Translations under genes and position numbers: made by a program
Assembly (NCBI RefSeq): GCF_050320075.1
Contig: NZ_CP190018.1
Source: Escherichia coli
GTDB taxonomy: Bacteria; Pseudomonadota; Gammaproteobacteria; Enterobacterales; Enterobacteriaceae
DNA: 64,000 nt
Direction: 5' to 3' (one strand)
In this document: one piece after another, positions 1 to 64,000 of the stretch
Position numbering within the stretch: position 1 is the first letter of the stretch
How the letters are laid out: each line of letters begins with the position of its first letter
The notes under the pieces: model-generated
Told to the model about the DNA's origin: nothing
Databases searched by the model: none
What the model saw: only the letters and a program-made list of their open reading frames with translations

Positions 1-55
1 GGATGGGCGCCCAGAATTTAATCAACCAGGCGTGTTTGAATTGCTGCCATGACAT
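1..55 (-). CDS. yedE: YedE-family inner-membrane transporter, first 18 codons only (gene continues beyond window start)
   Basis: Reverse complement of 1..55 translates to MSWQQFKHAWLIKFWAPI, matching the recalled YedE N-terminus; divergent from yedD as in K-12. Confidence 0.55.
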   Translation of the reverse strand, partial: MSWQQFKHAWLIKFWAPI

Positions 56-238
56 GAATGTAGCCTCTGAACTCAGAAGGTTTGAAACAGGAGTCGCGAA
101 TCATACACCATGCAAATTTATTTTCGGGGTAATAATTCACAAAAATAATAGTTAGATCAAATTTCTCTCTGAACCTGGAAAGGCTGGCGACATCAGGGCT
201 TTAATGCCACAATCCTCTTTTCTTCTCATGCAGGACGA

Positions 239-655
239 ATGATGAAAAAACTCGCAATTGCAGGCGCGCTCATGTTGCTGGCGGGCTGTGCCGAAGTCGA
301 AAACTATAACAATGTCGTGAAAACCCCCGCGCCGGACTGGCTGGCGGGCTACTGGCAGACCAAAGGGCCGCAACGTGCGCTGGTCAGTCCGGAAGCGATA
401 GGCAGCCTGATTGTCACTAAAGAGGGCGATACTCTGGATTGCCGTCAGTGGCAGCGGGTGATTGCCGTGCCGGGCAAGTTGACATTGATGTCAGATGATC
501 TCACTAACGTTACCGTAAAACGTGAGCTGTACGAGGTTGAGCGTGACGGTAACACCATTGAGTACGATGGTATGACGATGGAGCGTGTGGATCGCCCGAC
601 GGCAGAGTGTGCCGCCGCGCTGGATAAAGCGCCGTTACCGACGCCACTGCCGTAA
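239..655 (+). CDS. yedD: lipoprotein YedD
   Basis: 138-aa ORF with lipoprotein signal (LLAGC) matching YedD; sits next to amyA. Confidence 0.85.
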   Translation: MMKKLAIAGALMLLAGCAEVENYNNVVKTPAPDWLAGYWQTKGPQRALVSPEAIGSLIVTKEGDTLDCRQWQRVIAVPGKLTLMSDDLTNVTVKRELYEVERDGNTIEYDGMTMERVDRPTAECAAALDKAPLPTPLP

Positions 656-688
656 TGAAATCTCCCCGGCTTGCCGCCGGGGATGAAT

Positions 689-2176
689 TTAAATCACCTC
701 TTCGATAACCCACACGCTGACGCTGCCGCCGTTGCAAAAGAAGGTCGCTTCGCCGTTTTCGTCGGTCACAACGCTCTCTTGCCGATTCCCCAGAAAATCA
801 CGCCAGGTTTTATTGCCGTAATTCTCTCCCAGATGAATGGTTTTTTCGCCATCATCCCCGTTTGACATAACCACCACGCAGCCGGGATATTCGTCGGTGC
901 CACTGCGGCTAAAGGCAATGCAGTTCGGATGGTCGAAAAATAACGTCTGTACACCGTGGGCGAAACGCTGACGGGCGAGAATTAACTCATCAAGTTGTTC
1001 GATTATTGGCATATCTATCGGATAGGTTTGCCCGTCACCGCCAACATCTTCGTAATGCGCGCCATAGAGGTCCGGATAGAATACCGAAGGAACGCCATTT
1101 TCCCGCAACAAAATTAGAGCATACGCCAGCGGTTTAAACCACGGTTCGACCGGTGCTTCGAGGGCTTGCAACGGTTGGGTGTCGTGGTTGGCAACGAGTG
1201 TTACGGCGTGAAAAGGATCGGCTTCCACTAATGTACCCGTGAAAATCTGCGTCATGTCGTAGTCGCGCCCCATGCGCGATGCTTCATGGAATTTCATCTG
1301 CAGCGGTGCATCGAACAGCATGGTTTTGCCTTCCACCTGATCAATATACGTTTGCAGTTTATCGACTTCATGCGACCAGTATTCAGCCACAATAAATAGC
1401 GGCTTTGGTGCAACTTCTTGTACGTGTTCGATCCACTCTTTATAAAACCACGCCGGAATATGTTTGACCGCATCAAGACGAAAACCGTCGCATTGCGTTT
1501 GTTCCATCACCCAGCGCGCCCAGTATTTAATCTCTTCCGTCACGGCATGATTGCGGAAATCGATATTCTCGCCCATCAGATAATCGAAATTACCGAGTTC
1601 ATCATCAACCTGATCGTTCCAGCCTTCGCCGGTGTAGTCGTTAACAATTTTAAAAATGCCATCTTCATCAGGGTTTTCGATATGGTCGATACCGCTAAAA
1701 CATTTGAAATCCCAGATAAACTGCGAGTATTGCCCGGCACGGGCGGGGAAGGTGTAACGCGTCCAGCCTTCGCACTCAATGATTTCTTCGTCAATTTGCG
1801 TACGGTCATCAGCATTTACACGCTGCACGCGAATAGCTTCTTTTTCATCCGCGCCCATTTTGTGGTTGACTACCACGTCCAGCAGCACCGCAATGTCATT
1901 ACGTTTCAGAGCGTCAATGGCGGCCAGCAGTTGTGCTTTATCGCCATATTTAGTAGGGATGCTGCCTTTCTGATCAAACTCGCCTAAATCAAATAAATCA
2001 TAGGAGTCGTAGCCGACCGAATACCCGCCCGATGCGCCTTTATAGGCGGGCGGCAACCAGACCATATTGATACCAATATCATTAAAACCGTCGGCGCGCT
2101 CGGCCAGTTCAGGCCAGAGCTTACCGCCTTCCGGGTAATACCAGTGAAAACATTGTAACAGCGTGGGATTACGCAT
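689..2176 (-). CDS. amyA: cytoplasmic alpha-amylase
   Basis: 495-aa ORF recognised as E. coli AmyA. Confidence 0.95.
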
Positions 2177-2253
2177 TCTTCGACTCCATTCAAGGGGAAC
2201 ATTAGAAGCGTAGCCGTAATCGGATTATTCGCGAGCCATCGGCTCGTTAAGAT

Positions 2254-2619
2254 TCAAAAGAGGTTATCCTGCGGAGCCAGCACAAAGCCGCCCTGATCGC
2301 CATAGGCACTTAACACCGATTTTTGCATCGATGACTGACCGACCAGTTTCGCCAGTTCATCCATCCGAATCTGTAATAACTGCTTCACCTTGCTTTCGTT
2401 ATCGAGAATCAGGCGCAGCATCGGGCGGAGTTGCTCCTGCATCGTGGTGGACGGCTCAACCTCTTCAGTCAGGTGTGCAATCTCCTGCACCGCATTCACA
2501 TACGCCATTTCGCTGGCGATGAGTTCGTCCCACTGTTCTTCCGTTGCCAGGCGTAACATGAGCTGGCTTTTTTCGACGAGTTGTTGCCAGGCGAAATACA
2601 AATGCGGTGCGTGGTTCAT
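2254..2619 (-). CDS. fliT: flagellar export chaperone / anti-FlhDC factor FliT
   Basis: 121-aa ORF, last gene of fliDST. Confidence 0.9.
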
Positions 2620-3029
2620 CAGACTGGGTCCTGAATCAAAGAAGGGGAGAGTAACGACTCTTTCCAGGCATCGGCAATATTGCGCATTAATGCTTCCACT
2701 TCTTCGACTGCGGAGACATCGTTGCGTAAATTGGCTTGCAGCAAACGCCTGACCATATAGCTATAAAGAGCAATCAAGTTTTGGGTTAATTCGTCATTGC
2801 TCTCTTCATCAAGACTCACCCGCAGTCCGTTCTCAATAATGTTGATCGCTTTTGACAAAGAGACGCCTTTGCCTTGCTGATTGTTGTCCTGCATAAACAG
2901 GCGCGCTCTAACCAGTGCGCTCAGCACTCCATCAAATAGCATGGTGACCAGCTGCTGCTGGCTGGCGCTCATTACGGCGCTTTCGACGCCAATTTGTGCA
3001 TAGGCCTGGGTGCCTTTTGCCGCGTACAT
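2619..3029 (-). CDS. fliS: flagellin-specific chaperone FliS
   Basis: 136-aa ORF in fliDST. Confidence 0.9.
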
Positions 3030-3053
3030 GACCTGTCTCCCGATGAATATTGA

Positions 3054-4460
3054 TTACTTGGAATTACTGTTGTTTTCGAACTGCTGCGTTAAGTAGCTGC
3101 TGGTGCTGTTTAACGAGGTCATTAAAACGTCCAGTTGGGTAAATTGTTCTTTGTAGCGCGCGACCTGCGCATCAATGCGATCGCTGGCGGCGTTGTAGTC
3201 TTTAGTTAACTTATTCAGGGTCTTACTAACGCCATCGGTAGCGGCTTTAATAATGCCTGTTGTCGAAAGCCAACTGGTCAGGTTGCTGCCGATGGTGGTT
3301 GTGATGCCGGTTTTTTTACCATCGCCAACAATCAATGCACCTACGCCGCTGGCATCTTTTTTCAATGCAGCGGTGAGTTTGTCGGCATCCAGCTCCAGTT
3401 TGCCATCGCTGGGATCGGTCGTGATACCAATCTGCGCCAGCGTTTTATAGTTGGAAGAACTGACGGTATTACTCAGCATCGATTTCAACTGCGTCTGAAT
3501 CGTCCGCAGCGTGGAGTCGCCGAGCAGTGCGCCATTGCTAGAACTCTGGCTATCAGCTCCCGCATCTACGGCGGTGTATTTGGTCAGGCTGCTGAAGGTA
3601 TCTATTAGCGAGTTATAGGCATTCACCCAGTCTTTAATCGCCGTTTGCGCTTTGGAGGTGTCCTGAGTGATGGTTAGCGTCTGGTTGCCCGTGGTGACAT
3701 CGTTCAGGTTCAGGGTGATGTTTTCCAGCGCGTCGCTGATGGTGTTGCTGCTGTTCTCAATGGCGACGTTGTTGACCGTCAGCTGCGCATTCTGGGCGGC
3801 GACCGAGACCTCCATACCGTTGCTACTGGCACTGGCGTCATAGCCCATAAAACTTTGTAGCGCATCATCACCGCTAACCGAGAGCGTCATCGCATTATCA
3901 AGGCCGGTGTCATTCGATGTGACTGACAGACGATATTCACCGTTACCCACGTTAATGATGCTTGCGCTTACACCTGCTTTTGCGTTGTTGATGGCATCAC
4001 GGATCCCGCTTAACGACGAGTTAGCCGCGCTGATATCAATGGTGATCGGCTCTTTGTCGCCGCCTTGTTGAATGGTGAGTTTGCTGTCGCTGGTGGCGAT
4101 CGCCGTTTTCGTATCGTCTCTGGTGGTGCGCGTGGTCAGGGTTTGCGCCTGCGCCAGATGGGTGACGCTGATGGTGTATTTCCCGGCGATGGCGTTACCC
4201 GCAGTGGTGGCACTGAACGCGGTGGTGCTGCTGGTAGTGCTGGTGGCGGAAAAAAGATCGGCTTTAGACAATGCAGTATTGGCGGTCTGGAAAGTCGTCA
4301 GCGCGCTTTTCAGCGTACCGTAGGCGCTAAGTTTAGCGGTAAACGACGATTGCTGATTTGAAATAGGGGTTAGCGTCGCTTTTTGCGCGGCGGTGAGGCT
4401 ATCAAGGATTGAACTTAAATCCAGGCCTGACCCGACTCCCAGCGATGAAATACTTGCCAT
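3054..4460 (-). CDS. fliD: flagellar filament cap protein FliD
   Basis: 468-aa Ser/Thr-rich ORF, divergent from fliC. Confidence 0.95.
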   Translation of the reverse strand: MASISSLGVGSGLDLSSILDSLTAAQKATLTPISNQQSSFTAKLSAYGTLKSALTTFQTANTALSKADLFSATSTTSSTTAFSATTAGNAIAGKYTISVTHLAQAQTLTTRTTRDDTKTAIATSDSKLTIQQGGDKEPITIDISAANSSLSGIRDAINNAKAGVSASIINVGNGEYRLSVTSNDTGLDNAMTLSVSGDDALQSFMGYDASASSNGMEVSVAAQNAQLTVNNVAIENSSNTISDALENITLNLNDVTTGNQTLTITQDTSKAQTAIKDWVNAYNSLIDTFSSLTKYTAVDAGADSQSSSNGALLGDSTLRTIQTQLKSMLSNTVSSSNYKTLAQIGITTDPSDGKLELDADKLTAALKKDASGVGALIVGDGKKTGITTTIGSNLTSWLSTTGIIKAATDGVSKTLNKLTKDYNAASDRIDAQVARYKEQFTQLDVLMTSLNSTSSYLTQQFENNSNSK

Positions 4461-4502
4461 GCGATTTCCTTTTATCTTTCGACACGTAAAACGAATACCG
4501 GG

Positions 4503-4530
4503 GTTATCGGCCTGAATTGCGCAAAGTTTA
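4503..4530 (-). promoter_or_regulatory. sigma28 (FliA) class III promoter for fliDST
   Basis: Minus strand reads TAAACTTT-N11-GCCGATAA about 45 bp upstream of the fliD start. Confidence 0.5.
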
Positions 4531-4622
4531 CGTTTAATTGTTTTTTTTAATAGCGGGAATAAGGGGCAGAGAAAAGAGTATTTCGGCGACTAACAAAAAA
4601 TGGCTGTTTGTGAAAAAAATTC

Positions 4623-4649
4623 TAAAGGTTGTTTTACGACAGACGATAA
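4623..4649 (+). promoter_or_regulatory. sigma28 (FliA) promoter for fliC
   Basis: TAAAGGTT-N11-GACGATAA about 75 bp upstream of the fliC ATG. Confidence 0.55.
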
Positions 4650-4725
4650 CAGGGTTGACGGCGATTGAGCCGACGGGTGGAAACCCAATACGTAATCAAC
4701 GACTTGCAATATAGGATAACGAATC

Positions 4726-6396
4726 ATGGCACAAGTCATTAATACCAACAGCCTCTCGCTGATCACTCAAAATAATATCAACAAGAACCAGTCTGCGCTG
4801 TCGAGTTCTATCGAGCGTCTGTCTTCTGGCTTGCGTATTAACAGCGCGAAGGATGACGCCGCAGGTCAGGCGATTGCTAACCGTTTTACTTCTAACATTA
4901 AAGGCCTGACTCAGGCTGCACGTAACGCCAACGACGGTATTTCTGTTGCACAGACCACTGAAGGCGCGCTGTCCGAAATCAACAACAACTTACAGCGTAT
5001 TCGTGAACTGACGGTTCAGGCGACGACCGGAACTAACTCCACCTCTGACCTGGACTCCATTCAGGACGAAATCAAATCCCGTCTTGATGAAATTGACCGC
5101 GTATCCGGCCAGACCCAGTTCAACGGCGTGAACGTACTGTCAAAAGATGGCTCGATGAAAATTCAGGTCGGCGCGAACGATGGTGAAACCATCACGATTG
5201 ATCTGAAAAAGATCGACTCTTCTACATTGAAGCTGACCGGTTTTAACGTGAATGGCGAAGGTGAAACAGCCAATACTGCTGCAACACTTAAAGATATGGT
5301 TGGTTTAAAACTCGATAATACGGGGGTCACTACAGCTGGAGTTAATAGATATATTGCTGACAAAGCCGTCGCAAGTAGCACGGATATTTTGAATGCGGTA
5401 GCTGGTGTTGATGGCAGTAAAGTTTCCACGGAGGCAGATGTTGGTTTTGGTGCGGCTGCCCCTGGTACGCCAGTGGAATATACTTATCATAAAGATACTA
5501 ACACATATACGGCTTCTGCTTCAGTTGATGCGACTCAACTGGCGGCATTCCTGAATCCTGAAGCGGGTGGTACCACTGCTGCAACAGTAAGTATTGGCAA
5601 CGGTACAACAGCTCAAGAGCAAAAAGTCATTATTGCTAAAGATGGTTCTTTAACTGCTGCTGATGACGGTGCCGCTCTCTATCTTGATACTAATGGTAAC
5701 TTAAGTAAAACTAACGCAGGCACTGATACTCAAGCTAAACTGTCTGACTTAATGGCAAACAATGCTAAGGCAAAAACAGTCATTACAACAGATAAAGGTA
5801 CATTTACTGCTAATACGACAAACGATGGTTTTGATGGGGTAGATATTTCTGTTGATGCTTCAACGTTTGCTAATGCCGTTAAAAATGAGACTTACACTGC
5901 AACTGTTGGTGTAACTTTACCAGCGACATATACAGTCAATAATGGCACTGCTGCATCAGCGTATTTAGTCGATGGAAAAGTGAGCCAAACTCCTGCCGAG
6001 TATTTTGCTCAAGCTGATGGCACTATTACTAGTGGTGAAAATGCGGCTACCAGTAAAGCTATCTATGTAAGTGCCAATGGTAACTTAACGACTAACACAA
6101 CGAGTGAATCTGAAGCGACTACCAACCCGCTGGCAGCATTGGATGACGCTATCGCGTCCATCGACAAATTCCGTTCATCCCTTGGTGCTATCCAGAACCG
6201 TCTGGATTCCGCGGTCACCAACCTGAACAACACCACTACCAACCTGTCCGAAGCGCAGTCCCGTATTCAGGACGCCGACTATGCGACCGAAGTGTCCAAC
6301 ATGTCGAAAGCGCAGATTATTCAGCAGGCCGGTAACTCCGTGCTGGCAAAAGCTAACCAGGTACCGCAGCAGGTTCTGTCTCTGCTGCAGGGTTAA
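4726..6396 (+). CDS. fliC: flagellin (H antigen), 556 aa with non-K-12 central domain
   Basis: Conserved flagellin N terminus ([12 protein letters not shown]...) and C terminus (...QVLSLLQG); central region differs in length and sequence from the 498-aa K-12 flagellin. Confidence 0.95.
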
Positions 6397-6439
6397 TCGT
6401 CGTAACCTGATTAACTGAGACTGACGGCAACGCCAAATT

Positions 6440-6539
<100 letters not shown>

Positions 6540-6570
6540 ACATGAATGGTAATTTGCCAGCAACGTGCTT

Positions 6571-6595
6571 CCCCGCCACCGGCGGGGTTTTTTCT
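6571..6595 (+). terminator. rho-independent terminator ending the fliC 3'UTR
   Basis: CCCCGCCACCGGCGGGG hairpin followed by a T-run. Confidence 0.6.
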
Positions 6596-6715
6596 GTCCG
6601 CAATTTACCGGTAACCCCCAAATAACCCCTCATTTCACCCACTAATCGTCCGATTAAAAACCCTGCAGAAACGGATAATCATGCCGATAACTCATATAAC
6701 GCAGGGCTGTTTATC

Positions 6716-7435
6716 GTGAATTCACTCTATACCGCTGAAGGTGTAATGGATAAACACTCGCTGTGGCAGCGTTATGTCCCGCTGGTGCGTCACGAAGCAT
6801 TGCGCCTGCAGGTTCGACTGCCCGCGAGCGTGGAACTTGACGATCTGCTACAGGCGGGCGGCATTGGGTTACTTAATGCCGTCGAACGCTATGACGCCCT
6901 ACAAGGAACGGCATTTACAACTTACGCAGTGCAGCGTATCCGTGGCGCTATGCTGGATGAACTTCGCAGCCGTGACTGGGTGCCGCGCAGCGTGCGACGC
7001 AACGCGCGTGAAGTGGCACAGGCAATAGGGCAACTGGAGCAGGAACTTGGCCGTAACGCCACGGAAACTGAGGTAGCGGAACGTTTAGGGATCGATATTG
7101 CCGATTATCGCCAAATGTTGCTCGACACCAATAACAGCCAGCTCTTCTCCTACGATGAGTGGCGCGAAGAGCACGGCGATAGCATTGAACTGGTTACTGA
7201 TGATCATCAGCGAGAAAACCCGCTACAACAGCTGCTGGACAGTAATCTGCGCCAGCGGGTGATGGAAGCTATCGAAACGTTGCCGGAGCGCGAAAAACTG
7301 GTATTAACCCTCTATTACCAGGAAGAGCTGAATCTCAAAGAGATTGGCGCGGTGCTGGAGGTCGGGGAATCGCGGGTCAGTCAGTTACACAGCCAGGCCA
7401 TTAAACGGTTACGCACTAAACTGGGTAAGTTATAA
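6716..7435 (+). CDS. fliA: RNA polymerase sigma-28 factor FliA (GTG start)
   Basis: 239-aa ORF recognised as FliA; starts VNSLYTAEGV at GTG. Confidence 0.9.
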   Translation: MNSLYTAEGVMDKHSLWQRYVPLVRHEALRLQVRLPASVELDDLLQAGGIGLLNAVERYDALQGTAFTTYAVQRIRGAMLDELRSRDWVPRSVRRNAREVAQAIGQLEQELGRNATETEVAERLGIDIADYRQMLLDTNNSQLFSYDEWREEHGDSIELVTDDHQRENPLQQLLDSNLRQRVMEAIETLPEREKLVLTLYYQEELNLKEIGAVLEVGESRVSQLHSQAIKRLRTKLGKL

Positions 7436-7480
7436 CGTCAGTAAATGCCGCACTTTAATTTTGACTACCAGGAGTTCTTA

Positions 7481-8032
7481 ATGATGGTGCAGCACCTGAA
7501 AAGACGGCCATTAAGCCGCTATCTTAAAGACTTTAAACACAGCCAGACCCATTGCGCGCATTGCCGTAAATTACTCGACCGCATTACCCTCGTTCGCGAC
7601 GGCAAAATAGTGAATAAAATCGAGATTTCCCGCCTGGACATGCTGCTTGATGAAAATGGCTGGCAAGTGGAACAAAAATCATGGGCGGCATTGTGCCGAT
7701 TCTGCGGTGATTTACATTGCAAAACGCAGAGTGATTTTTTCGATATTATCGGCTTTAAGCAATTTCTTTTTGAGCAAACTGAAATGAGCCCAGGTACGGT
7801 GCGTGAATATGTCGTTCGTCTGCGCCGTTTGGGTAATCATCTACACGAGCAAAATATTTCCCTCGATCAGCTGCAGGATGGTTTCCTTGATGAAATCCTC
7901 GCCCCATGGCTGCCCACCACCAGCACCAACAATTACCGCATCGCGTTACGGAAGTATCAACACTATCAGCGTCAAACGCGTACCGGACTTGTGCAGAAAT
8001 CCTCCAGCCTGCCTGCTTCTGATATATATTAA
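7481..8032 (+). CDS. fliZ: flagellar regulator FliZ
   Basis: Recognised as FliZ; start trimmed to the MMVQHLKRR methionine inside the longer track ORF. Confidence 0.85.
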   Translation: MMVQHLKRRPLSRYLKDFKHSQTHCAHCRKLLDRITLVRDGKIVNKIEISRLDMLLDENGWQVEQKSWAALCRFCGDLHCKTQSDFFDIIGFKQFLFEQTEMSPGTVREYVVRLRRLGNHLHEQNISLDQLQDGFLDEILAPWLPTTSTNNYRIALRKYQHYQRQTRTGLVQKSSSLPASDIY

Positions 8033-8119
8033 ATAAGAATAAGATGTAGCGGAGTTGTTTTTGTGTTTACAAACAATGGCTCTACACTGCAAACAGACAT
8101 AACAACATTCGGGGTGAAT

Positions 8120-10011
<1,892 letters not shown>

Positions 10012-10025
10012 CTCCGGAAACGCTC

Positions 10026-10694
10026 ATGCAAGAAAGTATACAACTGGTTATTGATTCCTTGCCGTTCCTGCTGAAAGGGGCTGGGTATACGCTGCAACTC
10101 AGTATCGGCGGCATGTTTTTTGGCTTACTGCTCGGGTTTATTCTCGCGCTGATGCGCCTTTCGCCAATCTGGCCCGTGCGCTGGCTGGCGCGTTTTTATA
10201 TCTCTATTTTTCGTGGTACGCCGCTCATCGCCCAACTGTTTATGATCTATTACGGCTTGCCGCAGTTTGGCATCGAACTAGATCCCATTCCGTCAGCAAT
10301 GATTGGTCTGTCGCTAAACACTGCCGCCTATGCTGCCGAAACGCTGCGCGCCGCCATTTCTTCTATTGATAAAGGTCAGTGGGAAGCTGCTGCCAGTATT
10401 GGTATGACGCCGTGGCAGACCATGCGTCGCGCGATTTTGCCACAGGCGGCGCGGGTGGCGTTGCCGCCGCTGTCGAACAGCTTTATCAGCCTGGTAAAAG
10501 ATACGTCGCTGGCCGCGACAATCCAGGTGCCGGAGCTGTTCCGTCAGGCGCAGTTGATTACCTCGCGTACGCTGGAGGTGTTCACCATGTACCTGGCGGC
10601 TTCGCTCATCTACTGGATCATGGCGACAGTATTATCGACGTTGCAGAACCATTTTGAGAATCAACTTAATCGCCAGGAGAGAGAACCAAAATGA
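10026..10694 (+). CDS. tcyL: cystine ABC transporter permease
   Basis: 222-aa polytopic permease recognised as YecS/TcyL. Confidence 0.9.
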   Translation: MQESIQLVIDSLPFLLKGAGYTLQLSIGGMFFGLLLGFILALMRLSPIWPVRWLARFYISIFRGTPLIAQLFMIYYGLPQFGIELDPIPSAMIGLSLNTAAYAAETLRAAISSIDKGQWEAAASIGMTPWQTMRRAILPQAARVALPPLSNSFISLVKDTSLAATIQVPELFRQAQLITSRTLEVFTMYLAASLIYWIMATVLSTLQNHFENQLNRQEREPK

Positions 10695-11443
10695 GTGCCA
10701 TTGAAGTTAAGAACCTGGTGAAAAAATTCCACGGTCAGACGGTGCTGCACGGTATCGACCTTGAGGTGAAGCCTGGCGAAGTGGTGGCAATTATCGGGCC
10801 AAGTGGTTCCGGCAAAACCACGTTGCTACGCAGCATAAATCTGCTGGAACAACCGGAAGCGGGAACCATCACCGTTGGCGATATCACCATTGATACTGCA
10901 CGTTCATTAAGTCAGCAAAAATCGCTGATTCGCCAGTTGCGTCAGCACGTCGGGTTTGTCTTCCAGAACTTTAATTTGTTTCCGCATCGTACGGTGCTGG
11001 AAAACATTATTGAAGGGCCGGTGATCGTCAAAGGCGAACCGAAAGAAGAGGCCACGGCGCGCGCTCGCGAGCTGCTGGCGAAAGTTGGGCTGGAAGGTAA
11101 AGAAACCAGCTATCCACGTCGTTTGTCTGGCGGTCAACAGCAGCGTGTCGCGATTGCGCGAGCGCTGGCTATGCGTCCTGAGGTGATTTTGTTTGACGAG
11201 CCAACGTCGGCGCTGGATCCAGAGCTGGTGGGCGAAGTCCTGAACACCATCCGCCAGCTGGCGCAGGAAAAGCGCACGATGGTGATTGTGACGCACGAAA
11301 TGAGCTTTGCCCGGGATGTTGCGGACCGGGCGATCTTTATGGACCAGGGGCGGATAGTCGAGCAGGGGGCCGCAAAAGCGTTATTTGCCGATCCTCAGCA
11401 GCCTCGCACCCGCCAGTTCCTCGAGAAGTTTCTGCTGCAATAA
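10691..11443 (+). CDS. tcyN: cystine ABC transporter ATP-binding protein
   Basis: 250-aa ABC ATPase (GPSGSGKTT, LSGGQQQR), 4-bp overlap with tcyL. Confidence 0.9.
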   Translation: MSAIEVKNLVKKFHGQTVLHGIDLEVKPGEVVAIIGPSGSGKTTLLRSINLLEQPEAGTITVGDITIDTARSLSQQKSLIRQLRQHVGFVFQNFNLFPHRTVLENIIEGPVIVKGEPKEEATARARELLAKVGLEGKETSYPRRLSGGQQQRVAIARALAMRPEVILFDEPTSALDPELVGEVLNTIRQLAQEKRTMVIVTHEMSFARDVADRAIFMDQGRIVEQGAAKALFADPQQPRTRQFLEKFLLQ

Positions 11444-11672
11444 TAAGAAAAAATCAGCCCCGACGATTCACCTGTCGGGGCGGGACGCCATTTCAAGCGT
11501 GATAAATCTGCTTAACAAATCAGCATAACTCATTAATAACATAAGAGAATGCGATGGCTTGCAAAAGTAATTCATTGCCTGAATAATATAAATTATATAT
11601 AAATCTTATTTATGTGATAGTTTGAATTATCATTATAAATGATACTCACTCTCAGGGGCGTTGCGGTTTACT

Positions 11673-12395
11673 ATGCAGGATACGGATTTTTTCAGCTGGC
11701 GTCGCACGATGCTGTTGCGTTTTCAGAGGATGGAGGCCGCAGAAGAGGTCTACCATGAAATAGAGCTTCAGGCTCAGCAGCTGGAGTACGATTACTATTC
11801 GTTATGTGTTCGCCACCCGGTACCATTCACGCGACCTAAAGTGGCTTTCTACACCAATTACCCTGAGGCTTGGGTTAGTTATTATCAGGCAAAAAACTTT
11901 CTCGCAATTGATCCTGTGCTGAACCCTGAAAACTTTAGTCAGGGCCATTTAATGTGGAATGATGACTTATTCAGCGAAGCACAGCCGTTATGGGAAGCCG
12001 CGCGCGCACATGGTTTACGCCGCGGTGTCACTCAGTATTTAATGCTGCCAAATCGGGCGCTGGGCTTTTTGTCCTTTTCCCGTTGCAGCACGCGCGAAAT
12101 ACCCATTCTTAGTGATGAACTGCAATTAAAAATGCAGTTACTGGTGCGAGAAAGTCTGATGGCTCTGATGCGTTTAAATGATGAAATAGTGATGACGCCA
12201 GAGATGAATTTCAGCAAGCGCGAAAAAGAAATTCTGAAATGGACGGCGGAAGGGAAGACATCAGCAGAGATAGCGATGATTTTGTCAATCTCTGAGAATA
12301 CGGTCAATTTCCATCAGAAAAACATGCAGAAAAAAATCAATGCACCAAATAAGACCCAGGTGGCCTGTTACGCGGCCGCTACTGGCTTAATTTGA
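11673..12395 (+). CDS. sdiA: LuxR-family quorum-sensing regulator SdiA
   Basis: Recognised as SdiA; start at MQDTDFFSW ATG (track ORF begins at an upstream TTG). Confidence 0.9.
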   Translation: MQDTDFFSWRRTMLLRFQRMEAAEEVYHEIELQAQQLEYDYYSLCVRHPVPFTRPKVAFYTNYPEAWVSYYQAKNFLAIDPVLNPENFSQGHLMWNDDLFSEAQPLWEAARAHGLRRGVTQYLMLPNRALGFLSFSRCSTREIPILSDELQLKMQLLVRESLMALMRLNDEIVMTPEMNFSKREKEILKWTAEGKTSAEIAMILSISENTVNFHQKNMQKKINAPNKTQVACYAAATGLI

Positions 12396-12461
12396 TCGCT
12401 TTTCTTTCTGCGTGCCAGATGCAAAAACCGGCTGAAAGGCACGCTCTCAGCCGGTTTTATA

Positions 12462-12686
12462 TTACTGACGGTAGGCTTGTTTAATTTGCTTAACCGTTTT
12501 GGAAAATACTGCAGCCTGGGTTTCGTCTTCGATCAGCGCAAGCTGTTTTTCCATCTTTAACATCACGCGGCCCGCGTCAGCTTGTCCCATCGCCTGCAGC
12601 ATCAGCGTCAGCATCGCTTTCAGGCAGGAGACTTCATTTGCCAGTTCTTGATTATTCTCGGCAGTAGAAAAATCAGGCGTACTCAT
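12462..12686 (-). CDS. yecF: uncharacterised protein YecF
   Basis: 74-aa ORF in conserved position between sdiA and uvrY. Confidence 0.8.
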
Positions 12687-13144
12687 TTATTTTCCTCGTC
12701 ATGTTGCAATGAAAATTTGCGGTGAAAAATGTTAAGGCGGCGGAGTATACCATAAGCTTTGCTAAAAATAGCAGTGGTTGTTTTTTGAGCGTGATATCGG
12801 CAGTGCTATAAAATACGTTAATATAATGACCAATAAATATTTTTATCATGAATGTTTTTTGCCCGTATTGTTCGGGTTAATTAATGTTACATATTCAGCG
12901 GGCTGATTTTCATTTTTGCTGAATAAAGTCAATTTTTGTCACATTTCATCGCAGGGCTTACAGTGAAACGATCCCGGAAGCCGTTGGTGACGGGCGTGAC
13001 CATAACTGTGGACAATCGAATTTACAAAAACGAGAGAAAAATCGAATACCCACCATTTTTAACGTTTCAAAGTTGCAATAAAAACCGCTAATATACGAAT
13101 GACTAACTATCAGTAGCGTTATCCCTATTTCTGGAGATATTCCT

Positions 13145-13801
13145 TTGATCAACGTTCTACTTGTTGATGACCACGAACTGGTGCGCGCAGGGATACGACG
13201 CATTCTGGAAGATATAAAGGGTATAAAAGTCGTCGGTGAGGCATCGTGCGGTGAAGACGCCGTTAAGTGGTGCCGGGCAAATGCCGTTGACGTGGTGCTA
13301 ATGGACATGAGTATGCCGGGCATTGGCGGTCTTGAGGCGACGCGTAAAATCGCGCGTTCCACAGCTGATGTCAAAATCATCATGCTTACCGTCCATACAG
13401 AAAACCCTTTACCAGCGAAAGTCATGCAGGCCGGTGCTGCTGGCTACCTCAGCAAAGGCGCGGCTCCGCAGGAAGTCGTGAGTGCGATCCGTTCTGTCTA
13501 TTCAGGGCAGCGTTACATTGCTTCTGACATCGCTCAACAAATGGCGTTAAGCCAGATCGAACCAGAAAAAACAGAAAGCCCATTTGCCAGTTTGTCTGAA
13601 CGTGAATTGCAGATTATGCTGATGATCACCAAGGGCCAGAAGGTCAATGAGATCTCAGAACAGCTCAATCTCAGTCCGAAAACGGTGAACAGCTACCGCT
13701 ATCGTATGTTCAGTAAACTAAACATTCATGGCGATGTTGAGCTGACTCACCTGGCAATTCGCCATGGTCTGTGTAATGCGGAGACATTATCAAGTCAGTG
13801 A
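13145..13801 (+). CDS. uvrY: response regulator UvrY (TTG start)
   Basis: 218-aa receiver + LuxR HTH protein recognised as UvrY. Confidence 0.9.
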
Positions 13802-15630
13802 GTGATCAGTTTGACGCAAAAGCGTTTTTAAAAACCGTAACCAGCCAGCCAGGCGTTTATCGCATGTATGATGCTGGTGGTACGGTTATCTATGTCGGCA
13901 AAGCGAAAGACCTGAAAAAACGGCTTTCCAGCTATTTCCGTAGCAACCTCGCTTCGCGCAAAACCGAAGCGCTGGTCGCCCAGATCCAGCAAATTGATGT
14001 AACGGTTACTCATACAGAAACCGAAGCGCTGTTGCTGGAACACAACTACATCAAACTCTATCAGCCGCGTTACAACGTTTTGCTACGCGATGATAAATCT
14101 TATCCTTTTATCTTCCTGAGTGGCGATACCCACCCGCGTCTGGCGATGCATCGTGGTGCGAAGCATGCCAAAGGTGAATATTTCGGCCCGTTCCCGAATG
14201 GCTATGCCGTACGTGAAACACTGGCGCTACTGCAAAAGATATTCCCCATTCGCCAGTGCGAAAATAGTGTTTATCGCAATCGCTCGCGTCCGTGTCTGCA
14301 ATATCAGATAGGGCGCTGTCTGGGACCGTGCGTTGAAGGACTGGTGAGTGAAGAAGAATACGCTCAGCAGGTCGAGTATGTGCGCCTGTTTTTGTCTGGC
14401 AAAGATGATCAGGTGCTTACGCAACTCATTAGCCGTATGGAAACTGCCAGCCAGAATCTGGAGTTTGAAGAAGCGGCACGTATTCGCGACCAAATTCAGG
14501 CGGTGCGACGCGTCACCGAAAAACAGTTTGTGTCCAATACCGGCGACGACCTCGACGTTATTGGTGTGGCGTTCGATGCGGGCATGGCTTGTGTCCATGT
14601 ATTGTTCATTCGTCAGGGCAAAGTGCTCGGCAGCCGCAGCTATTTCCCGAAAGTGCCTGGCGGTACGGAACTGAGCGAGGTGGTAGAAACCTTCGTAGGT
14701 CAGTTCTATTTACAAGGCAGCCAGATGCGCACCTTACCGGGTGAGATCCTGCTCGATTTTAATCTTAGCGATAAAACGCTGCTCGCCGATTCCCTTTCAG
14801 AACTGGCGGGACGCAAGATTAATGTTCAAACCAAACCTCGCGGCGATCGGGCGCGTTATCTGAAACTCGCGCGCACCAATGCGGCGACGGCCTTAACCAG
14901 CAAACTTTCGCAGCAATCTACCGTTCACCAGCGACTGACCGCGCTTGCCAGCGTGTTGAAATTGCCGGAAGTGAAGCGGATGGAGTGCTTTGACATCAGC
15001 CATACCATGGGTGAACAAACCGTCGCTTCCTGTGTGGTGTTTGATGCTAACGGCCCGCTGCGTGCGGAGTATCGGCGCTATAACATTACTGGCATCACGC
15101 CGGGCGATGATTATGCGGCGATGAATCAGGTGCTGCGTCGGCGTTATGGTAAAGCCATCGACGACAGTAAGATCCCGGATGTGATCCTTATTGACGGCGG
15201 CAAAGGCCAGCTTGCGCAGGCGAAAAATGTCTTCGCCGAACTGGATGTCTCATGGGATAAAAATCATCCGCTGCTTCTTGGCGTTGCCAAAGGTGCAGAT
15301 AGGAAGGCAGGGTTGGAAACGCTGTTCTTTGAGCCGGAAGGTGAGGGATTCAGTTTGCCGCCAGATTCTCCCGCGCTGCATGTTATCCAGCATATTCGCG
15401 ATGAATCACACGATCACGCGATTGGCGGGCACCGTAAGAAACGGGCGAAGGTCAAAAATACCAGTTCCCTGGAAACCATTGAAGGCGTCGGGCCAAAACG
15501 TCGGCAAATGTTGTTGAAATATATGGGCGGTTTGCAAGGTTTACGTAACGCCAGCGTTGAGGATATTGCAAAAGTGCCGGGTATTTCGCAAGGTCTGGCA
15601 GAAAAGATCTTCTGGTCGTTGAAACATTGA
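13798..15630 (+). CDS. uvrC: excinuclease ABC subunit C (GTG start)
   Basis: 610-aa ORF with GIY-YIG N terminus, overlapping the uvrY stop. Confidence 0.95.
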
Positions 15631-15686
15631 TGTCTCTGTAGCAACATAGGGGTAATCTTACTGACAACAGATAGTTACCCGTCATT

Positions 15687-16235
15687 ATGCAATTTAATAT
15701 CCCTACGTTGCTTACACTGTTCCGTGTCATCCTTATCCCATTCTTTGTATTGGTCTTTTATCTGCCTGTCACCTGGTCGCCGTTTGCCGCCGCGCTCATT
15801 TTCTGCGTCGCGGCGGTGACTGACTGGTTCGATGGTTTTCTGGCACGCCGCTGGAACCAGAGTACCCGGTTTGGTGCTTTCCTTGACCCTGTAGCAGATA
15901 AAGTTCTCGTGGCTATCGCCATGGTGCTGGTAACCGAGCATTATCACAGCTGGTGGGTGACCTTACCGGCAGCAACGATGATCGCCCGTGAAATTATTAT
16001 TTCTGCGCTACGCGAATGGATGGCGGAGTTGGGTAAACGCAGTAGCGTGGCTGTCTCCTGGATTGGGAAAGTGAAAACCACCGCCCAGATGGTGGCGCTG
16101 GCCTGGCTGCTGTGGCGTCCGAACATTTGGGTTGAGTACGCCGGTATTGCACTTTTCTTTGTGGCTGCGGTACTGACTCTGTGGTCAATGTTGCAATATT
16201 TGAGCGCTGCGCGTGCAGATTTGCTTGATCAGTGA
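15687..16235 (+). CDS. pgsA: CDP-diacylglycerol--glycerol-3-phosphate 3-phosphatidyltransferase
   Basis: 182-aa membrane protein recognised as PgsA. Confidence 0.95.
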
Positions 16236-16386
16236 TCGTTTCGGCGCAATTTTCAGCAAACGATCAAAAGTGGTGAAAAATATCGTTGACTCATCGCGCC
16301 AGGTAAGTAGAATGCAACGCATCGAACGGCGGCACTGATTGCCAGACGATAATAAAATCAAGTGATTAACTGATTGCTTGATGAAT

Positions 16387-16462
<76 letters not shown>

Positions 16463-16516
16463 GTTTAAAAGGCATCGGCGTCAAGCGGATGTCTGGCTGA
16501 AAGGCCTGAAGAATTT

Positions 16517-16590
16517 GGCGCGTTAACAAAGCGGTTATGTAGCGGATTGCAAATCCGTCTAGTCCGGTTCGACTCCGGAACGCGCCTCCA
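16517..16590 (+). tRNA. cysT: tRNA-Cys (GCA)
   Basis: GGCGCGTTAACAAAGCGG...CGCGCCTCCA, anticodon GCA. Confidence 0.95.
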
Positions 16591-16602
16591 CTTTCTTCCC
16601 GA

Positions 16603-16689
16603 GCCCGGATGGTGGAATCGGTAGACACAAGGGATTTAAAATCCCTCGGCGTTCGCGCTGTGCGGGTTCAAGTCCCGCTCCGGGTACCA
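16603..16689 (+). tRNA. leuZ: tRNA-Leu (UAA)
   Basis: GCCCGGATGGTGGAATCGGTAGACACAAGGGATTTAAAATCCC...CCGGGTACCA, long variable arm, anticodon TAA. Confidence 0.95.
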
Positions 16690-16763
16690 TGGGAAAGATA
16701 AGAATAAAATCAAAGCAATAAGCAGTGTCGTGAAACCACCTTCGGGTGGTTTTTTTGTGCCTG
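16634..16763. repeat. direct repeat copy 1 (att-like): 3' 56 nt of leuZ plus ~74 bp downstream including terminator
   Basis: Near-identical to 20765..20895; begins in the leuZ anticodon loop. Confidence 0.85.
16733..16757 (+). terminator. rho-independent terminator of the glyW-cysT-leuZ operon
   Basis: AAACCACCTTCGGGTGGTTT hairpin followed by TTTTTTT. Confidence 0.7.
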
Positions 16764-16941
16764 AAATTCACGCCCTGTGCATATCCTGTGCTCACGGGGG
16801 GCAATGAGCTGCAATCTCAAGCCCGGCAATGCCGAATCGAACGTGTCGCCTCCAGCATAGAGAACCAGGCCGCTTTGCCTGTTTTCCGGTACTCTTCCGG
16901 GAAGGGGGGCCAGCTGAGCAAGCTATAATGCTCTGGCCACC

Positions 16942-17673
16942 CTAAGCACAAAGTTGCTTAATTCGTGCAATCACCTCATCTCTGTATTTCTGGTGTCCGC
17001 GCATAGCCCTTGGATGGGCTATCCTGAAACAGATTGTATGACCTGTTTTGAACTCCCATAGCTTCCCCGGAATGACTGAAGAAGTCTCATAGCCGCCTAG
17101 CTCAGTAAGCACCTGTTTTATGATGTAGTCTGTTCTCCGGGCTCCGGATGCAAAGATGGTGAAATCAGGCTCAAGGTGTTTAATTTGTACCGCCAGCAGT
17201 TTCAGCGAGGCTAATATGACTTCCTGCACTTCATTTTGAGGGCGATTGAGAGGGGGCAGTCCGTCGTAATCCCACGCCAGTAGATTGGCATACACGATAG
17301 CCTGAGGAGGAATATTAAGCTCCCGGGCCAGCCGGAAGTGATACTGCGTGAAGCGGCTACGTGATTTGTGGTTCGTGGTGCCATCATTTTGTGCCGGAAG
17401 ATGTTTCCTGTAACGATCTACAGCCTCTTCAACCACCTGCCCGATGGTGACGTCAGGTATAAGTCCCAGAACCCGTGATATCGTATTCTTACCATTCAGC
17501 GTATTCCAGCCAGCGGTTTCACGCCCAACCAGCATGATTTTTACCGGTGAGTGCCAGTATTCTTCAAAGGGCACGGGTAAAAAGACGCCTGAGTATTTAT
17601 CCTCATTCAGGTTAAATGACTGGGCGTCAACTTCCTGTAATATCCGTTTGTATGCGTCTAATAGTCTTTCCAT
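16942..17673 (-). CDS. hypothetical protein, 243 aa, with uracil-DNA-glycosylase-superfamily-like motif pattern (tentative)
   Basis: Long intact ORF; N-terminal KIMLVGRETAGW resembles UDG motif A (family 4 IMFVGEAPG), C-terminal IAHPRAMRG resembles motif B (HPxxxxR); no database search possible. Confidence 0.55.
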   Translation of the reverse strand: MERLLDAYKRILQEVDAQSFNLNEDKYSGVFLPVPFEEYWHSPVKIMLVGRETAGWNTLNGKNTISRVLGLIPDVTIGQVVEEAVDRYRKHLPAQNDGTTNHKSRSRFTQYHFRLARELNIPPQAIVYANLLAWDYDGLPPLNRPQNEVQEVILASLKLLAVQIKHLEPDFTIFASGARRTDYIIKQVLTELGGYETSSVIPGKLWEFKTGHTICFRIAHPRAMRGHQKYRDEVIARIKQLCA

Positions 17674-17753
17674 TCTTCAATCCTGCCCCGTAATAAAAAT
17701 ACCTTCAGATATATATTATTTTCATGATATCAATCAGATACATGAGGATAAAT

Positions 17754-18440
17754 ATGCAAAAATCCTTCCGATTCACCAATTCATCCATCAAAGCCCTTCC
17801 GGCAAACACAGATACCCGATCTACAGAGCTTGAGGTATCTGATACCGAAGTCATTGGCCTCAAATGCCTCTCAGGTCGAACGGGCAACAAACGTTTCCTC
17901 CTGCGCTACACATTCCACGGTACCAAAAAAAGTATCAGTATTGGCAGATTCCCTGAAATCGATGTGGGAACAGCCCGTCAGATAGCTCGTCGTCACAAGG
18001 AGGCGATTGCACTGGGAAATGACCCTAAGGCAGAGCGCGATAATTATCGGGCGATGCCAACGCTTAGTGAGTTTTTTCACCAGACCTATGTTCCGTTCAT
18101 CAAGCGCCATAAAAAGTCCTGGGATAAGGATGTTCAGCGTTTCACGCAATACATTGAACCTCGTCTGGGGAAGATACGTTACTGCGACCTTCAGGCCCGG
18201 GAAATCCAGCAGGTGCTTTTTGACATGCTTGAGGGCCGTATTCACGGCCAGCAGTATGCACCGTCTACCTGTAACAGGGCACTGGCTATTCTGAAAACCA
18301 TGGGCCGTTATGCGCTACGACAGGATGTCCTGGAGAAGAATGAAGCCGATAAGATCCCTTTGCTGAAGGAGAATAATCACCGGACGCGCTTTTTTGACGC
18401 TGATGAGATCAGGAGAATCCTTGATGCTGCGTCTCGATAA
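17754..18440 (+). pseudogene. P4-type tyrosine integrase, N-terminal fragment only (catalytic domain missing)
   Basis: MQKSFRFTNSSIKALP... arm-binding/DUF4102-like N terminus and core-binding region; ORF stops at ~228 aa versus ~400 aa expected, so the R..HxxR..Y catalytic domain is absent. Confidence 0.75.
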
Positions 18441-18454
18441 CCCAATAAAGCTGC

Positions 18455-18490
<36 letters not shown>

Positions 18491-18491
18491 C

Positions 18492-18535
<44 letters not shown>

Positions 18536-18655
18536 TTCTAAGGCTTGCTTTAATGCTAAGGCTAAATGATTTTGATATAGTAAGTTCATACTTAGCGGGC
18601 AGATGCCCACAGACATAGTACCGAAAATAAATCAGGTATTCTGCGAGATTTCAGT

Positions 18656-19984
18656 ATGAAAATAGCCAATATTAGACTTACGAATTTTAGATGTTTTGAC
18701 GAGTTTAGTGTTGATTTTGACCCAAGACTTACAGTTCTCATTGCTCGTAATGGTAGAGGGAAATCTACTCTGCTTGACGCGGTAGCATTAGCTTTAGGAC
18801 CATTTTTAACTCGTTTGCCAGGGATCAAAGGGCTAAGTTTCAAGAAAACCGATTTCCGGATCGACGAAAATGGAGACCAGCCGTCCTATATGCGAGTAAG
18901 TTGTACTAGTACAACGGGTATAACTTGGGATAGAACTGAGCGAAGAGATCTGACAAAAAAAACGTTAGGTAGCATCCCCCAAGGGGCAGCCCTTAAAGCC
19001 TTGAATGATTACGTCGATACGTTCATTGATTCTCACAATGAGAATAAACACTATACATTGCCAATTTTTGTTTATTACGGAACTGGGCGTGGAGTGTTTG
19101 ATATACCACTCAGAAAACGTGCATTTAACAAGCATTTTTCTCGATTTGAGGCCCTTGACGGTGCTCTTGAAAGCAAAACAAATTTCAAAAGATTTGTGCA
19201 ATATTTTTATTTTCTTGAAGAAAAAGAAAATAGATTACAGAAAGAGCAACGATCATTTGAAGTAGAAATCCCTGAATTAAGGGCAATACGCTTGGCTGTG
19301 GAAAAATTACTGCCAGAGTTTAGCAATATTCGCTCGGCAGTACCTGCTGGAATTATGGTCGATTGGTGTAAGCCTATTGGAAATGGTGAAACAACCATAC
19401 AAAAGCTAAGGATTGAACAACTTAGTGATGGCTATAGAACAACTTTAGCTATGGTTATGGATATTGCAGCAAGAATGGCAGAAGCTAACCCCTATTCGAG
19501 TGATCCTCTAAGTTCTGAGGGGATAATTCTCATTGATGAGGTAGATCTGCATCTGCATCCGGAATGGCAACGTGAGTTTCTCCCTAGATTAATCAACGTT
19601 TTCCCTCATCTTCAGTTCATAGTATCGACGCATTCACCATTTATCATCCAGTCTGTCAAAGAGGGGATGTTGGTCGATCTTGATAAAGATGACATTTCGG
19701 ATAGCCCCTCTTTGAATAAAGAACTCAGCATCGAAGATATTGCTGAGGGTGTAATGGGAATGGAAAAAGTTCAACGAAGTGAATTGTTTAACAAACAAGT
19801 CGCAGTTTCAGATAGATATTATCAGTTACTGAATGAAGGAAGAAGTGAAAGCGACCCAGAGGTAAGGAAGCTCTCCGCTGAGCTTGATAAATTGGAAGAG
19901 TTTTTTGGAGATAACCCAGCTTATGTAGCCTTACTTCGTGCTGAGCGCCGAAAAATAATGGGGACACAAGGAAGTAAACAATGA
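18656..19984 (+). CDS. ABC/AAA-type ATPase (RecF/SMC-like head, AAA_15/21-like), 442 aa; Septu PtuA-like candidate
   Basis: Walker A NGRGKST (K36), signature-like LSDGYR, Walker B IILIDEVD, H-loop STHSP; ~37% GC; stop overlaps the downstream start (ATGA). Confidence 0.85.
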   Translation: MKIANIRLTNFRCFDEFSVDFDPRLTVLIARNGRGKSTLLDAVALALGPFLTRLPGIKGLSFKKTDFRIDENGDQPSYMRVSCTSTTGITWDRTERRDLTKKTLGSIPQGAALKALNDYVDTFIDSHNENKHYTLPIFVYYGTGRGVFDIPLRKRAFNKHFSRFEALDGALESKTNFKRFVQYFYFLEEKENRLQKEQRSFEVEIPELRAIRLAVEKLLPEFSNIRSAVPAGIMVDWCKPIGNGETTIQKLRIEQLSDGYRTTLAMVMDIAARMAEANPYSSDPLSSEGIILIDEVDLHLHPEWQREFLPRLINVFPHLQFIVSTHSPFIIQSVKEGMLVDLDKDDISDSPSLNKELSIEDIAEGVMGMEKVQRSELFNKQVAVSDRYYQLLNEGRSESDPEVRKLSAELDKLEEFFGDNPAYVALLRAERRKIMGTQGSKQ

Positions 19985-20592
19985 GACCTGTAAATCGACC
20001 TCCATATAATGGAACTGTTTATGCAGATTATAAATCATTTTTACCTTCGCTATTAACTGCATATGGCGGATATTGTTCTTATTGTGAGCGGCCGGATAAG
20101 GTTGATGTGGAGCATGTTGTCCCAAAAACGCATGCACCACTTTTGATTACTGATTGGAACAATTTTTTACTGGGTTGCCCTCGCTGTAACCGAGATTTTA
20201 AAAAAAGTAAGAATACTCAACGTATAGGCTATGTTTGGCCAGATGTTGAGAATACATTTAATTTATTGACATACCATCCAGATGGTAGAGTAGAGCCTAA
20301 GCAGGGGCTGTCTGCCGGACTAACTGCGCAGGTACAGGCTACTATTGATTTGGTATGTCTTGATGATGGTAACCAAGTACAAAAAACTTTAAATCTTGGT
20401 AGAAGGAGATATTTTGGACTCGCGAATAAGGCCAAGACTCTTTATCTGAGTAATTTATTGAGTATTGATGAGGTCATGGATATGGCTCAGTTAGGATATT
20501 GGTCGATCTGGTATAATGTGTTTCAAGGTGTACCTGCTGTCCTTTCAGCTTTGGAGAATTCCTATCCTAATACCGCTATAAACCGCCCATGA
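19981..20592 (+). CDS. HNH endonuclease, 203 aa; Septu PtuB-like candidate
   Basis: Zinc-finger HNH pattern C32-x2-C35 ... H45 ... N60 ... C66-x2-C69; translationally coupled to the upstream ATPase. Confidence 0.85.
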   Translation: MRPVNRPPYNGTVYADYKSFLPSLLTAYGGYCSYCERPDKVDVEHVVPKTHAPLLITDWNNFLLGCPRCNRDFKKSKNTQRIGYVWPDVENTFNLLTYHPDGRVEPKQGLSAGLTAQVQATIDLVCLDDGNQVQKTLNLGRRRYFGLANKAKTLYLSNLLSIDEVMDMAQLGYWSIWYNVFQGVPAVLSALENSYPNTAINRP

Positions 20593-20764
20593 CATAGGTG
20601 AAATGAATTGGCTCAGGTGCGTACAAGGGGAAGACTTACCTGTGCAGCTTCTGTGTTCAACGTTATCCATGTCTATCTATTTACTGCCAATTACAGTAAA
20701 GTTGGTGGATAATTACAGCAAAGTGTTGCAATGGGTTGCTATGTAAATCATTGATCCTGCGTAG

Positions 20765-20895
20765 AATTTAAAATCCCTCGGCGTTCGCGCTGTGCGGGTT
20801 CAAGTACCCGCTCCGGGTACCATGGGAAAGATAAGAATAAAATCAAAGCAATAAGCAGTGTCGTGAAACCACCTTCGGGTGGTTTTTTTGTGCCT
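20765..20895. repeat. direct repeat copy 2 (att-like): partial leuZ 3' half + terminator copy with a 1-bp insertion
   Basis: Matches 16634..16763 except an extra A (CAAGTACCCGCTCC versus CAAGTCCCGCTCC). Confidence 0.85.
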
Positions 20896-21017
20896 GCAAC
20901 TTGTCGTTACACCCTCCTTAATTTTTAATCACCGGCAAAGCCACTCAAAAAGTATCTCTGTTACGGACCGACATGTAAGATAGGTGCTGGCGAGTTGAGA
21001 TCCACAAGGAAAAGCGT

Positions 21018-21683
21018 ATGAAAACGGGACCGTTAAACGAAAGTGAGTTGGAATGGCTGGACGATATTCTGACCAAATACAACACTGACCACGCCATTCT
21101 TGATGTGGCGGAGCTGGACGGTTTATTGACGGCGGTGTTGAGTTCTCCGCAAGAGATTGAACCGGCACAGTGGCTGGTTGCCGTGTGGGGTGGGGCTGAC
21201 TATGTGCCACGCTGGGCGTCAGAGAAAGAGATGACGCGCTTTATGAACCTGGCTTTTCAGCATATGGCTGATACCGCAGAGCGTCTGAACGAATTCCCGG
21301 AGCAGTTTGAGCCGTTATTCGGCTTGCGAGAAGTCGATGGCAGCGAGCTGACGATTGTTGAGGAGTGGTGCTTTGGCTATATGCGGGGCGTGGCACTTTC
21401 TGACTGGTCAACGTTGCCCGATTCGTTAAAACCAGCGCTGGAGGCGATTGCGCTGCACGGTACTGAGGAAAACTTCGAGCGGTTAGAGAAGATGTCGCCA
21501 GAAGCGTTTGAAGAGAGCGTAGATGCCATTCGACTGGCGGCGCTTGATCTACATGCGTACTGGATGGCGCATCCGCAGGAAAAAGCTGTTCAGCAACCGA
21601 TCAAAGCAGAAGAGAAACCGGGGCGTAATGATCCTTGCCCGTGCGGTAGTGGTAAGAAATTTAAGCAGTGCTGCCTGCATTAA
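21018..21683 (+). CDS. yecA: SEC-C motif protein YecA
   Basis: 221-aa ORF ending in the SEC-C metal-binding motif [13 protein letters not shown]. Confidence 0.9.
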
Positions 21684-21744
21684 GAGATCAAATTGGGTGT
21701 CAGCGTTAATTCTGGCACCCAATAAGGAATTTGAGGCTATCTGA

Positions 21745-22956
21745 TCACCCCACTTCTGGTAACAAGCCTGCTGCAATCAAAAATTGCACGCTAATCACAG
21801 CAATACCACAGAGAAACACCACCACCAGCGCCGGACGACCACCTTTCACCCGGTAACCCGCCTGAGGATTGTGCTTTCTGCTTTGCCAGGTCAACAGCGA
21901 AGGGATAATCAATGCCAGTACCGCCAGCGCCACACCGGCGTAACCCAGCGCCATCACAAATCCTCGTGGATAAAACAGTGCAAACGCCAACGGCGGCAGA
22001 AAGGTAATTGCACCAGTTTGCAATCGTCCACCAACGGTATTTGAATGCTGAAACAAATCTGCCAGATAATCAAATAAACCTAACGCAACGCCGAGAAATG
22101 ACGTGGCGAGGGCTAAATCAGCAAATAAATGCACCGCCAGCTCAACATGCGGAGAGGCCACCATTTCGCGTAATGCCTGTAACAGCCCGTTTAATCCGGC
22201 ATGATTAGCCAGCAATCCCATAAAGGTTGTTGAATCAATGCTGCCAAGCGTCGCCACCTGCCAGAAAATATATGCCACCAGGGGGATCGCACTACCGATT
22301 ATAAACACCCAGCGTAGCTTACGAATGTTGCCATCCATATAGCTGACAATACTCGGCACGCTACCGTGAAAACCAAACGACGTAAAAATCACCGGGATTG
22401 CAGATAGTGCGAGCCCCTGTTGCAACGGCAGGGTTAAAAGATTCACCTTATGAATATGCGGAAGTAGCAGTACCAGCATCACCACCAGAAAAATAATTTT
22501 GGCGCTGAACAGAAAACGGTTAAATAAATCGACCAGCGAAGTTCCGACACAAACCACGCCACCGGCAACAAAAGTGAACAACAGCACGCCAGCGGTTGCC
22601 GACATTGAAATACCTGTCCAGTCGCTGATGCTGGAAGCCAACAATTCACCAGCACCGCTGATGTATGCCGCAGTCAGAGCATACATTAAGAACATCATAC
22701 TGAAGCCCGTCAGCCACTGACCGTAGCGTCCCAGATAGCGTTTTGCCAGCGTGCCAAGACCGGTATCTGCCGGAACATGCTGGTACACCTCCAGCAGTAA
22801 TAGCGCCGTGTAGCACATCAACGCCCAAAGCCCAATTAACAAGATTAACGTGACGCTAAAACCAACACCTGCCGCAGCCAGCGGCATTGCCAGCATGCCT
22901 GCGCCAATTGTGGTTCCCGCCACGATAAAAACACTTCCCAGAGTTCTGTTTTTCAC
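21745..22956 (-). CDS. tyrP: tyrosine-specific transport protein
   Basis: 403-aa polytopic membrane protein recognised as TyrP. Confidence 0.95.
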
Positions 22957-23145
22957 GCTTTCTTCTGTCCTGACAATCTTTATGAGTGATATCTGCGGCG
23001 CAGGTTAAGGCATAACGGCTGCTTCGTCAAACCGACGTTACATATAGTGTAAATATAAATGTACAATAAAAGCGTTTAGTTCTGCGCTGGCGCAAAGTCT
23101 TCATAAGCGGCAATCGCTACGCTAGCCTTTTTTTGAGGAGGAACG

Positions 23146-23385
23146 ATGGACTCTATTCACGGTCATGAAGTGTTAAATATGATGATTGAATCAGGTGAGC
23201 AATATACGCATGCCAGTCTGGAAGCTGCGATTAAAGCGCGTTTTGGTGAACAGGCACGTTTTCACACTTGCTCGGCAGACGGGATGACAGCGGGAGAGCT
23301 GGTAGCGTTTCTGGCAGCAAAAGGCAAATTTATACCTTCGGAAGACGGTTTTTCGACCGATCAGAGTAAGATTTGCCGTCACTGA
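23146..23385 (+). CDS. yecH: uncharacterised protein YecH
   Basis: 79-aa ORF in conserved position. Confidence 0.85.
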   Translation: MDSIHGHEVLNMMIESGEQYTHASLEAAIKARFGEQARFHTCSADGMTAGELVAFLAAKGKFIPSEDGFSTDQSKICRH

Positions 23386-23422
23386 TTTGAAACGGCGGCA
23401 GAAAACCTGCCGCCTGAGAGCA

Positions 23423-23920
23423 TTAGTTTTGTGTGTCGAGGGTAGAGAGTTCTTTGTCGATAAAATACAGACCTTCGCCGCTTTTGCCTGCCAGGCTTAA
23501 TTTATCAATAATCGATTTGAACAGTTTCTCTTCTTCATGCTGCTCAGAAACATACCATTGCAGGAAATTAAATGTTGGGTAGTCCTGATTGGTCATTGCA
23601 GCATGAGCCAGTTCGTTAATTTTCTGCGTGATTAATTGTTCGTGTTTATAGGTTTCCTGGAATAATTCATCAAGTGAGGAATATTCAGCAAACGGAGATT
23701 CAACGGTATTAATACGCGGTAAGTTGCCGGTATCAGTCAGATAATCAAACAGACGCTGCATATGCGTCATCTCTTCCTGGGCGTGGCGGCGCAGGAACGC
23801 GGCAGCACCTTCGAAGGTATGATAGCTGCACCAGGCGCTCATTTGCTGATAAAGCAGTGAAGAGTACAGTTCCAGGTTCATCTGCTCATTAAGTTTTTCA
23901 ATCATTTCTGGTTTCAGCAT
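23423..23920 (-). CDS. ftnA: ferritin FtnA
   Basis: Recognised as FtnA ([15 protein letters not shown]...); start trimmed from track ORF. Confidence 0.9.
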
Positions 23921-24090
23921 GATAGTGCTCCACAAAGGTTATATTTGTTGCTGTGGCGTCACTATAATTTGTTATTTTATTATTTGCAAAAGGTAAAATA
24001 TAAACTTCATTTATTAAAAATACGAATGGGAATAAAACGCATTACCGCTATTTATTTAATCAGCGAAGATCCCCTCGCTGATTAAAACAT

Positions 24091-24414
24091 TTAGAGAAAG
24101 ACAGGGAAGGCGGAATGATGGCACTGATATGACAAAGTGAATTCCATATTCAAACATAAGGAACCCGCAAAAAGGCTACAGTTTCCTACTGGCTGACCAA
24201 AGGGGATCGCGTGGGTATAGCCTTCCTGCTGGCATGCGCGATCGGCGATCCCGCGACTGACATAACGATCGGTATGGGCATGCTGCAAAAAAGCCTGATC
24301 ATAAACCAACCGAACAATACCTGTTGCCGCGTCAACTTCGCCCACATGAGCCTGGCGAGTAACTGTGCACCCCGCCAGCGTTATTAATGAAAGAGTCAGA
24401 ATCAGAAGTCTCAT
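24091..24414 (-). CDS. yecR: lipoprotein YecR
   Basis: 107-aa ORF with lipobox LAGC. Confidence 0.8.
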   Translation of the reverse strand: MRLLILTLSLITLAGCTVTRQAHVGEVDAATGIVRLVYDQAFLQHAHTDRYVSRGIADRACQQEGYTHAIPFGQPVGNCSLFAGSLCLNMEFTLSYQCHHSAFPVFL

Positions 24415-24578
24415 GGTCCAGCCAGAAGAGTAAAAGAAAGCACTATTTTACGCGTTACAGCGCTGCGACAATGGCCGGAAAAGACGCCTGGCAGGCGCTA
24501 TTTCTCGCCATCTGTATGTGTCAGAAATGGGGGGGCTGCTTTTTGATTATCATTTTTATAACATTAAAGGGGTATTTA

Positions 24579-24594
24579 TGTGATTTGCATCACA
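24579..24594. promoter_or_regulatory. CRP-binding-site-like palindrome upstream of azuC
   Basis: TGTGAtttgcaTCACA, a perfect CRP half-site pair, ~80 bp upstream of azuC. Confidence 0.5.
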
Positions 24595-24675
24595 TAAAGA
24601 TTGATTTTTGTGATGGTTGTCATATTATAAGTGCAAAGACAATAACACCTGCATAACAAATAATCGGAGTGCCGC

Positions 24676-24762
24676 GATGAAACTGCGCAAGATCCTGAAA
24701 AGTATGTTCAATAACTATTGCAAAACGTTCAAAGACGTACCACCAGGCAATATGTTCCGATA
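24676..24762 (+). CDS. azuC: small protein AzuC (28 aa)
   Basis: ATG...TAG ORF encoding MKLRKILKSMFNNYCKTFKDVPPGNMFR; below the ORF-track cutoff, recognised from the known small protein. Confidence 0.6.
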
Positions 24763-24764
24763 GC

Positions 24765-24792
24765 AAAAAACCTGCTCCGGCAGGTTTTTTTG
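24765..24792 (+). terminator. rho-independent terminator after azuC
   Basis: AAACCTGCTCCGGCAGGTTT hairpin followed by a T-run. Confidence 0.6.
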
Positions 24793-24877
24793 TGTCCTGA
24801 TGACGGTGGATGTGACTATCGCTGAAGATGTGAAGCCGCTACTATAACGGCTTTCAAAATGCTATCAGGAGTTTACG

Positions 24878-25129
24878 ATGTCCCAGCCGCTGAATGCCGA
24901 TCAGGAACTGGTTTCTGATGTGGTTGCTTGCCAGTTGGTTATCAAACAAATTCTGGATGTTCTCGATGTAATCGCGCCCGTTGAAGTTCGTGAAAAAATG
25001 TCCAGCCAGCTGAAGAATATCGACTTTACGCACCATCCCGCCGCCGCAGACCCGGTCACCATGCGGGCAATCCAAAAAGCCATCGCGCTGATTGAACTCA
25101 AGTTTACCCCACAGGGCGAATCCCATTAA
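24878..25129 (+). CDS. yecJ: uncharacterised protein YecJ
   Basis: 83-aa ORF in conserved position. Confidence 0.8.
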
Positions 25130-25208
25130 AAAAACCGCTGCTTCAAAAAGATGAGGCAGCGGTTTCTCAAAAACTTCATCGGCGCAATGCATTAGCGCCG
25201 ATGTATGA

Positions 25209-25712
25209 TCAATGCAGCTGATGCGACACGACATTCAGAACATGTTGATCGGTCTGCACAGGGCACATACCCGCAAGTTTCGCACTGCGCACTTCATCAA
25301 GAATGGTTTGCAGCAACAGGCCATCATGCTGCTGTTCTTTTTCCAGATCGCGCAGGAAATTGGCGGTTGAATCATCATTCAGTTCTTTCGCTTCATCGGC
25401 TAACTGTGCCAACGTACTAGAACGTTGCTCGTATTCTTCCATCGTTTTTTGGAAAAGTTCTTCCAGTGAGTTCAGTTTTTCACCGGGAACATCAATGGCT
25501 TTAACGATGGGGGTAGCGCCGACACTCTTCATAAAGTTAAACATGCGCATCATTTGGGTCACATTACTCTGTGCCTGGGCGCGAAGGAAAGTGGCGGTGC
25601 CGTTCAGACTCTGTTCAGAACACCAGTTACTCAGGTGAAGGTAGAGATTGGATGCGTAAAACTCGCGGTTCATTTGAGAGTTGAGTTTGAGAAGCATTCC
25701 AGCGGTTGCCAT
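25209..25712 (-). CDS. ftnB: ferritin-like protein FtnB
   Basis: 167-aa ORF recognised as FtnB. Confidence 0.9.
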
Positions 25713-26507
25713 ACCTAATATCCTTATATCCAGAAGTGGAGAGGTGCAAGATAAATCAAAACACCATAATTACTGTTTGCAGAATAATTCCTTTCTGCCG
25801 GTCCGAAATGTGATCGTGGAGTCAATTCTGACGATGATCTGAAATAAGAATAACGTCTGAATGGGTATAAGAAAATGCTTAAATCATCAAGTTTATATAT
25901 TTTTACATTTCATTGATGAAATCAATGTAACTGCAATGAATTTTAATGATAGTGCTTTTTGTATCTTGTTGATATTAATCGGTGAATTTGAATTCATGAT
26001 GAAGCAATGATTTTTTAAAACGTTTTTTCATTTTTGCGATATGGCTCTCGGTATACGTGTTCTGTTAATTAATGAGCACGGTGATAATTAATGGCGAAAT
26101 GAATGACGCGCTTTTTCCACATCTTTGAGTTGCGGTTATTACACCCTTTCAAAAACTCAACGCCAGGTAATGTGGCCTATTGACTGGTTAAAAAAAAGAC
26201 ATCCCGCTGGGTACCAAAGACAACAAGGATTTCCAGGCTAATCTTATGGATTAATCTGCTGTGCACTAGACAATTTGTCAGACAAATTGGCTTTTCCTTA
26301 TGTCTTTTCCCGCTAAATTTATGCACGTTCTCACTGTAATTCTGCGATGTGATATTGCTCTCCTATGGAGAATTAATTTCTCGCTAAAACTATGTCAACA
26401 CAGTCACTTATCTTTTAGTTAAAAGGTAATGCTTTGTTTTCCGATTAATTTAACGAATGTCATTCGTTTTTGCCCTACACAAAACGACACTAAAGCTGGA
26501 GAGAACC

Positions 26508-27497
26508 ATGCACAAATTTACTAAAGCCCTGGCAGCCATTGGTCTGGCAGCCGTTATGTCACAATCCGCTATGGCGGAGAACCTGAAGCTCGGTTTCCTG
26601 GTGAAGCAACCGGAAGAGCCGTGGTTCCAGACCGAATGGAAGTTTGCCGATAAAGCTGGGAAGGATTTAGGGTTTGAAGTTATTAAGATTGCCGTGCCGG
26701 ATGGCGAAAAAACATTGAACGCGATCGACAGCCTGGCTGCCAGTGGCGCAAAAGGTTTCGTTATTTGTACTCCGGACCCGAAACTCGGCTCTGCCATCGT
26801 GGCGAAAGCGCGTGGCTACGATATGAAAGTCATTGCCGTGGATGACCAGTTTGTTAACGCCAAAGGCAAGCCAATGGATACCGTTCCGCTGGTGATGATG
26901 GCAGCGACCAAAATTGGCGAACGTCAGGGCCAGGAACTGTATAAAGAGATGCAGAAACGTGGCTGGGATGTCAAAGAAAGCGCGGTGATGGCGATTACCG
27001 CCAACGAACTGGATACGGCTCGTCGCCGTACTACGGGGTCTATGGATGCGCTGAAAGCTGCAGGATTCCCGGAAAAACAAATTTATCAGGTACCTACCAA
27101 ATCTAACGACATCCCGGGGGCATTTGACGCTGCCAACTCAATGCTGGTTCAACATCCGGAAGTTAAACATTGGCTGATCGTCGGTATGAACGACAGCACC
27201 GTACTTGGCGGCGTACGCGCGACGGAAGGTCAGGGCTTTAAAGCGGCCGATATCATCGGTATCGGTATTAACGGTGTGGATGCGGTGAGCGAACTGTCTA
27301 AGGCACAGGCAACCGGCTTCTACGGTTCCCTGCTGCCAAGCCCGGACGTACATGGCTATAAATCCAGCGAAATGCTTTACAACTGGGTAGCAAAAGACGT
27401 TGAACCGCCAAAATTTACCGAAGTTACCGACGTGGTATTGATCACGCGTGACAACTTTAAAGAAGAACTGGAGAAAAAAGGTTTAGGCGGTAAGTAA
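26508..27497 (+). CDS. araF: L-arabinose ABC transporter periplasmic binding protein
   Basis: Recognised as AraF; start at MHKFTKALAA with signal peptide. Confidence 0.95.
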   Translation: MHKFTKALAAIGLAAVMSQSAMAENLKLGFLVKQPEEPWFQTEWKFADKAGKDLGFEVIKIAVPDGEKTLNAIDSLAASGAKGFVICTPDPKLGSAIVAKARGYDMKVIAVDDQFVNAKGKPMDTVPLVMMAATKIGERQGQELYKEMQKRGWDVKESAVMAITANELDTARRRTTGSMDALKAAGFPEKQIYQVPTKSNDIPGAFDAANSMLVQHPEVKHWLIVGMNDSTVLGGVRATEGQGFKAADIIGIGINGVDAVSELSKAQATGFYGSLLPSPDVHGYKSSEMLYNWVAKDVEPPKFTEVTDVVLITRDNFKEELEKKGLGGK

Positions 27498-27566
27498 TTT
27501 GCCAGAAAAATTCCCCTCTGCATGATGCAGAGGGGGTGTGAACGACCAGTGATTCACGGAGACGTT

Positions 27567-29081
27567 ATGCAACAGTCTACCCCGTATCTCTCATTTCGCG
27601 GCATCGGTAAAACGTTTCCCGGCGTTAAGGCGCTGACGGATATTAGTTTTGATTGCTATGCCGGTCAGGTTCATGCGTTGATGGGTGAAAATGGCGCAGG
27701 AAAATCAACTCTCTTAAAAATCCTCAGCGGCAACTATGCGCCAACCACGGGTTCTGTAGTGATTAATGGGCAGGAAATGTCCTTTTCCGACACGACCGCA
27801 GCACTTAACGCGGGTGTGGCGATTATTTACCAGGAACTGCATCTCGTGCCGGAAATGACCGTCGCGGAAAACATCTATCTCGGCCAGCTGCCGCATAAAG
27901 GCGGCATTGTGAATCGCTCATTGCTGAATTATGAGGCGGGTTTACAACTTAAACATCTTGGTATGGATATTGACCCGGACACGCCGCTGAAATATCTCTC
28001 CATTGGTCAGTGGCAGATGGTTGAAATCGCCAAAGCGCTGGCGCGTAACGCCAAAATTATCGCCTTTGATGAGCCAACCAGCTCCCTCTCTGCCCGTGAA
28101 ATCGACAATCTTTTCCGCGTTATTCGTGAACTGCGAAAAGAGGGGCGGGTGATCTTATACGTTTCTCACCGTATGGAAGAAATATTTGCCCTCAGCGATG
28201 CCATCACCGTCTTTAAAGATGGGCGTTATGTCAAAACCTTTACTGATATGCAGCAGGTTGACCACGACGCCCTGGTGCAGGCGATGGTCGGGCGCGACAT
28301 CGGTGATATCTACGGCTGGCAACCGCGTAGTTATGGCGAGGAGCGCCTGCGTCTTGATGCTGTGAAAGCACCAGGCGTGCGTACGCCAATAAGTCTGGCG
28401 GTTCGCAGTGGAGAAATTGTCGGTCTGTTTGGTCTGGTCGGGGCAGGGCGTAGCGAATTAATGAAAGGCATGTTTGGCGGTACGCAAATCACCGCCGGTC
28501 AGGTTTATATCGACCAACAGCCGATCGATATTCGTAAACCGAGCCACGCTATTACCGCAGGCATGATGCTCTGCCCGGAAGATCGCAAAGCGGAAGGCAT
28601 TATTCCTGTGCACTCCGTTCGCGACAATATCAACATCAGTGCCAGACGCAAACATGTGCTCGGCGGTTGTGTAATCAACAACGGTTGGGAAGAAAACAAT
28701 GCCGATCACCACATTCGTTCGCTCAACATCAAAACGCCGGGCGCTGAGCAACTGATTATGAATCTCTCAGGCGGAAATCAGCAAAAAGCCATTCTGGGCC
28801 GCTGGTTATCGGAAGAGATGAAGGTCATTTTGCTGGATGAACCTACGCGCGGCATTGATGTTGGCGCTAAGCACGAAATATATAACGTAATTTATGCGCT
28901 GGCGGCGCAGGGTGTGGCGGTGCTGTTTGCCTCCAGCGACTTACCTGAAGTCCTCGGCGTTGCCGACCGGATTGTGGTGATGCGGGAAGGTGAAATCGCC
29001 GGTGAATTGTTACACGAGCAGGCAGATGAGCGTCAGGCACTGAGCCTTGCGATGCCTAAAGTCAGCCAGGCTGTTGCCTGA
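27567..29081 (+). CDS. araG: L-arabinose ABC transporter ATP-binding protein
   Basis: Duplicated ABC ATPase, start at [10 protein letters not shown]. Confidence 0.95.
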
Positions 29082-29092
29082 GTAAGGAGAGT

Positions 29093-32448
<3,356 letters not shown>

Positions 32449-32454
32449 GTGCGG

Positions 32455-32883
32455 TTAATCTCCCGTAAGTGGAACTAACAGCACATCGACCTCACTTGAG
32501 GCAATCACTCTTTTCGCCGAGCAGGATGCTCGCGAAAAGAAACTGTGATTGTGATTACCGCAAATCACCAAATCGAAATGATATTTGCGACAAACTTCCA
32601 GAATATGTTCGCTTAACTCACCGTAGGCAATAAACGTCTTGTCAACGGGATACCCCGCATCCTGAATTAACTTATCAAGAAAGCTTTGCGTTTCTTCCTG
32701 CATCACGCTGCGTAAATCTTCAAGCATCGGCGCAGCTAATTGATTGTACATTTCCGGGTCGGAAGCGAGAGTAATTAAACTGATGTGTCCCTTTACTGGC
32801 CTGGCGATAGATACCGCTTTTGCCAGCAGTTGCTGACTTTCCGGTGTAACCGCAACGGCGACAAGAATATTGCTATAGCTCAT
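32455..32883 (-). CDS. uspC: universal stress protein C
   Basis: 142-aa Usp-family ORF. Confidence 0.9.
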   Translation of the reverse strand: MSYSNILVAVAVTPESQQLLAKAVSIARPVKGHISLITLASDPEMYNQLAAPMLEDLRSVMQEETQSFLDKLIQDAGYPVDKTFIAYGELSEHILEVCRKYHFDLVICGNHNHSFFSRASCSAKRVIASSEVDVLLVPLTGD

Positions 32884-33385
32884 AACCTGTTCCTTATTCT
32901 GTGAACTTCAGGTGACATTAAAGCTTTACTCCTAATGGAGAAACGACGCAATCCCAACTCAGTCAAACAGGTAAATATTAGTCTGATTATTAGTAAAGAC
33001 AATTAATCAATCACTCTCGGTGATCATATGATTTCAACTGTAATTATAAGAAAATAATGTACTGATTCTCCATATTAAACAAGTGGTTAATATATGTAAA
33101 ACATTTTATTAACATTAAGTTGATTGTTGCCTTTCTTTGTATTTAATTAGTTTGTTGTGCGGTAAGTGTCTGTTTAAAAATAGCTTATCTGGTATTGCAT
33201 TAAAGCAATTATTTATAGCAGATGATTATTTACGGTGAGTTATTTTAACTGTGCGCAACATCCCATTTCGATTATTCCTGTTTCATTTTTGCTTGCTAGC
33301 GTCGCGAAAAACTTTTTAACAGATTGAAATACACCCAAAACAAAAGTATGACTTATACATTTATGTTAAGTAATTGAGCGTTTTG

Positions 33386-33401
33386 TGTGATCTGCATCAC
33401 A
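33386..33401. promoter_or_regulatory. CRP-binding-site-like palindrome in the flhDC regulatory region
   Basis: TGTGAtctgcaTCACA ~270 bp upstream of flhD. Confidence 0.5.
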
Positions 33402-33663
33402 CATTATTGAAAATCGCAGCCCCCCTCCGTTGTATGTGAGTGTAGTGACGAGTAAAGTTGCGTCGATTTAGGAAAAATCTTAGATAAGTGTAAAGAACCC
33501 CTTCTATTTGTAAGGACTTATTAAATCCCAAAAAGGGGCTCTGCCTATTGCAGCTTATCGCAACTATTCTAATGCTAATTATTTTTTACCGGGGCTTCCC
33601 GGCGACATCACGGGGTGCGGTGAGACCGCATAAAAATAAAGTTGGTTATTCTGGGTGGGAATA

Positions 33664-34014
33664 ATGCATACCTCCGAGTTGCTGAAACACATTTATGACA
33701 TCAACTTGTCATATTTACTACTTGCACAGCGTCTGATTGTTCAGGACAAAGCGTCCGCAATGTTTCGTCTCGGCATAAATGAAGAAATGGCGACAACGTT
33801 AGCGGCACTGACTCTTCCGCAAATGGTTAAGCTGGCAGAAACCAATCAACTGGTTTGTCACTTTCGTTTTGACAGCCACCAGACGATTACTCAGTTGACG
33901 CAAGATTCCCGCGTTGACGATCTCCAGCAAATTCATACCGGCATCATGCTCTCAACACGCTTGCTGAATGATGTTAATCAGCCTGAAGAAGCGCTGCGCA
34001 AGAAAAGGGCCTGA
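33664..34014 (+). CDS. flhD: flagellar master regulator FlhD
   Basis: Recognised as FlhD; start at [11 protein letters not shown]. Confidence 0.9.
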
Positions 34015-34016
34015 TC

Positions 34017-34595
34017 ATGAGTGAAAAAAGCATTGTTCAGGAAGCGCGGGATATTCAGCTGGCAATGGAATTGATCACCCTTGGCGCTCGTTTGCAGATG
34101 CTGGAAAGCGAAACACAGTTAAGTCGCGGACGCCTGATAAAACTCTATAAAGAACTGCGCGGAAGCCCACCGCCGAAAGGCATGCTGCCATTCTCAACCG
34201 ACTGGTTTATGACCTGGGAACAAAACGTTCATGCTTCGATGTTCTGTAACGCATGGCAGTTTTTACTGAAAACCGGTTTGTGTAATGGCGTCGATGCGGT
34301 GATCAAAGCCTACCGTTTATACCTTGAACAGTGCCCGCAAGCAGAAGACGGACCGCTGCTGGCATTAACCCGTGCCTGGACATTGGTGCGGTTTGTTGAA
34401 AGTAGATTACTGCAACTTTCCAGCTGCAACTGCTGCGGCGGCAATTTTATTACCCACGCTCACCAGCCTGTTGGCAGCTTTGCCTGCAGCTTATGTCAGC
34501 CGCCATCCCGGGCAGTAAAAAGACGTAAACTTTCCCAGAATCCTGCCGATATTATCCCACAACTGCTGGATGAACAGAGAGTACAGGCTGTTTAA
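34017..34595 (+). CDS. flhC: flagellar master regulator FlhC
   Basis: 192-aa ORF with zinc-binding cysteines, recognised as FlhC. Confidence 0.95.
34526..34552 (+). promoter_or_regulatory. sigma28 promoter for the motAB-cheAW operon, inside the flhC 3' coding region
   Basis: TAAACTTT-N11-GCCGATAT. Confidence 0.5.
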
Positions 34596-34653
34596 CTTAT
34601 ACGGTGTGGCGCAACATTCCAGCAGCGGTAACGACGTACCGCTGCTTTTTTTT
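34560..34653 (+). ncRNA. motR: candidate MotR-type 5'UTR-derived sRNA (sigma28 promoter to intrinsic terminator)
   Basis: sigma28 promoter at 34526..34552 followed by hairpin AGCAGCGGTAACGACGTACCGCTGCT + T8 at 34621..34653, upstream of motA; boundaries approximate. Confidence 0.3.
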
Positions 34654-34721
34654 GCCCCAATCGCGCGTTAACGCCTGACGACTGAACATCCTGTCATGGT
34701 CAACAGTGGAAGGATGATGTC

Positions 34722-35605
34722 GTGCTTATCTTATTAGGTTACCTGGTTGTTCTCGGTACAGTTTTCGGCGGTTATTTGATGACCGGTGGAAGCCTTGGAG
34801 CACTCTATCAACCCGCTGAACTGGTGATTATTGCCGGTGCAGGGATTGGGTCGTTTATCGTCGGCAATAATGGCAAAGCGATTAAAGGCACGCTGAAGGC
34901 GCTGCCGTTGCTGTTTCGTCGCTCCAAATACACCAAAGCAATGTATATGGATCTGCTGGCTCTGCTTTATCGGTTGATGGCGAAATCGCGGCAGATGGGG
35001 ATGTTTTCGCTGGAACGTGATATTGAAAATCCCCGTGAGAGCGAGATCTTCGCCAGCTACCCACGCATCCTTGCGGATAGCGTCATGCTTGATTTTATCG
35101 TCGATTATCTGCGTCTGATTATCAGCGGTCACATGAACACCTTCGAAATCGAAGCCCTGATGGATGAAGAGATTGAGACGCACGAAAGCGAGGCAGAAGT
35201 CCCGGCGAACAGTCTGGCGCTGGTCGGGGACTCACTTCCGGCGTTTGGTATTGTCGCTGCTGTGATGGGGGTCGTTCACGCGTTAGGTTCAGCCGATCGT
35301 CCTGCCGCCGAGCTGGGGGCGCTTATCGCACATGCGATGGTGGGGACTTTCCTCGGTATTTTATTGGCTTACGGATTTATTTCCCCATTAGCGAGTGTTT
35401 TACGTCAGAAAAGCGCCGAAACCAGCAAAATGATGCAGTGCGTCAAAGTCACACTGCTTTCTAATCTGAACGGTTACGCACCGCCTATCGCCGTTGAGTT
35501 TGGTCGCAAAACGCTCTATTCCAGCGAACGTCCGTCGTTTATTGAACTGGAAGAGCATGTGCGTGCGGTGAAAAATCCGCAACAACAGACGACAACCGAG
35601 GAAGC

Positions 35606-35609
<4 letters not shown>
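34722..35609 (+). CDS. motA: flagellar motor stator protein MotA (GTG start)
   Basis: 295-aa ORF recognised as MotA. Confidence 0.95.
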
Positions 35610-38501
<2,892 letters not shown>

Positions 38502-38521
38502 ATGAGTAAAAAGGTAACAAT

Positions 38522-39025
38522 ATGACCGGTATGACGAATGTAACAAAGCTGGCCAGCGAGCCGTCAGGCCAGGAATTTCTGGTATTTACCCTTGGTGATG
38601 AAGAGTACGGTATTGATATCCTGAAAGTGCAGGAGATCCGTGGCTATGATCAGGTAACACGGATTGCGAACACGCCAGCGTTTATCAAAGGCGTCACGAA
38701 TCTGCGCGGTGTTATTGTGCCGATTGTGGACTTACGAATTAAGTTCAGCCAGGTGGATGTGGACTATAACGACAACACGGTAGTTATCGTCCTGAATCTC
38801 GGACAGCGGGTGGTCGGCATCGTGGTTGACGGCGTTGCAGACGTGCTTTCATTGACGGCGGAGCAAATTCGTCCGGCACCGGAATTTGCCGTGACGCTTT
38901 CAACAGAATATCTCACTGGACTGGGCGCACTGGGCGACCGGATGTTGATTCTGGTGAACATCGAAAAACTGCTGAACAGCGAAGAGATGGCGCTGTTAGA
39001 TAGCGCGGCGTCAGAAGTGGCGTAA
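38522..39025 (+). CDS. cheW: chemotaxis coupling protein CheW
   Basis: 167-aa ORF recognised as CheW. Confidence 0.95.
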
Positions 39026-39051
39026 TTCTCCCGATTTCCTCAATTGCAATG

Positions 39052-39080
39052 AACCCGATGACCTGCGCATCGGGTTTTTT
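39052..39080 (+). terminator. rho-independent terminator after cheW
   Basis: AACCCGATGACCTGCGCATCGGGTT hairpin + T-run. Confidence 0.6.
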
Positions 39081-39111
39081 ATTTCAGTTTCGCGGCGGGT
39101 GGCATCAGCAA

Positions 39112-39138
39112 TAAAGTTTCCCCCTTCCTTGCCGATAA
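39112..39138 (+). promoter_or_regulatory. sigma28 promoter for tar-tap-cheRBYZ
   Basis: Perfect consensus TAAAGTTT-N11-GCCGATAA ~30 bp upstream of tar. Confidence 0.6.
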
Positions 39139-39169
39139 CGAGATCAACTTGTTTTCAGGAAGGTGCCTT

Positions 39170-40831
39170 ATGATTAACCGTATCCGCGTAGTCACGCTGT
39201 TGGTAATGGTGCTGGGGGTATTCGCACTGTTACAGCTTATTTCCGGCAGTCTGTTTTTTTCTTCCCTTCACCATAGCCAGAAGAGCTTTGTGGTTTCCAA
39301 TCAATTACGGGAACAGCAGGGCGAGCTGACGTCAACCTGGGATTTAATGCTGCAAACGCGCATTAACCTGAGTCGTTCAGCGGTGCGGATGATGATGGAT
39401 TCCTCCAATCAACAAAGTAACGCCAAAGTTGAATTGCTCGATAGCGCCAGGAAAACATTGGCCCAGGCAGCGACGCATTATAAAAAATTCAAAAGCATGG
39501 CACCGTTACCTGAAATGGTCGCTACCAGTCGTAATATTGATGAAAAATATAAAAACTATCACACAGCGTTAACTGAACTGATTGATTATCTTGATTATGG
39601 CAATACTGGAGCTTATTTCGCTCAGCCAACCCAGGGAATGCAAAATGCAATGGGCGAAGCGTTTGCTCAGTACGCCCTCAGCAGTGAAAAAATGTATCGC
39701 GATATCATCACTGACAACGCAGATGATTACCGATTTGCCCAATGGCAACTGGCGGTTATTGCGCTGGTGGTGGTATTGATTCTGCTGGTGGCGTGGTACG
39801 GCATTCGCCGTATGTTGCTTACACCGCTGGCAAAAATTATTGCTCACATTCGCGAAATCGCCAGTGGTAACCTGGCGAATACCCTGACCATTGACGGGCG
39901 CAGTGAAATGGGCGACCTGGCGCAGAGCGTTTCACATATGCAACGCTCTTTGACTGACACCGTCACTCATGTGCGTGAAGGTTCAGATGCCATCTATGCC
40001 GGTACCCGTGAAATTGCGGCAGGCAACACCGATCTTTCCTCCCGTACTGAACAGCAGGCATCTGCGCTGGAAGAAACTGCCGCCAGCATGGAGCAGCTCA
40101 CCGCGACAGTGAAGCAAAACGCCGATAACGCCCGCCAGGCCTCACAACTGGCGCAAAGTGCCTCTGACACTGCCCAGCACGGCGGCAAAGTAGTGGATGG
40201 CGTAGTGAAAACGATGCATGAGATCGCCGATAGTTCGAAGAAAATTGCCGACATTATCAGCGTTATCGATGGTATTGCCTTCCAGACTAATATCCTCGCG
40301 CTGAATGCCGCTGTTGAAGCAGCACGAGCGGGTGAACAAGGCCGTGGTTTTGCCGTGGTGGCGGGCGAAGTGCGTAATCTTGCCAGCCGCAGCGCCCAGG
40401 CGGCAAAAGAGATCAAAGCCCTCATTGAAGACTCCGTCTCGCGCGTTGATACCGGTTCGGTGCTGGTCGAAAGCGCCGGGGAAACAATGAACAATATCGT
40501 CAATGCTGTCACTCGCGTGACTGACATTATGGGCGAGATTGCATCGGCATCGGATGAACAGAGCCGTGGCATCGATCAAGTCGCATTGGCGGTTTCGGAA
40601 ATGGATCGCGTCACGCAACAGAACGCATCGCTGGTGCAGGAATCAGCTGCCGCCGCAGCTGCGCTGGAAGAACAGGCCAGTCGTTTAACGCAAGCGGTTT
40701 CCGCGTTTCGTCTGGCAGCCAGCCCACTCACCAATAAACCGCAAACACCATCCCGTCCTGCCAGTGAGCAACCACCGGCACAGCCACGACTGCGAATTGC
40801 TGAACAAGATCCAAACTGGGAAACATTTTGA
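39170..40831 (+). CDS. tar: methyl-accepting chemotaxis protein II (aspartate/maltose)
   Basis: Recognised as Tar; start at [11 protein letters not shown]; ends in NWETF pentapeptide. Confidence 0.95.
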
Positions 40832-40876
40832 CGAGTATTTACTAACGCGGTCATTGCCGCCTGATGGGGAGCGTTG

Positions 40877-42478
40877 ATGTTTAATCGTATTCGAATTTCG
40901 ACCACGCTGTTTTTAATTTTGATTCTCTGCGGGATCTTGCAGATTGGCAGTAACGGCATGTCTTTTTGGGCATTTCGCGACGATTTGCAACGACTGAATC
41001 AGGTCGAACAGAGCAATCAGCAACGTGCGGCTTTAGCGCAAACTCGGGCGGTAATGTTACAGGCCAGTACCGCGCTGAACAAAGCGGGCACTCTGACGGC
41101 GCTTAGCTATCCGGCGGATGACATTAAAACGTTGATGACGACGGCGCGCGCCAGTCTGACGCAATCCACCACGCTGTTTAAAAGTTTTATGGCGATGACT
41201 GCGGGCAACGAGCACGTCAGGGCGTTGCAAAAAGAGACGGAGAAAAGTTTTGCCCGCTGGCACAACGATCTCGAACATCAGGCGACCTGGCTTGAAAGTA
41301 ATCAACTTTCGGATTTCCTCACTGCGCCGGTGCAGGAATCACAGAATGCGTTTGACGTTAACTTTGAGGCCTGGCAGCTGGAGATCAACCATGTGCTGGA
41401 AGCTGCCAGTGCGCAAAGCCAGCGTAACTATCACATTTCGGCGCTGGTGTTTATCAGCATGATTATTGTTGCAGCGCTCTACATCAGCAGTGCGCTGTGG
41501 TGGACGCGCAAGATGATTGTTCAACCACTGGCCATCATCGGTAGCCATTTTGACAGCATTGCTGCGGGTAATCTGGCGCGTCCGATTGCAGTGTATGGTC
41601 GCAATGAGATCACCGCCATTTTTGCCAGTCTGAAGACCATGCAGCAGGCTTTGCGTGGGACGGTAAGTGATGTGCGTAAGGGAAGCCAGGAGATGCACAT
41701 TGGTATCGCGGAGATTGTCGCAGGCAATAACGATCTCTCAAGTCGTACCGAACAGCAGGCGGCATCGCTGGCACAAACGGCCGCCAGTATGGAGCAATTA
41801 ACCGCCACGGTAGGGCAAAACGCCGATAACGCACGACAGGCGTCGGAACTGGCAAAAAATGCCGCGACAACGGCGCAGGCGGGCGGTGTTCAGGTCAGTA
41901 CCATGACTCACACCATGCAGGAGATCGCCACCAGCTCGCAAAAAATTGGCGACATTATCAGCGTTATCGACGGCATTGCTTTCCAGACCAATATTCTGGC
42001 CCTGAATGCGGCAGTGGAAGCGGCTCGCGCCGGAGAGCAGGGTCGTGGTTTTGCGGTAGTGGCAGGTGAAGTGCGCAATCTTGCCAGCCGTAGCGCCCAG
42101 GCAGCAAAAGAGATCAAAGGGCTGATCGAAGAGTCAGTCAATCGTGTCCAGCAGGGTTCGAAACTGGTGAATAACGCCGCCGCGACCATGACTGATATTG
42201 TCAGTTCGGTGACCCGCGTGAACGACATTATGGGAGAAATTGCTTCGGCCTCGGAAGAACAACGGCGGGGGATTGAGCAGGTTGCGCAGGCTGTCAGCCA
42301 GATGGATCAGGTGACACAGCAGAACGCCTCGCTGGTAGAAGAAGCGGCGGCGGCAACGGAACAACTGGCGAACCAGGCTGACCATCTTTCGTCGCGTGTG
42401 GCGGTATTTACCCTTGAAGAACATGAAGTAGCACGACATGAGTCGGCGCAGTTACATATTGCGCCAGTGGTATCCTGA
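40877..42478 (+). CDS. tap: methyl-accepting chemotaxis protein IV (dipeptide)
   Basis: Recognised as Tap; start at MFNRIRISTTL. Confidence 0.95.
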   Translation: MFNRIRISTTLFLILILCGILQIGSNGMSFWAFRDDLQRLNQVEQSNQQRAALAQTRAVMLQASTALNKAGTLTALSYPADDIKTLMTTARASLTQSTTLFKSFMAMTAGNEHVRALQKETEKSFARWHNDLEHQATWLESNQLSDFLTAPVQESQNAFDVNFEAWQLEINHVLEAASAQSQRNYHISALVFISMIIVAALYISSALWWTRKMIVQPLAIIGSHFDSIAAGNLARPIAVYGRNEITAIFASLKTMQQALRGTVSDVRKGSQEMHIGIAEIVAGNNDLSSRTEQQAASLAQTAASMEQLTATVGQNADNARQASELAKNAATTAQAGGVQVSTMTHTMQEIATSSQKIGDIISVIDGIAFQTNILALNAAVEAARAGEQGRGFAVVAGEVRNLASRSAQAAKEIKGLIEESVNRVQQGSKLVNNAAATMTDIVSSVTRVNDIMGEIASASEEQRRGIEQVAQAVSQMDQVTQQNASLVEEAAAATEQLANQADHLSSRVAVFTLEEHEVARHESAQLHIAPVVS

Positions 42479-42496
42479 AGTGATTGAGAAGGCGCT

Positions 42497-43357
42497 ATGA
42501 CTTCATCTCTGCCCTGTGGGCAAACGTCTTTATTGTTACAGATGACCGAGCGCCTGGCGCTTTCCGACGCGCATTTTCGGCGGATAAGTCAATTGATCTA
42601 TCAACGAGCCGGGATCGTCCTGGCCGACCATAAACGCGACATGGTTTACAACCGACTGGTTCGTCGTTTGCGTTCGCTGGGACTGACGGATTTCGGCCAT
42701 TACCTGAACTTGCTGGAATCTAATCAGCACAGCGGTGAGTGGCAGGCGTTTATCAATTCGCTGACCACGAATCTGACGGCATTTTTCCGTGAGGCGCATC
42801 ATTTTCCTCTGCTCGCGGATCACGCCCGGCGTCGTTCTGGCGAGTATCGCGTATGGAGCGCGGCGGCTTCGACCGGCGAAGAGCCGTACAGCATTGCGAT
42901 GACACTGGCTGACACATTGGGCACCGCGCCCGGACGCTGGAAAGTGTTTGCCAGCGACATTGACACCGAAGTGCTGGAAAAAGCCAGAAGCGGTATTTAT
43001 CGCCATGAAGAGTTGAAAAATCTGACGCCGCAGCAACTGCAGCGGTACTTCATGCGAGGGACGGGACCGCATCAAGGGCTGGTACGCGTGCGTCAGGAAT
43101 TGGCGAATTATGTTGATTTTGCCCCGCTGAATTTACTGGCGAAACAGTACACCGTGCCGGGGCCGTTTGATGCGATCTTCTGTCGTAACGTCATGATCTA
43201 CTTCGATCAAACTACCCAGCAGGAGATTTTGCGCCGCTTTGTTCCGCTCCTTAAACCCGACGGATTGCTGTTTGCGGGTCACTCTGAAAACTTTAGCCAC
43301 CTTGAGCGCCGCTTCACGCTGCGTGGTCAGACGGTGTATGCGCTAAGTAAGGATTAA
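42497..43357 (+). CDS. cheR: chemotaxis methyltransferase CheR
   Basis: 286-aa ORF recognised as CheR. Confidence 0.95.
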
Positions 43358-43359
43358 CG

Positions 43360-44813
<1,454 letters not shown>

Positions 44814-44823
44814 GGATGCGACT

Positions 44824-45468
44824 ATGATGCAACCATCAATCAAACCTGCTGACGAGCATTCAGCTGGCGATATCATTGCGCGCATCGGCAGCCTGACGCG
44901 TATGCTGCGCGACAGTTTGCGGGAGCTGGGGCTGGATCAGGCCATTGCCGAAGCGGCGGAAGCCATCCCCGATGCGCGCGATCGTTTGTACTATGTTGTG
45001 CAGATGACCGCCCAGGCTGCGGAGCGGGCGCTGAACAGTGTTGAGGCGTCACAACCGCATCAGGATCAAATGGAGAAATCAGCAAAAGCGTTAACCCAAC
45101 GTTGGGATGACTGGTTTGCCGATCCGATTGACCTTGCCGACGCCCGAGAACTGGTAACAGATACGCGGCAATTTCTGGCAGATGTCCCCGCGCATACCAG
45201 CTTTACTAACGCGCAGCTGCTGGAAATCATGATGGCGCAGGATTTTCAGGATCTCACCGGACAGGTCATTAAGCGGATGATGGATGTCATTCAGGAGATC
45301 GAACGTCAGTTGCTGATGGTGCTGTTGGAAAACATCCCCGAACAGGAGTCGCGTCCAAAACGTGAAAACCAGAGTTTGCTTAATGGACCTCAGGTCGATA
45401 CCAGCAAAGCCGGTGTGGTAGCCAGTCAGGATCAGGTGGACGATTTGTTGGATAGTCTTGGATTTTGA
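44824..45468 (+). CDS. cheZ: CheY-P phosphatase CheZ
   Basis: Recognised as CheZ; start at [10 protein letters not shown]. Confidence 0.95.
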
Positions 45469-45475
45469 TTTGTAT

Positions 45476-45540
45476 TGCCTGATGTGGCGTGACTACGTCA
45501 TATCAGGCGGTCGTATAACGCGATGACGCCGCATCCGACA
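45476..45540. repeat. REP-like palindromic elements downstream of cheZ
   Basis: TGCCTGATGTGGCGTGACTACGTCATATCAGGCGG and GACGCCGCATCCGACA-type motifs. Confidence 0.5.
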
Positions 45541-45669
45541 AACGCATACTATGCTTGATGTGTGGCAGTAAAAGCCCTAAATCCCGCCTGTTTTGCCCCT
45601 TACTCAAACCATTGAACGCTTTGCGCTCTGGCATCATTTACGCTTAATACTCTTTCCAGGATTGGCGAC

Positions 45670-46818
45670 GTGTCTGACGAGAGCGACGACAAAACAGAAG
45701 CCCCCACACCTCACCGACTAGAAAAAGCGCGGGAAGAGGGGCAAATCCCGCGTTCCCGTGAACTGACTTCACTGCTGATTTTGTTAGTGGGCGTTAGTGT
45801 TATCTGGTTTGGCGGTGTGTCGCTGGCCCGTCGATTGTCGGGCATGCTCTCCGCTGGGCTGCATTTTGATCACAGTATTATCAATGACCCGAATCTGATC
45901 CTCGGGCAAATTATTCTGCTGATCAGAGAAGCCATGCTGGCGCTGCTGCCGCTGATTAGCGGCGTGGTGCTGGTGGCGCTCATTTCTCCGGTCATGCTGG
46001 GAGGGCTGGTATTTAGCGGAAAATCCTTGCAGCCGAAGTTTTCCAAACTCAACCCGCTACCGGGCATTAAACGGATATTCTCGGCTCAGACTGGCGCGGA
46101 GTTGCTTAAGGCAATTTTGAAAACCATCCTGGTTGGCAGCGTGACGGGATTTTTTCTCTGGCATCACTGGCCGCAGATGATGCGCTTAATGGCCGAGTCT
46201 CCGATTACCGCCATGGGTAATGCGATGGATCTGGTAGGGCTATGCGCGCTGCTGGTGGTACTTGGTGTTATTCCGATGGTGGGATTTGACGTCTTTTTCC
46301 AAATCTTCAGCCACCTGAAAAAGCTGCGAATGTCGCGGCAGGATATTCGTGATGAGTTCAAACAAAGCGAAGGCGACCCCCAAGTTAAAGGGCGGATCCG
46401 TCAGATGCAGCGAGCGGCCGCACGGCGTCGGATGATGGCCGATGTGCCGAAAGCGGACGTTATCGTCAATAACCCAACTCACTACTCAGTGGCTTTGCAG
46501 TACGACGAAAACAAAATGAGTGCGCCAAAAGTCGTTGCCAAGGGCGCGGGGCTGGTGGCATTACGCATTCGTGAAATTGGCGCTGAAAATAACGTCCCTA
46601 CGCTTGAAGCGCCGCCGCTGGCGCGAGCGCTGTATCGACATGCGGAGATCGGTCAACAAATCCCGGGTCAACTGTACGCCGCGGTGGCGGAAGTGCTGGC
46701 CTGGGTCTGGCAACTGAAACGCTGGCGTCTGGCTGGTGGACAGCGCCCTGTACAACCTACTCATCTTCCGGTGCCGGAAGCCCTGGATTTTATTAACGAG
46801 AAACCGACCCATGAGTAA
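45670..46818 (+). CDS. flhB: flagellar export apparatus protein FlhB (GTG start)
   Basis: 382-aa ORF with NPTH autocleavage motif. Confidence 0.9.
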   Translation: MSDESDDKTEAPTPHRLEKAREEGQIPRSRELTSLLILLVGVSVIWFGGVSLARRLSGMLSAGLHFDHSIINDPNLILGQIILLIREAMLALLPLISGVVLVALISPVMLGGLVFSGKSLQPKFSKLNPLPGIKRIFSAQTGAELLKAILKTILVGSVTGFFLWHHWPQMMRLMAESPITAMGNAMDLVGLCALLVVLGVIPMVGFDVFFQIFSHLKKLRMSRQDIRDEFKQSEGDPQVKGRIRQMQRAAARRRMMADVPKADVIVNNPTHYSVALQYDENKMSAPKVVAKGAGLVALRIREIGAENNVPTLEAPPLARALYRHAEIGQQIPGQLYAAVAEVLAWVWQLKRWRLAGGQRPVQPTHLPVPEALDFINEKPTHE

Positions 46819-48889
46819 TCTGGCCGCGATGCTGCGCCTGCCTGCAAACCTGAAATCGACACAATGGCAGATCCTTGCCGGACCGATTTTGATCCTGTTG
46901 ATTTTGTCGATGATGGTGCTGCCACTGCCCGCATTCATACTCGACCTGTTGTTTACCTTCAATATTGCCTTGTCGATCATGGTGTTGCTGGTGGCGATGT
47001 TTACCCAGCGCACGCTTGAGTTTGCTGCGTTTCCGACCATTCTATTGTTTACTACGTTGTTGCGTCTGGCACTTAACGTAGCTTCAACCCGCATCATTTT
47101 GATGGAAGGGCATACCGGCGCGGCGGCGGCTGGGAAGGTGGTCGAAGCGTTCGGTCACTTCCTCGTTGGTGGCAATTTCGCTATCGGTATCGTGGTGTTC
47201 GTCATTCTCGTGATCATCAACTTTATGGTCATTACCAAAGGTGCCGGGCGTATCGCAGAAGTGGGGGCGCGCTTTGTTCTCGATGGTATGCCGGGTAAGC
47301 AGATGGCGATTGACGCCGACCTTAACGCCGGATTGATTGGTGAAGATGAGGCGAAAAAACGCCGCTCCGAAGTGACTCAGGAAGCCGATTTTTACGGCTC
47401 AATGGACGGGGCAAGTAAGTTTGTTCGCGGCGATGCCATCGCCGGGATCCTCATCATGGTCATTAACGTTGTCGGCGGGTTGCTGGTCGGCGTGCTGCAA
47501 CATGGCATGAGCATGGGACACGCCGCGGAAAGTTATACGCTATTGACCATTGGCGACGGTCTGGTGGCACAAATCCCGGCGCTGGTGATTTCTACCGCCG
47601 CGGGGGTCATCGTTACGCGTGTCAGCACCGATCAGGATGTTGGCGAGCAGATGGTGAATCAGCTTTTCAGTAACCCGAGCGTTATGTTGTTAAGCGCCGC
47701 CGTGCTCGGTTTACTCGGCCTGGTGCCCGGAATGCCGAACCTGGTATTTTTGCTGTTCACTGCCGGATTGCTTGGGCTGGCCTGGTGGATCCGCGGACGT
47801 GAACAAAAAGCGCCTGCCGAACCAAAACCGGTAAAAATGGCAGAGAATAATACCGTTGTCGAAGCGACGTGGAACGATGTACAACTGGAAGATTCCTTGG
47901 GAATGGAAGTGGGTTATCGACTGATCCCGATGGTTGATTTCCAACAAGATGGCGAGTTGCTGGGCCGTATTCGTAGTATTCGTAAGAAATTTGCTCAGGA
48001 GATGGGGTTTCTGCCGCCGGTGGTGCACATTCGCGACAATATGGATCTGCAACCTGCACGTTATCGCATTTTGATGAAAGGCGTAGAGATTGGCACTGGC
48101 GATGCCTATCCGGGGCGCTGGCTGGCAATTAACCCAGGTACCGCTGCCGGGACGTTACCTGGTGAGGCGACCGTCGATCCGGCATTTGGCCTGAATGCTA
48201 TCTGGATTGAAAGTGCGCTTAAAGAACAGGCGCAGATTCAGGGGTACACCGTGGTTGAGGCCAGCACGGTGGTGGCAACGCATCTTAACCACCTCATTAG
48301 CCAGCATGCCGCAGAGCTGTTTGGTCGTCAGGAGGCGCAACAGCTGTTGGATCGCGTCGCCCAGGAGATGCCAAAGCTGACGGAAGATCTCGTTCCTGGC
48401 GTCGTCACGCTCACCACACTGCATAAAGTGCTGCAAAATCTGCTCGATGAAAAAGTGCCGATTCGCGATATGCGCACTATTCTCGAAACGCTGGCGGAAC
48501 ATGCGCCCATCCAAAGCGATCCACATGAATTAACCGCCGTCGTGCGCGTGGCGTTGGGACGGGCGATTACCCAGCAGTGGTTTCCTGGCAAAGATGAAGT
48601 TCATGTTATTGGCCTCGATACACCGCTGGAACGTTTGTTGCTACAGGCGTTGCAGGGCGGGGGCGGACTGGAGCCAGGGCTGGCGGATCGTTTACTGGCG
48701 CAAACTCAGGAAGCTCTATCCCGTCAGGAGATGTTGGGTGCGCCGCCAGTTTTATTGGTGAACCACGCGCTGCGACCATTATTGTCTCGCTTCCTGCGCC
48801 GCAGCTTGCCGCAGTTAGTGGTGCTGTCGAATCTGGAACTATCTGATAACCGACATATCCGCATGACGGCGACAATTGGCGGTAAATGA
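46811..48889 (+). CDS. flhA: flagellar export apparatus protein FlhA
   Basis: Recognised as FlhA; start at MSNLAAMLRL, 8-bp overlap with flhB. Confidence 0.95.
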   Translation: MSNLAAMLRLPANLKSTQWQILAGPILILLILSMMVLPLPAFILDLLFTFNIALSIMVLLVAMFTQRTLEFAAFPTILLFTTLLRLALNVASTRIILMEGHTGAAAAGKVVEAFGHFLVGGNFAIGIVVFVILVIINFMVITKGAGRIAEVGARFVLDGMPGKQMAIDADLNAGLIGEDEAKKRRSEVTQEADFYGSMDGASKFVRGDAIAGILIMVINVVGGLLVGVLQHGMSMGHAAESYTLLTIGDGLVAQIPALVISTAAGVIVTRVSTDQDVGEQMVNQLFSNPSVMLLSAAVLGLLGLVPGMPNLVFLLFTAGLLGLAWWIRGREQKAPAEPKPVKMAENNTVVEATWNDVQLEDSLGMEVGYRLIPMVDFQQDGELLGRIRSIRKKFAQEMGFLPPVVHIRDNMDLQPARYRILMKGVEIGTGDAYPGRWLAINPGTAAGTLPGEATVDPAFGLNAIWIESALKEQAQIQGYTVVEASTVVATHLNHLISQHAAELFGRQEAQQLLDRVAQEMPKLTEDLVPGVVTLTTLHKVLQNLLDEKVPIRDMRTILETLAEHAPIQSDPHELTAVVRVALGRAITQQWFPGKDEVHVIGLDTPLERLLLQALQGGGGLEPGLADRLLAQTQEALSRQEMLGAPPVLLVNHALRPLLSRFLRRSLPQLVVLSNLELSDNRHIRMTATIGGK

Positions 48890-49281
48890 TGAGAACCTTA
48901 TTAGCAATATTATTGTTTCCGCTGCTGGTGCAAGCCGCCGGGGAGGGGATGTGGCAGGCGAGTAGTGTGGGCGTTACGCTGAATCACCGTGGTGAGTCGA
49001 TGTCGTCAGCGCCTCTTTCTACTCGACAACCTGCTGCAGGATTGATGACGCTGGTGGCGTGGCGTTATCAGCTTATCGGCCCGACACCTGCAGGACTGCG
49101 GGTTCGCTTGTGTTCACAATCTCGTTGTGTCGAATTAGAAGGGCAGAGTGGAACCACCGTGGCCTTTTCCGGTATACCGGCGATAGAACCGTTGCGATTT
49201 ATCTGGGAAGTGCCTGGCGGTGGGCGGTTAATTCCGCCGCTAAAGGTACAACGGAATGAAGTGATTGTGAATTATCGTTAA
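48889..49281 (+). CDS. flhE: flagellar protein FlhE
   Basis: 130-aa ORF with signal peptide, start at MRTLLAILLF. Confidence 0.9.
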   Translation: MRTLLAILLFPLLVQAAGEGMWQASSVGVTLNHRGESMSSAPLSTRQPAAGLMTLVAWRYQLIGPTPAGLRVRLCSQSRCVELEGQSGTTVAFSGIPAIEPLRFIWEVPGGGRLIPPLKVQRNEVIVNYR

Positions 49282-49287
49282 TGATAA

Positions 49288-49319
49288 AAAAGCCGATGTC
49301 TGCCATGACATCGGCTTTT
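49288..49319. terminator. bidirectional rho-independent terminator between convergent flhE and argS
   Basis: AAAAAAGCCGATGTC...GACATCGGCTTTT hairpin with A/T runs on both sides. Confidence 0.6.
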
Positions 49320-49333
49320 GCCGTATAACGCGA

Positions 49334-51067
49334 TTACATACGCTCTACTGTCTCAATACCCAGCGTATCCAGACCCAGTTTCAGCGTCTTCGCCGTCAGT
49401 TGTGCCAGTTTCAGACGGCTGTTACGCACTTCTTCGTTTTCTGCGCTGAGGATCGGGCAGTGCTCGTAGAAGCCAGAGAACAGACCAGCCAGATCGTACA
49501 GGTAAGCACACATCACATGCGGCGTGCCTTCACGGGCAACCACGGTGAGGGTTTCTTCAAACTGCAGCAGGCGAGCTGCCAGTTGCGCTTCACGATCTTC
49601 ACGGATGATAACCGGAGCTGCAGCCAGTTGCTCTTCGTCAATTTCTGCTTTACGGAACACGGACAATACACGCGTGTATGCATACTGCATGTATGGCGCG
49701 GTATTACCCTCAAACGCCAGCATGTTGTCCCAGTCGAAGATGTAGTCCGTGGTGCGGTTTTTGGAGAGATCCGCATATTTCACCGCACCAATACCAACTG
49801 CGTTAGCCAGTTTTTCCAGCTCGTCGGCTGGCATATCCGGGTTCTTTTCTGCCACCAGACGACGTGCACGCTCCAGGGCTTCATCCAGCAGATCCGCCAG
49901 TTTCACTGTACCACCCGCGCGGGTTTTGAACGGTTTGCCGTCTTTGCCCAGCATCATGCCGAACATGTGGTGTTCCAGCGGTACGGATTCCGGTACATAG
50001 CCTGCTTTACGGACGATAGCCCACGCCTGCATCAGGTGTTGATGCTGACGGGAGTCGATGTAATACAGCACGCGATCGGCATGCAGTGTTTCATAACGAT
50101 ATTTCGCACAGGCGATATCAGTGGTGGTGTAGAGATAGCCACCATCTTTCTTCTGAATGATCACGCCCATCGGTTCGCCTTCCTTGTTTTTGAACTCATC
50201 AAGGAATACGACGGTCGCGCCTTCACTTTCTACTGCCAGACCTTTGGCTTTCAGGTCCGCCACGATACCCGGCAGCATTGGGTTGTAGAGACTTTCACCC
50301 ATGACGTCATCGCGGGTCAACGTCACGTTCAGACGATCGTAGGTGATCTGGTTCTGCGTCATGGTGATGTCGACCAGTTTGCGCCACATCTCGCGGAAAT
50401 ATTCGTCACCGCTTTGCAGTTTGACTACGTAGTTACGTGCACGCTCGGCAAACTCTTCATCTTCGTCGTAATGCTTTTTCGCATCGCGGTAGAAACCTTC
50501 AAGGTCAGCCAGCTCCATTTCACCGGCGTTTTCTTGCTGCTGCTTTTCCAACCACGCAATCAGCATACCGAACTGAGTACCCCAGTCGCCGACGTGGTTC
50601 GCGCGAATCACTTTGTGACCGAGGAACTCCAGAGTACGCACTGCCGCGTCACCAATAATGGTAGAGCGCAGGTGACCGACGTGCATCTCTTTCGCCACGT
50701 TCGGAGCGGAGTAGTCAACCACAATGGTCTGTTTTTCTGGCGTAGCAACACCGAGACGATCGGACGCCAGCGCCTGCTGAACATGATCAGCCAGGAAGGC
50801 TGGATCAAGAAAAATGTTGATAAAGCCTGGACCGGCGATCTCAACTTTGCTGGCGATACCGTTAAGATCCAGATGAGTCAGCACCTGCTCTGCTAATTGT
50901 CGCGGTGCCATACCCAGTTTTTTAGCAACTGCCATCATGCCGTTAGCCTGATAGTCGCCGAACTGAACTTTTGCTGACTGACGAACCTGCGGTTCGCAAT
51001 CCGCAGGCGCGCCTGCCGCAATCATGGCCTGACGGACTTTTTCTGAGAGAAGAGCCTGAATATTCAC
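49334..51067 (-). CDS. argS: arginine--tRNA ligase
   Basis: 577-aa class I aaRS with HVGH and KMSK-like motifs. Confidence 0.95.
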
Positions 51068-51282
51068 CGGAATACCTTACATTGATGAAGCGAGCAAAAA
51101 TTGCCCGCACCAGTTAAAGAAATTAGGGCGGGAGTATACTGCAAATGGCTGTTTTCGTCAGCAACGTGCGCGTGGCGTATTGCCGTTTTCACTATTGCAT
51201 CAGAAGCGGCGTGAAATCAGCGGTTGGTTGGCGCAGGGCAACAGGGTAAATTAACGCTTTTACTGAAAGACGAAGAGTGATT

Positions 51283-51849
51283 ATGGCGAACTGGCAATCT
51301 ATCGACGAGCTGCAGGATATTGCATCGGATTTACCGCGATTTACCCACGCATTAGATGAACTTTCCCGCCGTTTGGGGTTGGATATCACTCCGCTGACTG
51401 CCGATCACATTTCTTTGCGTTGCCATCAAAACGCCACCGCTGAGCGCTGGCGTCGCGGGTTTGAACAGTGCGGCGAGCTTTTGTCAGAAAATATGATCAA
51501 TGGCAGGCCGATTTGTCTGTTTAAATTGCATGAACCGGTACAGGTTGCGCACTGGCAGTTTTCCATTGTGGAGCTACCGTGGCCCGGGGAAAAACGTTAC
51601 CCGCACGAAGGTTGGGAACATATTGAAATCGTTCTGCCGGGCGATCCAGAAACGCTGAATGCCCGTGCGCTGGCATTGCTTTCTGATGAAGGACTCAGCC
51701 TGCCGGGGATCTCAGTGAAAACCAGTTCGCCAAAAGGTGAGCATGAGCGATTACCGAATCCGACGCTGGCGGTCACCGATGGCAAAACAACTATTAAGTT
51801 TCATCCGTGGTCCATTGAAAAGATCGTTGCCAGCGAGCAGTCGGCGTAA
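51283..51849 (+). CDS. yecM: uncharacterised protein YecM
   Basis: Start at MANWQSIDEL; conserved position. Confidence 0.85.
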   Translation: MANWQSIDELQDIASDLPRFTHALDELSRRLGLDITPLTADHISLRCHQNATAERWRRGFEQCGELLSENMINGRPICLFKLHEPVQVAHWQFSIVELPWPGEKRYPHEGWEHIEIVLPGDPETLNARALALLSDEGLSLPGISVKTSSPKGEHERLPNPTLAVTDGKTTIKFHPWSIEKIVASEQSA

Positions 51850-51853
51850 TTAA

Positions 51854-52609
<756 letters not shown>

Positions 52610-52656
52610 TTTTTACCGTTGCATCATGTCGCCCAATATGATGCTTGCTCGTACCA

Positions 52657-52688
52657 GGCCCCTGCAATTTCAACAGGGGCCTTTTTTT
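52657..52688 (+). terminator. rho-independent terminator after cutC
   Basis: GGCCCCTGCAATTTCAACAGGGGCC hairpin + TTTTTTT. Confidence 0.65.
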
Positions 52689-52994
52689 ATCCCTGAATAG
52701 TATAAAAAATGAACGATTACCGCGATCTGTTGAGCGGGTGACAGTGCACATAGCGTTGTGCTAAAAATTTTTATATATTCATATTAATTATGTAATTTAA
52801 ATTACTAAAACTGACAAATATGTATTCTAAATAACAACTGGGTTATTCCTTAGCAATTAATGATTACATTGTAATAAATCATATTCTTTATCGATTATTT
52901 CAGGCAGTGTTGTGCCGAATTATGCAAGCGGTCAATTCGTTGTATATTTAATTATACAATGATTTCGGTGTTCTGGAATTAATTAGAGGAATCT

Positions 52995-54095
52995 ATGCGA
53001 GGGAAAAAACGCATTGGGTTAATGTTTTTGCTGATAGCGGTTGTGGTTGGTGGCGGCGGGTTATTGCTGGCGCAAAAAGCCTTACATAAAACGTCGGATA
53101 CAGCATTTTGCCTTTCCTGCCACTCGATGAGTAAACCTTTTGAGGAATATCAGGGAACTGTCCACTTTTCGAACCAGAAAGGGATACGTGCGGAATGTGC
53201 CGATTGCCATATTCCAAAGTCAGGGATGGATTATTTATTTGCTAAATTAAAAGCATCTAAAGATATTTATCATGAATTTGTTAGCGGCAAAATAGACAGT
53301 GACGATAAGTTCGAAGCGCATCGTCAGGAAATGGCCGAAACAGTATGGAAAGAATTAAAAGCCACTGACTCTGCAACGTGCCGTAGTTGCCATTCTTTTG
53401 ATGCCATGGATATTGCCTCGCAAAGTGAATCTGCGCAGAAAATGCATAACAAAGCACAAAAGGGCGGCGAAACCTGTATCGATTGTCATAAAGGCATTGC
53501 TCATTTTCCGCCAGAAATAAAAATGGATGACAACGCGGCGCATGAGCTGGAAAGTCAGGCCGCTACTTCAGTGACTAATGGCGTACATATTTATCCTTTC
53601 AAAACTTCTCGCATAGGCGAGCTGGCTACCGTGAATCCTGGTACCGATCTCATCGTCGTTGATGCCAGTGGCAAACAGCCGATCGTTCTGTTGCAGGGTT
53701 ATCAAATGCAGGGCAGTGAAAACACGCTCTACCTGGCGGCAGGTCAACGGCTGGCACTAGCCACATTAAGTGAAGAAGGTATCAAGGCGCTCACGGTAAA
53801 CGGGGAATGGCAGGCTGACGAATACGGCAATCAATGGCGTCAGGCGTCTTTACAGGGTGCGCTTACCGATCCCGCATTAGCGGACCGTAAACCGCTATGG
53901 CAATACGCTGAAAAACTTGACGATACCTATTGCGCTGGTTGCCATGCCCCTATTGCCTCCGACCATTACACCGTCAATGCATGGCCGTCCATTGCCAAAG
54001 GAATGGGGGCGCGAACCAGCATGAGCGAAAACGAACTGGACATTTTGACGCGGTACTTCCAGTACAACGCCAAAGATATTACCGAGAAACAGTGA
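52995..54095 (+). CDS. torY: NapC/NirT-type multihaem c-type cytochrome TorY
   Basis: 366-aa ORF with CxxCH haem-binding motifs (CLSCH, CADCH, CRSCH, CIDCH, CAGCH). Confidence 0.9.
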
Positions 54096-54119
54096 TCCTC
54101 GTTGATCAGGGAGGAAGTT

Positions 54120-56549
54120 ATGACATTAACAAGACGTGAATTTATTAAACACAGCGGTATTGCCGCTGGGGCGCTGGTGGTGACATCGGCTGCACCGCTA
54201 CCCGCATGGGCAGAAGAGAAGGGTGGCAAAATCCTCACCGCGGGCCGTTGGGGAGCGATGAACGTAGAAGTGAAGGACGGCAAGATTGTTTCTTCAACAG
54301 GCGCGCTGGCGAAAACTATACCGAACTCCTTACAGTCTACGGCGGTGGATCAGGTACACACCACGGCGCGTATTCAGCATCCGATGGTGAGAAAAAGCTA
54401 TCTCGATAATCCACTGCAACCGGCGAAAGGTCGTGGCGAAGATACCTATGTACAGGTGAGCTGGGAACAAGCATTAAAACTGATTCATGAGCAACACGAT
54501 CGTATTCGTAAAGCTAACGGACCATCGGCCATTTTTGCCGGATCTTACGGCTGGCGATCTTCTGGCGTGTTGCATAAAGCGCAAACCTTACTGCAACGTT
54601 ATATGAACCTTGCGGGCGGTTATTCCGGGCATAGCGGCGATTATTCAACCGGGGCAGCACAGGTGATCATGCCGCATGTGGTCGGTTCTGTAGAGGTGTA
54701 TGAACAGCAGACCTCCTGGCCGCTGATTCTGGAAAACAGCCAGGTTGTGGTGCTGTGGGGGATGAACCCGCTGAATACCTTGAAAATTGCCTGGAGCAGT
54801 ACCGATGAGCAAGGGCTGGAATACTTCCATCAGCTGAAAAAATCTGGCAAACCCGTGATTGCCATTGATCCTATTCGCTCCGAAACCATCGAATTCTTTG
54901 GCGATAATGCCACCTGGATCGCGCCGAATATGGGCACCGACGTGGCACTGATGTTAGGGATCGCGCATACCCTGATGACACAAGGCAAACACGATAAAGT
55001 GTTCCTTGAAAAATACACTACCGGATATCCGCAGTTTGAAGAGTATCTGGCAGGCAAAAGCGATAATACGCCGAAGAGCGCGGCCTGGGCGGCGGAAATT
55101 TCTGGCGTACCGGAAGCGCAGATAGTCAAACTCGCTGAACTGATGGCGGCAAATCGCACAATACTGATGGCAGGCTGGGGAATTCAGCGCCAGCAATATG
55201 GTGAACAGAAACACTGGATGCTGGTGACGCTGGCGGCGATGTTAGGGCAGATTGGTACACCGGGCGGCGGGTTTGGTTTCTCTTATCATTACTCCAATGG
55301 TGGCAACCCGACGCGTGTTGGCGGCGTGCTGCCGGAAATGTCTGCGGCGATTGCCGGACAGGCCAGCGAGGCCGCTGATGATGGCGGAATGACGGCGATT
55401 CCTGTTGCCCGTATCGTCGATGCGCTGGAAAATCCTGGCGGCAAATATCAGCATAACGGTAAAGAGCAAACGTACCCAAATATCAAAATGATCTGGTGGG
55501 CGGGTGGCGGTAACTTTACCCATCACCAGGATACTAATCGTCTGATTAAAGCATGGCAGAAACCGGAGATGATCGTCGTTTCTGAATGCTACTGGACCGC
55601 AGCTGCTAAACATGCAGATATCGTATTACCGATCACCACATCGTTTGAGCGCAATGACTTGACGATGACCGGTGATTACAGCAACCAGCATATTGTACCG
55701 ATGAAGCAGGCTGTCGCTGCGCAATTTGAAGCGCGTAACGATTTTGACGTGTTTGCCGATCTTGCTGAATTACTCAAACCTGGCGGAAAAGAGATCTATA
55801 CCGAAGGTAGAGATGAAATGGCGTGGCTGAAATTTTTCTATGATGCCGCTCAGAAAGGTGCGCGTGCGCAACGCGTGACTATGCCGATGTTTAATGCTTT
55901 CTGGCAGCAAAATAAACTGATCGAAATGCGCCGCAGCGAGAAGAACGAACAGTACGTTCGTTATGGTGATTTCCGCGCCGATCCGGTGAAAAATGCGCTG
56001 GGTACGCCAAGCGGCAAAATTGAGATTTACTCCAAAACGCTGGAAAAATTTGGCTATAAGGATTGCCCGGCACACCCAACCTGGCTTGCGCCTGATGAGT
56101 GGAAAGGTTCCGCCGACGAGAAGCAGTTGCAGCTTCTGACCGCACATCCGGCACACCGTTTACACAGTCAGCTTAACTATGCGGAACTGCGTAAAAAATA
56201 TGCGGTTGCCGATCGTGAACCGATCACTATTCACACCGAAGATGCTGCTCGCTTTGGTATTGCGAATGGCGATCTGGTGCGTGTCTGGAACAGACGTGGT
56301 CAGATTCTGACAGGCGCGGTGGTGACTGACGGGATCAAAAAAGGCGTGGTATGCGTGCATGAAGGTGCATGGCCAGATCTGGAAAATGGCTTGTGTAAAA
56401 ACGGCAGTGCGAACGTGTTAACGGCGGATATCCCCAGCTCTCAGCTGGCAAATGCCTGTGCCGGTAACTCTGCGCTGGTGTATATCGAAAAATATACGGG
56501 CAATGCACCGAAGTTAACGGCGTTTGATCAGCCAGCTGTTCAGGCATAA
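54120..56549 (+). CDS. torZ: trimethylamine-N-oxide reductase 2 (molybdoenzyme)
   Basis: Start at [13 protein letters not shown], a twin-arginine signal; 809 aa. Confidence 0.95.
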
Positions 56550-56583
56550 GACGTGAAAAGCGCCCGGAAACGGGCGCTAATCT

Positions 56584-58731
<2,148 letters not shown>

Positions 58732-58783
58732 ACAAACTCCCTTTAAAATGGCCGATGGCACCTGTCTATGATAGGTGGCAAAT

Positions 58784-59128
58784 TCAGAAAAGAGAAGATT
58801 GCTGTGGAATAGCCGGAACTGCTCCGATCTCTGGAAGCGTTTTACGTAAGTCTTCCCACAGGGTATGTACCAGTTCCGGGGCCTGGGCAATATCTGGCGT
58901 ATGTAAAAAAAGATAAGGCGTAGTGGTCTGATGCCACTGCGCTAATTTTTGTAACCAGACCTGAAATAATTCCCGGTTTTGCGTCATATCATCACTACCG
59001 ATAAAACGGATCAGCGGATTTGTCGCCGTCAGTACAGCATGTACCGGAACTTTAGGTTTTTTTCGTTGAGCGTCGCGAATAGCTTCACTGTGTGGACGTG
59101 CTGCATGAACCGGGCGGCTGTCTAAAAT
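58784..59128 (-). pseudogene. yecE: yecE 3' fragment (C-terminal ~114 codons); 5' portion displaced by an insertion
   Basis: Translation ILDSRPVHAARPHSEAIRDAQ...QQSSLF matches the YecE C terminus; upstream in frame there is a TAG stop and unrelated AT-rich DNA. Confidence 0.7.
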
Positions 59129-59180
59129 CATCAAGGTCTAAATGCACTACATGGGCACCTAAACATATACATGTGATGTT

Positions 59181-59203
59181 GAGGTGTTAGAAAGGGGGCT
59201 GTT
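59181..59203 (-). terminator. hairpin downstream of the 306-aa minus-strand gene
   Basis: AGGGGGCTGTTCAGCCCCT inverted repeat immediately after the stop of 59219..60139. Confidence 0.35.
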
Positions 59204-59218
59204 CAGCCCCTGATAGAC

Positions 59219-60139
59219 TTAGTAATTATCCCTGACAACTTCATCATATCTTTCAATGAAGGTTAGTTGTTTATTACTTCCATTATAACTATCAACCCAT
59301 TTGTCTACAGCTTCATCGAATAGAAATAAAAAATCCGTATAATTTATATACACTACATTATCATAATATTGGGTTGGGTGACCTCTTTTACATACAGCAA
59401 TACTAAGACGTCTTTCTTTACCCTGAGTAACTTTGTGTGAATTAAGATTAGTCATGTGAAGCAATGAGTTCCTTAATTCATATAATTCGTCGGAAGTTAC
59501 TCCAAGTTTTTGTATATCTGAGTATGTATCTAACCAATTTTGAAAGACTCTTCTTTTGTTTCCAAACTCAATATAAGCTATAGTATCAATAAATGACATT
59601 AATAGCTTGAAGCTTGACAAGTAATGTTTTTTGTTAAACAGAAGCTTTATTGGTTCCATATGGTCATCATTAAGAAGTTCCTTAATGTGAAAACCATCAT
59701 CTTTCATATACTTATCAAGATAGTCTGGCAAGTCTTTTACACCTTCAATGTGATAGTTAGGTGTGTGCTTATTCCTTAATTGCTCTGACATTGATAACTG
59801 AATATCATATTGTAATTTGCCTTTAACAACGGGGGTGACTATAGCTAAAGGGTTTTCAGGTGCATTTTGAGCTTCTAATGCTAATTCAAACGGAGCAAAA
59901 GGATTACCAATCCGCAAATTTGCATTATATCTTTCAAGTGTCAATTTGTCATTTTCTAAAACAGAAGGGTGTATCCCATAAAATAAACGACAAGAAGCTA
60001 AGTCAATCTCCAAATTCCGCTTTAAAAAATCTAATTTTTGCGCATCATCGCCATCATGTTCGTGAGGTACTATTCCGGCATGTGTGATATGAACTCCATC
60101 AGGACTAAAGCAAAATATGTTGTAGATAATCTCTTTCAT
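59219..60139 (-). CDS. hypothetical protein, 306 aa, with RNxxxH (HEPN-like) motif; candidate Abi-type RNase (tentative)
   Basis: Long intact ORF in AT-rich DNA at the island edge; motif R223-N-S-L-L-H228 fits the HEPN R-x4-6-H consensus; no other recognisable domain. Confidence 0.65.
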   Translation of the reverse strand: MKEIIYNIFCFSPDGVHITHAGIVPHEHDGDDAQKLDFLKRNLEIDLASCRLFYGIHPSVLENDKLTLERYNANLRIGNPFAPFELALEAQNAPENPLAIVTPVVKGKLQYDIQLSMSEQLRNKHTPNYHIEGVKDLPDYLDKYMKDDGFHIKELLNDDHMEPIKLLFNKKHYLSSFKLLMSFIDTIAYIEFGNKRRVFQNWLDTYSDIQKLGVTSDELYELRNSLLHMTNLNSHKVTQGKERRLSIAVCKRGHPTQYYDNVVYINYTDFLFLFDEAVDKWVDSYNGSNKQLTFIERYDEVVRDNY

Positions 60140-61249
60140 ACCATTCTAACCTTCAGTGAAAATAAAGTTTTAACTATCATTAGATTATGAACAATCACAA
60201 TTGGCCTGTAAATAACAGGGCATAAACAGGTTCGTTTAGCTTGATTTTATCACTATAACTGTCTGATTTAACGGTAACTCACCAAGTATACACACAGTAA
60301 TTACACAATCCTGTTATTATGTAACTTATTGAAATATATAAATAATTTTTACATTCTTTGTTTGGGGTAAGCTGTGTAATGTTAGTCGTCCCTCTCCAGA
60401 CACTATATATAGTGCTATATACAGGACTATATAACGATATATAGATGTTTGGTCACATGGTATAACTATCAAACCACTTAACGATTTCCTACGTGAAAGT
60501 TAGAAAGTGATAGTTATAGTTACCTTGTCAAATCTTCGTAGTCCCTTCTTAAAAAATCGTGAAAGGTAATCTTGTTATCTATACAGAATCTACGTAGATG
60601 CTTCTTAGTGCGCAAAACAGCTATTATGTTAAAAACGCACTGTATACGTATCAGTACTGATTTATAAGGGTTTTGTGTATTGGCTGATAAGAGGCTATAC
60701 AGCACCTTGAGAGCATGTCTTCTAAGTCATTGACATATAAGGTCACAGAAGTTTGTAGCTGTTACAGAGAAAACTGGATAGGACTTCACAGAACTATAAA
60801 ATGTTACAGCTATTGATAGGTGAAATCTTCTTGATAGATGCTTTGAAGTGTGGTGAAGGCTTTTTGAGGTGGGGCTAAACAGATATCATGAAGAAAGTCA
60901 ATAGTTGATTCGGTTTATCGAATAAACCTCATAGATATTTTAAAATTCTGCAAAGGGGGTCACATAGCTGGTGTGACGGGTACTTAGCAGCTACAGACAT
61001 CTATCAGATATTTTTGAAGATTTTTAGAAGGGGAATTTGAAGAGGGGCTACTACGATTTTATAAAAATTTTCAGATTCTGAAAAGTTACTGTACAGAATA
61101 TGTACAGATATCTTTAAAGTATCTGTAAAAACTTTTAAGATAAAAGATAGATATCCCAGAAAGGATATCCGTTTAGAAAACCTATTAAGTATCTCTTAAA
61201 AGAGAGTAAACCTTGTCAAGAGTGATTGCAATAAAAATTTTTATTTCTT
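60140..61249. other. 1.1 kb AT-rich ORF-free region with clustered short repeats and palindromes (divergent control region, origin or ncRNA locus)
   Basis: No ORF above 61 aa; recurring TACAG/GATAG-containing motifs; palindrome GTCACAtagctggTGTGAC at ~60959..60977; CTATATATAG-type repeats at ~60400..60445. Confidence 0.5.
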
Positions 61250-61912
61250 ATGTCAATTGAGTGTATTTTAATCGGGAAACATCATGGGGGTTCTGATTAC
61301 TGGAGAACTCCATTTTTGTTATTTAAGAACTTACACCGTGAATTTATTTTCAGTCTGGATGGTGCTGCAACTAAGCACGATACGTTATTACCCCGCTTTA
61401 CGGATGATATTCACAATCAGTCATGGGATGGTGAACGGGTATTCTGTAACCCACCATACAGCGACACTAAAACATTCCTCGTAAAAGCGTCTGAGGCAGA
61501 TTTATCGGTATTCCTGATACCGTACCGACCCCAAACCATATACTGGCTTAAGCACATCTTCACAAACCCGCTTTGCCATGAAATCCGTATTCTTCATCGT
61601 GCAGTTAAATACCTTCCACCAGCAGGGCATAACAGGCTTACTATTAGGTCGCCGTTTCCAAGTGCAGTCGTTGTTTTTAAAAAAGAACCACGCAGGCATG
61701 AAATTACGCAGATGGTTTGCTGTGCTGATACATTGCTACCGTTAACCATCATTAACAGAGGAGGCTTGAGAGGAAGGCCCACCATTTACCCACCTGAGAC
61801 GCTCGACAGCTTCATAAAACTATACAGGCAAGGCAAACCCATTAAGTGCATTGCAGATGCTCTCAGAATGCCTCTGAGCACGTCATACAGGATTGCTCAA
61901 AGGTTGAGCTAG
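61250..61912 (+). CDS. phage Dam-like DNA N6-adenine methyltransferase with C-terminal HTH-like segment
   Basis: DYWRTPFLLF ... FSLDGAA ... CNPPYSD (motif IV N/DPPY) typical of phage N6-A MTases; C-terminal IKCIADALRMPLSTSYRIAQRL looks helix-turn-helix; start codon uncertain. Confidence 0.6.
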   Translation: MSIECILIGKHHGGSDYWRTPFLLFKNLHREFIFSLDGAATKHDTLLPRFTDDIHNQSWDGERVFCNPPYSDTKTFLVKASEADLSVFLIPYRPQTIYWLKHIFTNPLCHEIRILHRAVKYLPPAGHNRLTIRSPFPSAVVVFKKEPRRHEITQMVCCADTLLPLTIINRGGLRGRPTIYPPETLDSFIKLYRQGKPIKCIADALRMPLSTSYRIAQRLS

Positions 61913-62276
61913 AATTCTCATAAATATGGTCATTTACAAGACAGGTGATTTAGATATTAAGAGGTATCCCTGTGAACAATAAATGACCAATCAGTAATTA
62001 TCCTGTGAAATAATTGTTGCAATTTATAATCACACATGGTATAGTTTCATAGTGGACTGATAAAAAAGTTCATGTCTTGAAGTGGTAACACTTGGGGAGG
62101 TGTCAGATGATTGACGTATATTAACCTCTCATTCATGGTAATACCTCAGCGTTTTAATCATCGTACTGTTTCAGGCATGGACTTCTTTATCAGTCCATCA
62201 ATCCCCCAGATATTTTAATCACACAGGCTAATCGGTTTTATCCGGTTGGCCTTTTCACGTATGAGGTAATTTATGA

Positions 62277-63245
62277 ATGAAAAAAGAAACTAATGCTTTT
62301 ATTATGGTAGATAAACGAGTTGCACAATTCCCTAAAACATTAAAGCCAATTGACCGCTTGGTATATTTCACTATGCTGGATGGTGCTGATTATTACGAAT
62401 CTAAGTTCGGGAGATACGCACCAAGTATTGACTATTTGATGGTTATGTCTGGTGCTACACGTAATACAGTTATTGATTCACTTAAGAGACTTGAGTCACA
62501 CAGACTTATCGAAAAGACCAATGTAAAGGGTCAGCAAAGTATTTTTAAAGTATTCACGTTGGATGAGCGTCCAGAGGTCTTATCAGAACCTACCCTTGAT
62601 GAGCGTCGTAGAGCTAAATTATCAGGTCAACCAGAATCTGACAGTAACCCAACCAAAAATTGGTTACCTACCCAACCAGAATTTGGTTACCTACCTAACC
62701 AGAATTTGGTTACATGTAATACTGAATATAAAGACAAAAATATAAATACTGAAGAAGAAAGACTAAAAGGGAACTTTGAAGAAGAATCTCTTAAGAAGGG
62801 AGCTTCGCTCTGTGATTCACATGAATGTGATATTAAAGAAGATGACTTTCTTTCTTTGGATGAATTAAATGATTTTCTCTCTATGAATGAATCTGGCCTT
62901 GATAGTGAAGCTACTAAAGAGGCTGTTAAAAAGGAAGATAAAATCTCTGATGTGAATATCGATAGTGACCATAAAAACACACAGTGCCCCGCCACTGATG
63001 ATGAGATGGACCCCTTCGATGATTACCTTGATGAAGAGTCAGAGCGTGAAAAAGCCATTAAGAGGGTAGAGAAGAAAAAGAGATTCGAGCTTGCAAGACA
63101 AAAGAACAAAGTATCGGGTTTAGACCCATTCGATGACAGTGACGATGATGACTTTTCTTTCACACCAAGAAAGAAACAAACTCAGGATGACAAGAAGCAA
63201 AAAATTAAACCGAAGATGTATTTTGCTGGTGGAGGTATGCGCTAA
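62277..63245 (+). CDS. winged-helix DNA-binding protein with long acidic low-complexity tail (replication-initiator/regulator-like)
   Basis: N-terminal ~95 aa resemble phage Rep/replisome-organiser winged helix; C-terminal two-thirds D/E/K-rich with a twice-repeated DPFDD motif. Confidence 0.55.
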   Translation: MKKETNAFIMVDKRVAQFPKTLKPIDRLVYFTMLDGADYYESKFGRYAPSIDYLMVMSGATRNTVIDSLKRLESHRLIEKTNVKGQQSIFKVFTLDERPEVLSEPTLDERRRAKLSGQPESDSNPTKNWLPTQPEFGYLPNQNLVTCNTEYKDKNINTEEERLKGNFEEESLKKGASLCDSHECDIKEDDFLSLDELNDFLSMNESGLDSEATKEAVKKEDKISDVNIDSDHKNTQCPATDDEMDPFDDYLDEESEREKAIKRVEKKKRFELARQKNKVSGLDPFDDSDDDDFSFTPRKKQTQDDKKQKIKPKMYFAGGGMR

Positions 63246-63541
63246 TGAAAGAATATCACGGTGAAAAGAGATACAAAGATTACCTGTTAAAGCGTTATAG
63301 CATTTCTCGTGAAGGCCACTTAATGAAGGATACTCACGGGGAAGTTTACCGGATTAGACCGAAGAAAGAAGGGAGGGATTATTTCTTTTACGATGGTGTG
63401 ACAGATTTAAAGATTGATGCTTTGAAGTTTGCGGCGCTGTATCATTATGATATCTGGGACTCAGTCCACCAGCTACGATTAAAAGACGGTGACCCCGGTA
63501 ATCTGAGGGCCACCAATATTATCAAGGGAAAGTGCCGGTAA
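63245..63541 (+). CDS. small HNH-like endonuclease-domain protein (tentative)
   Basis: 98-aa ORF translationally coupled (ATGA overlap) to the upstream gene; VHQLRLKDGDPGNLRATNI resembles the HNH_3 H-x-DG-x-NL-x-T pattern. Confidence 0.4.
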   Translation: MKEYHGEKRYKDYLLKRYSISREGHLMKDTHGEVYRIRPKKEGRDYFFYDGVTDLKIDALKFAALYHYDIWDSVHQLRLKDGDPGNLRATNIIKGKCR

Positions 63542-63799
63542 GTCCACCAGCTATTTATTTATTGAAATCTCTATCTCAACACGAAGAAGTTTAAGTCGAA
63601 TTGTAAGCTTTGTCTTTTTTGTAATGACTCGATTCATAACGCAAAACACCAATAGCACAATAAATACCGCAAAGCCCAACGAGCTAAAACGATGAGATTC
63701 AATAATTGCTGTGAAAAAATCATGCATTAATTTTCCTTTTGCGAAAGGAAACAGCACCTGTATCAGCCCCTATAACCATAATATCATGTAAATGAGATG

Positions 63800-63828
63800 T
63801 TGACAATATGTTAAATAAATGTTATGAT
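63800..63828 (+). promoter_or_regulatory. near-consensus sigma70 promoter
   Basis: TTGACA-N17-TATGAT followed by AAGGAG Shine-Dalgarno and ATG at 63866. Confidence 0.5.
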
Positions 63829-63865
63829 TGTAGTATGAGTAAGAGATTTAAGGAGATTTTTACAA

Positions 63866-64000
63866 TGACTCACACAGTTACGCGCCTTTTGCCAGAGGCA
63901 TTTGAACGACTGGCAGCAATCAAAGCCAAATATCCCGATATGAAGCACACAGCGCTTGTTGGAGAGCTTTTAAAAGAGTCGGTAACCCTGACCCCTTTCG
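63866..64000 (+). CDS. ribbon-helix-helix-like DNA-binding protein, 5' portion only (runs off window end)
   Basis: MTHTVTRLLPEAFERLAAIKAKYPDMKHTALVGELLKE has the beta-strand then helix pattern of RHH/CopG/antitoxin-type proteins; strong promoter and SD upstream. Confidence 0.4.

Follow-up and report, generated by a model that had tools for sequence, protein, structure and literature searches.

What interrupts yecE near the end of this stretch of the Escherichia coli chromosome, and what does the intruding DNA do there? In the window (the whole 64,000-nucleotide stretch of DNA that we analysed), the yecE reading frame gives way to low-GC DNA, which a preliminary description had read as a foreign element that uses yecE as its insertion site and runs on past the end of the stretch. 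The junction comprises the following features:

58784..59130, minus strand: 3' fragment of yecE (DUF72), the C-terminal ~115 codons and stop (ORF listing, K-12 alignment)
59124..59130: AAAATCA core common to attL and attR (site comparison)
59131..59150: element-side arm of attL, TCAAGGTCTAAATGCAC (attP reconstruction)
59131..64000: left 4.87 kb of the element, the whole of which is L001 20832-33065 in NZ_CP123240.1

In the minus-strand ORF listing, the yecE fragment reads ...ILDSRPVHAARPHSE... through to the stop. When aligned with K-12 yecE, identity ends directly after GGCTGTCTAAAATCA, where K-12 continues with CCCGATTAAC and the window with TCAAGGTCTAAATGC. This bears out the interruption, with identity stopping at AAAATCA and foreign DNA beyond, and sets the break at 59130/59131, close to the earlier estimate of about 59129. 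Across the junction the GC content falls from 0.45-0.48 to 0.31, and it then lies between 0.28 and 0.45 up to the window end, while the N-terminal half of yecE is found on the far side of the element, outside the window.

E. coli YZLc1-3 matches the window at 100% identity, and there the insert is a complete 12.2-kb element. Extension past 64000 through NZ_CP123240.1 (100% identical) added the 7.4 kb that lies outside the window and revealed, as had been anticipated, both the integrase and the other junction: at the far end, a 507-aa large serine recombinase adjoins the 5' half of yecE. This protein has the Resolvase catalytic (PF00239, 4e-19), Recombinase (PF07508, 3e-15) and zinc-ribbon (PF13408, 7e-7) domains and matches the PHROG 95 integrase at 2e-79; as we read its sequence, SYIRFSSEKQ near the N terminus is consistent with the region of the catalytic serine. 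The split in yecE is precise, with AAAATCA common to both junctions, attB is intact in K-12, and the junctions are identical in 5 loci. In the reconstructed attP, the TCAAGGTCTAAATGCAC arm is the dyad partner of the right-end GTGTATTTA, the arms being GTGTATTTA...TAAATACAC. The comparison of sites places the crossover within the AAAATCA core (59124-59130). These data show that the element was inserted at a specific yecE site by its far-end large serine recombinase, which together with the yecE att sites makes up a defined serine-integrase system.

An excised form probably also occurs in nature. Metagenome contig ERZ1090866 NODE_760 (11,473 bp) spans a joined attP and corresponds to the element circularly permuted, free of host DNA, although this is a single instance and a tandem integrated dimer could give the same arrangement. 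A search of IMG/VR for the attP form returned no match, and the IMG/VR loci with relatives of the element gene E8 were 20-55 kb contigs, not unit-length circles. Another unit-length contig was rejected as an excised form, since it carries 30 nt of yecE at each end and represents the integrated state.

The remainder of the window contains the following genes and sites:

59219..60139, minus strand: E1, 306 aa, HEPN-like, variable cargo, motif R223-x4-H228
60140..61249: gene-poor regulatory region of 1.1 kb, GC skew strongly positive, rich in short repeats of AT-rich words
60934..61096, plus strand: non-coding block homologous to the direct terminal repeat boundary of Felix O1-like phages (25-nt exact match GATATTTTAAAATTCTGCAAAGGGG)
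61132..61189, minus strand: block 86% identical, in reverse orientation, to phage intergenic DNA (garuso 57,722-57,777), holding a GGATATCC...GGGATATC hairpin
61210..61220, minus strand: motif cTTGACAAGGT, which in the phage lies upstream of three rightward gene blocks and here points leftward, towards E1
61250..61912, plus strand: E2, 220 aa, Dam-type N6-adenine DNA methyltransferase (family scans)
62277..63245, plus strand: E3, 322 aa, Rep-like initiator with N-terminal HTH and acidic C-terminal half (family scans)
62647..62715, plus strand: three tandem 23-nt iterons, ACCCAACCAAAAATTGGTTACCT, inside the Rep gene (repeat search)
63245..63541, plus strand: E4, 98 aa, conserved orphan under purifying selection (scans, dN/dS)
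63551..63757, minus strand: small hydrophobic ORF, 68 aa (58 aa called in sister loci), that has promoter-like and terminator-like sites of its own
63800..63828, plus strand: predicted strong sigma-70-type promoter TTGACA-17-TATGAT before E5, overlapping a divergent promoter-like site
63865..64000, plus strand: 5' part of E5, whose full length is 96 aa, truncated where the window stops, putatively RHH-like (ORF comparison)

In the HEPN-like E1, R223 and H228 of the Rx4-6H motif do not vary among 30 homologues, the most distant of them 31% identical; the protein has no match in PADLOC, and Pfam gave no significant match for E1, E4, E5 or E8. E1 is absent or replaced in sister elements, where its slot can hold an HNH nuclease. 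E2 is the Dam-type methyltransferase proposed before; its only PADLOC match is the orphan-methyltransferase model, and its C-terminal ~60 aa look like a helix-turn-helix in sequence. The Rep-like E3 has iterons within its gene, showing that the element carries a replication module of its own, and the iterons at 62647-62715 are the probable origin of replication. For E5, a 115-aa start was rejected because the extension holds a stop codon in the sister locus L007; dN/dS computed for E5 using L001 with that start took nonsense values.

Within the gene-poor region, an Rfam search of the whole element gave two chance-level matches only, and therefore no known RNA accounts for this DNA. Part of it is phage-like. 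The block at 60934-61096 has matches in 254 phage records, all Felix O1-like and always intergenic, and it straddles the end of the 544/581-nt terminal repeats in two phage records, the positions of the termini being inferred from deposited records that agree only to ~20-60 nt. PhageTerm gave direct terminal repeats for these Felix O1-like phages (PMC11737134). The phage-like non-coding blocks are conserved between members, and from this phage repeat region the sister element L016 has a different segment. In the terminus-like block, the 22-nt core has lost half its length in the sister L008 and has been substituted in L016, and the block may therefore be non-essential; the shared blocks could be regulatory sites rather than packaging signals. 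A role for TTGACAAGGT as a sigma-70 promoter was dropped in favour of a shared motif only, there being no convincing -10 box in phage or element. Enrichment of phage repeat words, as k-mers, was a weak signal confounded by AT-richness and counts for little here.

The same phage group recurs in the coding part of the element beyond the window, where a tape measure protein (TMP) and a tube initiator (TI) are the only virion genes recognised among the 12 genes. The TI (E11) is homologous over its full length to a structurally defined Felix O1-like tube initiator, Bas63 gp018 (PDB 9ndy_A, E=2.4e-145, residues 2-256), matches Pfam Dit_like and is 64-82% identical to garuso_119 of phage garuso. Its homologues among phage records (~300) are Felix O1-like only, and no TI relative turned up when a single genome was scanned for each species. 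The TMP matches Bas63 gp017; compared with the garuso TMP, the N-terminal ~45-50 aa are ~66% identical and the last 17 aa 71%, the middle being ~35% identical. In the Bas63 structure, the C-terminal 25 TMP residues touch the hub and the PA protein, and the TI is a hexamer sitting on the hub (PMC12609058). In alignment, the element TMP has kept ~45 phage-like residues at its N terminus as well as the tip of the C terminus, which contacts the hub in Bas63. In a tblastn comparison of all 12 proteins with the complete genome of a Felix O1-like phage, matches were confined to TMP and TI, and neither this search nor PHROG, NCBIfam and Pfam scans found any other virion gene. At tblastn sensitivity, E8 and E9 were dropped as candidate phage TMP chaperones, having no match in the Felix O1-like genome.

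As had been supposed, these genes lie outside the K-12 backbone: the DNA is absent from K-12, and far from being conserved in most E. coli it is carried by a minority, since only ~500 of 5,426 complete genomes hold any DNA of the full 12.2-kb element. The recombinase-yecE junction is found in 277 of the 5,426, and related elements in about 5-9% of complete genomes. Members measure 11.4-12.2 kb from att to att with identical gene order; matched stretches in other genomes reach ~14 kb, the larger ones with annotated IS transposases. For TMP, TI, recombinase, Rep, E4 and E8, dN/dS is 0.09-0.35 and dS 0.2-0.45, there are hundreds of distinct full-length TMP variants, and the left-end cargo slot is swappable between sister elements. 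By size, dN/dS, TMP variants and swappable cargo, the element reads as a maintained family, not debris. High synonymous divergence, together with occupation of one and the same site in E. coli, Shigella and Salmonella, implies frequent horizontal transfer.

The family is also mosaic, with modules exchanged freely. A Citrobacter element at another locus has the same Rep...E8...TMP...TI core joined to a different integration module; its TI is closest to that of E. coli SUSP-type phages rather than Citrobacter phages, which gives no support to local helper matching. In Klebsiella, yecE holds a different recombinase-borne element, whose TMP is 57% identical to those of Erwinia phiEa104/M7-type phages.

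Taken together, we think it probable that the 12.2-kb integrative element, whose left third lies in the window, acts like a satellite of Felix O1-like (Ounavirinae) virulent myophages, and with similar, moderate confidence we place it in a new, satellite-like family whose members exploit these phages or interfere with them. The element lacks most virion, packaging and lysis genes, has its own integration and replication functions, and is tied to a single phage group by TMP, TI and the 254-phage non-coding match at the terminal-repeat boundary. Counted against this reading are the overall identity of element TMPs to the phage TMP, only 28-34%; the failure of PHROG, NCBIfam and Pfam scans to recognise a small terminase, capsid-size or other packaging gene; and the six to seven core genes that are orphans. 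If the reading holds, infection by a Felix O1-like phage would lead to excision and replication of the element; its TMP and TI would join phage tail assembly, giving satellite-specific or spoiled phage tails; the terminal-repeat-like sequence would let the phage terminase package element DNA, probably as concatemers; and the element would spread while phage yield fell, the HEPN-like cargo adding an abortive-infection-type defence. A more specific version is offered tentatively, as possible but doubtful: a satellite of virulent coliphages whose own tail core (TMP and tube initiator) rebuilds helper tails and whose concatemers are packaged via a mimic of the terminal-repeat boundary, as a tail-core-forming equivalent of capsid-forming PICIs that would be common in E. 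coli, Shigella and Citrobacter, with a second form in Klebsiella. Seven units of 12.2 kb make ~86 kb, the helper genome size, while 11.4-kb members give only 80 kb; that seven units equal one phage genome is speculation.

The most serious alternative, which we nevertheless regard as rather unlikely, is a defence island that integrates and may move by other means, is never packaged, and uses TMP and TI as decoys whose conserved tips give rise to defective Felix O1-like tails, with the HEPN-like cargo contributing abortive infection. Conserved TMP tips around a divergent middle, and a TMP diversity of 48-58% identity between element types, fit an interference protein in an arms race, and in the related backbone L029 a Shedu defence gene (SduA_C) stands at the TMP position, as if TMP were defence payload. 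The defence-type cargo in the left-end slot (HEPN-like protein or HNH nuclease), the lack of packaging genes recognised in family scans and of the attP form among IMG/VR viral contigs point the same way. A pure defence island, however, needs neither its own Rep and iterons nor a narrow size range, and the two distinct versions of non-coding DNA that copy the phage terminal-repeat region, as well as the frequent horizontal transfer, also speak against it; known satellites interfere with their helpers too, so interference is compatible with packaging.

That the phage-derived parts are mere baggage, left in a generic serine-recombinase element by past recombination with a Felix O1-like phage and without a present role in infection, seems improbable. 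Free module swapping, the different integration module in Citrobacter and the fact that most core genes have no recognisable function would suit such a history, but TMP and TI are full-length and under purifying selection in every member examined, pointless as they are without the rest of the tail, TMPs from one phage group are found in two unrelated backbones (E. coli and Klebsiella), and the non-coding blocks are conserved between members. We rate as very improbable a decayed remnant of a temperate phage once integrated in yecE, even though yecE is a recorded prophage insertion site, disrupted upon integration (PMC3603311), and a different strain has a bet-carrying phage there: here the same gene is disrupted by a 12-kb non-prophage element with a serine recombinase. 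Members keep their att-to-att size range and gene order, their reading frames are intact and under purifying selection, capsid, terminase, portal, sheath, tube and lysis genes are missing from all of them, and the nearest relatives among phages are strictly virulent, no temperate markers having been reported for them (PMC11737134). A complete temperate prophage was rejected, as capsid, portal, terminase, full tail and lysis genes are absent from the 12.2-kb element and every sister locus read.

In the literature that we searched, neither a prior description of the element nor a satellite or dedicated parasite of Felix O1-like phages was found. These phages are common, strictly lytic and widely used in typing, biocontrol and therapy of Salmonella and E. 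coli. An element that exploits or blocks them would help to determine, strain by strain, susceptibility to these phages in 5-9% of E. coli genomes and, if a satellite, would open a new gene-transfer route driven by virulent phages. We know of no earlier satellite encoding a tape measure protein and tube initiator, and the satellite reading, if true, makes one ask what is gained from having an inner tail core, which forms the DNA exit channel, of one's own; were the element merely a defence island, decoys made of structural proteins would still be an uncommon way of acting against phages.

Among known systems, classical Gram-negative PICIs and P4-like satellites share with the element a size of 10-15 kb, site-specific integration, their own replication and variable anti-phage cargo hotspots (PMC9122126). 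Their helpers are temperate, whereas the phage relatives of the element are virulent. It falls outside the Gram-negative PICIs, having a serine recombinase and no match for AlpA or a Pri-Rep primase-helicase in PHROGs, NCBIfam or Pfam, and outside the P4-like satellites, with no PHROG or NCBIfam match for Psu, Delta, Sid or alpha primase. Family scans of the element found nothing like the tyrosine integrase, AlpA, primase and small terminase that PICMI possess; PICMI are not known to carry tail genes and are packaged as concatemers. They are described as minimalist satellites of virulent Vibrio phages whose DNA is packaged without capsid remodelling (PMC10803314). The element is likewise a small island tied to virulent phages, without capsid-remodelling genes, and may share concatemer packaging. 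PLEs are chromosomal islands with a large serine recombinase, a RepA-type initiator and an iteron origin, specialised on one virulent myophage, which they block and in whose particles they are transduced; they remodel capsids and attack phage replication. The element resembles them in its large serine recombinase, its Rep with iterons and its ties to one virulent myophage group, but host, helper and integration site differ and family scans detected no sequence relationship; no PLE is known to have a tape measure protein or tube initiator. Induction and transduction have been shown for PLEs and are predicted for the element. Tai systems, found on prophages and satellites, act against phages by inhibiting tail assembly, the mechanism that a defence island would use here; they are small inhibitors and are not known to be homologues of structural tail proteins, which the element encodes. 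Finally, cfPICIs encode part of the virion, their capsids, and borrow tails and the rest from a helper; the element too encodes part of a virion, but as a mirror image, with different integration and replication genes, since it supplies the inner tail core only (TMP and TI) and would borrow everything else.

On the minus strand of the window, positions 58784-59130 encode the C-terminal ~115 residues of YecE (DUF72) through to the stop codon. When this stretch was aligned with K-12 yecE, identity ran to GGCTGTCTAAAATCA, after which the two sequences diverge (K-12, CCCGATTAAC; window, TCAAGGTCTAAATGC). This places the breakpoint at 59130/59131, within two bases of the interruption at ~59129 claimed in the preliminary description, which was also right that foreign, low-GC DNA adjoins the gene fragment; GC content falls across the junction from 0.45-0.48 to ~0.31. 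Window positions 58300-64000 match E. coli YZLc1-3 (NZ_CP123240.1) and Ec-U3 at 100% identity, and extension past 64000 in the YZLc1-3 locus (L001; window = L001 + 38299) revealed a recombinase gene and the second half of yecE. There, two yecE pseudogene halves flank a 12.2-kb insert (L001 20832-33065) between yecN and yecD, as predicted if yecE is the insertion site. The genes proposed to lie outside the E. coli backbone do so: element DNA is present in only ~500 of 5,426 complete E. coli genomes, and the recombinase-yecE junction was found in 277 genomes of the same set.

Because yecE is already on record as a prophage insertion site (PMC3603311), a mobile element in this gene is by itself ordinary, and the interest lies in the nature of the element. 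A different E. coli strain (H145, NZ_CM148361.1) has yecE broken elsewhere in the gene, by DNA with a phage bet gene, so that yecE accommodates inserts of more than one kind. The element described here has the following features from left to right, the window covering its genes up to the start of E5:

E1, minus strand, 306 aa, cargo gene, inside the window
Gene-poor stretch of 1.1 kb between E1 and E2
E2, Dam-type methyltransferase
E3, Rep-like initiator
E4, 98 aa
Small hydrophobic ORF, window 63551-63757, minus strand, 68 aa here (58-aa gene call in sister loci)
E5, 96 aa, only its start inside the window
E6, 141 aa
E7, about 107-148 aa
E8, 234 aa, coiled-coil
E9, 72 aa
E10, 710 aa, tape measure protein (TMP)
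E11, 257 aa, matches the tube initiator (TI) gp018 of phage Bas63
Recombinase, minus strand, 507 aa, right end of the element

Both the integration of the element and its excised form were documented. The 507-aa protein, with Resolvase, Recombinase and zinc-ribbon domains, is a large serine recombinase. The comparison with K-12 yecE, suggested in the earlier account, defined not only the exact breakpoint but also a 7-bp core, AAAATCA, common to attL and attR, and the reconstructed attP has dyad-symmetric arms (GTGTATTTA...TAAATACAC). Identical att junctions were found in five independent loci, with element lengths of 11.4-12.2 kb. The metagenome collection contains one exact match to the 30-nt attP junction. 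The contig in which it lies, ERZ1090866 NODE_760 (11,473 bp), spans the whole element in circularly permuted order, has no host DNA, and ends inside the Rep gene, at the iterons. As such it is direct evidence for either an excised circle or a head-to-tail multimer, though a tandem integrated dimer would appear identical. A search of IMG/VR for the attP junction gave no match, and a second unit-length contig, considered as a further excised form, turned out to be the integrated form and was rejected.

The element carries a replication module. E3 matches phage replication-initiator PHROGs, has an HTH_36-type N-terminus, and contains three tandem 23-nt iterons within its gene (window 62647-62715), as in lambda O, where iterons likewise lie within the initiator gene. 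A strong sigma-70-type promoter (TTGACA-17-TATGAT) lies ahead of E5, overlapped by a divergent promoter-like site, and several hairpin terminators are present in the element. The hydrophobic ORF at 63551-63757, the sole opposite-strand gene between E4 and E5, has this divergent site as its own together with a terminator-like hairpin; possible roles for its product are those of small membrane toxin, exclusion protein or switch component. Past the window, the 570-nt non-coding E7-E8 interval (L001 26860-27330) contains a promoter-like site (TTGACA-17-GATGAT) with a hairpin terminator directly after it, a pair that could specify a short RNA or an attenuator, as well as an inverted repeat of 28 nt and words of the CTTTTAAG type resembling those of phage leader regions.

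Two of the element's proteins are homologous to tail proteins of Felix O1-like virulent myophages (Ounavirinae). The match of E11 to gp018 of the Felixounavirus Bas63 (PDB 9ndy) has E=2e-145, and identity to the homologue in the related phage garuso (garuso_119) is 64-82%, with part of the gene ~84% identical in DNA. E11 homologues were found only in ~300 phage records, all of Felix O1-like enterobacterial myophages, including Felix O1. E10 matches the Bas63 TMP gp017 and is 28-34% identical to the garuso TMP overall, rising to ~66% in the N-terminal ~45-50 residues and 71% in the last 17; these tips are retained in all E. coli element TMP types. The element TMPs are 679-725 aa long, against 735-742 aa for the phage TMP. 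In Bas63, the hub complex is composed of the hub, the PA protein, a TI hexamer and the C-terminal ~25 residues of the TMP, which contact hub and PA (PMC12609058). From this structure and the TMP and TI homologies it follows that the element owns exactly the inner tail core and keeps the parts that dock phage-encoded partners. When compared with one complete Felix O1-like genome, the remaining element proteins had no homologue. Two records, MG065664.1 ('Campylobacter phage A132') and one labelled 'Staphylococcus', hold Felix O1-type sequence with identity equal to that of Salmonella phages, and are probably mislabelled or contaminated.

Similarity to these phages extends to non-coding DNA. Window 60934-61096 matches garuso 49,952-50,115, and 61132-61189 matches garuso 57,722-57,777 in reverse orientation; with 1.1 kb compared against 86 kb, E is about 1e-11. 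A search of all phage records with the first block gave 254 matching records, all Felix O1-like, the match always lying in unannotated intergenic DNA and mostly at two sites per genome. Terminal direct repeats are present in two phage records (544 nt in MET-P1-301; 581 nt, exact, in vB_EcoM_D4), and PhageTerm has given direct terminal repeats for a genome set including D4 (PMC11737134). Both repeats map to one 1.6-kb gene-free, repeat-rich phage region, and block 60934-61096 straddles the right boundary of the terminal repeat, with a 25-nt exact match 26 nt from the D4 right end and more conserved blocks just beyond the repeat, the termini being those of deposited records that agree with one another only within some tens of bases. 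On this basis the equivalent of the phage terminus in the element would be at window ~60985. The sister element A3024 lacks this terminus-like block and instead matches a stretch within the same repeat (garuso 49,667-49,724). In the phage, the motif cTTGACAAGGT precedes three gene blocks that run rightward; in the element it occurs at window 61210-61220 and points left, toward E1; on inspection, no -10 box could be assigned to it.

Nearby, window 60404-60450 holds a CTATATA-type repeat cluster (ACTATATATAGTGCTATATACAGGACTATATAACGATATATAGATG) that resembles garuso 50,433-50,460, beside an annotated phage repeat_region, in an order that is not collinear with the other blocks common to garuso. 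The gene-poor region at 60600-61200 has a positive GC skew of up to +0.36, unlike the remaining element, and its purine-rich strand matches that of the phage gene-free repeat region.

Across sister loci gene order is constant, and the element genes are under selection (pairwise dN/dS 0.09-0.35 at dS 0.2-0.45 for Dam, Rep, E4, E8, TMP, E11 and the recombinase). Across E. coli, Shigella and Salmonella there are hundreds of different full-length TMP sequences, the TMP types being 48-58% identical to one another, while E8, whose homologues are restricted to E. coli, Shigella and Citrobacter, comes in two types that are ~25% identical. At the left end is a cargo slot, occupied by E1 here. In Tig207 it contains a small serine recombinase of the invertase type, in A3024 an HNH/AP2 endonuclease, and in DJH_183 it is empty. 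The family is maintained and mosaic. In Tig207 (L008 10922-11000), the invertase cargo insertion stops exactly within the 22-nt core of the terminus-like block; the first half of this core is gone, and the cargo boundary coincides with the phage-like site.

Related elements occur in other bacteria. In Citrobacter freundii (L030/L031), the Rep...E8...TMP...TI core lies at another chromosomal locus without the 507-aa recombinase, in whose place there is a 213-aa orphan; the integration module is therefore exchangeable. The Klebsiella homologue of E1 (L027/L028) belongs to a different ~10.5-kb element, also in yecE, whose recombinase is 48% identical to that of the E. coli element and whose TMP has 57% full-length identity to TMPs of Erwinia phiEa104/M7-type phages, a group also classified in Ounavirinae, in agreement with the data here. 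This Klebsiella element also bears an invertase. L029 has the Klebsiella-type backbone inserted in a T2SS-ATPase-like gene, with Shedu (SduA_C) at the TMP position. It forms, with the Klebsiella loci, a second family of serine-recombinase elements of ~10.5 kb.

Taken together, these data make it probable that this is a satellite-like element with ties to virulent phages of the Felix O1 type. Such a phage would induce the element, whose TMP and TI would then be used in phage tails and whose DNA may be packaged via the terminus-like block. Seven 12.2-kb copies make 85.6 kb, close to the length of a single Felix O1-like genome (84-90 kb), whereas 11.4-kb members reach only 80 kb; the seven-unit figure, as arithmetic only, is suggestive of concatemer packaging.

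It is possible, if rather unlikely, that the element is instead a non-transducing defence island that would poison tail assembly with decoy core proteins, a reading favoured by the exchange of TMP for Shedu in the related backbone and by the lack of any gene recognisable as a packaging gene. A satellite is favoured by the presence of a Rep/ori module, by the narrow range of element sizes, by terminal-repeat-like DNA that comes in two versions and by the evident horizontal spread; known satellites both defend against phages and are packaged in a helper. A generic integrative element with phage relics appears improbable, and a prophage remnant very improbable indeed: decaying prophage debris was rejected on the basis of the constant gene order, low dN/dS, full-length TMP variants and swappable cargo.

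No description of such an element was found in open-access papers and bioRxiv, while an earlier account elsewhere is possible. In membership tests the element fell outside PICIs, P4-like satellites and prophages, and it is a mirror image of the capsid-forming PICIs. PICMI resembles the element as a small satellite of virulent phages. Closest in working is the PLE of Vibrio cholerae, with its serine recombinase, Rep-iteron module and virulent myophage helper.

Follow-up and report, generated by a model that had tools for sequence, protein, structure and literature searches.

A gene-free region of an Escherichia coli genomic island that resembles the genome end of Felixounavirus: a putative cis-acting hub of a satellite of lytic phages

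Phage P4 and its helper P2 have a common cos site, and the cos-type SaPIs and PICIs carry the cos of their helper. In phages T7 and T3, the packaging signals are concatemer-junction signals located at exact terminal repeats. Felix O1-like phages, classic typing phages of Salmonella and E. coli, find wide use in cocktails for biocontrol and therapy. To our knowledge, the only well-studied satellite of a lytic phage so far is PLE, which is paired with ICP1 in Vibrio. PLE depends on a mimic of the pac site of ICP1 that is 89 bp long and 71% identical (Boyd and Seed, 2024, 10.1101/2024.04.22.590561). Here we describe an island of E. coli with a long non-coding region that partly copies the genome end of Felix O1-like phages, and because of this similarity the island is probably a satellite packed into particles of the Felix O1 type. 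The literature that we searched, with incomplete coverage such that an earlier description is possible, contained nothing relevant on a satellite of Felix O1 or of the Ounavirinae.

The region occupies positions 60140-61249 of the window, that is, the entire 64,000-nucleotide stretch of E. coli DNA that was analyzed (contig NZ_CP190018.1, assembly GCF_050320075.1). It belongs to an island of ~12.2 kb inserted in yecE, with one half of this gene on each flank and with a 507-aa large serine recombinase encoded at one island end. The same architecture, with related recombinases, is found at yciI-tonB and ymdF-wrbA; with its genes intact, this 11-12 kb layout is present at no fewer than three integration sites, and some island copies are damaged by IS insertions, frameshifts or internal stops. 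The left end of the island is occupied by a variable cargo gene (59219..60139, minus strand), which precedes the region and whose 306-aa product represents no recognisable family and has no match in Pfam, NCBIfam or PADLOC; different cargo is found at this position in variants L009, L011, L012, L013, L059 and L060. The first gene to the right of the region (61250..61912, plus strand) encodes a Dam-like N6-adenine DNA methyltransferase (phrog_111, PADLOC orphan methyltransferase, PF05869 Dam, with a match to TIGR01712 under the cut-off). Another plus-strand gene (62277..63245; hereinafter rep) encodes a lambda-O-like replication initiator with an N-terminal HTH domain, assigned to the replication-initiation families 270, 428 and 678 of PHROGs and weakly matching Pfam HTH_36.

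The island also encodes TMP_3 and Dit_like proteins, homologues of the tape-measure and distal-tail proteins of Felixounavirus (orf068/orf069 of phage AYO145A); the nucleotide identity of these tail genes to AYO145A is 78% in the present island and 91% in variants L010 and L012. These are the only structural proteins recognised in the island: in PHROGs, NCBIfam and Pfam, no island protein matched capsid, portal or terminase proteins, several small proteins being without an assigned function, and phage-like genes beyond those described here were not detected. When PADLOC was searched along with these three databases, the island proteins included none of the markers of P4 (Sid, Psu, Delta, alpha-primase), of PICIs (tyrosine integrase, AlpA, Pri-Rep) or of cfPICIs (capsid, portal, protease, TerS). 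The tetranucleotide GATC is absent both from the island (51 copies expected) and from the phage (293 expected). The island thus combines traits of a satellite, namely, a discrete integrating unit, no recognisable genes for capsid, portal or terminase, its own replication module and a putative helper-related cis signal.

The original prediction of an ORF-free, AT-rich gap between divergent genes is borne out, with the minus-strand gene 59219-60139 on the left and the plus-strand gene 61250-61912 on the right. There is no annotated or conserved ORF within 60140-61249: the longest ORF encodes 61 aa from a GTG start, RefSeq has no annotation here in identical or related genomes, no gene is called in the gap at any of the 10 loci returned (mostly from NCBI assemblies), and no open frame of more than 37 codons is kept across 25 family members. 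The GC content is 32.9% compared to 49.8% for the chromosome; the whole island is AT-rich as well (38.6% GC), and the value for the phage that it resembles is 39.0%. The pentamer TACAG recurs, as had been claimed, with 12 copies observed vs 3.0 expected under a first-order Markov model of the region (P<0.0005), at positions that depart by 1-11 nt from those originally listed: 60420, 60582, 60698, 60763, 60805, 60992, 61092 and 61103 on the plus strand, and 60206, 60640, 61089 and 61123 on the minus strand. The sequence CTGTACAGAATATGTACAGATATC is located at 61089-61112. TATATAG is observed 5 times vs 0.5 expected. The repeats that had been noticed at ~60400..60445 correspond to CTATATATAG (60403-60412) and GATATATAG (60436-60444), and the reported palindrome is indeed present as GTCACAtagctggTGTGAC at 60959-60977. 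This palindrome is unremarkable, 6-bp arms being common (38 inverted pairs in 1.2 kb), and forms a type-specific spacer that is different in other island variants and in the phage. The view that the gap is not spacer agrees with its conservation among the 5426 complete E. coli genomes: the stretch 60600-60910 is present at 88-100% identity in 291 of these, and the phage-like segment described below in 535 (about 10%). What holds is that 60140-61249 appears to be functional and selected non-coding DNA rather than spacer. We divided it into four parts, A to D, and start with part C.

Part C (60931-61106, plus strand) mimics the right junction of the direct terminal repeat (DTR) of Felixounavirus. 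It matches 222 phage records, with E-values down to 3e-8, and shows ~72% identity to phage DNA spanning the right end of the ~580-614 bp repeat; the segment 60934-61096 aligns to positions 15808-15971 of AYO145A, across the phage genome end. The similarity is concentrated in four blocks, GATATTTTAAAATTCTGCAAAGGGGG (60934-60959), the cut-site block GGGTACTTAGCAG (60978-60990, with the predicted cleavage near 60984/60985), CAGATATTTTTGA (61005-61017) and TTTTATAAAAATTTTCAGATTCTGAAAAGTTAC (61057-61089); these are almost invariant over 5 island types and 12 phages, and the DNA between them diverges with the spacing kept. The 14-mer ATTTTAAAATTCTG is found in exactly two copies in the 87 kb phage genome, 130 nt apart and on either side of the end, and the counterpart pair in the island, ATTTTAAAATTCTG and ATTTTCAGATTCTG, which occupies 60937-60950 and 61067-61080, is likewise 130 nt apart. 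The cut block is at offset +40 in the phage and +41 in the island, and CAGATATTTTTGA is at +68 in both. Furthermore, one island variant and one phage have in common an identical 25-nt insertion just beyond the cut, and part C is retained in every island variant examined. The blocks could be recognition and cleavage elements, and part C is, by similarity, a putative cis packaging signal related to that of Felixounavirus.

The phage counterpart of part C coincides with the physical end of the phage genome. Felixounavirus genomes contain a ~1.55 kb gene-free stretch between convergent terminators; six deposited phage genomes begin at the same base inside this stretch, with ~579 nt repeated at both ends and ending ...GGGCTACC. 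In UAB_Phi87, the same boundaries yield a 614-nt repeat, the terminal repeat having been measured at 608 bp (PMC4837284), and the SpeI end fragments predicted from them (2747 and 4435 bp) agree within about 100 bp with the Bal31-sensitive fragments of 2819 and 4322 bp (PMC4837284). Given that the evidence on the phage ends consists of deposited records and a single experimental paper, the predicted cut position could err by tens of bases. The annotated repeat of PC79-13 was rejected as evidence on the ends, being a 127-nt assembly overlap. A search of the island for the left repeat end of the phage detected no counterpart (best local score 23, vs a shuffle mean of 20 and maximum of 29), and the island does not reproduce TGTTAAG/CTTGTTAG, which is the dominant repeat in the end region of the phage.

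The comparison with PLE, which we drew from the description of PLE (the only phage similarity found here being to Felixounavirus), reveals several common traits. Both are chromosomal islands of a similar size class with a large serine recombinase and a strictly lytic myovirus partner, and both have a non-coding stretch 71-72% identical to the packaging region of the helper, with an identical core of 14 bp in PLE and 25-26 bp here, which is kept in all family members and is located in a long non-coding region near the replication module. Unlike in PLE, the copied element is the repeat-end junction, with the cleavage site and flanking blocks, instead of a headful pac site, because the putative helper has exact terminal repeats; the present island additionally carries tape-measure and distal-tail genes, and the mimicry, which is experimental in PLE, we infer. 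Similarly to P4 with P2 and to the cos-type SaPIs and PICIs, the island would carry the packaging and cleavage sequence of the helper in cis, so that the helper terminase processes satellite DNA. In those systems, however, the sequence is a cos with cohesive ends and the helpers are temperate, and the present island differs also in the lack of their marker genes and in having a serine rather than a tyrosine recombinase as the integrase. The analogy to T7 and T3 is that the signal is localised to the vicinity of the terminal-repeat end and that recognition elements lie on both sides of the cut, which fits the two 14-mers 130 nt apart, whereas there is no sequence relationship between these signals and part C.

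Part D (61107-61249, minus strand) is a copy of a divergent promoter/5'UTR of the phage (Felix O1 genes 40-41, AYO145A orf044/orf045); over 58 nt, it is 86% identical to AYO145A 24261-24316 and Felix O1 21578-21633. It comprises a 5'UTR-like stretch (61132-61189), a terminator-like hairpin GATATCC-CAGAAA-GGATATC followed by a T tract (61150-61169, minus strand), and a P41-like leftward promoter with the -35 element TTGCAA (61226-61231), a 15-nt spacer and the -10 element TTTACT (complement of 61205-61210); the phage promoter P41 itself is TTGACA-N15-TATAGG (Whichard, 2010, PMC3185647). Between parts C and D, Tandem Repeats Finder detected a TGTACAG/CTGTAAA-like array with an 11-nt period (61077..61129, plus strand; 4.7 copies, 67% matches, low score) that includes the palindrome CTGTACAG (61089-61096). 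Part D is found only in islands of the Dam/Rep type, and different intergenic pieces of the phage are present in other variants. Together, parts C and D amount to about 320 nt copied from non-coding DNA of Felix O1-like phages.

Part A (60140-60321) is a variable spacer that accompanies the cargo gene, the family similarity beginning only at 60322 (query position 183); it contains a sigma-70-like site, TTTACA-N17-CATAAT (60212..60184, minus strand), which faces the cargo gene. Part B (60322-60930), delineated from alignments of family members, is the conserved non-coding core of the island family and includes CTATATA/TATATAG repeats that recur every 12 nt (60402-60445), as well as a block at about 60607-60905 that is very conserved; the conservation of the non-coding DNA is equal to or above that of the island coding genes. 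The similarity of part B to the phage is confined to a single 28-nt TATATAG stretch, and the motifs CTATA[ACT]A[AG] and TACAG, which were picked post hoc, show same-strand enrichment in both the phage end region and the region analyzed here. In some variants, a small serine recombinase gene stands in place of part B; the possibility that part B is a decayed copy of this gene was ruled out (tblastn, E>0.5). Part B may serve the island as a terminal-repeat or recognition segment of its own, or it may have a control function. The earlier suggestion of a multi-operator control region may hold for parts B and D.

The proposal that the gap is an origin of replication with iterons found no support within 60140-61249, where only short, low-scoring repeats without a comparable array and no DnaA boxes were detected. 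An array of three 23-bp iterons with the unit AACCA-N5-TGGTT (period 23, 2.9 copies, 93% matches) lies inside rep at 62646-62715, followed by an AT-rich stretch to about 62760. Because this array is 1.4 kb outside the region, the region itself is probably not the origin, and the origin of the island is probably located inside its own rep gene. The lambda origin lies inside the O gene, and the island rep resembles O in having three 23-24 bp iterons with internal inverted repeats and then an AT-rich stretch (62646-62760). No phage relatives of the Rep protein were found using tblastn. In the variants without rep, a different repeat array of the phage has been copied, which consists of pentamer-phased CCNNN units and originates from the orf090-ligase intergenic region; hence, the genome end is not the only phage cis element that is copied.

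The explanation that we favor, and regard as reasonably probable, is that an integrative element of ~12 kb, satellite-like with respect to strictly lytic Felixounavirus, has its non-coding cis-acting hub in the 1.1 kb region. During infection, the helper terminase would recognise and cut part C in replicated island DNA, near 60984/60985, the island DNA would then be packaged into helper-derived particles, and leftward transcription across part C would be tied to the phage program through part D. Under this scenario, part C would be the terminal-repeat counterpart of the common cos of P4 and P2 and of the ICP1 pac mimic of PLE. The explanation is firm for about 320 of the 1110 nt because part B lacks a counterpart in the phage and is missing from some variants. 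We would give even chances to a broader claim, namely, that the islands are an undescribed family of lytic-phage satellites in about a tenth of complete E. coli genomes, the first to copy an exact-terminal-repeat junction for cutting and packaging, with their own tape-measure and distal-tail proteins, purged of GATC like the helper, and with part B as a new kind of satellite-specific non-coding determinant, such as a terminal repeat or recognition array belonging to the island. The filling of an 87 kb head by a 12 kb genome is a point against the satellite explanation.

Several other interpretations have to be considered. The region could be an infection sensor and control region in which parts C and D, and perhaps B, copy phage promoters and operators, so that transcription factors encoded or modified by the phage switch on Dam, rep and other genes or a leftward transcript in a timely manner, the likeness to the repeat junction being incidental. 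Part D is homologous to a mapped phage promoter/5'UTR and keeps both TTGCAA-N15-TTTACT and the hairpin with the T tract, no obvious promoter belonging to the Dam gene lies within 18 nt of part D, part C holds A/T-rich -10-like elements, including a minus-strand site at 61084..61056, and further phage intergenic pieces are present in other variants. Nevertheless, we consider this interpretation unlikely given that, in the phage, the counterpart of part C is bounded by convergent terminators and has no gene that it could serve, that the precise terminal-repeat end is among the conserved blocks, and that the two 14-mers flank the cut at identical spacing. A sensor or control role can be compatible with packaging, most plausibly for part D. 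It appears less probable still that the gene-free end region of the phage also holds the phage origin and that part C mimics this origin or a replisome-loading site and thereby recruits the helper replication machinery: the similarity is centred on the repeat boundary, part C contains neither DnaA boxes nor iterons, and islands of the Dam/Rep type encode an initiator themselves, with iterons and an AT-rich stretch inside rep, although the phage end region is gene-free and repeat-rich, and the rep-less variants do copy another phage repeat array.

A marginally lower probability is assigned to the possibility that part B, alone or with part C, is transcribed into a functional long non-coding RNA, such as an immunity or anti-phage RNA. 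The original prediction of an abundant structured RNA was not upheld: nothing in the region matches Rfam at E<=1, known RNA families are likewise not matched in the 2.5 kb gene-free stretch of variant L011, and the most conserved 311 nt (60600-60910) fold no better than shuffled sequences on either strand (z = +0.25 and -0.18). The one candidate stem inspected changes without compensation, in a comparison that has little power with part B relatives 88-100% identical, and part B is dispensable in several variants. These observations outweigh, in our opinion, the 88-100% conservation of part B without an ORF, the bias of TACAG motifs to one strand, the P41-like promoter directed into the region and the plus-strand promoter-like sites within it. 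Finally, the island might be a dead phage-derived fragment and the region a degenerating spacer, as the IS insertions, frameshifts and internal stops in some copies could suggest. This interpretation is very improbable because it is at odds with the intact 11-12 kb architecture at three or more integration sites, the block-wise conservation with preserved spacing, the complete lack of GATC across 12 kb, the conservation of non-coding DNA at or above the level of the coding genes, and the joined island ends found in one contig.

If the satellite explanation is correct, it extends satellite biology to lytic coliphages and to terminal-repeat packaging, a strategy of which the literature searched contains no description, and the block structure of part C provides a testable map for the packaging signal of Felixounavirus. 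With a satellite resident in ~10% of complete E. coli genomes, phage yield could be reduced, cargo genes could spread via phage lysates, and differences in susceptibility between strains could be explained.

No plasmid relatives of the region were found, and the exact 22-nt core pattern had no match in other species, each represented by one genome; beyond E. coli, the search with the Dit protein retrieved Escherichia albertii alone, and the contig concerned stops short of the non-coding region. In IMG/VR, the matches to the junction pattern are all in Felixounavirus-sized contigs of 84-90 kb but for one of 62 kb, and the only match to the core is an integrated copy; no island-sized contig ending at part C was present in IMG/VR or in metagenomes. 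A scan of metagenome contigs yielded 28 contigs, one of which, from an isolate draft assembly, is circularly permuted; the predicted cut was the contig end in none of the 6 roughly island-length contigs mapped in detail, the end positions in the remaining contigs being only estimated from the pattern location. One draft-genome contig reads through the joined ends of the island, which gives a unit of 11,255 nt; possibly, this reflects activity of the island, and the contig could also represent a tandem integration instead of a free circle.

The gap at 60140-61249 of the window, flanked by genes at 59219-60139 (minus strand) and 61250-61912 (plus strand), contains no credible ORF, in agreement with the original prediction: the longest is of 61 aa with a GTG start, the RefSeq annotation is empty across the region, no gene is predicted there in the ten loci, mostly from NCBI assemblies, that were retrieved with the neighbouring gene, and an alignment of 25 family members leaves at most 37 open codons in any frame. 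The predicted AT-richness also holds (32.9% GC), the entire island being likewise AT-rich (38.6% GC), as do the motifs CTGTACAGAATATGTACAGATATC (61089-61112), CTATATATAG (60403-60412) and GATATATAG (60436-60444), the palindrome GTCACAtagctggTGTGAC (60959-60977) and the recurrence of TACAG (12 observed vs 3.0 expected); TATATAG is found 5 times vs 0.5 expected. The window is E. coli chromosome, and over this region strain YZLc1-3 is 100% identical to it.

Comparison among island family members distinguishes four parts in the region. Part A (60140-60321) varies along with the adjacent cargo gene. Part B (60322-60930) is a conserved, island-specific non-coding core, whose most conserved stretch (60600-60910) is shared, at 88-100% identity, by 291 of 5426 complete genomes; some variants have a gene for a small serine recombinase in place of part B. 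Part C (60931-61106), the putative mimic of a phage repeat junction, is retained in all variants examined and was detected in 535 of the 5426 genomes, chromosomal every time and annotated in none; the palindrome occupies one of the variable spacers between its conserved blocks. Part D (61107-61249), a copy of a phage promoter and 5'UTR, is confined to the island type with Dam and Rep. Its phage counterpart is the divergent promoter region of Felix O1 genes 40-41, and it retains a hairpin with a T tract behind it; its TTGCAA-N15-TTTACT arrangement, directed leftward into part C, mirrors the published P41 promoter of Felix O1, TTGACA-N15-TATAGG (Whichard, 2010, PMC3185647).

When the region was compared with 50,697 phage records by a sensitive DNA search, 222 records matched, nearly all Felix O1-like (Felixounavirus and relatives); among the matches listed, the phage counterparts are unannotated DNA. 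Full-length comparison of the island with one such phage genome, that of AYO145A, revealed two non-coding matches, namely 60934-61096 of the window with phage positions 15808-15971 and 61132-61189 with 24316-24261 (inverted), and homology of the island tape-measure and Dit genes to orf068 and orf069, with 78% nucleotide identity here and 91% in island variants L010 and L012. In these variants the Dit gene shares 91% identity with its phage counterpart, suggestive of recent exchange.

The first non-coding match spans the right-hand boundary of the phage terminal repeat. Between convergent terminators, Felixounavirus genomes have ~1.55 kb of gene-free sequence, within which the start base is identical in six deposited genomes, and alignment of start against end in two of the six yields a direct terminal repeat of ~579 nt (first bases GCCCCCTTAAC, last bases ...GATGTTAAGGGCTACC). 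The ends of UAB_Phi87 have been mapped by experiment, which gave a repeat of 608 bp and showed SpeI fragments of 2819 and 4322 bp to be Bal31-sensitive (PMC4837284); the same boundaries in the UAB_Phi87 sequence give a repeat of 614 nt and predicted end fragments of 2747 and 4435 bp. The gene-free end region, unannotated in most records of Felix O1-like phages, is dense in short same-strand repeats in AYO145A (14879-16433; L002:2072-3626), with TGTTAAG/CTTGTTAG occurring ~14-20 times in addition to CTATAAAG, and the left and right repeat ends carry one motif in inverted versions (TAGCCCCCTTAAC, GTTAAGGGCTA).

The 87 kb phage genome contains exactly two copies of the 14-mer ATTTTAAAATTCTG, which flank the repeat end and are 130 nt apart; in the island, ATTTTAAAATTCTG at 60937 and ATTTTCAGATTCTG at 61067 are likewise 130 nt apart. 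The predicted cut block (GGGCTACCAAGCAG in the phage, GGGTACTTAGCAG in the island) lies 40 vs 41 nt from the first 14-mer, and CAGATATTTTTGA lies 68 nt from it in both. These blocks are nearly invariant in five island types and twelve phages and the intervening DNA differs; the similarity looks architectural. Just past the repeat end or predicted cut, island variant L012 (~13640-13665) and phage L016 (~5080-5105) share an identical 25-nt insertion (ATGAGGTAGATTCTACCGAATCAAC), an indication that islands and phages have exchanged DNA here. A search of the island for a counterpart of the left end of the phage repeat found none.

The island, ~12.2 kb in size, interrupts yecE, and the same architecture is found at yciI-tonB and ymdF-wrbA. 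From left to right, a variable cargo gene and the non-coding region are followed by genes for a Dam-like methylase, a 322-aa initiator matching phage replication-initiation families, several small proteins without assigned function, a 234-aa coiled-coil protein, a tape-measure protein (Pfam TMP_3) with a distal-tail protein (Dit_like), and a 507-aa large serine recombinase. The island has no recognisable gene for a capsid, portal or terminase, and searches of its proteins against PHROGs, NCBIfam, PADLOC and Pfam recovered no marker of P4-like elements, PICIs or capsid-forming PICIs.

A helper relationship is supported by the absence of GATC from both island and phage, by their similar GC content (38.6% vs 39.0%) and by the joining of the island ends in one contig. 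GATC is absent from the 12.2 kb island (window 59132-64000; L001:13993-26226; 51 expected), from AYO145A (87 kb; 293 expected) and from ~90 kb of other Felixounavirus genomes, against a normal 258 sites in 59 kb of adjoining chromosome. The island encodes its Dam-family methylase despite having no GATC sites. The 12,790-nt contig CYGL01000620.1, from the draft assembly of an isolate (GCA_001292545.1), is a circular permutation of the integrated island and reads through its joined ends, with ~1.5 kb repeated at both contig ends (1-1486 at 11256-12742, 99.4% identity). The 11,255-nt unit therefore represents either a free circle or a concatemer or tandem copy. The contig lacks the cargo gene, and the recombinase gene abuts the non-coding region directly.

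From these sequence comparisons, we infer that the island is probably a satellite that mimics the packaging site of its helper, a strategy already known elsewhere. On infection, the island would excise and replicate from its own origin, the helper terminase would recognise part C and cut near 60984/60985, and the island DNA would then be packaged. P4 and cos-type islands share this logic, using cos sites. Vibrio cholerae PLE offers the nearest precedent; it copies the pac site of its helper, whereas the island copies a phage repeat junction. Transduction of PLE requires its mimic of the ICP1 pac site, which is 89 bp long and 71% identical, with an identical core of 14 bp (10.1101/2024.04.22.590561). 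The literature searched, coverage of which is incomplete, yielded no account of satellites that depend on Felix O1-like phages.

The functions originally proposed for the region fared differently from its sequence features. An iteron origin is not borne out, as 60140-61249 contains neither a comparable array nor DnaA boxes; the sole proper array lies within rep at 62646-62715, where three units of 23-24 bp all contain AACCA-N5-TGGTT and AT-rich sequence follows to about 62760. The lambda O initiator gene has the same arrangement, and 62646-62760 is probably the origin of the island. A structured ncRNA is disfavoured by the lack of Rfam matches and by folding energies equal to those of shuffled sequences on both strands. 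One candidate stem is altered without compensation, in a comparison of little power at the 88-100% identity of part B among family members. A multi-operator control region is a possible function of parts B and D.

The cargo slot (window 59219-60139; also L009, L011-L013, L059, L060 and L067) is bordered by the left attachment site on one side and the non-coding region on the other. Its occupants are unrelated genes without assigned function (306, 221 and 277 aa), a gene for an AP2/ERF-domain protein, or genes for small serine recombinases that carry Resolvase and HTH_7 domains; PADLOC defence models matched none of them. The coiled-coil gene (L001:20498-21202), just upstream of the tape-measure gene, is conserved across all variants. 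Its 'transposase' label in some RefSeq records has no Pfam support, with only a weak DUF7384 match, and a role in capsid or tail assembly is only a guess. The tape-measure (710 aa) and Dit (257 aa) genes lie past the right end of the window (L001:21533-24602), and the tape-measure protein is conserved at its ends and diverged in the middle. A second island type (L010:13001-15576, L011:12877-15407, L012) is without Dam and rep; instead of annotated genes or Rfam matches, ~2.5 kb of it includes a 95-nt tandem duplication and a copy of a pentamer-phased CCNNN repeat array that the phage also has. In AYO145A, this array sits between orf090 and the DNA ligase gene (60286-60509), and the island copy may mimic a phage replication element.

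Follow-up and report, generated by a model that had tools for sequence, protein, structure and literature searches.

A putative orphan N6-adenine DNA methyltransferase joined to a resolvase-type helix-turn-helix in an Escherichia coli chromosomal island

The window analysed here, 64,000 nucleotides of the E. coli chromosome, has 100% identity to strain YZLc1-3; an annotated copy of the identical region is in NZ_CP123240. It includes the left part of a genomic island inserted in yecE; the whole island corresponds to L001 18933-31165, and in NZ_CP123240 the two halves of the split DUF72/yecE pseudogene flank it on both sides. The large open reading frames (ORFs) at 39-58 kb, upstream of the island, were considered as phage-like and rejected, as they are chromosomal genes: tar, tap, cheRBYZ, flhBAE, argS, torYZ and cmoAB. 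Genes of the island were assigned with Pfam and PHROG (Table 1), and the only virion genes recognisable among them are the tape-measure gene and the Dit-like tail gene. We focus on one gene of the early part of the island, which encodes a methyltransferase (MTase) joined to a helix-turn-helix (HTH).

Table 1. Features of the locus, in window coordinates (aa, residues of the 220-aa protein)
Feature	Position	Strand	Remarks
Host island in yecE (DUF72), left 4.9 kb	59132..64000		~12.2 kb in total; ~7.4 kb lie past the window end
306-aa gene	59219-60139	-	Left edge of the island
AT-rich spacer	Between the 306-aa gene and the MTase-HTH gene		1.1 kb
Conserved non-coding region	60931..61249	.	Directly upstream of the MTase gene; candidate promoter/operator or origin
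Palindrome ACAGATAtctttaaagTATCTGT	61103-61125		Short inverted repeat
Palindrome GATATCCcagaaaGGATATC	61150-61169		Short inverted repeat
Palindrome CTCTTAAAAGAG	61193-61204		Short inverted repeat
MTase-HTH fusion gene	61250..61912	+	220 aa; stop codon 61910-61912; from the ORF list
Catalytic domain, aa 15-150	61292..61699	+	Minimal gamma-class-like Rossmann N6-adenine MTase, phage Dam family PF05869
Core motifs		+	WxTP aa 18-21; motif I-like FSLDGAA aa 34-40; motif IV NPPY aa 67-70 (61448-61459)
Beta-hairpin connector, aa 153-169	61706..61756	+	Subfamily-specific; ITQMVCCADTLLPLTII
Resolvase/invertase-type DNA-binding domain, aa 175-220	61772..61909	+
GRP minor-groove arm, aa 175-177	61772-61780	+	Followed by HTH helices aa 182-193, 198-205 and 209-219
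O-like replication initiator	62277-63245	+	PHROG 270/428/678
98-aa ORF	After the initiator, within the window
Remainder of the island	Beyond the window end		In order: small ORFs, tape-measure gene, Dit-like tail gene, large serine recombinase (far end)

The product of the fusion gene is 100% identical to the RefSeq CDS WP_000020969.1 in NZ_CP123240, which RefSeq already names 'DNA N-6-adenine-methyltransferase', and 119 full-length relatives of 220 aa are 89-99% identical to it (E. coli variants). A sequence-only reading of this DNA had quoted four peptides, all of which are present in the translation: DYWRTPFLLF (aa 16-25), FSLDGAA (aa 34-40), CNPPYSD (aa 66-72) and IKCIADALRMPLSTSYRIAQRL (aa 198-219). 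It had also called the start codon uncertain on account of a weak Shine-Dalgarno (SD) sequence. The poor SD was rightly noticed, and is in fact absent from this allele; the start itself is supported by allele alignment. The ATG at 61250 is the sole start codon that retains the conserved WxTP motif. In the alignment, its counterpart in divergent alleles is a GTG start with a GAGGGG SD sequence 9 nt ahead of it, which a 23-bp deletion has removed from the window's allele type. We found no convincing sigma-70 promoter directly upstream of 61250 in this allele. Expression of the window allele may be low or conditional.

We found that the N-terminal part of the protein matches several independent models of phage-type methyltransferases. 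The Pfam Dam family (PF05869) is matched with E = 3.1e-14 (53.4 bits against a gathering cut-off of 28.1), the alignment taking in only positions 9-83 of the 169 of the profile; PHROG_111 ('DNA methyltransferase') is matched with E = 2.4e-25 over aa 15-151, and the PADLOC oMTase (orphan methyltransferase) model with E = 1.3e-13 over aa 15-143. An exhaustive HMMER scan of 1.84 billion representatives yielded 2,456 relatives, nearly all of which are standalone, have 140-200 aa and match the query over its aa ~12-150. In an alignment of 77 family sequences, W18, T20, P21, F34, D37, A40, W59 and the N67-P68-P69 triplet are conserved in at least 90%, and position 70 is Y or F in every fusion member. 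The score against the NCBIfam equivalog phage_N6A_met (TIGR01712) is 37.5 bits, below its cut-off of 97.05, and on this profile evidence the protein is a divergent relative of the TIGR01712 group and not an equivalog. From this low score, and from a Pfam alignment confined to the N-terminal half of the model, we conclude that the core has diverged from canonical phage Dam in its C-terminal half. A PDB search by sequence, with the full protein as query, gave no solved relative; in a fold search the CcrM structure 6pbd appears, and the predicted structure has the class I Rossmann methyltransferase fold of N6-adenine DNA methyltransferases. We also considered kinship with the non-specific methyltransferases Hia5 and Hin1523, which was rejected, as those have DPPY before FxGxG and belong to a different class.

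Family searches, structure prediction and fold search thus bear out the earlier assignment to the phage Dam-like N6-adenine methyltransferases. The Pfam search that the sequence-only reading had proposed was run, and the Dam, PHROG_111 and PADLOC matches extend far beyond the NPPY tetrapeptide; homology confined to it was the outcome that would have counted against that reading. Its estimate of an extension of ~100 aa does not hold: since the catalytic core reaches to about aa 150, the tail comprises ~70 aa.

The earlier description of the tail as HTH-like is confirmed and can be made more specific: it is an HTH_7 domain of the resolvase/invertase type, with a GRP arm. In the full protein, HTH_7 (PF02796) falls just under its cut-off of 23.8 bits (21.4 bits, E = 2.8e-4); with the tail scanned alone it rises above it (25.4 bits). 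The tails of all nine family members scanned match HTH_7 (best E = 1.2e-7), and the precomputed matches of Pfam list the HTH occasionally. A profile made from the nine tails detects the Sin/Bin3 resolvase 2r0q (1.3e-6), in an alignment that takes in the 'KGxxKGRPxxY' arm, as well as the gamma-delta resolvase 1res (1.5e-5) and the Tn3 resolvase 5cy1 (7.6e-5). The GRP arm and the three-helix bundle are homologous to resolvase DNA-binding domains, and the features that contact DNA are conserved in the tail (G175, R176, P177 and R214). The small serine recombinase of a sister island is 33% identical to it from GRP to YR. The serine-recombinase catalytic domain (PF00239) has no match in the protein, whose N-terminal 150 aa are methyltransferase.

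AlphaFold2, run on the 77-sequence alignment, gave a model with a mean pLDDT of 90.9 and a pTM of 0.85, in which the Rossmann core is followed by an extra beta-hairpin and three helices. The strands of the connector are placed at aa 153-157 and 164-169 with a pLDDT of ~96, and core, hairpin and HTH are predicted to fold as one compact unit.

Full-length relatives that share the fusion have 221-238 aa and form seven clusters at 50% identity (37-63% identical to the query), with fragments in addition; over about eight such clusters, the architecture is found at 36-63% identity. The full architecture was found in Erwinia typographi, Enterobacter sp. 10-1 and Pseudocitrobacter vendiensis, at 46-50% identity, in a cross-genus scan of one genome per species with a six-sequence alignment as query. 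An allele in another E. coli island, 62% identical, has the identical architecture. Only four residues are invariant throughout the fusion family: D160 and L165, both in the hairpin, G171 and G175. All four fall in the connector or at the beginning of the GRP arm. Within E. coli, the gene is present in 142 of 5,426 complete genomes, and is chromosomal in all of them; ECONIH2 (CP014667) and FDAARGOS_1256 (CP069451) are among the carriers. Among the 119 E. coli variants, the share of variable sites is 28% at aa 146-174, the lowest of the three segments, the core having 56% and the HTH 50%; dN/dS is 0.30 in the core and 0.13 in aa 146-220, which comprise linker and HTH (Nei-Gojobori method, seven alleles). 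By these substitution rates the fusion is under purifying selection, with connector and HTH more tightly constrained than the catalytic core. It is old, given identities of 36-63% across Enterobacterales, and by these comparisons it is genuine and not an artefact.

Loss of the tail by frameshift was seen only in L045, among nine alleles for which the coding sequence was translated. In that allele (3722-4324), annotated as 'phage N-6-adenine-methyltransferase', the frameshift lies exactly at the GRP arm and leaves a 200-aa product without the HTH. We also observed that dS in the HTH-coding 3' end (61772-61909) is 0.067 versus 0.40 in the catalytic core, and that the L044 allele is a mosaic, its N-terminus coming from one allele type and the remainder from another. 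Because of this contrast and this mosaic, the alignments suggest either that recombination has had breakpoints within the gene or that the DNA of its 3' end is under additional constraint.

The non-coding region directly upstream of the gene (Table 1) is near-identical in six island alleles. The hexamer GATATC occurs 23 times in the window, and four of its sites (60882, 61107, 61150 and 61164) lie within 288 bp, against 19 in the other 63.7 kb. Taken alone, a CAGATATYTTT repeat is not significant, as 18 of 100 shuffles attain the five matches counted in the window; what stands out is the local GATATC cluster alone. Together with the palindromes, this cluster possibly represents an operator or iterons; a link between it and the HTH is something we infer only. 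A segment of ~170 bp (60931-61106) also turns up by itself in other E. coli genomes, where the match (82-89% identity) has no annotation beneath it, and in L039 it sits ~720 bp upstream of a divergent MTase allele; these matches mark it as a non-coding module conserved in the island family. Downstream, the 364-bp spacer just upstream of the initiator gene contains a 25-nt inverted repeat (62053-62197; 88% complementary, with a 95-nt loop), which has no Rfam match and may represent part of an origin or a structured leader. The flanking intergenic regions gave no Rfam match of note, and a known RNA was rejected.

The sequence-only reading had placed the gene on a mobile element. Mobility stands, as the host is a serine-recombinase island of ~12 kb in yecE; the element is neither a plasmid nor an intact phage. 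A plasmid or phage origin was rejected, as the locus has no megablast match in the plasmid and phage collections. In tblastn searches of the same collections we found only standalone cores of at most 39% identity, with no coverage beyond aa 166, and the tail alone had no significant tblastn match in phages. Sister islands with a shared backbone are found in mdtG (L037), near ymdF (L038 and L039) and near yciI (L045). The island in L038 is otherwise syntenic and lacks the MTase gene; by this comparison the fusion gene is a variable accessory gene with a fixed position at the early/replication end of the island. In L037 (16397-16948), L041 and L042, the gene next upstream of the fusion gene encodes a small, Mpi/invertase-like serine recombinase of 183 aa, where the window has 60543-60945; L038 has a related recombinase gene on the opposite strand. 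We looked for a remnant of such a gene in the 1.1-kb upstream spacer of the window and rejected it, as the MTase's own HTH is all that tblastn detects. A tyrosine integrase gene precedes the homologue in Enterobacter and Pseudocitrobacter, where the pair lies at the margin of a prophage-like element. From its gene content, the island family looks satellite-like or like a degraded prophage. In the literature searched, with incomplete coverage, we found no description of this island type, and nothing on the protein, its domain combination or its methylome.

By their sequences both domains of the window's protein are intact, and it is probably an orphan AdoMet-dependent m6A methyltransferase of the PF05869 family, with the C-terminal HTH as a built-in module for DNA recognition or anchoring. 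A recognition module is the most likely role of the tail because it is positioned where gamma-class methyltransferases such as M.TaqI carry their target-recognition domain, and PF05869 has none. In the mechanism that we propose, the hairpin, GRP arm and HTH would together be the enzyme's own recognition or anchoring module, and would raise its affinity or extend its site selectivity relative to the standalone relatives. Methylation would mark the DNA of island and host, and the mark would protect the element against restriction on entering a new host; it may also mark the control region of the island itself. Such a role would be the customary one among orphan methylases carried by temperate elements. 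Anti-restriction self-protection, site targeting and autoregulation, as originally suggested, are all plausible. Given that thousands of standalone family members work without an HTH, the tail should in principle be dispensable for catalysis.

It is conceivable, if on balance unlikely, that the HTH is mainly a transcriptional regulator which binds the upstream palindromic operators and controls its own gene or the early/replication operon of the island, methylation being a separate activity; the protein would then be comparable to the HTH-bearing C5 methyltransferases M.SsoII, M.EcoRII and M.MspI. In favour of such a role are the density of GATATC sites and short palindromes just ahead of the gene (61100-61205) and the conservation of the upstream region among alleles; in addition, 61107-61249 is apparently missing where the MTase gene is absent (as we infer from a 32% coverage in two pieces and from L038), and the gene heads a rightward block that ends with the replication initiator. 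However, nothing links the HTH directly to these sites, which could equally be iterons for the O-like initiator or sites of the small serine recombinase, and the alleles in L039, L044 and L045 combine a near-identical HTH with unrelated upstream sequence. In Enterobacter and Pseudocitrobacter, moreover, the gene follows the integrase gene without a comparable intergenic region, and both the rigid packing of the predicted structure and the strong conservation of the connector point to a tail that takes part in catalysis and is not independent of it. Binding of the HTH to the upstream region may also be compatible with its being a recognition module, as the two roles are not exclusive of each other. 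A more pointed version of the same idea, to which we give little credence, is that the HTH limits a methyltransferase of low specificity to a few sites, such as the control region with its GATATC sites and palindromes or the replication origin. It would thereby act as a site-directed epigenetic writer and control the replication, excision or helper-dependent induction of a hitherto undescribed family of small serine-recombinase islands whose only tail genes are those for the tape measure and Dit.

The type of the tail raises the further question of whether the protein serves the recombinases of the island as an accessory or directionality factor, brought by its HTH to recombinase or att sites and possibly methylating them to gate excision or inversion. 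Such a function would fit a DNA-binding domain of the serine-recombinase type that is related to that of the sister islands' small recombinase, a host island mobilised by a large serine recombinase, and the adjacent integrase gene in other genera. Those integrases, however, are tyrosine and not serine recombinases; the large recombinase of the window's island lies ~10 kb away at the opposite end, and the small one is absent. HTH_7-like domains are also widespread in transposases, terminases and regulators, so the fold type implies no recombinase sites, and we regard this role as very improbable. Even less probable, in our judgement, is a restriction-modification pair in which the divergently oriented 306-aa gene encodes the nuclease. 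Restriction endonucleases often have no detectable homologues, and the 306-aa protein, encoded 1.1 kb from the MTase gene, matches nothing in Pfam, PHROGs, NCBIfam, PADLOC, the PDB or phage genomes. Nonetheless, the 306-aa gene is found, at 99% identity or more, in only 13 complete E. coli genomes, O157:H7 strains among them, versus the 142 that have the MTase gene, and for this reason the latter has no consistent restriction partner. The 306-aa gene does not accompany the MTase gene in sister islands or in other genera, the neighbours of the MTase gene differ among them, and no restriction enzyme is associated with it in the island. The 306-aa gene is possibly a cargo or defence gene. The earlier description of the methyltransferase as an orphan therefore stands, on the PADLOC oMTase match and on the rarity of its only uncharacterised neighbour.

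If the protein is a methyltransferase with its own recognition module, as we think probable, its enzyme class is ordinary and its conserved DNA-binding appendage uncommon. Site selection by the minimal phage Dam-type methyltransferases, which have no recognisable target-recognition domain, is poorly understood, and a conserved natural fusion to a sequence-specific HTH of the resolvase type offers a ready-made test of what an added module does to specificity or processivity; it mirrors the design principle of engineered tools for targeted methylation. An uncharacterised putative adenine methylase in ~2.6% of complete E. coli genomes is also relevant to the reading of methylomes. Should the enzyme methylate GATC like its relatives, the finding would be ordinary; should the tail confer site-directed methylation of the island's control region, its interest would rise.

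The closest known systems are the phage Dam-type methyltransferases (PF05869 / TIGR01712), of which T1 Dam and HP1 Dam are members. They share with the present protein the WxTP, D-x-A-A and NPPY motifs on a minimal Rossmann core of ~140 aa, an orphan status, and a location in the early or replication region of a temperate mobile element. The known members are standalone, with 140-190 aa and without a DNA-binding appendage, whereas the present protein adds a beta-hairpin and an HTH_7 domain. A further member, M.EcoVT2Dam of Stx2 phages, is reported to have GATC as its target (PMC6602927). The phage- and plasmid-encoded members that we found are at most ~39% identical to the query and none has the tail, and GATC specificity is not to be assumed for it. 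The gamma-class enzymes M.TaqI, M.BseCI and CamA, at 12-17% identity, have recognition domains of their own, which exceed 150 aa and are unrelated to HTH_7. For the tail, the nearest counterparts are the Hin and Gin invertases and the gamma-delta, Tn3 and Sin resolvases, with which it shares the GRP arm and a three-helix HTH with an S-T-x-Y-R recognition helix; the catalytic domain of these small serine recombinases is absent here, and the HTH is joined to a methyltransferase instead.

Methyltransferases with additional DNA-binding domains are known from other classes. M.SsoII, M.EcoRII and M.MspI are HTH-bearing C5 methyltransferases, the HTH of the M.SsoII/M.EcoRII type being N-terminal and autoregulatory, and CcrM has a C-terminal DNA-binding domain. 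The M.SsoII/M.EcoRII-type enzymes and CcrM differ from the present protein in methyltransferase class (C5 or beta-class N6A) and in the position or fold of the extra domain, and have no homology to it; what they have in common with it is the concept of an added DNA-binding module with an influence on targeting or expression.

Follow-up and report, generated by a model that had tools for sequence, protein, structure and literature searches.

The right end of a 64,000-nucleotide stretch of Escherichia coli DNA (hereafter the window) raises the question of what is controlled by a near-consensus promoter that stands between a small hydrophobic open reading frame (ORF) and a gene whose first 45 codons, cut off by the window edge, encode a ribbon-helix-helix (RHH)-like unit. 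An earlier note, made from the letters of the window alone, took this gene to encode an RHH protein of the type common among antitoxins and plasmid or phage repressors, with a toxin or regulated cargo gene possibly following just past position 64000, and the small ORF a possibly spurious neighbor convergent with it. As judged from its sequence and that of its relatives, the locus appears to belong with known RHH regulators that bind repeats at divergent control regions, the new element being the single-chain tandem form of the regulator and its setting in a probable phage satellite.

A conserved promoter precedes the RHH gene

The consensus promoter named in the earlier note is present as described (Table 1), and a TG at −15/−14 gives it an extended −10 element. 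Two sites that match the consensus at 11 of 12 positions were found in a scan of the 64-kb window, against about one expected, and only this one has an extended −10. Since ~7% of shuffled windows also contain an 11/12 site with an extended −10, the match on its own is only mildly unusual. The promoter is nonetheless convincing because the TTGACA hexamer and its surroundings are conserved: in an alignment of nine diverged relatives, TTGACA, the 60 nt around it and the ATG of the RHH gene are invariant. We conclude from these comparisons that the rightward promoter is genuine and conserved. The AAGGAG Shine-Dalgarno (SD) element that had been noted ahead of the ORF likewise stands, and the control-region alignment shows that either AAGGAG or AAGAAGGA is kept in the relatives. 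An in-frame ATG at 63808 was also considered as the start of the RHH gene and was rejected because indels of 1–2 nt in relatives destroy the upstream frame.

Table 1 Features of the divergent control region and of the second boxed promoter (window coordinates unless stated otherwise)
Feature	Position	Strand	Details
Terminator-like hairpin between the 98-aa gene (+) and the small ORF (−)	63534..63551	.	7 pairs, 4 of them G-C
Small ORF, predicted 58-aa single-pass membrane protein MHDFFTAIIESHRFSSLGFAVFIVLLVFCVMNRVITKKTKLTIRLKLLRVEIEISINK	63551..63727	−	Stop codon included
Leader hairpin UUUCCUUU-CGCA-AAAGGAAA	63732..63751	−	3' arm is the small-ORF Shine-Dalgarno
12-mer CCTGTATCAGCC	63758..63769	−	Predicted first 12 nt of the leftward transcript; nearly invariant
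Leftward promoter, TTGTCA (63806..63801) + 17 nt + TATTAT (63783..63778)	63778..63806	−	10/12; extended −10 TG; conserved in relatives
Four boxes, TGTAA (63787), TGTTG (63798), TGTTA (63809), TGTTA (63820)	63787..63824	+	11-nt spacing
Rightward promoter, TTGACA (63800-63805) + 17 nt + TATGAT (63823-63828)	63800..63828	+	11/12; extended −10
Shine-Dalgarno AAGGAG	63850-63855	+	9 nt 5' of ATG 63865
RHH gene, first 45 codons of a 96-aa gene, repeat 1	63865..64000	+	Ends at window-equivalent 64155 in an identical record
Second boxed promoter, TTGACA-17-GATGAT with TG	Boxes at L001 16144-16170, beyond the window		10/12

The 96-aa protein is predicted to hold two RHH repeats in one chain

The full ORF, completed from an identical E. 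coli record that extends past the window edge, encodes 96 aa. In the AlphaFold2 model of this protein, which is of moderate confidence (pLDDT 60.5, pTM 0.55), the first 45 residues form a β-α-α unit (strand 3–7, helices 10–22 and 28–36), in agreement with their RHH-like appearance in the earlier note. A second such unit (strand 57–61, helices 62–75 and 79–94) is joined to the first by a disordered linker (residues 38–55). In the model, the strands of the two units pair as an antiparallel ribbon, which defines the RHH fold, and the arrangement of both repeats in tandem within one chain is that of the TraY family. The model suggests, with moderate confidence, that the protein consists of two RHH repeats that form a built-in pseudo-dimer. 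Its best structural matches were F-plasmid TraY (PDB 9f0x) and single-chain Arc, and a Foldseek comparison with viral models returned full-length matches to archaeal-virus RHH proteins of ~100 aa.

Searches with the 96-aa sequence found no curated RHH family above threshold in Pfam, PHROGs, NCBIfam or PADLOC and no match to Pfam TraY, and a sequence search of the PDB returned nothing relevant. The sub-threshold Pfam matches were Omega_Repress (E 0.01–0.13; 13 bits vs. a cut-off of 33.3) and a NikA-like family (E 0.078). Profile comparison of the two halves of the protein aligned TRLLPEAFERL with IRITTDQLELL in register, with an E value of 0.089 that is not significant. Relatives formed 42 clusters in a search of 5.8 billion proteins, and when 1.8 billion representative proteins were searched exhaustively with a profile, eight matches were obtained, all of them from the island family described below. 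These searches place the 96-aa protein in a narrow orphan family, which also has members in Shigella. The gene was found in all ten island loci examined, and the predicted DNA-reading strands (HTVTR and IRIT) hardly vary even where overall identity falls to 37%. Few natural RHH proteins are single-chain tandems, and here one heads the principal operon of a mobile island. Among the closest known proteins, AvtR of Acidianus filamentous virus 6 comes from an archaeal virus and is unrelated in sequence to the 96-aa protein, and single-chain Arc is an engineered protein, unlike the natural single chain described here.

The neighboring gene does not encode a recognizable toxin

The RHH gene is followed by a gene for a 141-aa protein, with a 4-nt overlap of the two genes (an ATGA-type start/stop junction). 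This is the position at which a toxin gene had been anticipated, but searches of Pfam, PHROGs, PADLOC and NCBIfam with the 141-aa protein gave no toxin or defence family, the only signal being a weak C-terminal helix-turn-helix (HTH). Its structural model (pLDDT 71) matches only HTH domains, namely those of Tn3 resolvase, TrpR, small terminase and sigma region 4. Moreover, the same position in other islands is occupied by genes for 73 and 71 aa, for 71 aa, for 90 and 66 aa, or by no called gene, and the RHH gene is kept throughout. A type II toxin-antitoxin module, in which an RHH antitoxin gene would precede its toxin gene, would account for the RHH fold and for the 4-nt overlap. Nevertheless, the antitoxin reading fails because the next gene encodes an HTH protein without a toxin fold and varies between islands, and the 96-aa tandem single chain differs from the short dimeric RHH proteins known as antitoxins. 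We rejected this explanation, which we regard as highly improbable.

The small ORF is a conserved gene with its own promoter

The minus-strand ORF extends over 63551–63757, and its conserved start is the ATG at 63727, which gives 58 aa, and not the GTG at 63757. The membrane segment, LGFAVFIVLLVFCVMNRVI, covers residues 17–35 of the 58-aa protein and has a Kyte-Doolittle 19-residue mean of 2.5; the predicted topology places the N-terminus outside and the C-terminus inside. Directly upstream of the RHH gene, homologues of the small ORF are encoded on the strand opposite to it and can be sorted into four sequence types with ~50–55% DNA identity. All four start with ATG, encode 56–62 aa, and have in common the motif ES(H/Q)RF, a membrane segment with a 19-residue hydropathy of 2.2–2.6 and a tail of alternating charged and hydrophobic residues. 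The dN/dS ratio is 0.18–0.35 in every comparison with unsaturated synonymous sites, which indicates purifying selection. Conservation of four diverged types under such selection removes the earlier suspicion that the ORF might be spurious; on comparative grounds it is a real gene for a single-pass membrane protein. The gene is annotated by NCBI PGAP in some genomes (WP_000506009.1) and belongs to an orphan family present only in these islands, in Escherichia, Shigella and Citrobacter.

The orientation given in the earlier note needs to be revised: the small ORF is not convergent but divergent with respect to the RHH gene, back to back with it and served by a promoter of its own, and it converges only with the upstream 98-aa gene (63245–63541). 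The −35 hexamers of the leftward and rightward promoters, both of the sigma-70 type, overlap by 5 bp. Transcription is predicted to start near 63771 on the minus strand and near 63835 on the plus strand. As inferred from the geometry of the overlap, polymerase footprints on the two promoters must therefore collide, and RNA polymerase can probably occupy only one of them at once.

The 12-mer at the predicted start of the leftward transcript carries a single substitution, in L003, among nine aligned control regions. Its 9-nt core, TGTATCAGC, is also kept in L004, and the whole 12-mer has one copy in the island locus and none in phage Felix O1, which is discussed below. The hairpin between the 98-aa gene and the small ORF pairs best, in this sequence, on the minus-strand RNA, and the same terminator-like hairpin (GCTGGTG...CCACCAGC) was also found in L002, L004 and L007. 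In the leader of the small ORF, a hairpin over the SD or AUG is predicted in all five sequence types.

These leader hairpins bear on an alternative explanation, in which the small ORF would encode a type I toxin, a membrane-damaging protein whose translation is held off by the SD hairpin and an antisense RNA. In its favor, the protein is small, hydrophobic and conserved, and in each sequence type the SD or AUG lies within a hairpin arm, but in none of the five types is the hairpin more stable than shuffled sequence (z −0.15 to −1.15). An antisense partner for the leader was sought among overlapping promoters and by pairing in trans with the ~450-nt transcript predicted from the second promoter (see below), and none was found: no antisense promoter overlaps the gene, and the transcript pairs with the leader no better than shuffles. 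An Rfam scan of the whole island returned chance-level matches only. Moreover, the small ORF has no match to any toxin or defence family, and 58 aa with a long charged C-terminal tail make it bigger than most type I toxins. We consider a type I toxin quite unlikely. A role in exclusion or helper interaction is favored instead, since the gene belongs to a resident element, has a promoter and a terminator of its own and encodes a small membrane protein; in our opinion the small protein is most likely made while the island is resident and acts, for example, in phage exclusion or in interaction with a helper phage.

As a separate observation, the control region (63693–63824) is a recombination joint in loci L015–L020, at which the types of the small ORF and of the RHH gene enter new combinations: a type-B small ORF is paired with a type-A RHH gene in L015 and L020.

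TGTTR boxes recur at a second promoter

The four boxes listed in Table 1 cover the leftward spacer, both −35 hexamers, the rightward spacer and the rightward −10. They were noticed by eye and then tested by pattern search, a generic repeat finder having missed boxes of only 5 nt. The three-box pattern, TGTTR-N6-TGTTR-N6-TGTTR, has a single match in the 64-kb window, and none of 100 shuffles contains it. In the 27-kb locus L001, which extends beyond the window, it was found only at the first (rightward) promoter and at a second promoter 1.3 kb downstream of it, which precedes the tape-measure/baseplate operon. The third box of the second promoter is its TGTTGACA, and the promoter lies at the start of a 570-nt gap between genes. 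Among the ten island loci, five (L001, L002, L003, L005 and L006) have the three-box pattern at the first promoter, and eight (these five and L008–L010) have the boxes of the second promoter; the first promoter of L008–L010 has a two-box version upstream of its −35. The positions of the boxes are invariant although the flanking genes drop to ~50% nucleotide identity.

A single-chain pseudo-dimer is asymmetric, and therefore a non-palindromic site is to be expected, with direct repeats as its operator. No covariation between the RHH protein and the boxes was detected, because both are invariant. The 141-aa HTH protein can be excluded as the common reader of the boxes because it is absent from islands that keep them.

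Several further elements were observed around the second promoter. A conserved hairpin with a T-run is located right at the predicted transcript start and shows compensatory changes in four of its nine pairs, and a second terminator-like hairpin (L001 16361–16381, beyond the window) follows on the 3' side. The region L001 16144–16637 contains a conserved non-coding leader of ~450 nt ahead of the genes for a 234-aa protein, a 72-aa protein, the tape-measure protein and the baseplate protein. Such a layout is reminiscent of late operons that are gated by antitermination. A hydrophobic micro-ORF of 25 aa, MGLIIAWTLLGLFVGCWVGSTVNRN (L001 16066–16143), lies immediately ahead of the second box set and overlaps the stop codon of the 107-aa gene; it is unannotated and is kept at 22–25 aa in most island types.

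The locus lies in an island linked to Felix O1-type phages

The last 3 kb of the window are 100% identical to E. coli YZLc1-3 (NZ_CP123240.1), and relatives were found in 164 of 5,426 complete E. coli genomes (~3%), in all cases on the chromosome. This end of the window is part of a 12.2-kb island that splits yecE, of which the left 4.9 kb lie in the window (59132–64000) and the remainder continues to L001 22365. In NZ_CP123240.1, the RHH gene is followed by the genes for the 141-aa and 107-aa proteins, the 570-nt gap, the genes for the 234-aa and 72-aa proteins, and then those for a tape-measure protein (710 aa), a Dit-like baseplate protein (257 aa) and a large serine recombinase (507 aa). 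In E. coli, E. albertii and Citrobacter, sister islands that share this backbone were found at a minimum of three further chromosomal sites. A 322-aa winged-helix protein encoded upstream of the control region matches phage replication-initiator families (PHROG 270, E 1.7e-7). As is usual for satellites, the island is compact and integrated, has its own integrase and a predicted replication initiator, and lacks a full virion set, its tail genes being only two. Relaxase or transfer genes were not found in the island, phage and plasmid collections had no megablast match to the region, and blastn of the control region and RHH operon against phages returned nothing. Among IMG/VR viral contigs there were only four loci, all cut off at contig edges.

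The two tail genes and two non-coding segments provide the specific genetic link to a helper phage that characterizes satellites. The Dit-like baseplate protein is 72.5% identical to the product of Felix O1 ORF68 (80% at the DNA level), and the island tape-measure protein is 28–39% identical to that of ORF67, the tape-measure gene that adjoins ORF68. The island genes (L001 17673–20742, beyond the window) thus correspond to neighbors in the phage. The matching phage records number 299. Felix O1-type phages of Escherichia, Salmonella, Shigella and Citrobacter make up most of them, and Erwinia phages and others are more distant matches. Of the non-coding segments, the one at window positions 60934–61096 is ~70% identical to non-coding Felix O1 positions 13289–13452, and that at 61132–61189 is 86% identical to non-coding positions 21578–21633. 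Together they match 254 phage records, almost all of Felix O1-type phages, and may have been copied from sites that act in cis in the helper, for packaging or replication or as promoters. These similarities point to virulent Felix O1-type myoviruses as the helper or target, and the island appears to be a probable satellite of such phages, similar to the phage-inducible island PLE. We found no published link between Felix O1-type phages and a satellite, in a searchable literature that is incomplete and leaves novelty unproven.

The boxes themselves recur in the phage. A gene-free stretch of Felix O1 (12.77–13.75 kb) holds an array of at least 13 TGTTA(A/G) boxes at 11-nt spacing and in both orientations; two-box matches in the whole phage number 18 vs. 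0.87 expected, and 13 of them fall in this stretch. The 2010 genome paper reports short terminal repeats of unmapped position and does not describe the box array (PMC3185647). Searches of Felix O1 found no RHH homologue (the best hmmsearch match, E 0.019, is unconvincing), and a Pfam scan of the genes that flank the array assigned them to no family.

Since the boxes are common to island and phage, either the helper is a second target of the RHH protein or the island promoters are read by a phage protein. The second possibility belongs to a rival explanation in which the TGTTR boxes are read by another protein, from a Felix O1-type helper or the ~105-aa protein of the island, so that the boxed promoters would sense infection and the tandem RHH protein would have a different target. 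Because Felix O1 has a box array at the same spacing but no RHH homologue, a phage protein may be the natural ligand of the boxes, and other non-coding segments of the phage have also been copied by the island. L004 and L007 keep the RHH gene with neither TTGACA nor boxes at the first-promoter position, and the ~105-aa protein, which is encoded in the same operon in all islands, has a conserved β-α-α-like core and an RHH-looking C-terminus. Nevertheless, Felix O1 yielded no candidate for a protein that binds the boxes, sequence searches gave no RHH match for the ~105-aa protein, and a phage protein placed over the −35 to −10 region would shut the island operon upon infection, which is counter-intuitive. 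We regard reading of the boxes by another protein, and with it a different target for the tandem RHH protein, as possible but doubtful.

Proposed control of the two boxed promoters

The explanation that we prefer, and which we hold at about even confidence, is that RHH monomers bound to the boxes repress the promoter of their own gene and also regulate the second promoter, within the two-way control region of a satellite-like island. Both the binding of the RHH protein to the boxes and the direction of regulation are inferred. The leftward promoter would give a short mRNA for the 58-aa single-pass inner-membrane protein, and the near-consensus rightward promoter would transcribe an operon of small DNA-binding proteins with the 96-aa tandem RHH protein first. 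One RHH monomer would occupy each 11-nt-spaced TGTTR box, so that monomers lie side by side on one face of the DNA, and the resulting train over the −35, spacer and −10 would impose negative autoregulation on the rightward promoter. The same protein would also act on the second boxed promoter, ahead of the tape-measure/baseplate operon.

The closest structural precedent is F-plasmid TraY, a monomeric tandem RHH protein of which three monomers form a train over ~30 bp (PMC12117103). The 96-aa protein shares with TraY the tandem RHH arrangement in one chain, but has no sequence similarity to it, and the island has no relaxase, oriT or conjugation genes. The TraY sites at oriT comprise two direct repeats and one inverted repeat, whereas the island boxes are all direct repeats and are located at promoters. 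The resemblance to TraY nonetheless suggests another rival explanation, in which the tandem RHH protein is mainly an accessory factor of DNA processing, as TraY is at oriT, and bends or marks DNA for packaging, replication or interference at the helper array, with transcriptional control being secondary. It is in keeping with this that the best structural match is a relaxosome accessory protein, that the helper box array adjoins a segment copied by the island, and that the terminal repeats reported for Felix O1 are unmapped (PMC3185647). However, exact 11-nt-spaced boxes occur in the island only at the two promoters, where they overlap promoter elements, and neither the island ends nor the phage-copied region contain exact boxes. 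A primarily DNA-processing role, including any bending or marking of DNA, is in our judgment unlikely.

Control by RHH proteins bound to short direct repeats is known from plasmids. ParR at parC of plasmid R1 and the Omega repressor of pSM19035 bind cooperatively to such repeats (11-bp iterons in parC and 7-bp heptads for Omega), which overlap their own promoters and lead to autoregulation. Both act as dimers of chains with one repeat each, within partition systems that include a ParM or ParA partner. The island has no partner of the ParM/ParA type, and its only sequence link to these proteins is the sub-threshold Omega_Repress match mentioned above. Back-to-back promoters that separate a leftward maintenance gene from a rightward operon are also found in the stl/str region of SaPIs and in the control regions of temperate phages. 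The rightward operon of the island is likewise led by a small DNA-binding protein, but its leftward gene encodes a 58-aa membrane protein and not a repressor.

Felix O1-type phages are widely used in typing and biocontrol of Salmonella and E. coli. If the islands restrict or exploit Felix O1-like phages, they would be relevant to phage therapy and biocontrol. An autoregulated RHH repressor alone would be routine; here, the likely operator consists of direct repeats one helical turn apart that recur at the tail-gene operon and in the putative helper array, and the shared boxes connect the regulation of the satellite to helper DNA in a concrete, testable way. A broader and tentative interpretation, on which we would place well under even weight, is that the island family is an undescribed satellite of virulent Felix O1-type phages in Escherichia, Shigella and Citrobacter, with the boxes as shared cis signals and the RHH protein reading both genomes. 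Equally tentatively, the protein would time the tape-measure/baseplate operon of the satellite and interfere with the helper by targeting its array, possibly a terminal or packaging region. A close parallel is PLE of Vibrio cholerae, a chromosomal satellite of the virulent myovirus ICP1 with a large serine recombinase and a replication initiator (PMC7145576). The island is in the same size range, has a large serine recombinase and a predicted replication initiator of its own, and is associated with virulent myoviruses. No sequence relationship between the two was detected, however, and the island differs in carrying copies of the tape-measure gene, the adjacent baseplate gene and non-coding segments of its helper, whose role in mobilization is putative.

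Other genes of the island

At the left end of the island, a 306-aa gene (59219–60139, minus strand) differs between islands; searches of Pfam, PADLOC and NCBIfam gave it no family, and cargo or defence is a possible function. The genes upstream of the control region (61250–61912 and 62277–63541) include one for a Dam-type adenine methyltransferase fused to a resolvase-like HTH. The C-terminus of the 98-aa protein, KDGDPGNLRATN, resembles a degenerate HNH_3 motif, as judged by eye.
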